A stretch of DNA of 19,497 nucleotides from Gemmatimonadota bacterium. GTDB taxonomy: Bacteria; Gemmatimonadota; Gemmatimonadetes; Longimicrobiales; RSA9. Numbering within the stretch: position 1 is the first letter of the stretch; each line of letters starts with the position of its first letter. The stretch lies in NCBI GenBank assembly GCA_040905425.1, contig JBBDRO010000081.1:1-19497 (forward strand), given 5' to 3'. The translations under genes and the position numbers were made by a program. Of this stretch, positions 1 through 19,497 are shown in pieces. A model generated the notes under the pieces. That model saw only the letters and a list, made by a program, of their open reading frames with translations. It was not told the origin of the DNA and did not search any database.

Positions 1-51
1 ATCCTCTTCAACTGCGGTGGTCTCGACCTCTACCCACACAATGTCTTATAG
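1..51 (+). CDS. ISL3-family transposase, C-terminal 16 codons only (5' partial)
   Basis: atc ctc ttc aac tgc ggt ggt ctc gac ctc tac cca cac aat gtc tta tag; motif recognised from family knowledge. Confidence 0.75.
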   Translation: MLFNCGGLDLYPHNVL

Positions 52-55
52 AGCC
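1..55 (+). mobile_element. Right end of an ISL3-family insertion sequence (transposase 3' end plus right inverted repeat ending ...AGAGCC)
   Basis: Frame +1 reads ILFNCGGLDLYPHNVL*, matching the ILF(H)CGGLDLYP C-terminus typical of many ISL3 transposases. It is followed by CCCACACAATGTCTTATAGAGCC (33-55), whose reverse complement starts GGCTCT as ISL3 ends commonly do. The stop codon lies inside the IR. Confidence 0.8.
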
Positions 56-78
56 CGTCAAGGAAGCGAACCTCGGCC

Positions 79-131
79 AAAAGCGACGAACACCGCGCCA
101 GCCCCCGGAGGCCAGCGCGGCGTCGTCGCTT
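79..131 (-). terminator. Probable intrinsic terminator of the PQQ dehydrogenase operon
   Basis: AAGCGACGA (81-89) and TCGTCGCTT (123-131) form a perfect inverted repeat, extended inward by CCGCGC/GCGCGG. The mismatches become G-U pairs on the minus strand and the stem ends in UUUU (rc of 79-82). It lies about 20 nt downstream of the stop at 151. Confidence 0.6.
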
Positions 132-150
132 ACGAATGTCCGGTGAAGAC

Positions 151-1752
151 CTAGAAGATCCGCAGCGCCACCAGCGAGCCCGGCAGTCCCCCGCCGCTCA
201 CCGCCGAGACGATGTACTGCACGCCCTCGTGCATGAACGTCATGGGCGCGGTGTTGGTGGGCGCGGGCAGCTCCACCGTGGCCAGCTCCTCACCGGTGCG
301 CTTGTCCACGGCGTGCAGGAGCGGCGCGCCGCCGCGGCCCTCGCCGTAGATGAGCAGGGTGGGCGTGACCAGCGCGGTGGCGTGTGAGCCCTTCCCGGTG
401 ACGGGCAGCTCCACGCCCGCGAGCGCCGGATGGTTCTTGACGTTGTCCGGCGTGTCCCCGTTGGGGATCCACCAGAGGTGCTCGCCGGTGTTCAGGTCGA
501 CGGCGGTGATGCGGCCGTAGGGCGGCTTGAGGAGCGGCAGCCCCTGGGGGCCGCGCACGCCGCCCGGGCCCTGCGTCACCCAGTCCATGTTGGCGTCCGG
601 GGTCTCGGAGCCGGGGAAGAGCTGCGGCGCGCTGCACGCGCGGGTGGAGGCCACGTAGAGGATGCCGGTCTCGGGGTCCACCACGCTGCCGCCCGGGATG
701 TTGGTGCCGCCGTTGGCGCCCGGGCAGACGAGGGCGGCGTTGGTGCCGTCCGCCGCGCCCCGTATGGAGGGCGGGGCGAAGAGCGGCCCCATGCGGAAGC
801 CCTTCACCAGCTCCAGAGCCTCGGCGCGCAGCTCCGGTGTGAAGTCGATGAGGTCATCCTCCGTGATGCCCTGCTGCTCGTAGGGCGCGGGCCGCGTCGG
901 GAACGGCTGCGTGGGCGCGGTCCACTCGCCCGGCACGTCGGAGGCGGGCACGGGGCGCTCCTCGATGGGCCAGACCGGCTCGCCCGTCTCCCGGTTGAAG
1001 ACGTACGCAAAGCTCTGCTTGGTGGTCTGCACCACGGCGGGGATGCGCTCGCCGTCCACGGTGATGTCCACCACCGGGGGCGAGGAGTTGGTGATGTAGC
1101 CGCGCTCGATGGGCAGCCCGTTGTCCCCGTCGTAGGGGTAGCCCAGGTCGGCCAGGAGGTCCACGATGCCGTCCTCACCGAAGGCCTCCACCGGGCGGCC
1201 GGTCTCGGCGTCCAGCGCGATCAGGTAGAAGCCCGGGTCCACCACGTAGATGCGGCCGCGCCCGTCCACCACGTCGTAGGCCACGCCCTTGCCGTAGTTC
1301 TTGCGCATGGAGTCTTCCCAGCGCTTGGTGTGCCGCATGCGCCACATCCAGAGCGTCTCCCCCGTGGCCGGGTCGATGGCGATCACGGCGCGCCGCTGGC
1401 CCGCCACGGTGAAGAGCTTGCCCTCGGCGTAGATGGGGGTGGCGCGCAGGATGTTGTCCACGCTCGGCCCGTAGTTGTCCCCGCGCCACACCCACGCCAC
1501 CTCCAGCTCCTCGAAGTTGTCACGATCGATCTGGCTGAGCGGCGCGTGGCGCGTGCTGCCGGCGTCCCCCCAGGCATAGCCCCAGCCGCCGTTCTGTTGG
1601 GCGGCCAAGGGGGCGGCCAGCGCCAGGACGCTCACCGCGAGCAGGGCGATCAGGGGGATGGGTGCGGAGGCCCGGAGGGCGGTCAGGGGGACGGGTGCGG
1701 CGGCGCGGAGGGCGCGGGCACCGCTCAGGAGAAGCGAACGACCTCTGGACAT
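151..1752 (-). CDS. Secreted PQQ-dependent dehydrogenase (glucose/quinate-type beta-propeller), 533 aa, with an internal in-frame deletion of about 140 aa; possibly inactive or a pseudogene
   Basis: Signal peptide ending ...LAAQQ; PQQ propeller motifs (AIDPATGETLW, ALDAETG, AVDLNTGEHLW, AVDKRTGEEL); family motifs TKQSFAYVFNRETGEPVWPIEERPVP, PTQPFP and KPPYGRITA. Collinear with the paralog at 2310-4280 except at the junction SSPPVV|DITVDG. Confidence 0.85.
   Translation of the reverse strand: MSRGRSLLLSGARALRAAAPVPLTALRASAPIPLIALLAVSVLALAAPLAAQQNGGWGYAWGDAGSTRHAPLSQIDRDNFEELEVAWVWRGDNYGPSVDNILRATPIYAEGKLFTVAGQRRAVIAIDPATGETLWMWRMRHTKRWEDSMRKNYGKGVAYDVVDGRGRIYVVDPGFYLIALDAETGRPVEAFGEDGIVDLLADLGYPYDGDNGLPIERGYITNSSPPVVDITVDGERIPAVVQTTKQSFAYVFNRETGEPVWPIEERPVPASDVPGEWTAPTQPFPTRPAPYEQQGITEDDLIDFTPELRAEALELVKGFRMGPLFAPPSIRGAADGTNAALVCPGANGGTNIPGGSVVDPETGILYVASTRACSAPQLFPGSETPDANMDWVTQGPGGVRGPQGLPLLKPPYGRITAVDLNTGEHLWWIPNGDTPDNVKNHPALAGVELPVTGKGSHATALVTPTLLIYGEGRGGAPLLHAVDKRTGEELATVELPAPTNTAPMTFMHEGVQYIVSAVSGGGLPGSLVALRIF
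1643..1714. repeat. 33-bp imperfect tandem duplication (about 2.2 copies) in the signal-peptide region
   Basis: AGGGCGATCAGGGGGATGGGTGCGGAGGCCCGG / AGGGCGGTCAGGGGGACGGGTGCGGCGGCGCGG / AGGGCG; encodes ALRAAAPVPLT-ALRASAPIPLI-AL. Confidence 0.8.
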
Positions 1753-1759
1753 GGCGGCA

Positions 1760-2218
1760 TCACCGTTCGGGAGTGGGAGGGGGCGGGAGCCGCAGCTTGT
1801 CGAGCGCCTCGACGTCGGTGGGCAGGGGCTGCTCCCCGGCCGGCTGCTTGTTCAGCTCCAGGATGTAGGCCACCATGGCCGCCGCCTGCTCGGGGCTGAG
1901 ACTCCCCGGGAAGTCCTGCGGCATGGTGTCGCGGATATGCACGAAGAGCAGGCGCGCCGACTGGCCGAACCAGCGCTGCTTGAAGGTGTCCTCGGCAAAC
2001 TCGCGCGGGCCGTGGCAGAGCGAGCACTGGGCGTCGTAGATCTGCTTGCCCTGGTTGGCCTGCACCTCCGTGAAGTGGGCGCGCTTCTCCTGCGCCTGCG
2101 CCGGTGCCGCCGGTAGCACGGCCAGCGCCAGCAGCGCCAGGGTCAGCGCCGACGCGGGCGCCGCGGCGCGCGTGAGGAGTCGCGGAAATCGTCCGTGCGG
2201 TGGTAAAGCCATGGTCAT
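1760..2218 (-). CDS. Secreted monoheme class I cytochrome c (about 152 aa)
   Basis: Signal peptide ending PAQA-Q, heme motif CSLCH preceded by GKQIY, distal Met in DTMP, and C-terminal helix VAYIL. Start taken at ATG 2218 (2212 is an alternative) rather than 2368. Confidence 0.9.
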   Translation of the reverse strand: MTMALPPHGRFPRLLTRAAAPASALTLALLALAVLPAAPAQAQEKRAHFTEVQANQGKQIYDAQCSLCHGPREFAEDTFKQRWFGQSARLLFVHIRDTMPQDFPGSLSPEQAAAMVAYILELNKQPAGEQPLPTDVEALDKLRLPPPPTPER

Positions 2219-2309
2219 GCTATGTGTTGCGGGGGAGCGGCATCGACGCGACGCCTGGCTACCTTGTCGTGCAGCTATACCCACAATAGGGCAAAAAGAA
2301 CCGCACGCG

Positions 2310-4280
2310 CTACCCCCCGGGCAGCGCGAGCGCCACCAGCCGCGAGGGCACGTCGCCGCGCGGGTCACCGATCCAGAAGGCCACGTATTGCCGGCCCCCG
2401 ATGGCGTACGTCATGGGCGGGCTGGTCACCGGCGCGGGCAGCTCCAGCTCCCACAAGATCTCACCGGTGGCCTTGTCGTGGGCGCGCAGGAACGGCTCGC
2501 CGCCCGTGCCCTCCCCGGCAAAGAGCAGCGTGGCCGTGGCCAGCAGGACGGGGCGGGCGCTGCTGCCGGTGCGCGGCAGCTCGATGCCCAGCTCGGCCGC
2601 GGCCGCGCGGATCCGCTCCGGGGTGTCCCCCGCCGCCATCATCCAGGCGTGCTCGCCCGTGTTCAGGTCGATGGCCGTGAGGCGGCTGTAGGGCGGCTTG
2701 ATGAGCGGCAGCCCCTCCACCGTGGGCACGCGCCCGCCCGCGAAGACGTAGTCCATGTCCGAGCGCTCGGGGCGCGGCGCCACCAGCGCCAGGACCGAGG
2801 GGCTGGTGTAGGAGCCCACGAAGAGCAGCCCCGTCCCGGGGTCGAAGGCGCCGCCCTCCCAGTTCGTGCCGCCCAGCGTCCCGGGCAATGACAGCGTGCC
2901 GCGCGTGCTGTCGGGCGCCTCCCGCAGCGAGGCGGGGCTGTAGAGCCGCCCCAGCCGGAAGGGGCGCACGGCCTCCAGCGCGGCAGCGCGTAGCTCCGGC
3001 GTGAAGTCGATCAGATCCGCCTCGGTCACGCCCTGGCGGTCGTACGCCGCGGGCTTCGTGGGGAACGGCTGGGTGGGGCTGGCCCGCTCGCCGGGCACGT
3101 CGGAGGCGGGGACGGCCCGCTCCTCGATGGGCCACACCGGCTCCCCGGTGACGCGGTCGAAGACATAGGCAAAGGCCTGCTTGGTGAGTTGCACCACCGC
3201 TTCCACGGGGCGGCCGTCCACCACCACGTCCGCCAGGATGGGCGCCGTGGGGTTGTCCCGGTCCCAGATGTCGTGGCGGATGATCTGATAGTGCCACACC
3301 CGCTCCCCGGTGCGGGCGTCCAGGCACACCAGACTGGTGGAGAAGAGGTTGTCCCCGGGGCGGTGGCCGCCGTAGTAGTCCCCGGTGGCCGCCTCCACTG
3401 GCACATAGATGAGGCCGCGGCGCTCGTCCAGCGACAGCGGTGCCCACGCGCCGGCGTTGCCGGTGTAGCGCCAGGACTCGTTCTCCCACGTCTCCACCCC
3501 GTACTCGCCCGCGCGCGGGATGGTGTGGAAGCGCCAGCGGAGGGCGCCCGTGCGCACGTCGAAGGCCATCACGTAGCCGGGCACGTTCTCCCGCGACGGC
3601 GGCGCTAGCCCCACGGCCAGCGCAGGCGCCACCACCACCACGTCCTCGAAGATCAGCGGCGGCGAGGAGGACCCGATGACCGCCTCGTCGGGATCCAGCG
3701 GCACGCCCAGCGCCAGCTTCACGTCCACCATGCCGTCCTGGCCGAAGCCGGGCACGGGCTGGCCGGTGCGGGCGTCCAGCGCCACCAGCCGATAGCCGGG
3801 CGTGACCACCAGGATGCGCGCGTCCGTGCCGTCACTCCAGTAGGACACGCCGCGGCCCGAGTTGGCGCGCGGCGCGATGGCGTTGCGGCGCTCCTCGTCG
3901 AAGCGCCACACCCACTTCGTCTCGCCCGTGGAAGCGTCGGCCGCGATCACGGCGCGGTGCCGGCCGGCGGTGAAGTACAGCGTGCCGTCCACCGCCAGCG
4001 GCGTGCTCTGATTGCGGTACTCGGTCTCCCCCTCGAGTACGGCGTCCGAATGCCAGTTCCAAGCGACGGCGAGCCGGTCCACGTTCCCGGCGTGGATCCG
4101 GGCCAGCGGCGAGTAGCGCTCTCCGCCGGGACGGCCGTGGTGGTAGGGCCAGTCCAGGTCGGCAGCCAGGGAGGCCGCGGCGGCTCCGGCGGGCGGAGGG
4201 CCAGAGGCGCAGGCGGAGAGGGCGGCACAGGCCGCGCCGACCAGGACGAGCGCGCACGGCGCCGGAAGCAGTGCCTTCAT
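2310..4280 (-). CDS. PQQ-dependent dehydrogenase (glucose/quinate/shikimate type), probable lipoprotein, 656 aa
   Basis: Start MKALLPAP with lipobox LSA-C; complete propeller with NQSTPL, SGRGVSYW, GNAGAW, GDNLFSTSLVCLD and HDIWDRD motifs. It has neither the N-terminal multi-TM anchor of membrane GDH nor the vicinal Cys-Cys of methanol/alcohol dehydrogenases. Confidence 0.92.
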   Translation of the reverse strand: MKALLPAPCALVLVGAACAALSACASGPPPAGAAAASLAADLDWPYHHGRPGGERYSPLARIHAGNVDRLAVAWNWHSDAVLEGETEYRNQSTPLAVDGTLYFTAGRHRAVIAADASTGETKWVWRFDEERRNAIAPRANSGRGVSYWSDGTDARILVVTPGYRLVALDARTGQPVPGFGQDGMVDVKLALGVPLDPDEAVIGSSSPPLIFEDVVVVAPALAVGLAPPSRENVPGYVMAFDVRTGALRWRFHTIPRAGEYGVETWENESWRYTGNAGAWAPLSLDERRGLIYVPVEAATGDYYGGHRPGDNLFSTSLVCLDARTGERVWHYQIIRHDIWDRDNPTAPILADVVVDGRPVEAVVQLTKQAFAYVFDRVTGEPVWPIEERAVPASDVPGERASPTQPFPTKPAAYDRQGVTEADLIDFTPELRAAALEAVRPFRLGRLYSPASLREAPDSTRGTLSLPGTLGGTNWEGGAFDPGTGLLFVGSYTSPSVLALVAPRPERSDMDYVFAGGRVPTVEGLPLIKPPYSRLTAIDLNTGEHAWMMAAGDTPERIRAAAAELGIELPRTGSSARPVLLATATLLFAGEGTGGEPFLRAHDKATGEILWELELPAPVTSPPMTYAIGGRQYVAFWIGDPRGDVPSRLVALALPGG

Positions 4281-4329
4281 CGTGCAGTCCCTGTCAGACG
4301 TTGCGGGAGCGAGCGACTGGACGCCGGCA

Positions 4330-4360
4330 TTGACGCGGAAGGCCGACCCATTGAATGATA
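4330..4360. promoter_or_regulatory. Candidate divergent promoter elements
   Basis: In the 137-bp divergent gap: TTGACG (4330-4335) - 18 nt - AATGAT (4354-4359) on the plus strand, an overlapping TATCAT on the minus strand (4355-4360), and the palindrome CATTGAATG (4349-4357). Confidence 0.3.
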
Positions 4361-4417
4361 GGGGGTCCCCCCGCCACAAGGCGAGCCGCTTCTTCCCTCC
4401 CCCTTTCGGAGGAGCGC

Positions 4418-5236
4418 ATGCACGGGTATTTCCGCATCGTAGGACCGGCCGCGGCGCTGGTCCTCCTGGCGCCCACGCCGGCCGCCGCCCAACCCGCGCG
4501 GCAGCCGCTGCCGCTCGAGCCGCCACGCGCGGCCGGGCTGGCCGTGAGCCCCGTCTACGAGGGCTGGTACCGGAACCCGGACGGCACGTTCAGCCTCTCC
4601 TTCGGTTACCTCAACCGGAATCGCGAGGAGGTGGTGGAGGTGCCAATCGGACCGCGCAACTACATCGCGGGCGCGGAACCACCGGCGGGCCTGCCCACCC
4701 GTTTCCTGCCGCGCCGCCACTACGGCGTCTTCACCGTGAACGTGCCCGCCGACTTCGGCGCCGACGACGAGGTGGTGTGGACCGTGGCCATCCGCGGCCA
4801 GACCTTTGCCATCCCCGGCCGGCTGAACCCCCTCTACGAGATCGACGCGCTGGGCGCCCCGGCCACCGGGGACACGCCGCCGCTCCTGCGCTTCAGCCCC
4901 GGCGGCGGCGGCGCGAGCGGCCCGCACGGCGTGGTGGGCCCGCCGCTACAGGCGAGCGTGGGGGAGCCCCTCGACCTGGCCGTATGGGCCAGCGACGAGG
5001 AGGACGAGCGCGTCACGCTGCGCTGGACCAAGTGGTCGGGGCCGGGCGGCGTGGAATTCGCCGAGGCCACCCTGCGCACGGAAGTGGGGGAACCGCGCGC
5101 CGCCACCACCGCCACCTTCGACGCGCCCGGCGACTACGTGCTCTACGTGCGCGCCAACACGTCCGGCCTCTCCAGCGCCGGACACGAGCAGTGCTGCTGG
5201 ACCAATGGCTACCTGAACGTGACCGTCACGCGCTAG
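4418..5236 (+). CDS. Secreted hypothetical protein (272 aa) with a C-terminal Ig/PKD-like beta domain and a QCCWTN motif
   Basis: GGAGGAG RBS before ATG 4418; signal peptide ending AAA-Q; non-random motifs VSPVYEGWYRNPDG and FGYLNRN; PKD-like TATFDAPGDYVLYVRA; GC3-biased codons. Confidence 0.85.
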   Translation: MHGYFRIVGPAAALVLLAPTPAAAQPARQPLPLEPPRAAGLAVSPVYEGWYRNPDGTFSLSFGYLNRNREEVVEVPIGPRNYIAGAEPPAGLPTRFLPRRHYGVFTVNVPADFGADDEVVWTVAIRGQTFAIPGRLNPLYEIDALGAPATGDTPPLLRFSPGGGGASGPHGVVGPPLQASVGEPLDLAVWASDEEDERVTLRWTKWSGPGGVEFAEATLRTEVGEPRAATTATFDAPGDYVLYVRANTSGLSSAGHEQCCWTNGYLNVTVTR

Positions 5237-5266
5237 CACCGGGCCTGACCGGCCCCGGAGGCACAC

Positions 5267-6709
5267 ATGACAGAGCACTCGAAGTCCCGCAGGACGCTGT
5301 TCATTGCCGGCGGCACCGGCACGCTGATTGTGGCGGCGCTCACAGCTGTCGTGCTCGCCCCGCGCGTGGGCGCGGCGGACGCCGCGCGGCCACCCGCCGA
5401 ACAACCGGGCACCGCCGCGGAGGTGGATCCCTGGGGCGCGGGCCAGGACGCGCCGGTGACGTTCAGCGGGGACGTCGCTTCGATCCTGCAGCGCAGGTGT
5501 CAGGCGTGCCATCAGGAGGGCTCCATCGCGCCCATGTCCCTGGTGACCTACGAGGAGGCGCGCCCGTGGGGGCCGCTCATCCGGGACCGGGTGACCAAGC
5601 GCATCATGCCGCCGTGGCACCTGGACCGCGATCGGGGCATCCAGGCGTTCGCCAACGATCGGTCCCTGACGGACGAGGAGATCGCCACGCTCGTGCGCTG
5701 GGTGGACGCCGGCATGCCGGAGGGTGACCCGGCCGAGCTGCCGCCCCCCGTGGAGTGGCCGGACGGCAGGAACTTCGCGCTGTACGAGCGCCTGGGGCCG
5801 CCGGACCTGATCATCCGCTCGGATCCCTACGACGTGCCCGCTACCGGCCAGGACGCCTGGTGGCGGCCCACGGTGGAGACGGGCGTAGAGCGGCCGCGCT
5901 GGGTGCGGGCGGCGGAGATCAAGCCGTCCTATCCGGACGGGCGCAAGGTGGTGCACCACACGCTGGTCACGCTGCTGCAGAGTGAGGAGGGCATCACCGG
6001 GCTGGCCAGCAGCGCCGCGGGCGCCGTGGGGAGCCCCGGGCTACTCACGGAGTGGGCCATCGGCAAGGTGGGGGAGATCTATCCGGAGGACACCGGCAAG
6101 CTGCTCCTGCCCGGCTCGCGCATCCGCTTCGAGGTGCACTACTCCACCATGGCGGGCATCGAGGTGCCGGACAACCAGGTGGAGCTGGGGCTCTGGTTCT
6201 ACCCGGAGGACGTCACGCCGAAGTACCGGACCATCCTGCGCTTTTTCAACATTGCCGGGGACAGCGAGCTGGAGATCCCGCCGCACACCCTGACCACGCA
6301 CAGCAACACCTTCGTCATCCCGGCGCCCGCGCGCCTGGAGAGCTTCCAGCCCCATATGCACATGCGCGGGCGCGGCATGTCCATGGAAGCGCTCTATCCG
6401 GATGGCCGCAAGGAGCTGCTGAACATCGTCAGCGCGTTCCAGTGGAAGTGGCACAACAACTACATCTACGCCCCCGAGGCGGCGCCGCTGCTGCCCGCGG
6501 GCACGGTGCTCCAGTTCACCGCCTGGCATGACAACACGGCGTCCAATCCCGCCAATCCGGATCCCGACCAGTACGTCACCTGGGGGGACCGGACGGTGGA
6601 CGAGATGGCGCACGCGTGGGTGGGGATCACGTATCTGGAGCAGGCCGACTTCGAGCGTCTCGCGACCGAACGCGCCGCCGCGGCGGACCGTGTGGCGGCC
6701 AATCGGTAG
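5267..6709 (+). CDS. Cytochrome c / copper type II (PHM/DBH-like) monooxygenase fusion protein, 480 aa
   Basis: GGAGG RBS; N-terminal hydrophobic segment; CQACH (5498-5512) with distal Met in RIMPPW. Copper-ligand motifs VVHH, EVHY, PHMH and DEM appear in the order seen in peptidylglycine alpha-hydroxylating monooxygenase. Confidence 0.88.
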   Translation: MTEHSKSRRTLFIAGGTGTLIVAALTAVVLAPRVGAADAARPPAEQPGTAAEVDPWGAGQDAPVTFSGDVASILQRRCQACHQEGSIAPMSLVTYEEARPWGPLIRDRVTKRIMPPWHLDRDRGIQAFANDRSLTDEEIATLVRWVDAGMPEGDPAELPPPVEWPDGRNFALYERLGPPDLIIRSDPYDVPATGQDAWWRPTVETGVERPRWVRAAEIKPSYPDGRKVVHHTLVTLLQSEEGITGLASSAAGAVGSPGLLTEWAIGKVGEIYPEDTGKLLLPGSRIRFEVHYSTMAGIEVPDNQVELGLWFYPEDVTPKYRTILRFFNIAGDSELEIPPHTLTTHSNTFVIPAPARLESFQPHMHMRGRGMSMEALYPDGRKELLNIVSAFQWKWHNNYIYAPEAAPLLPAGTVLQFTAWHDNTASNPANPDPDQYVTWGDRTVDEMAHAWVGITYLEQADFERLATERAAAADRVAANR

Positions 6710-6734
6710 GCGGTCGTTGCCGGGTGGCCGGGCG

Positions 6735-7781
6735 GTGGCGGCGCGCTTGCGCCGCTCCAGTGCCGGGGAGCGGGTGGCGCGGGCCGGGCGGGTAAGCGCC
6801 GGGGCCGCGCTCCTGGCGCTGGCAGCGCTCACGGCGGGTAGCGCGGCCGGTCAGGCCACCCCGCCGGCCGAGCCGCCCCCCGAGTGGGGGCCCACCGCCG
6901 CGGACTACACCAACGTGCCCTACCCGCACCCGGTGGCCTTCCTGGAGTTCACCGTGCATGGGGCGGACGTGCGCCTGGCGTTCATGGACGTGGCGCCCGC
7001 GGGTCCGGCCAACGGGCGCACCGTCATGCTCTTCCACGGCATGAACTTCTTCGCCGCCGCCTTCGAGCCCACCATCGCGGCGCTGACGGCGGCGGGGTTC
7101 CGCGTGGTGGCCATCGACCGGCTCGGCTACGGGCGCTCCTCCAAGCCGATCATCCCCTACAACCTGCACCTGGCCGCCACCAACGCGAAGCGCGTGCTCG
7201 ACCACCTGGGTATCGAGCGGGCCGCCGTGGTGGGCCACTCCATGGGCGGTATGGTGGCCGCGCGCTTTGCCTTCAGCTATCCGGAGACCGCCACGCGGCT
7301 GGTGCTGGTCAACCCCATCGGCCTCACGGATCCGCGCGGTTCGCGGCCGTGGCGCGACCCGCAGGAGGCGTACGCCGGCGTGTTGCGCTCCACCAGCTAC
7401 GGGTCGATCCTGCGCAACCACATGCGCTACTATCCCGAGTGGCGCGCCGAGTATCTGCAGTGGGTCCGCTACCAGTACGGCCTCACGCTGAGTGGCGAGT
7501 GGCCGCGTCTGGCCCGGGTGCGGGCGCTGCAGCAGCAGATTCTCTACGAGGACCCGGTCGTGCACGACTGGCCGCACATCCGCACCCCCGCGCTGGTCAT
7601 CGGGGGTGAGGAGGACGGTCCCCGCTTCCCCGAGCTGGCGCGCAACGCGGCGGCCACACTCCCCGACGCCGAGCTGGTGCTCTTCCCGGGCGTGGGGCAC
7701 ATCCCGCAGTTCGAGATCCCGGAGCGTTTCCATGCGGAGCTGATCCGCTTCCTGGGAGCCGGGCCGGCGGGCGACGGCTGA
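6735..7781 (+). CDS. Secreted alpha/beta fold hydrolase (about 348 aa; start uncertain, GTG 6735 or 6774)
   Basis: HG oxyanion motif (LFHGMNF), DRLGYGRS, nucleophile GHSMGG, acid GGEED and His in GVGHIP; signal-like AALLALAALTAGSAAG-Q. Confidence 0.88.
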   Translation: MAARLRRSSAGERVARAGRVSAGAALLALAALTAGSAAGQATPPAEPPPEWGPTAADYTNVPYPHPVAFLEFTVHGADVRLAFMDVAPAGPANGRTVMLFHGMNFFAAAFEPTIAALTAAGFRVVAIDRLGYGRSSKPIIPYNLHLAATNAKRVLDHLGIERAAVVGHSMGGMVAARFAFSYPETATRLVLVNPIGLTDPRGSRPWRDPQEAYAGVLRSTSYGSILRNHMRYYPEWRAEYLQWVRYQYGLTLSGEWPRLARVRALQQQILYEDPVVHDWPHIRTPALVIGGEEDGPRFPELARNAAATLPDAELVLFPGVGHIPQFEIPERFHAELIRFLGAGPAGDG

Positions 7782-7829
7782 GGCCGGCGGCCCCTGGTGC
7801 CGCGGGCGGGCCGGCCTAGTTTCCCTCCC

Positions 7830-8990
7830 ATGCGCCTGGATCCCGGAGACGTGGCCCTCTGCGTGGCCGATGACGGCCCGCCCACCGCCTCGGGCGCTCG
7901 CCCCGCGGCCACGCCCATCGTCCAGACCTCCCTCTTTGCCCACCCCGACCTGAGCTCCCTCACGGACGCGCTGGCCGCCGAGCACGCCAGCCACGTCTAC
8001 ACGCGCGGGCAGAATCCCACGGTCGAGACGCTCGAACGCAAGCTGGCGCTGCTGGAAGGCGGGGAGGCGTGCAAGGCGTTCGCGTCCGGGATGGCGGCGG
8101 TGAGCGCCGTGCTCATGGGGCTCCTCGAGGCCGGCGACCATGTGCTGTTCGTCAACCACACCTACGGCCCCACGCTCCAGCTGGCCGAGCACCTGGGCCG
8201 CTTCGGCATCACTCATTCCACGGTCCTGGACGTCAGCCCCGAGGCCGTGGCCGCCGCACTCCGCCCGGAGACGAAGCTGGTGTGGCTGGAGAGCCCCGGC
8301 ACCATGCTCTTCCGCCTGGTGGACGTGGCGGCGGTGGCGGAGCTGGCGCGCAAGCGCGGCGTCCTCACGTGCATGGACAACTCCTGGGCCACCCCGCTGC
8401 TGCAGAAGCCGCTGGCACTCGGCGTGGACATGGTGGTGCACAGCGCCACCAAGTATCTCGGTGGCCACAGTGACGTGGTGGCGGGCGCGTTGGTCACCAG
8501 CGCCGCGCGCCTGCAGCGGATCTTCTACCGCGCCTACCTGCTGAATGGCGGTGCGCTGGCCCCCTTCAACGCCTTCCTGGTGCTGCGCGGGTTGCGCACG
8601 CTGCCCGTGCGCCTGCGCCAGCACGAGGCGGACGCCCTGGAGGTGGCGCGCTACCTGGAGACGCACGATGCCGTGGCCGCCGTCCATCATCCCGCGTTGC
8701 GCGAGCCGGAGCTGGCCGCGCGCCAGTTGGCCGGCACCACCGGCCTCTTCAGCTTCGAGCTGGCGGACGCCTCCTACGCGCGCGTGCGCCGCTTCATCGA
8801 CGCGCTCGAGCACTTCCGCATCGGCGTGAGCTGGGGCGGCGTGGAGAGCCTGGTCATCACGCCGAGCCGGGAGGACAACGCCGCCGCCCTGACCGCCCGC
8901 GGCATCCCGCCCGGCCTCGTGCGTCTGTCCGTGGGCCTGGAGAGCGCGGAGCTGCTCATCGCGGACCTGGACCAGGCACTGTCATTCTAA
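7830..8990 (+). CDS. Cys/Met-metabolism PLP-dependent lyase, cystathionine beta-lyase (MetC)-like, 386 aa
   Basis: YTRGQNPT, FASGMAA, WLESP, DNSWATP, PLP lysine in HSATKYLGGHSD, GVSWGGVESL and VRLSVGLE. Confidence 0.92.
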   Translation: MRLDPGDVALCVADDGPPTASGARPAATPIVQTSLFAHPDLSSLTDALAAEHASHVYTRGQNPTVETLERKLALLEGGEACKAFASGMAAVSAVLMGLLEAGDHVLFVNHTYGPTLQLAEHLGRFGITHSTVLDVSPEAVAAALRPETKLVWLESPGTMLFRLVDVAAVAELARKRGVLTCMDNSWATPLLQKPLALGVDMVVHSATKYLGGHSDVVAGALVTSAARLQRIFYRAYLLNGGALAPFNAFLVLRGLRTLPVRLRQHEADALEVARYLETHDAVAAVHHPALREPELAARQLAGTTGLFSFELADASYARVRRFIDALEHFRIGVSWGGVESLVITPSREDNAAALTARGIPPGLVRLSVGLESAELLIADLDQALSF

Positions 8991-9066
8991 GCGACGATGC
9001 CCGTCAGCTTCCACGCGCGCCGCGCCCGCGGGCGCAGCTGATCCTCCCGTGCCACCGTCCGACCCC

Positions 9067-10518
9067 ATGAGCGCACGTCCCCCACTCACGCTGGCCGAGG
9101 CACTGCTCCCCGTGCTCACCATGTTCGCCCTCTTCACGGCGGGCGCGCTCACGCTGGGCACGAGCGGCGAGCTGCTGGTGGCGGTGCTGCTGGCCGCGGC
9201 GGCCGTGGCCGGCGCCGTGGCCACCCGCCACGGCCACGGCTGGGAGGAGATCCAGCGCGCCACCGGCCAGAAGCTGGCCGGGGTGCTGCCCGCCCTGCTC
9301 ATCCTGCTCTCCATCGGACTTCTCATTGCCACCTGGGTGCTCTCCGGCACCATCCCCTACCTGGTCTACTGGGGCGTGCAGCTGGTGAGCCCGCGCTATC
9401 TGGCGCTCACCGCCTTCCTGGCCACCGCCACCATGTCCCTCTTCACCGGCACCTCCTGGGGCTCGGCGGGCACCATCGGCGTAGCGCTCATGGGCACCGC
9501 GGCCGCGCTCGGCGCGCCGCTGCCGCTGGTGGCGGGCGCCGTGGTCTCCGGCGCCTACTTCGGGGACAAGATGTCCCCGCTCTCCGACTCCACGAACATC
9601 GCCGCCATCGGCGCGGGCTCGGAGCTCTACGCGCACATCCGGCACATGGTGTGGACGGCGGGGCCGTCGTTCGTGGTGGCGCTCGTGGCCTACGCCCTGC
9701 TCGGCGGCGGCGGCGCGGCCGCGGGCGGGATCCCGGAGGACGCCCGCCGCCTGCTCGGCGAGCTGGAGGCCGTCTTTACCCTGAACGCGCTTGTGCTGAT
9801 CCCGGCGGCCATCGTGGTGTGGAGCATCGTGCGCCGTGTGCCGGCCGCCCTGGCCATCACCGCCTCCTCCGTGGTGGCGCTCGTGATGGGGGTGTGGCTG
9901 CAGGGCTTCGGCTTCGGGGACGCCGTGACGGCGGCCGTGGCCGGCTTCCGCGCCGACATGATCCCGGGCATCGACCCCGCCGCCGTCGGCCAGAACTTCC
10001 TGGTCCTCGTGGAGCGGGGCGGCCTCTACTCCATGGCCACCACACTCATCGTGGTCATCGCGGCGTTCCTGCTGGCCGGCGCCATGGATGCCGCGGGCGC
10101 CCTGGACCTGCTCATCGGCCGCATGCTGGCCGCGGTGCGCTCCGTCTTCGGCCTGATCGCCGCCACCATGGCCTCGGGCGCCACCATGATCGCGCTCACC
10201 AGCCACGGCGGCGTGACGGCACTGGTCATCGGCGGCCTCTTCCAGAAGGCGTACGACGAGCGCGGCCTGGCGCGCGTGAACCTGTCCCGCTCGCTGGAGG
10301 ACTCGGTGACCATCACCGAGCCGCTCATGCCGTGGACCGTCTCCGCGGTCTTCATGGCCACCACGCTCGGCGTGCCCACCACCGCGTACGCGCCCTGGGC
10401 CGTGTTCTGTTATGGCGGGACGTGCTTCTCACTGCTGGTGGCGGGTCTGTACCGGTGGACGGGGCGGGGCGTGCGGGCCACAGCAGAACGCTCTGCTGGG
10501 CCACCACCCGTCAGGTGA
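9067..10518 (+). CDS. nhaC: NhaC-family Na+/H+ antiporter-like transporter (possible amino-acid transporter), about 483 aa
   Basis: Multiple TM segments; family motifs GTSWGSAGTIG, GAYFGDKMSPLSDSTN and NLSRSLEDSVT..PLMPW. Start at ATG 9067 (GTG 9049 is an alternative). Confidence 0.9.
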   Translation: MSARPPLTLAEALLPVLTMFALFTAGALTLGTSGELLVAVLLAAAAVAGAVATRHGHGWEEIQRATGQKLAGVLPALLILLSIGLLIATWVLSGTIPYLVYWGVQLVSPRYLALTAFLATATMSLFTGTSWGSAGTIGVALMGTAAALGAPLPLVAGAVVSGAYFGDKMSPLSDSTNIAAIGAGSELYAHIRHMVWTAGPSFVVALVAYALLGGGGAAAGGIPEDARRLLGELEAVFTLNALVLIPAAIVVWSIVRRVPAALAITASSVVALVMGVWLQGFGFGDAVTAAVAGFRADMIPGIDPAAVGQNFLVLVERGGLYSMATTLIVVIAAFLLAGAMDAAGALDLLIGRMLAAVRSVFGLIAATMASGATMIALTSHGGVTALVIGGLFQKAYDERGLARVNLSRSLEDSVTITEPLMPWTVSAVFMATTLGVPTTAYAPWAVFCYGGTCFSLLVAGLYRWTGRGVRATAERSAGPPPVR

Positions 10519-10595
10519 TGGCTGAGGACGTCTAACACGAGGGGCCGGCCGGGCCCTGGCCCGGCGGCGTGGCACCCTGCAACCGAAAGACCACC

Positions 10596-11018
10596 ATGGC
10601 ATCCCACAGTACCACCATTCGCCTCGACACCCGCGGGAACGACCAGATCCTGGACCTGACGGAGGAGCTGCGGGCCGTGGTGCGGGCCTGCGGCATCCGC
10701 TGCGGGCAGGCCACCGCCATGGTGGTGGGCTCCACCGCGGCGCTCACCACGCTGGAGTTCGAGCCGGGTCTCGTGGAGCATGATCTGGCGGCCGCGCTGG
10801 AACGCCTGGCTCCCCGCGACGGCCGCTACGCGCACGAGGAGACCTGGCACGATGACAACGGCCACAGCCACGTGCGTGCGGCACTGATCGGACCTTCCCT
10901 GGCGCTCCCCGTCGTGGATGGGGAACTGCCGCTCGGCACCTGGCAGCAGGCCGTCCTGATCGATCTGGACACCCGGCCCCGGCGCCGGGAGGTGGTCGTG
11001 ACGGTGGTGGGAGACTGA
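10596..11018 (+). CDS. yjbQ: YjbQ / UPF0047 family protein (secondary thiamine-phosphate synthase family), 140 aa
   Basis: Motifs GSTAALTT.E.EPGL..D, HDDNGHSHVRAALIGPS and LGTWQ. Confidence 0.9.
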   Translation: MASHSTTIRLDTRGNDQILDLTEELRAVVRACGIRCGQATAMVVGSTAALTTLEFEPGLVEHDLAAALERLAPRDGRYAHEETWHDDNGHSHVRAALIGPSLALPVVDGELPLGTWQQAVLIDLDTRPRRREVVVTVVGD

Positions 11019-11037
11019 GACCAGCCCGCGCCCCGCC

Positions 11038-12507
<1,470 letters not shown>

Positions 12508-12541
12508 GGTTGCGTCCTTCCTTCGTGTGCACGATTGCCGT

Positions 12542-13369
12542 CTACTCCTCCACCACGATGCCCACGCCCTCGGGTGTGCTCACCAGCCGGGGCAGGATGG
12601 CCCGCACGCTCCGCTCGCGGAAGGCGGCCAACGCCTCCGCCACTGAGGCAAAGTCCGCCAGCTCCTCCAGCGTACGCACGGTGGGAAACACCATGGGCAA
12701 CTCGCCCCGGGTGAAGCGCTCCAGCGCACTTCGCGGCGTGACCCAGGTCAGGTCCGTCATCTCACGCGCGTCACTCCGCGCGGCGCATCCGCCGGGCAGC
12801 TCGACCAGGAAGAAGTGCGTGTCATAGCGGCGCGGCTCCGCCTCGGGCGTGATCCAGTGCGCCGCGTGTACCAGGGCGGCCGGCTCCAACCGGAGGGACT
12901 CCCCCTCCAGCAGGTCGGCCAGCGAAGCGCTCCCCGCCATCAGCCGCTCCCGCCACGCCTCCAGCGCCGGATCGGCGGACGCATCCGGCGCCCACCCACC
13001 GTCGGGCCGGCGCGCCAGCAGCACCCCGGTCTCCTCGAAGACTTCACGGGCGGCCGCCACGCGGTATGAAGGCCGCGGTTCCCGCGGCACCTCCCCGGCG
13101 CCCGCCAGCGCCCGCTCATCCCGGTCCGCCCGGTCCACCCGCCCACCCGGAAAGACCCATGCGCCCGGCACGAACGCCGCGCCCAGGTGGCGGCGCATCA
13201 ACAGCACTTCGGGGCCGCTGGCCCCGTCACGCAGGAGCACGGCGGTGGCGGCCGGCCGGGGTTCCGCGGGCGTATCGGAGGGCTCGGCCAGGTACGTCAG
13301 CAGGCGCTCGGCAAACCCTTCCGGAAGCCGCTCGCGGGGAATCACGAAGCGGGGATCCGGCACGCTCAT
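12542..13369 (-). CDS. Nudix hydrolase (split Nudix box, NUDT19-like subfamily), 275 aa
   Basis: PRPAATAVLLRD, WVFPGGRVD...AAAREVFEETG and HWITPEAEPRRYDTHFF; ATGA overlap with the upstream gene. Confidence 0.9.
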   Translation of the reverse strand: MSVPDPRFVIPRERLPEGFAERLLTYLAEPSDTPAEPRPAATAVLLRDGASGPEVLLMRRHLGAAFVPGAWVFPGGRVDRADRDERALAGAGEVPREPRPSYRVAAAREVFEETGVLLARRPDGGWAPDASADPALEAWRERLMAGSASLADLLEGESLRLEPAALVHAAHWITPEAEPRRYDTHFFLVELPGGCAARSDAREMTDLTWVTPRSALERFTRGELPMVFPTVRTLEELADFASVAEALAAFRERSVRAILPRLVSTPEGVGIVVEE

Positions 13370-14331
13370 CGGCCTTCCTGGTTGCGATAGCGGATGCCGC
13401 CCATCCAGGCCGCCACGTCCGCGGCGTTGACCACCCCCACCACCGTGTCACCCTCCACCACGAGGACGCGTCCGGTCGGCGCCGCGCGCAGCTCCTCGAT
13501 GACCTCCGTCATGGGCAAGCTGGCCGCCACGCGCACCTCGTCGTCGGCGCCGTGGAAGCCCGCCGCGACAGGGCGCATGAGGCGCGCCGCGCTGGCGCCA
13601 TCCAGCGCCGAGCGGGCCAGGTGCTGGCGCACGCTGGAGCGGGCGGCGTTGCCCAGGAACCAGCCGATGAACATCAGCCACAGACCGCTCACGATCTGTC
13701 CCCCCACGGCCAGCAGCACACCGAAGCCGATGAGCAGCCACCCCAACCCCTGGCCCGCGCGTGCCGCCACGCGGGTGGCCCGGGTCATGTCACCGGTCAC
13801 CTTCCACACCGCGGCGCGCAGCAGCCTACCCCCGTCCAGCGGGAAGCCCGGCAGTAGGTTGAAGACGGCGAGCGCCAGGTTCAGCGCCGCCAGGTAGGTG
13901 GCCACCACCGCCACGGCGGGGGACGCGTCGGCCGCCGCCGCTGCCCAGCCGATGAGCCAGAAGAGCGCGGCCAGACCGAAGCTGGCCAGCGGCCCCACGC
14001 CGGCGATCTGGAACTCGTCCCCCGGTGTGGTGGACTCCGAGCGCGTGCGCGCCAGCCCGCCGAAGACAAAGAGCGTGATGCCGTCCACCTCGATGCCCTT
14101 CACCCGTGCTACCACCGCGTGCGCCAGCTCGTGGATGATCAGGGACACGAAGAAGAGCACGGTGCCGCCCAAGCCCATGGCCAGGTAGGCCACGGAGGAG
14201 AGCCCCGGCGCCGCCGCGGGGAAAACGCCCGCCGTGAAGGACCACAGGATGAGGAAGAAGAGGATGAGCCAGGAGTAGTCCGCCGAGATGGGAAACCCCA
14301 TCATGCGCCCGAGGGAGAAGCCGCGTGCCAT
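13366..14331 (-). CDS. Site-2 protease (peptidase M50) with a C-terminal CBS-like domain, 321 aa
   Basis: HELAH zinc motif, FNLLPGFPLDGG and several TM helices; ATG overlaps the hutF stop (TGATG). Confidence 0.92.
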   Translation of the reverse strand: MARGFSLGRMMGFPISADYSWLILFFLILWSFTAGVFPAAAPGLSSVAYLAMGLGGTVLFFVSLIIHELAHAVVARVKGIEVDGITLFVFGGLARTRSESTTPGDEFQIAGVGPLASFGLAALFWLIGWAAAAADASPAVAVVATYLAALNLALAVFNLLPGFPLDGGRLLRAAVWKVTGDMTRATRVAARAGQGLGWLLIGFGVLLAVGGQIVSGLWLMFIGWFLGNAARSSVRQHLARSALDGASAARLMRPVAAGFHGADDEVRVAASLPMTEVIEELRAAPTGRVLVVEGDTVVGVVNAADVAAWMGGIRYRNQEGR

Positions 14332-15809
14332 CAGGCGCCTCCCCGGCGGCACGCCACATCACGAAACGCCGCCTGCGCCTCCGCCTCGAGCGGGTGGACG
14401 CCGTCCACCACACGGTGCACCCCACCCACCCAGACATCACGCACGGCGTCCAGCGGGCCGGAGAGCGCGAGTAGCGGCGCCAGGGTGTCCGGCGACCAGC
14501 CGGCCAGCGCCCGGTGCTCCAGCTCCACGCTCACCAGATCGGCCAGGGCGCCCGGCTCGATCTTCCCGGCGTGCAGGCCCAGCGCCCGGGCACCGCCCGC
14601 GCTGGCCGCCTCCAGCAGCGCCGGGGCGGCGGCCAGGCGGTCGTGGTCCGCGCGGGCCAGCACCACCCGCCGCCTGCTGCGCAGTCGCTCATGATATTCC
14701 AGGGAACGCATCTCGTCGAAGGGATCGATGACGCTCTGGCTGTCCGTGCCCAGGGCCAGCGGCACCCCGGCGGCCAGCAGCTCCGCCGCAGGGAGGATGC
14801 CGTCCCCCAGATCCCGCTCCGTGGTGGGGCACGCGCAGACGGTGGCGCCGCTCGCCGCGAGCGCCTGGATCTCCGCCTGATCGAGGTGCGTGGCGTGCAC
14901 CACGGTGGTGTCCCCGCCGAGCGCGCCCTCCGCGTCCAGCAGCGCCACCGGCCGCACTCCGTAGGCCTCCAGGCAGGCGGCCACCTCGGCCGGTTGCTCC
15001 GCGGCGTGCACATGGAGCGGAACCGCCCGGGCACGCGCCCACGCCGCCAGTTCTCCCAGCCACGCGCGCGGCACCGCGCGCACGCTGTGCGGGGCAACGC
15101 CGACCGTGGCCAGCCCCTGGCCGCCCTTCGACTGGCCGCCCTTCGACTCGCCGCCCTCCGACTGGCCGTCACCCTTCTGGCCGCCACCCTGCTGGCCACC
15201 GCCCTCCTGGCCGACCGCCGCCAGCAGGCTGGCTGTGCGCTCCAGGAACGCCTCCCGCGTGGGCGCCGCGAAGCGCCGTTGCTCGGGCGCGAGCGGCGCG
15301 CCGATGCCGCCCGTGGCGTAACACACGTTCAGCAGGCGGATGCGGATCCCCGCGGAGCGGGCGGCCGCGAGTACGCGCAGCGCCAGTTCGTTCGGGTCCG
15401 CGTAAGGCGCGCCGTTCGGCTGCATGTGCAGGTAGTGGAACTCACCCACGGCGGTCCAGCCGGCGCGCAGCATCTCCACGAAGCAGAAGCGCGCCACCGC
15501 CTCCACCTCCGCGGGCTCCAGCGCTCCCGCCGCGGCGTACATGGCCTGGCGCCAGCTCCAGAAATCGGCGTGCGGTTGGTCCGCCGGCCGCCACTGCGTC
15601 CGGCCGCGCAGCAGGCGCTGGAAGGCATGCGAATGGGCGTTGACGAAGCCGGGCAGGAGCGCGCGCGCCGGCAGGTGCAGGGCGTCGTCGCTTACATCCG
15701 TAGCGGGGATCAGGGCACGGATCTGCCCTGTTTCCGGATCCAGCACCACGGCCAGGCCGGCCTCGAACCGGCCGTCCCGCCACAGTAGTTCGGGGACGAG
15801 TGTGGTCAC
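14331..15809 (-). CDS. hutF: Formimidoylglutamate deiminase, 492 aa
   Basis: NAHSHAFQR, DFWSWR..MY, EFHYLH, APHSVRAV, HVHAAEQ, CPTTERDLGDG and GTDS; near hutU. GTG start at 15809 overlaps the upstream stop (GTGA). Confidence 0.92.
   Translation of the reverse strand: MTTLVPELLWRDGRFEAGLAVVLDPETGQIRALIPATDVSDDALHLPARALLPGFVNAHSHAFQRLLRGRTQWRPADQPHADFWSWRQAMYAAAGALEPAEVEAVARFCFVEMLRAGWTAVGEFHYLHMQPNGAPYADPNELALRVLAAARSAGIRIRLLNVCYATGGIGAPLAPEQRRFAAPTREAFLERTASLLAAVGQEGGGQQGGGQKGDGQSEGGESKGGQSKGGQGLATVGVAPHSVRAVPRAWLGELAAWARARAVPLHVHAAEQPAEVAACLEAYGVRPVALLDAEGALGGDTTVVHATHLDQAEIQALAASGATVCACPTTERDLGDGILPAAELLAAGVPLALGTDSQSVIDPFDEMRSLEYHERLRSRRRVVLARADHDRLAAAPALLEAASAGGARALGLHAGKIEPGALADLVSVELEHRALAGWSPDTLAPLLALSGPLDAVRDVWVGGVHRVVDGVHPLEAEAQAAFRDVACRRGGA
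15117..15206. repeat. 15-bp minisatellite, six degenerate copies, in frame within hutF
   Basis: CTGGCCGCCCTTCGA x2, CTCGCCGCCCTCCGA, CTGGCCGTCACCCTT, CTGGCCGCCACCCTG, CTGGCCACCGCCCTC, then a partial CTGGCCG; encodes GQEGG-GQQGG-GQKGD-GQSEG-GESKG-GQSKG-GQ. Confidence 0.9.
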
Positions 15810-16339
15810 GAGCCGCCCGGAGCGGTGCGCGCCACCGGCGGCGGTTCGAACCACGCGCCGGGGTCGTAGCAGCCTACCAACGCGTCGGGCGCGGCGGGCA
15901 GCGCGGCGTGCAGCGCGCGGCGGATCTCCCGCGGATCGGTGGCGGTGCCCACCCAGCGGGCGCCGGCATAGCGGTAGGTCGAGTCGGCCAGTTGCACCGC
16001 CCATACGCCCGGGCGCGTGCGGTCCTCCAGGCGGAGCTCCACCAGGTACCACCCGTCCACCCGGATGATGGCCCCGGCCTCCACCGCGCCCGGCCATTCG
16101 CCCGCCGCGCCCAGCTCCGGTTCGGTGGCCAGCAGCCCCACGATGAGGGACCGCCCTTCGGGGGAGTCGGGCAGCACCAGCAGCACCGAGTCGCAGGCCT
16201 CTTCGGCAAGCCGGGGCACCACCACGGTGTCCGGGGCGGGCAGCACCTCACCGGGCTCCTGCCCCGCGTCGGCGCCCCCGTTGCCGCCGCCGCACGCCGC
16301 CAGCGCCAGCAGAAAGGTTGGCAGGAGCCAGCGCCTCAC
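15806..16339 (-). CDS. Hypothetical lipoprotein, 177 aa
   Basis: GGAGG RBS before GTG 16339; MRRWLLPTFLLALAA-C lipobox; stop overlaps the hutF start. Confidence 0.78.
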   Translation of the reverse strand: MRRWLLPTFLLALAACGGGNGGADAGQEPGEVLPAPDTVVVPRLAEEACDSVLLVLPDSPEGRSLIVGLLATEPELGAAGEWPGAVEAGAIIRVDGWYLVELRLEDRTRPGVWAVQLADSTYRYAGARWVGTATDPREIRRALHAALPAAPDALVGCYDPGAWFEPPPVARTAPGGS

Positions 16340-16377
16340 TGGCTGCCCTCCCGCATCGGCAGGCAGCGCTGCCCACC

Positions 16378-18075
16378 TCACGCGCGGCCCTCCAGCATGG
16401 GCAGGCGGACCCCGTCGCGGCGCGCCGTGGCCAGCGCCTCCTCGTAGCCGGCGTCCGCATGGCGCGCCACGCCGATGGCCGGATCATTGGTGAGCACCCG
16501 CTCGATGCGCATGCGCATTTCCGGTGTACCATCGGCCACGAGCACCTGGCCGGCGTGCAGCGAGCGGCCGATCCCCACGCCGCCACCGTGGTGGAAGGAC
16601 ACCCAGCTGGCGCCGCTGGCCGTGTTCAGGAGGGCGTTCAGGATCGGCCAGTCGGCCACCGCGTCGCTGCCGTCCTTCATAGCCTCGGTCTCCCGGTAGG
16701 GGGACGCCACGGAGCCGGTGTCCAGATGGTCCCGGCCGATGACCACGGGGGCGGACAGCTCGCCGGAGGCCACCAGGTCGTTCAGCGCCACCCCGAAGCG
16801 GGCGCGCTCCCCCAGGCCCAGCCAGCAGATGCGGGCGGGCAGCCCCTGGAAGCGGACCTTCTCCCGGGCCATGCGGATCCAGCGGGCCAGGTGGGCGTCC
16901 TCGGGGAAGAGCTCCAGGACCAGGTCGTCGGTACGGTGGATGTCGGCCGGGTCGCCGGAGAGGGCGGCCCAGCGGAACGGCCCCTTGCCGGCGCAGAAGA
17001 GCGGGCGCACGTAGGCTGGCACGAAGCCCGGGAAGGCAAAGGCGTCCGCGCAGCCCCCGTCGCGCGCCTGGCCGCGCAGGTTGTTGCCGTAGTCGAAGGT
17101 GACGGCACCCCGACCCATGAGCTCCACCATGGCCCGGCAGTGCGCCGCCATGCCCGCCATGGAGCGGCGGACGTATTCGTCGGGGTCGGCGCGCCGCAGC
17201 TCCTCGGCTGCCGCCAGCCCCAGGCCGGGCGGCACATACCCGTTCAGGGCGTCGTGCGCGGAGGTCTGGTCCGTCAGGACGTCCGGCGTGACGTCGCGCC
17301 TCACCAGCTCGGGCAGCACCTCGGCGCAGTTGCCCACCAGGCCCACGCTGAGCGCCTCGCCGCGCTCGGCGGCGCCCGTGACCCAGGCCAGCGCCTCGTC
17401 CAGCGAGTGGCTCATGCGATCGCAGTAGTCCGTGTCCACACGGCGGCGGATGCGCGCCTCGTCCACGTCCACGACCAGGATGACGCCCTCGTTCATGGTG
17501 GCGGCCAGCGGCTGGGCGCCGCCCATGCCGCCCATGCCGCCGGTGAGCACCCAGCGGCCCTTCAGGGTGCCGCCGAAGTGCGCGCGCGCCACCGCGCCGA
17601 AGGTCTCGTAGGTGCCCTGCAGGATGCCCTGCGTGCCGATGTAGATCCACGAGCCGGCCGTCATCTGGCCGTACATCATGAGCCCCTGCCGCTCCAACTC
17701 CCGGAAGGTGGCCCAGTCGGCCCAGTCCCCGACCAGGTTGCTGTTGGCAATGAGCACGCGGGGGGCGTGCGCATGGGTGCGGAACACGCCTACCGGCTTA
17801 CCGCTCTGCACCAGCAGCGTCTCGTCGTCTCCCAGGGTGCGCAGGGTGCGTACGATGGCGTCGTACGCCTCCCAGCTCCGTGCGGCGCGGCCGGTGCCGC
17901 CGTACACCACCAGGTCATCGGGCCGCTCGGCCACCTCGGGATCCAGATTGTTCATGAGCATGCGGAGCGCGCCCTCCTGCTGCCAGCCGCGGCAGGAGAT
18001 GGTCGTGCCGCGCGGCGCCCGCACGGGACGCGCACCCGCGAGCGTAACGCTCCCGGTATTCCCCAGGTCACCCAT
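16378..18075 (-). CDS. hutU: Urocanate hydratase, 565 aa
   Basis: [61 protein letters not shown] and HHGGGVG; GGAGG RBS. Confidence 0.98.
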
Positions 18076-18325
18076 GGATCCTCCCTCCCGATCGCCCCAC
18101 GTTCGCGCGGCACGTCCCGCGGCAGCCGGTTCGACCGCCGCACCTTACGGCGCCGTTCGTTCGGCCACCGTGTGCGTCCTGCTGCCACGCCTTCGTCCAC
18201 CGTGCGTCATGCCGCCGCCCGTTGCGCCGACGGCAAGAGGGCGGCCACCTTGCGCAACCTACGCAGCGCGGCGGAGGCGTGCCATGCGTCCGCGCGCGCC
18301 CGAACCGGCAAGGAATCGACGGACC

Positions 18326-19497
18326 ATGCGGCAGTATCTCCTCCCGCTCGTGATCACGACCACCGTTGTCCTGGTGGCATGCGGTGACGTCACGGCCCCA
18401 GAGCCCGTACCCGGCGTGGTCTCGGCCTACGCGCTGGAGAGCCCGCATCCCCTGGTGCGGCGCCTCACCGTGCAGCTCTCCGCACCGGGCGCCGTGGAGG
18501 TGGCCTGGGAGACCGACGGGGAACCGGGCCTCCGCATCGAGTTGGAAGAAATCCGCACGAGCCATGAACTGGACCTGGCCAGACTGCTGCCGGGCCGCAG
18601 CTACCGCATCCAGGCTCGGGGGCTGGATGGGCAGCGCCGCGGTGAGCCGTGGGACACCGTCGTTGCCATTCCCGAGCTACCGGCCGACGTGGCGGCACTC
18701 ACCTTCAGCGCGGAGGGCATGCCCACGGCGCCGCTCACCCTGCTCGAGGTCGTGGGATCCAGTTCGGGGTGGACCGGCGCCCTGCTGCTGGACGGCCAGG
18801 GACGGGTGTTGTGGTATCACGAGAGCACGGGGTCGCTGTTCGGCACCGCCGTGAGGCCCGGCGGCAACATTCTCATGCTGGACCATACACTCGGCATTGC
18901 GGAGGTTGGCCTCGACGGACGCACGGTCCACGCCCTGCCCCAGCACGCCGAGCCCTACGGTGAGATCCACCACGACCTGACGCTCACGCCGAGCGGCACG
19001 GTGCTCTTCCTGGCCCGTGATCCACGCCTTGTGGACGGCCAGGAGGTGGTGGGGGAAGCCGTCTGGGAGTGGGACGCCGCGACGGGAACGCTGGAGAAGC
19101 ACTGGTCCGCGCACGACCATTTTCGGTGGCCGGACGAGGTGGGAGAGCGCTCCTCGCCGAGCAACTGGCTGCACGCCAACAGCATCGAGGTCGGGGCGCG
19201 CGGCAATGTCATCGTCTCCGGGCGCAACACGGACCAGATCTGGTCCGTGGCCCCCGACTACGCCAGCGTGGAATGGCGGCTCGGCGGCGCCGGCGCCACA
19301 TTGCCCCTGGCGCCGGCCGACCGCTTCTACGGGCAGCACGGCGCGCGCGAGGTGGCGGCGGACCGCTTCATCCTGTTCGACAACGGCTTCGGCCGGCCGG
19401 CAGGCCAGTTCTCCCGGGCCATGGAATTCCAGGTGGACAGGGGCGCGGGGACCGTGCAGAAGATCTGGGAGTACCGTCCCTCTCCCGACATCTACGC
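18326..19497 (+). CDS. Aryl-sulfate sulfotransferase (ASST) family lipoprotein, 3' partial (at least 390 codons)
   Basis: Absent from the ORF track because it has no stop in the window. MRQYLLPLVITTTVVLVA-C lipobox, an Ig/FN3-like N-terminal region, then EIHHD, NWLHANSI, VSGRN, YGQHG, LFDNG and FSRAME in one open frame. Confidence 0.88.
   Translation, partial: MRQYLLPLVITTTVVLVACGDVTAPEPVPGVVSAYALESPHPLVRRLTVQLSAPGAVEVAWETDGEPGLRIELEEIRTSHELDLARLLPGRSYRIQARGLDGQRRGEPWDTVVAIPELPADVAALTFSAEGMPTAPLTLLEVVGSSSGWTGALLLDGQGRVLWYHESTGSLFGTAVRPGGNILMLDHTLGIAEVGLDGRTVHALPQHAEPYGEIHHDLTLTPSGTVLFLARDPRLVDGQEVVGEAVWEWDAATGTLEKHWSAHDHFRWPDEVGERSSPSNWLHANSIEVGARGNVIVSGRNTDQIWSVAPDYASVEWRLGGAGATLPLAPADRFYGQHGAREVAADRFILFDNGFGRPAGQFSRAMEFQVDRGAGTVQKIWEYRPSPDIY

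Follow-up and report, generated by a model that had tools for sequence, protein, structure and literature searches.

The DBH and PHM enzymes are non-coupled binuclear copper monooxygenases, whose products in animals include noradrenaline and amidated hormones. Electron recycling between a monooxygenase and a dehydrogenase is known from AMO/HAO and has been proposed for pMMO and methanol dehydrogenase, and fungal cellobiose dehydrogenase reduces LPMOs by way of a cytochrome. A further case of cytochrome-reduced LPMOs, with Cellvibrio CjX183, is described in PMC8981238. According to passages of PMC12164859 and PMC4846438, work on PHM and DBH has treated them as eukaryotic enzymes fed by ascorbate, and it is still disputed whether the open or the closed form is the working state.

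Here, we report an analysis of a 19,497-nucleotide stretch of DNA (the window) from the genome (G000) of a member of the Gemmatimonadota, a sediment bacterium. Six open reading frames lie on two strands around one divergent gap (Table 1), as the preliminary description had it, with intergenic gaps of 91 and 7 bp on the minus strand and of 30 and about 64 bp on the plus strand; its prediction that all six products are exported agrees with the signal-peptide-like N-terminal stretches recognised by eye in 6/6. The locus consists of two modules side by side rather than a single six-gene chain, and its core (4418-6709) comprises a cytochrome c/PHM-like fusion and a Cys-Cys (CC) protein. A weak promoter lead is the one sigma-70-like site found in the divergent gap (plus strand, 4330-4359; 0.3 expected by chance), and the terminator-like hairpins of the region number two, with 1.9 expected by chance. 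No terminator-like site was found after 7781, at the junction to genes for a PLP enzyme and an antiporter, into which the plus-strand gene run may extend. The hydrolase, which probably starts at GTG 6774 but might start at 6735, is not supported as a core member, since its family rarely adjoins the core elsewhere (5 of 86 loci by clustering).

Table 1. Features of the locus (positions in the window)
Feature	Positions	Strand	Remarks
Terminator-like hairpin	89..124	-	directly past the PQQ1 stop; consensus match only
PQQ1, broken PQQ-type dehydrogenase	151..1752	-	140 codons lost in frame around position 1075, including the active-site region
Free monohaem cytochrome c	1760..2218	-	C65/C68; PF13442 E 1e-9
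PQQ2, intact PQQ-type beta-propeller dehydrogenase	2310..4280	-	656 aa; predicted lipoprotein, lipobox Cys24
Divergent intergenic gap	4281..4417		137 bp
CC protein	4418..5236	+	272 aa; predicted exported; two Ig-like beta-sandwich domains; Cys259-Cys260-Trp261
Cytochrome c fused to PHM/DBH-fold core	5267..6709	+	480 aa; predicted exported
Exported alpha/beta hydrolase	6774..7781	+	PF00561 E 8.5e-27; accessory

The predicted model of the fusion protein (pLDDT 85.4) matches DBH 4zel (Z 18.9, rmsd 3.5, 262 residues aligned) and PHM 1sdw (Z 18.5, rmsd 3.1, 244 aligned), with the next-best fold at Z 8.8. With DBH (4zel) and PHM (1phm, 1sdw) it shares the two-domain fold and the His-His...His/His-x-His...Met ligand set, and it aligns with DBH at the local motifs E-V-H and Q-x-H-x-H. 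Judged against the DBH copper ligands given in a portion of PMC4846438, the CuH ligands would be His230/His231/His291 and the CuM ligands His363/His365/Met447. These positions are invariant across 114 monooxygenase sequences; among the aligned rows, the five histidines are found in 127/127 and M447 in 125/127, the remaining two being gaps. The fold match and the presence of all six ligands thus agree with the preliminary assignment of a haem c/PHM-like two-copper enzyme, which is real and conserved. Unlike DBH and PHM, to which it is 14-17% identical, the bacterial protein has a core devoid of cysteines, a separate Ig-like partner, and a c-type cytochrome at its N-terminus instead of a DOMON domain; being helical and carrying CxxCH, this domain is a cytochrome and hence not of the DBH type. 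The haem motif consists of C78, C81 and H82, with Met114 as the probable distal ligand (C81, H82 and M114 in 127/127 rows, C78 in 126/127). Given its CxxCH, probable distal Met, predicted export and a maturation system (cytochrome c assembly family PF01578 is over cut-off three times in the host genome), the domain qualifies as a class I cytochrome c. A search of PDB sequences returned DBH alone, at E 0.8, a profile search gave nothing useful, and the Pfam copper-monooxygenase models did not match the protein, although PF03712 is carried by 12-29% of members in related Atlas clusters. Mapped by offset from the ligands, using the numbering of PHM His242, the PHM residues Arg240, Asn316 and Tyr318 correspond to Gln361, His449 and Trp451, and Arg occupies position 361 in 15 of 75 CC-linked relatives. 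In PHM these three residues bind the peptide C-terminus, according to part of PMC12164859. PAM-like peptide amidation is unlikely at this locus, as the Arg240 equivalent is absent and the window contains no PAL-like gene.

The CC protein had no match in Pfam, PDB sequences or the named Atlas families, and fold searches with its model (pLDDT 89.8) gave generic Ig-like matches (best Z 10.8), with residues 28-145 barely tested. The CCW motif is present in 90/90 aligned hits; His256, considered as a conserved metal ligand, was dropped since His occurs there in 40/90. The gene is adjacent in 10 of 13 close monooxygenase loci, the other three lacking a flank on one side, compared with 0 of 44 distant ones. 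Conversely, a monooxygenase adjoins CC in 59 of 60 related regions and, in two acidobacterial genomes, beside 37/38 and 19/21 CC genes (56/59), a co-occurrence with the QCCWTN protein that the preliminary description had proposed to count. The 75 CC-linked rows group together in the monooxygenase tree (FastTree, midpoint root, no formal clade test), along with three unlabelled rows, two of them at contig edges and one a tandem copy. Two natural CC-monooxygenase fusions, P0241 and P0371, are 38% identical to each other. Complex prediction for the pair scored 0.85, with 0.00 for the best of three controls, relative to a mark that is rough here, with our own alignments, and that 116/157 solved and 2/215 mismatched pairs reach; contact agreement between runs was at least 78% and partner pLDDT at least 87. 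The modelled contacts of this predicted heterodimer involve both copper domains of the monooxygenase (188-200, 292, 333-339 and 431-445) and residues 255-258 of CC. CC is a near-obligate partner of the monooxygenase, a pairing overlooked in the preliminary description, and, because of the adjacency, the two natural fusions and the predicted binding across both copper domains, is best read as probably its second subunit.

PQQ2 matches PF01011 over positions 1-595 (E 2.4e-187) and evolves with a dN/dS of 0.09 compared with a close relative (L071). In comparison with the quinohaemoprotein ADH 1yiq, it keeps the positions of the stacking Trp and the catalytic Asp and lacks the Cys-Cys; around the Glu and Asn positions that serve 1yiq as Ca/lanthanide ligands the alignment is unclean. 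PQQ2 belongs to the same propeller family as type I/II PQQ alcohol dehydrogenases (1yiq, 1kv9), the membrane glucose/quinate dehydrogenases of TIGR03074 (374 bits, cut-off 833, the match beginning at profile position 143) and the 'acido-empty-quinoprotein' TIGR04528 (248 bits, cut-off 650), and differs from them in having no membrane helices, no haem and no vicinal disulfide. The cofactor would have to come from outside, so the locus is not the self-contained system that had been suggested: pqqC was not found in the 96.7% complete host genome by a search that exceeded the cut-off in 24/251 genomes of the class, pqqB gave only a weak sub-cut-off match, and a probable PQQ importer is encoded elsewhere (C20:22283-24259, E 8.9e-63). 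This PqqU-like candidate aligns at F99, R365 and R536, and has a gap in the R304 column directly next to an Arg; the PqqU signature, as given in part of PMC12124388, is Y/F/W99, R304 and R365.

We give about an even chance to a reading in which the core encodes a two-subunit, haem-wired monooxygenase, PQQ2 is the likeliest donor or next enzyme, and PQQ1 and the free cytochrome form a separate, decaying module. In the scheme that we infer, the metal- and haem-loaded cytochrome c/PHM-like chain and CC would form a periplasmic enzyme, with CC docked over the cleft between the copper domains and its vicinal disulfide loop probably shaping the substrate site. Electrons would arrive singly through the fused His/Met haem c and pass to CuH and CuM, and the coppers would then use O2 to hydroxylate a small substrate other than a peptidylglycine. 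Having obtained its PQQ by scavenging, PQQ2 would most likely act directly on the fused haem. Ascorbate would be unneeded because electrons enter through the enzyme's own haem c, much as a c- or b-type cytochrome can replace ascorbate in activating LPMOs, which differ in being monocopper enzymes of another fold; here, moreover, it is the oxygenase and not the dehydrogenase that carries the cytochrome as a fused domain.

The donor role of PQQ2 has to be weighed against a reading that we consider possible but clearly less probable, namely that PQQ dehydrogenases are co-located catabolic enzymes feeding respiration, and that the same two-subunit monooxygenase receives electrons at its fused haem from the general pool of periplasmic cytochrome c. 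The anticipated enrichment of PQQ dehydrogenases beside monooxygenase homologues is real: PQQ dehydrogenases are the most frequent neighbour after CC, and a PQQ gene adjoins the unit in 14 of 60 regions, from 8 of 19 genera, compared with 0.55 expected (1.1 with paralogues doubled); at 50% identity these neighbours form four groups. Against the pool stands the composition of the immediate flanks: of the 135 that were called, 18 are PQQ genes or cytochrome-PQQ fusions (about nine independent groups), whereas among the other flanks, of which 87 of 112 were scanned, no other Pfam family occurred more than three times. The idea of a fixed cluster, however, is not supported, as no PQQ gene lies within about 9 kb in 38 of the 60 regions; among acidobacterial units, 10/56 (two genomes) have one adjacent. 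Most units thus lack such a neighbour, the remaining neighbours being mixed peptidases, amidases and transporters. PQQ-PQQ clustering in the two acidobacterial genomes is about as strong (12/67 vs 2.7 expected, and 6/30 vs 0.4), and some of the excess is accordingly due to tandem duplication or to exported enzymes clustering in general. The PQQ neighbours, moreover, belong to several unrelated subfamilies and gene orders, and the PQQ2-like proteins do not form a single supported clade. Across genomes, PQQ2-like genes occur in 67/75 CC-positive and 1/176 CC-negative genomes at E <=1e-200, a cut picked post hoc with only four candidates scored per genome; three genera account for roughly two thirds of the genomes with CC, and shared lifestyle and kinship can explain such profiles, since that of the hydrolase family is similar (48/75 vs 4/176). 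Against the pool reading, the five genomes of genus g16 without CC also have no PQQ2-like gene.

Taking the coupling further, a redox-neutral periplasmic cascade is conceivable, if unlikely: the two-subunit enzyme would hydroxylate an unactivated C-H bond, a PQQ dehydrogenase would oxidise the product, and the two electrons would return through the fused haem to the coppers, with CC clamping both copper domains and gating an open/closed cycle. Such a cascade would resemble AMO/HAO and pMMO/methanol dehydrogenase in that a copper monooxygenase is fed by oxidising its own product; the enzymes of those systems sit in the membrane and have an unrelated fold, and the coupling here is a gene-context hypothesis.

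The original proposal of one self-contained six-gene system, with electrons passing from two dehydrogenases through the free cytochrome c to the fused haem, we regard as improbable. PQQ1 is no working second dehydrogenase: it lacks 140 codons present in intact homologues, including the active site, and matches the Pfam PQQ profile over positions 1-168 and 297-595 only. Error-free contigs (not raw reads) bridge the deletion junction in three of four runs examined. All three are samples from a single study, and this DNA may itself come from one of them; a single-assembly error was rejected on these grounds. PQQ1 is wholly absent in L071, which nonetheless retains the cytochrome, a point in favour of the six-gene chain. 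In the same direction, dehydrogenase, cytochrome and CC-monooxygenase cassettes recur with separate genes in L079, L087 and L088 and with cytochrome-PQQ fusions in L104, L106, L108, L114, L124 and L137. The closest homologues of the free cytochrome, however, lie beside PQQ1-type genes in 10 of the 16 loci fetched and with CC or the monooxygenase in none, and a homologous domain is fused to PQQ domains in eight loci. Genome G152 shows the same split, the PQQ2-type gene adjoining CC-monooxygenase and the PQQ1-type gene the cytochrome, and the PQQ2-type neighbours in L019, L021, L025, L026 and L118 have no such cytochrome nearby. The cytochrome dN/dS of 0.40, over as few as 91 codons, is the highest of the seven genes compared, and the missing pqqC also counts against the chain. 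Judged from the loci of its relatives, the free cytochrome pairs with the broken PQQ1 and is not supported as a shuttle to the monooxygenase. Because one dehydrogenase is broken, the window is not the locus of choice for identifying the electron donor.

It is similarly improbable that the copper enzyme, rather than hydroxylating small molecules, oxidises the Cys-Cys-Trp of CC, for instance to a covalent Cys-Trp quinone of the CTQ type, much as MauG forms a quinone within a protein, or that it acts as an electron sink or oxidase in which the cysteines bind metal. In favour, CCW is invariant, these are the only two cysteines in CC and the residues just before them contact the monooxygenase in the model. 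Against it, Trp261 begins a beta-strand of the CC Ig domain, Cys259 and Cys260 fall outside the confident contacts, all six PHM-type ligands are retained, and the presence of as many as 54 paralogues in a genome is more in keeping with many different substrates than with a single maturation task.

The family is large, taking in 7784 of 8000 scored candidates, and the CC partner profile (E <=1e-30) gathers 743 clusters at 50% identity, some of which are Ig-repeat proteins; one 4.2-Mb genome encodes 54 monooxygenases and 38 partners. Searches of the literature, with few of the subscription journals covered, yielded no publication about this family. A soluble bacterial version with built-in haem would accept electrons one at a time and provide an optical readout, with no need for ascorbate; the partner, predicted to lie across both copper domains, would be a natural handle on domain closure. 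As a practical lesson, expression of the monooxygenase should include the CC protein, and the family could supply new catalysts of C-H hydroxylation. If the cascade were true, with dozens of copies per genome, it would represent a major unrecognised route of attack on dissolved organic matter in abundant uncultured Gemmatimonadota and Acidobacteriota.

The six open reading frames and the 137-bp divergent gap lie where the preliminary description had placed them, with signal peptides assigned by eye. The genome (4.12 Mb, 70% GC, 96.7% complete) carries the window at the start of contig C81; close homologues come from Gemmatimonadota records, and the window DNA is present in sediment metagenome runs, all from one study.

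Features of the locus and monooxygenase paralogues elsewhere in the genome
Feature	Contig	Positions	Strand	Description
PQQ1	C81	151-1752	-	broken PQQ dehydrogenase
Free cytochrome	C81	1760-2218	-	monohaem cytochrome c
PQQ2	C81	2310-4280	-	intact PQQ dehydrogenase
CC	C81	4418-5236	+	Cys-Cys protein
Monooxygenase	C81	5267-6709	+	cytochrome c / PHM-DBH-fold copper enzyme
Hydrolase	C81	ends at 7781	+	alpha/beta hydrolase
Downstream genes	C81	7797-10518	+	Cys/Met PLP enzyme, then NhaC-family antiporter
Distal genes	C81	11038-18075	-	MoxR-like ATPase, NUDIX hydrolase, M50 peptidase with CBS domain, amidohydrolase (short Gly/Gln/Lys repeat insert), urocanase
Paralogue	C77	5091-7349		cytochrome c / PHM-like
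Paralogue	C78	78787-80583		cytochrome c / PHM-like

The downstream genes closely follow the hydrolase, no terminator-like site was found between them, and this gene order is shared only with L071, a close relative's locus. The distal genes look ordinary and unconnected to the monooxygenase locus.

Structure searches with the AlphaFold model of the monooxygenase (pLDDT 85.4) placed DBH and PHM well above all else (E 4e-12; Z 18.9 and 18.5, respectively, with the next fold at 8.8). Across 114 close homologues there is no variation in the haem motif, Met114 or the six copper ligands, and hardly any across 127 rows including distant ones; the core contains no cysteines. The enzyme has the fold and copper ligands of DBH/PHM, to which we liken its working mode from sequence and model; its N-terminal domain is a cytochrome in place of the DOMON domain of DBH, and the substrate-site residues of PHM are not kept. 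PHM grips the peptide C-terminus with Arg240, Asn316 and Tyr318, as described in PMC12164859; by offset from the copper ligands, these map to Gln361, His449 and Trp451 in the monooxygenase, and with its DBH-like local motifs this makes it unlikely that the enzyme acts on glycine-extended peptides. Position 361, the counterpart of PHM Arg240, is Arg in 15 of 75 CC-linked monooxygenases, which may be carboxylate binders and the best candidates for peptide substrates. Neither distant paralogue in this genome (by eye, one has TPR-like repeats and the other a redoxin-like N-terminus) was found to have a CC gene beside it. On balance, the monooxygenase probably uses O2 for hydroxylation and receives its electrons by way of its own haem.

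CC is the constant partner of this enzyme. Of 251 class genomes, 75 contain CC, with 219 matches in all. Among 60 regions hand-picked for genus spread from the 150 matches listed of the 219, 58 have the monooxygenase within 700 bp of CC, one has it 1171 bp away and one lacks it; both gene orders occur. Two acidobacterial genomes have a monooxygenase beside 37/38 and 19/21 CC genes. CC adjoins 10 of 13 close monooxygenase homologues (the other three loci lack a flank on one side) as against 0/44 distant ones. In two natural fusion proteins, P0241 and P0371, only 38% identical to each other, a short linker joins CC to the monooxygenase, and a second signal peptide is absent. A single record, P0248, joins a CC domain to cupin domains.

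The predicted CC-monooxygenase complex scored 0.85 (best control 0.00), a mark reached by 116/157 solved complexes and 2/215 mismatched pairs, counts that apply approximately to the alignments used here. Prediction runs share at least 78% of contacts, with partner pLDDT of at least 87; memorisation is an unlikely source of the score because no sequence relatives of CC were found among solved structures. In the model, CC would contact both copper domains, beside His291 and just ahead of Met447, partly through residues 255-258, immediately N-terminal to Cys-Cys-Trp. This motif occurs in 90/90 aligned matches and 78/91 full-length representatives, and since its cysteines are the only ones in CC, a vicinal disulfide in the periplasm is the simplest expectation. 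The predicted heterodimer of CC and the monooxygenase is judged very probable.

The claim of two PQQ dehydrogenases does not stand. PQQ1 matches only Pfam PQQ positions 1-168 and 297-595, and intact homologues have 420 extra bases at the break point. The missing segment corresponds approximately to residues 211-349 of PQQ2, a stretch aligned with the part of quinohaemoprotein ADH 1yiq where its Glu, Trp, Asn and Asp motifs, presumably active-site residues, are located; the Glu and Asn positions align less cleanly than Trp and Asp. Mismatch-free contigs span the deletion junction in three sequencing runs (X1, X2, X3). L071, ~93% identical across the locus, lacks PQQ1 wholly and keeps the other five genes. 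No PQQ-family dehydrogenase genes other than PQQ1 and PQQ2 were found in the genome.

Sequence comparisons indicate that the free cytochrome belongs with PQQ1. The comparison covered 16 loci centred on the cytochrome's top-scoring homologues or on PQQ1-type genes. In 10 of them the cytochrome adjoins a dehydrogenase that shares 56-73% identity with PQQ1 and 40-59% with PQQ2, and CC or the monooxygenase occurs in none (0/16), contrary to the cytochrome's proposed role as the link to the monooxygenase. PQQ1 falls in a clade of cytochrome-linked dehydrogenases (support 0.99). Against L071, dN/dS is 0.40 for the free cytochrome (91 codons), 0.09 for PQQ2 and 0.07 for the monooxygenase. Eight loci encode fusions in which a homologous cytochrome domain precedes PQQ domains; they support a dehydrogenase-to-cytochrome step and are silent on transfer to the monooxygenase. 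The locus splits in two, with CC, the monooxygenase and PQQ2 intact and the cytochrome-PQQ1 module decaying; this split is among the best-supported new points.

The association of PQQ genes with the monooxygenase, also proposed earlier, exists but is loose. In 14/60 regions the CC-monooxygenase pair has a PQQ gene no more than 1.3 kb away, against 0.55 expected (8/19 genera), and 22/60 have one anywhere, against 3.9 expected from per-genome paralogue counts (7.4 if doubled), but 38/60 have none. The two acidobacterial genomes have one at only 10/56 units, and their PQQ genes adjoin one another at similar excess. Adjacent dehydrogenases (n=23; four groups at 50% identity, nine at 60%) are dispersed over the monooxygenase tree. 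They occupy 18 of 135 called immediate flanks; no other Pfam family occurs more than three times among the 87 scanned of 112 remaining flanks, 25 apparent same-genus repeats having been left out. PQQ2-like genes, which form no single supported clade, occur in 67/75 CC-positive and 1/176 CC-negative genomes at an E-value cut set post hoc, and the hydrolase has a similar profile (48/75 and 4/176), these related genomes not being independent. The chances are roughly even that PQQ2 is the direct donor or next enzyme.

Potentials rise from PQQ to His/Met haem c, with copper sites at a similar or higher level, which would make electron flow from PQQ through haem c to copper plausible. PMC8981238 describes a cytochrome that can activate a bacterial LPMO, a parallel that extends no further than the route of the electrons. 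Reduction of the monooxygenase haem from the respiratory cytochrome pool is possible but the less likely course. The full chain first proposed, from PQQ dehydrogenases through the free cytochrome to the fused haem, is improbable here; it may hold where intact cassettes of cytochrome, dehydrogenase and pair exist (L079, L087, L088, L104, L106, L108, L114, L124, L137). That the copper enzyme is a maturase or oxidase is equally doubtful.

Above cut-off, pqqC was found in 24/251 class genomes, and not in this one. It and the pair are almost mutually exclusive (1/75 CC-positive versus 23/176 other genomes), which phylogeny alone may explain; CC-positive genomes are the richest in PQQ-family genes despite rarely having pqqC. 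The genome encodes a TonB receptor resembling PqqU, in which two of the three signature residues align clearly, and PMC12124388 describes PqqU in 183 Gemmatimonadetes genomes. Scavenged PQQ is the most likely cofactor of the dehydrogenase, the alternative being a different one.

Elsewhere, G260, the 4.2-Mb genome of L016, has 54 genes for the monooxygenase, 38 for CC and at least 67 of the PQQ family, and G261 (5.8 Mb) has 32, 21 and 30: extreme family expansions. A PAL-like NHL propeller, absent from the window, lies near the pair in 11/86 loci, two on the same contig (including L114, L124, L129, L133 and L137); it matches PAM lyase 3fvz at E 1.5e-16, with TRIM-type NHL domains scoring higher. 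The cassette of CC, monooxygenase, cytochrome-PQQ fusion and NHL occurs in three genera, a hint that some subfamilies first hydroxylate a substrate and then break a C-N bond. A DUF1592/DUF1552/ankyrin gene trio is found close to the pair in 7-8 loci (L083, L097-L100, L107, L111, L126).

Passages of PMC8812541 treat PHM as widespread in eukaryotes, with no mention there of a cytochrome fusion, and our literature search found no published study of the CC-linked family. The predicted role of CC as a second subunit is likewise among the best-supported new points. The CC-monooxygenase family is a real, large and apparently unstudied variant of the DBH/PHM kind of enzyme.
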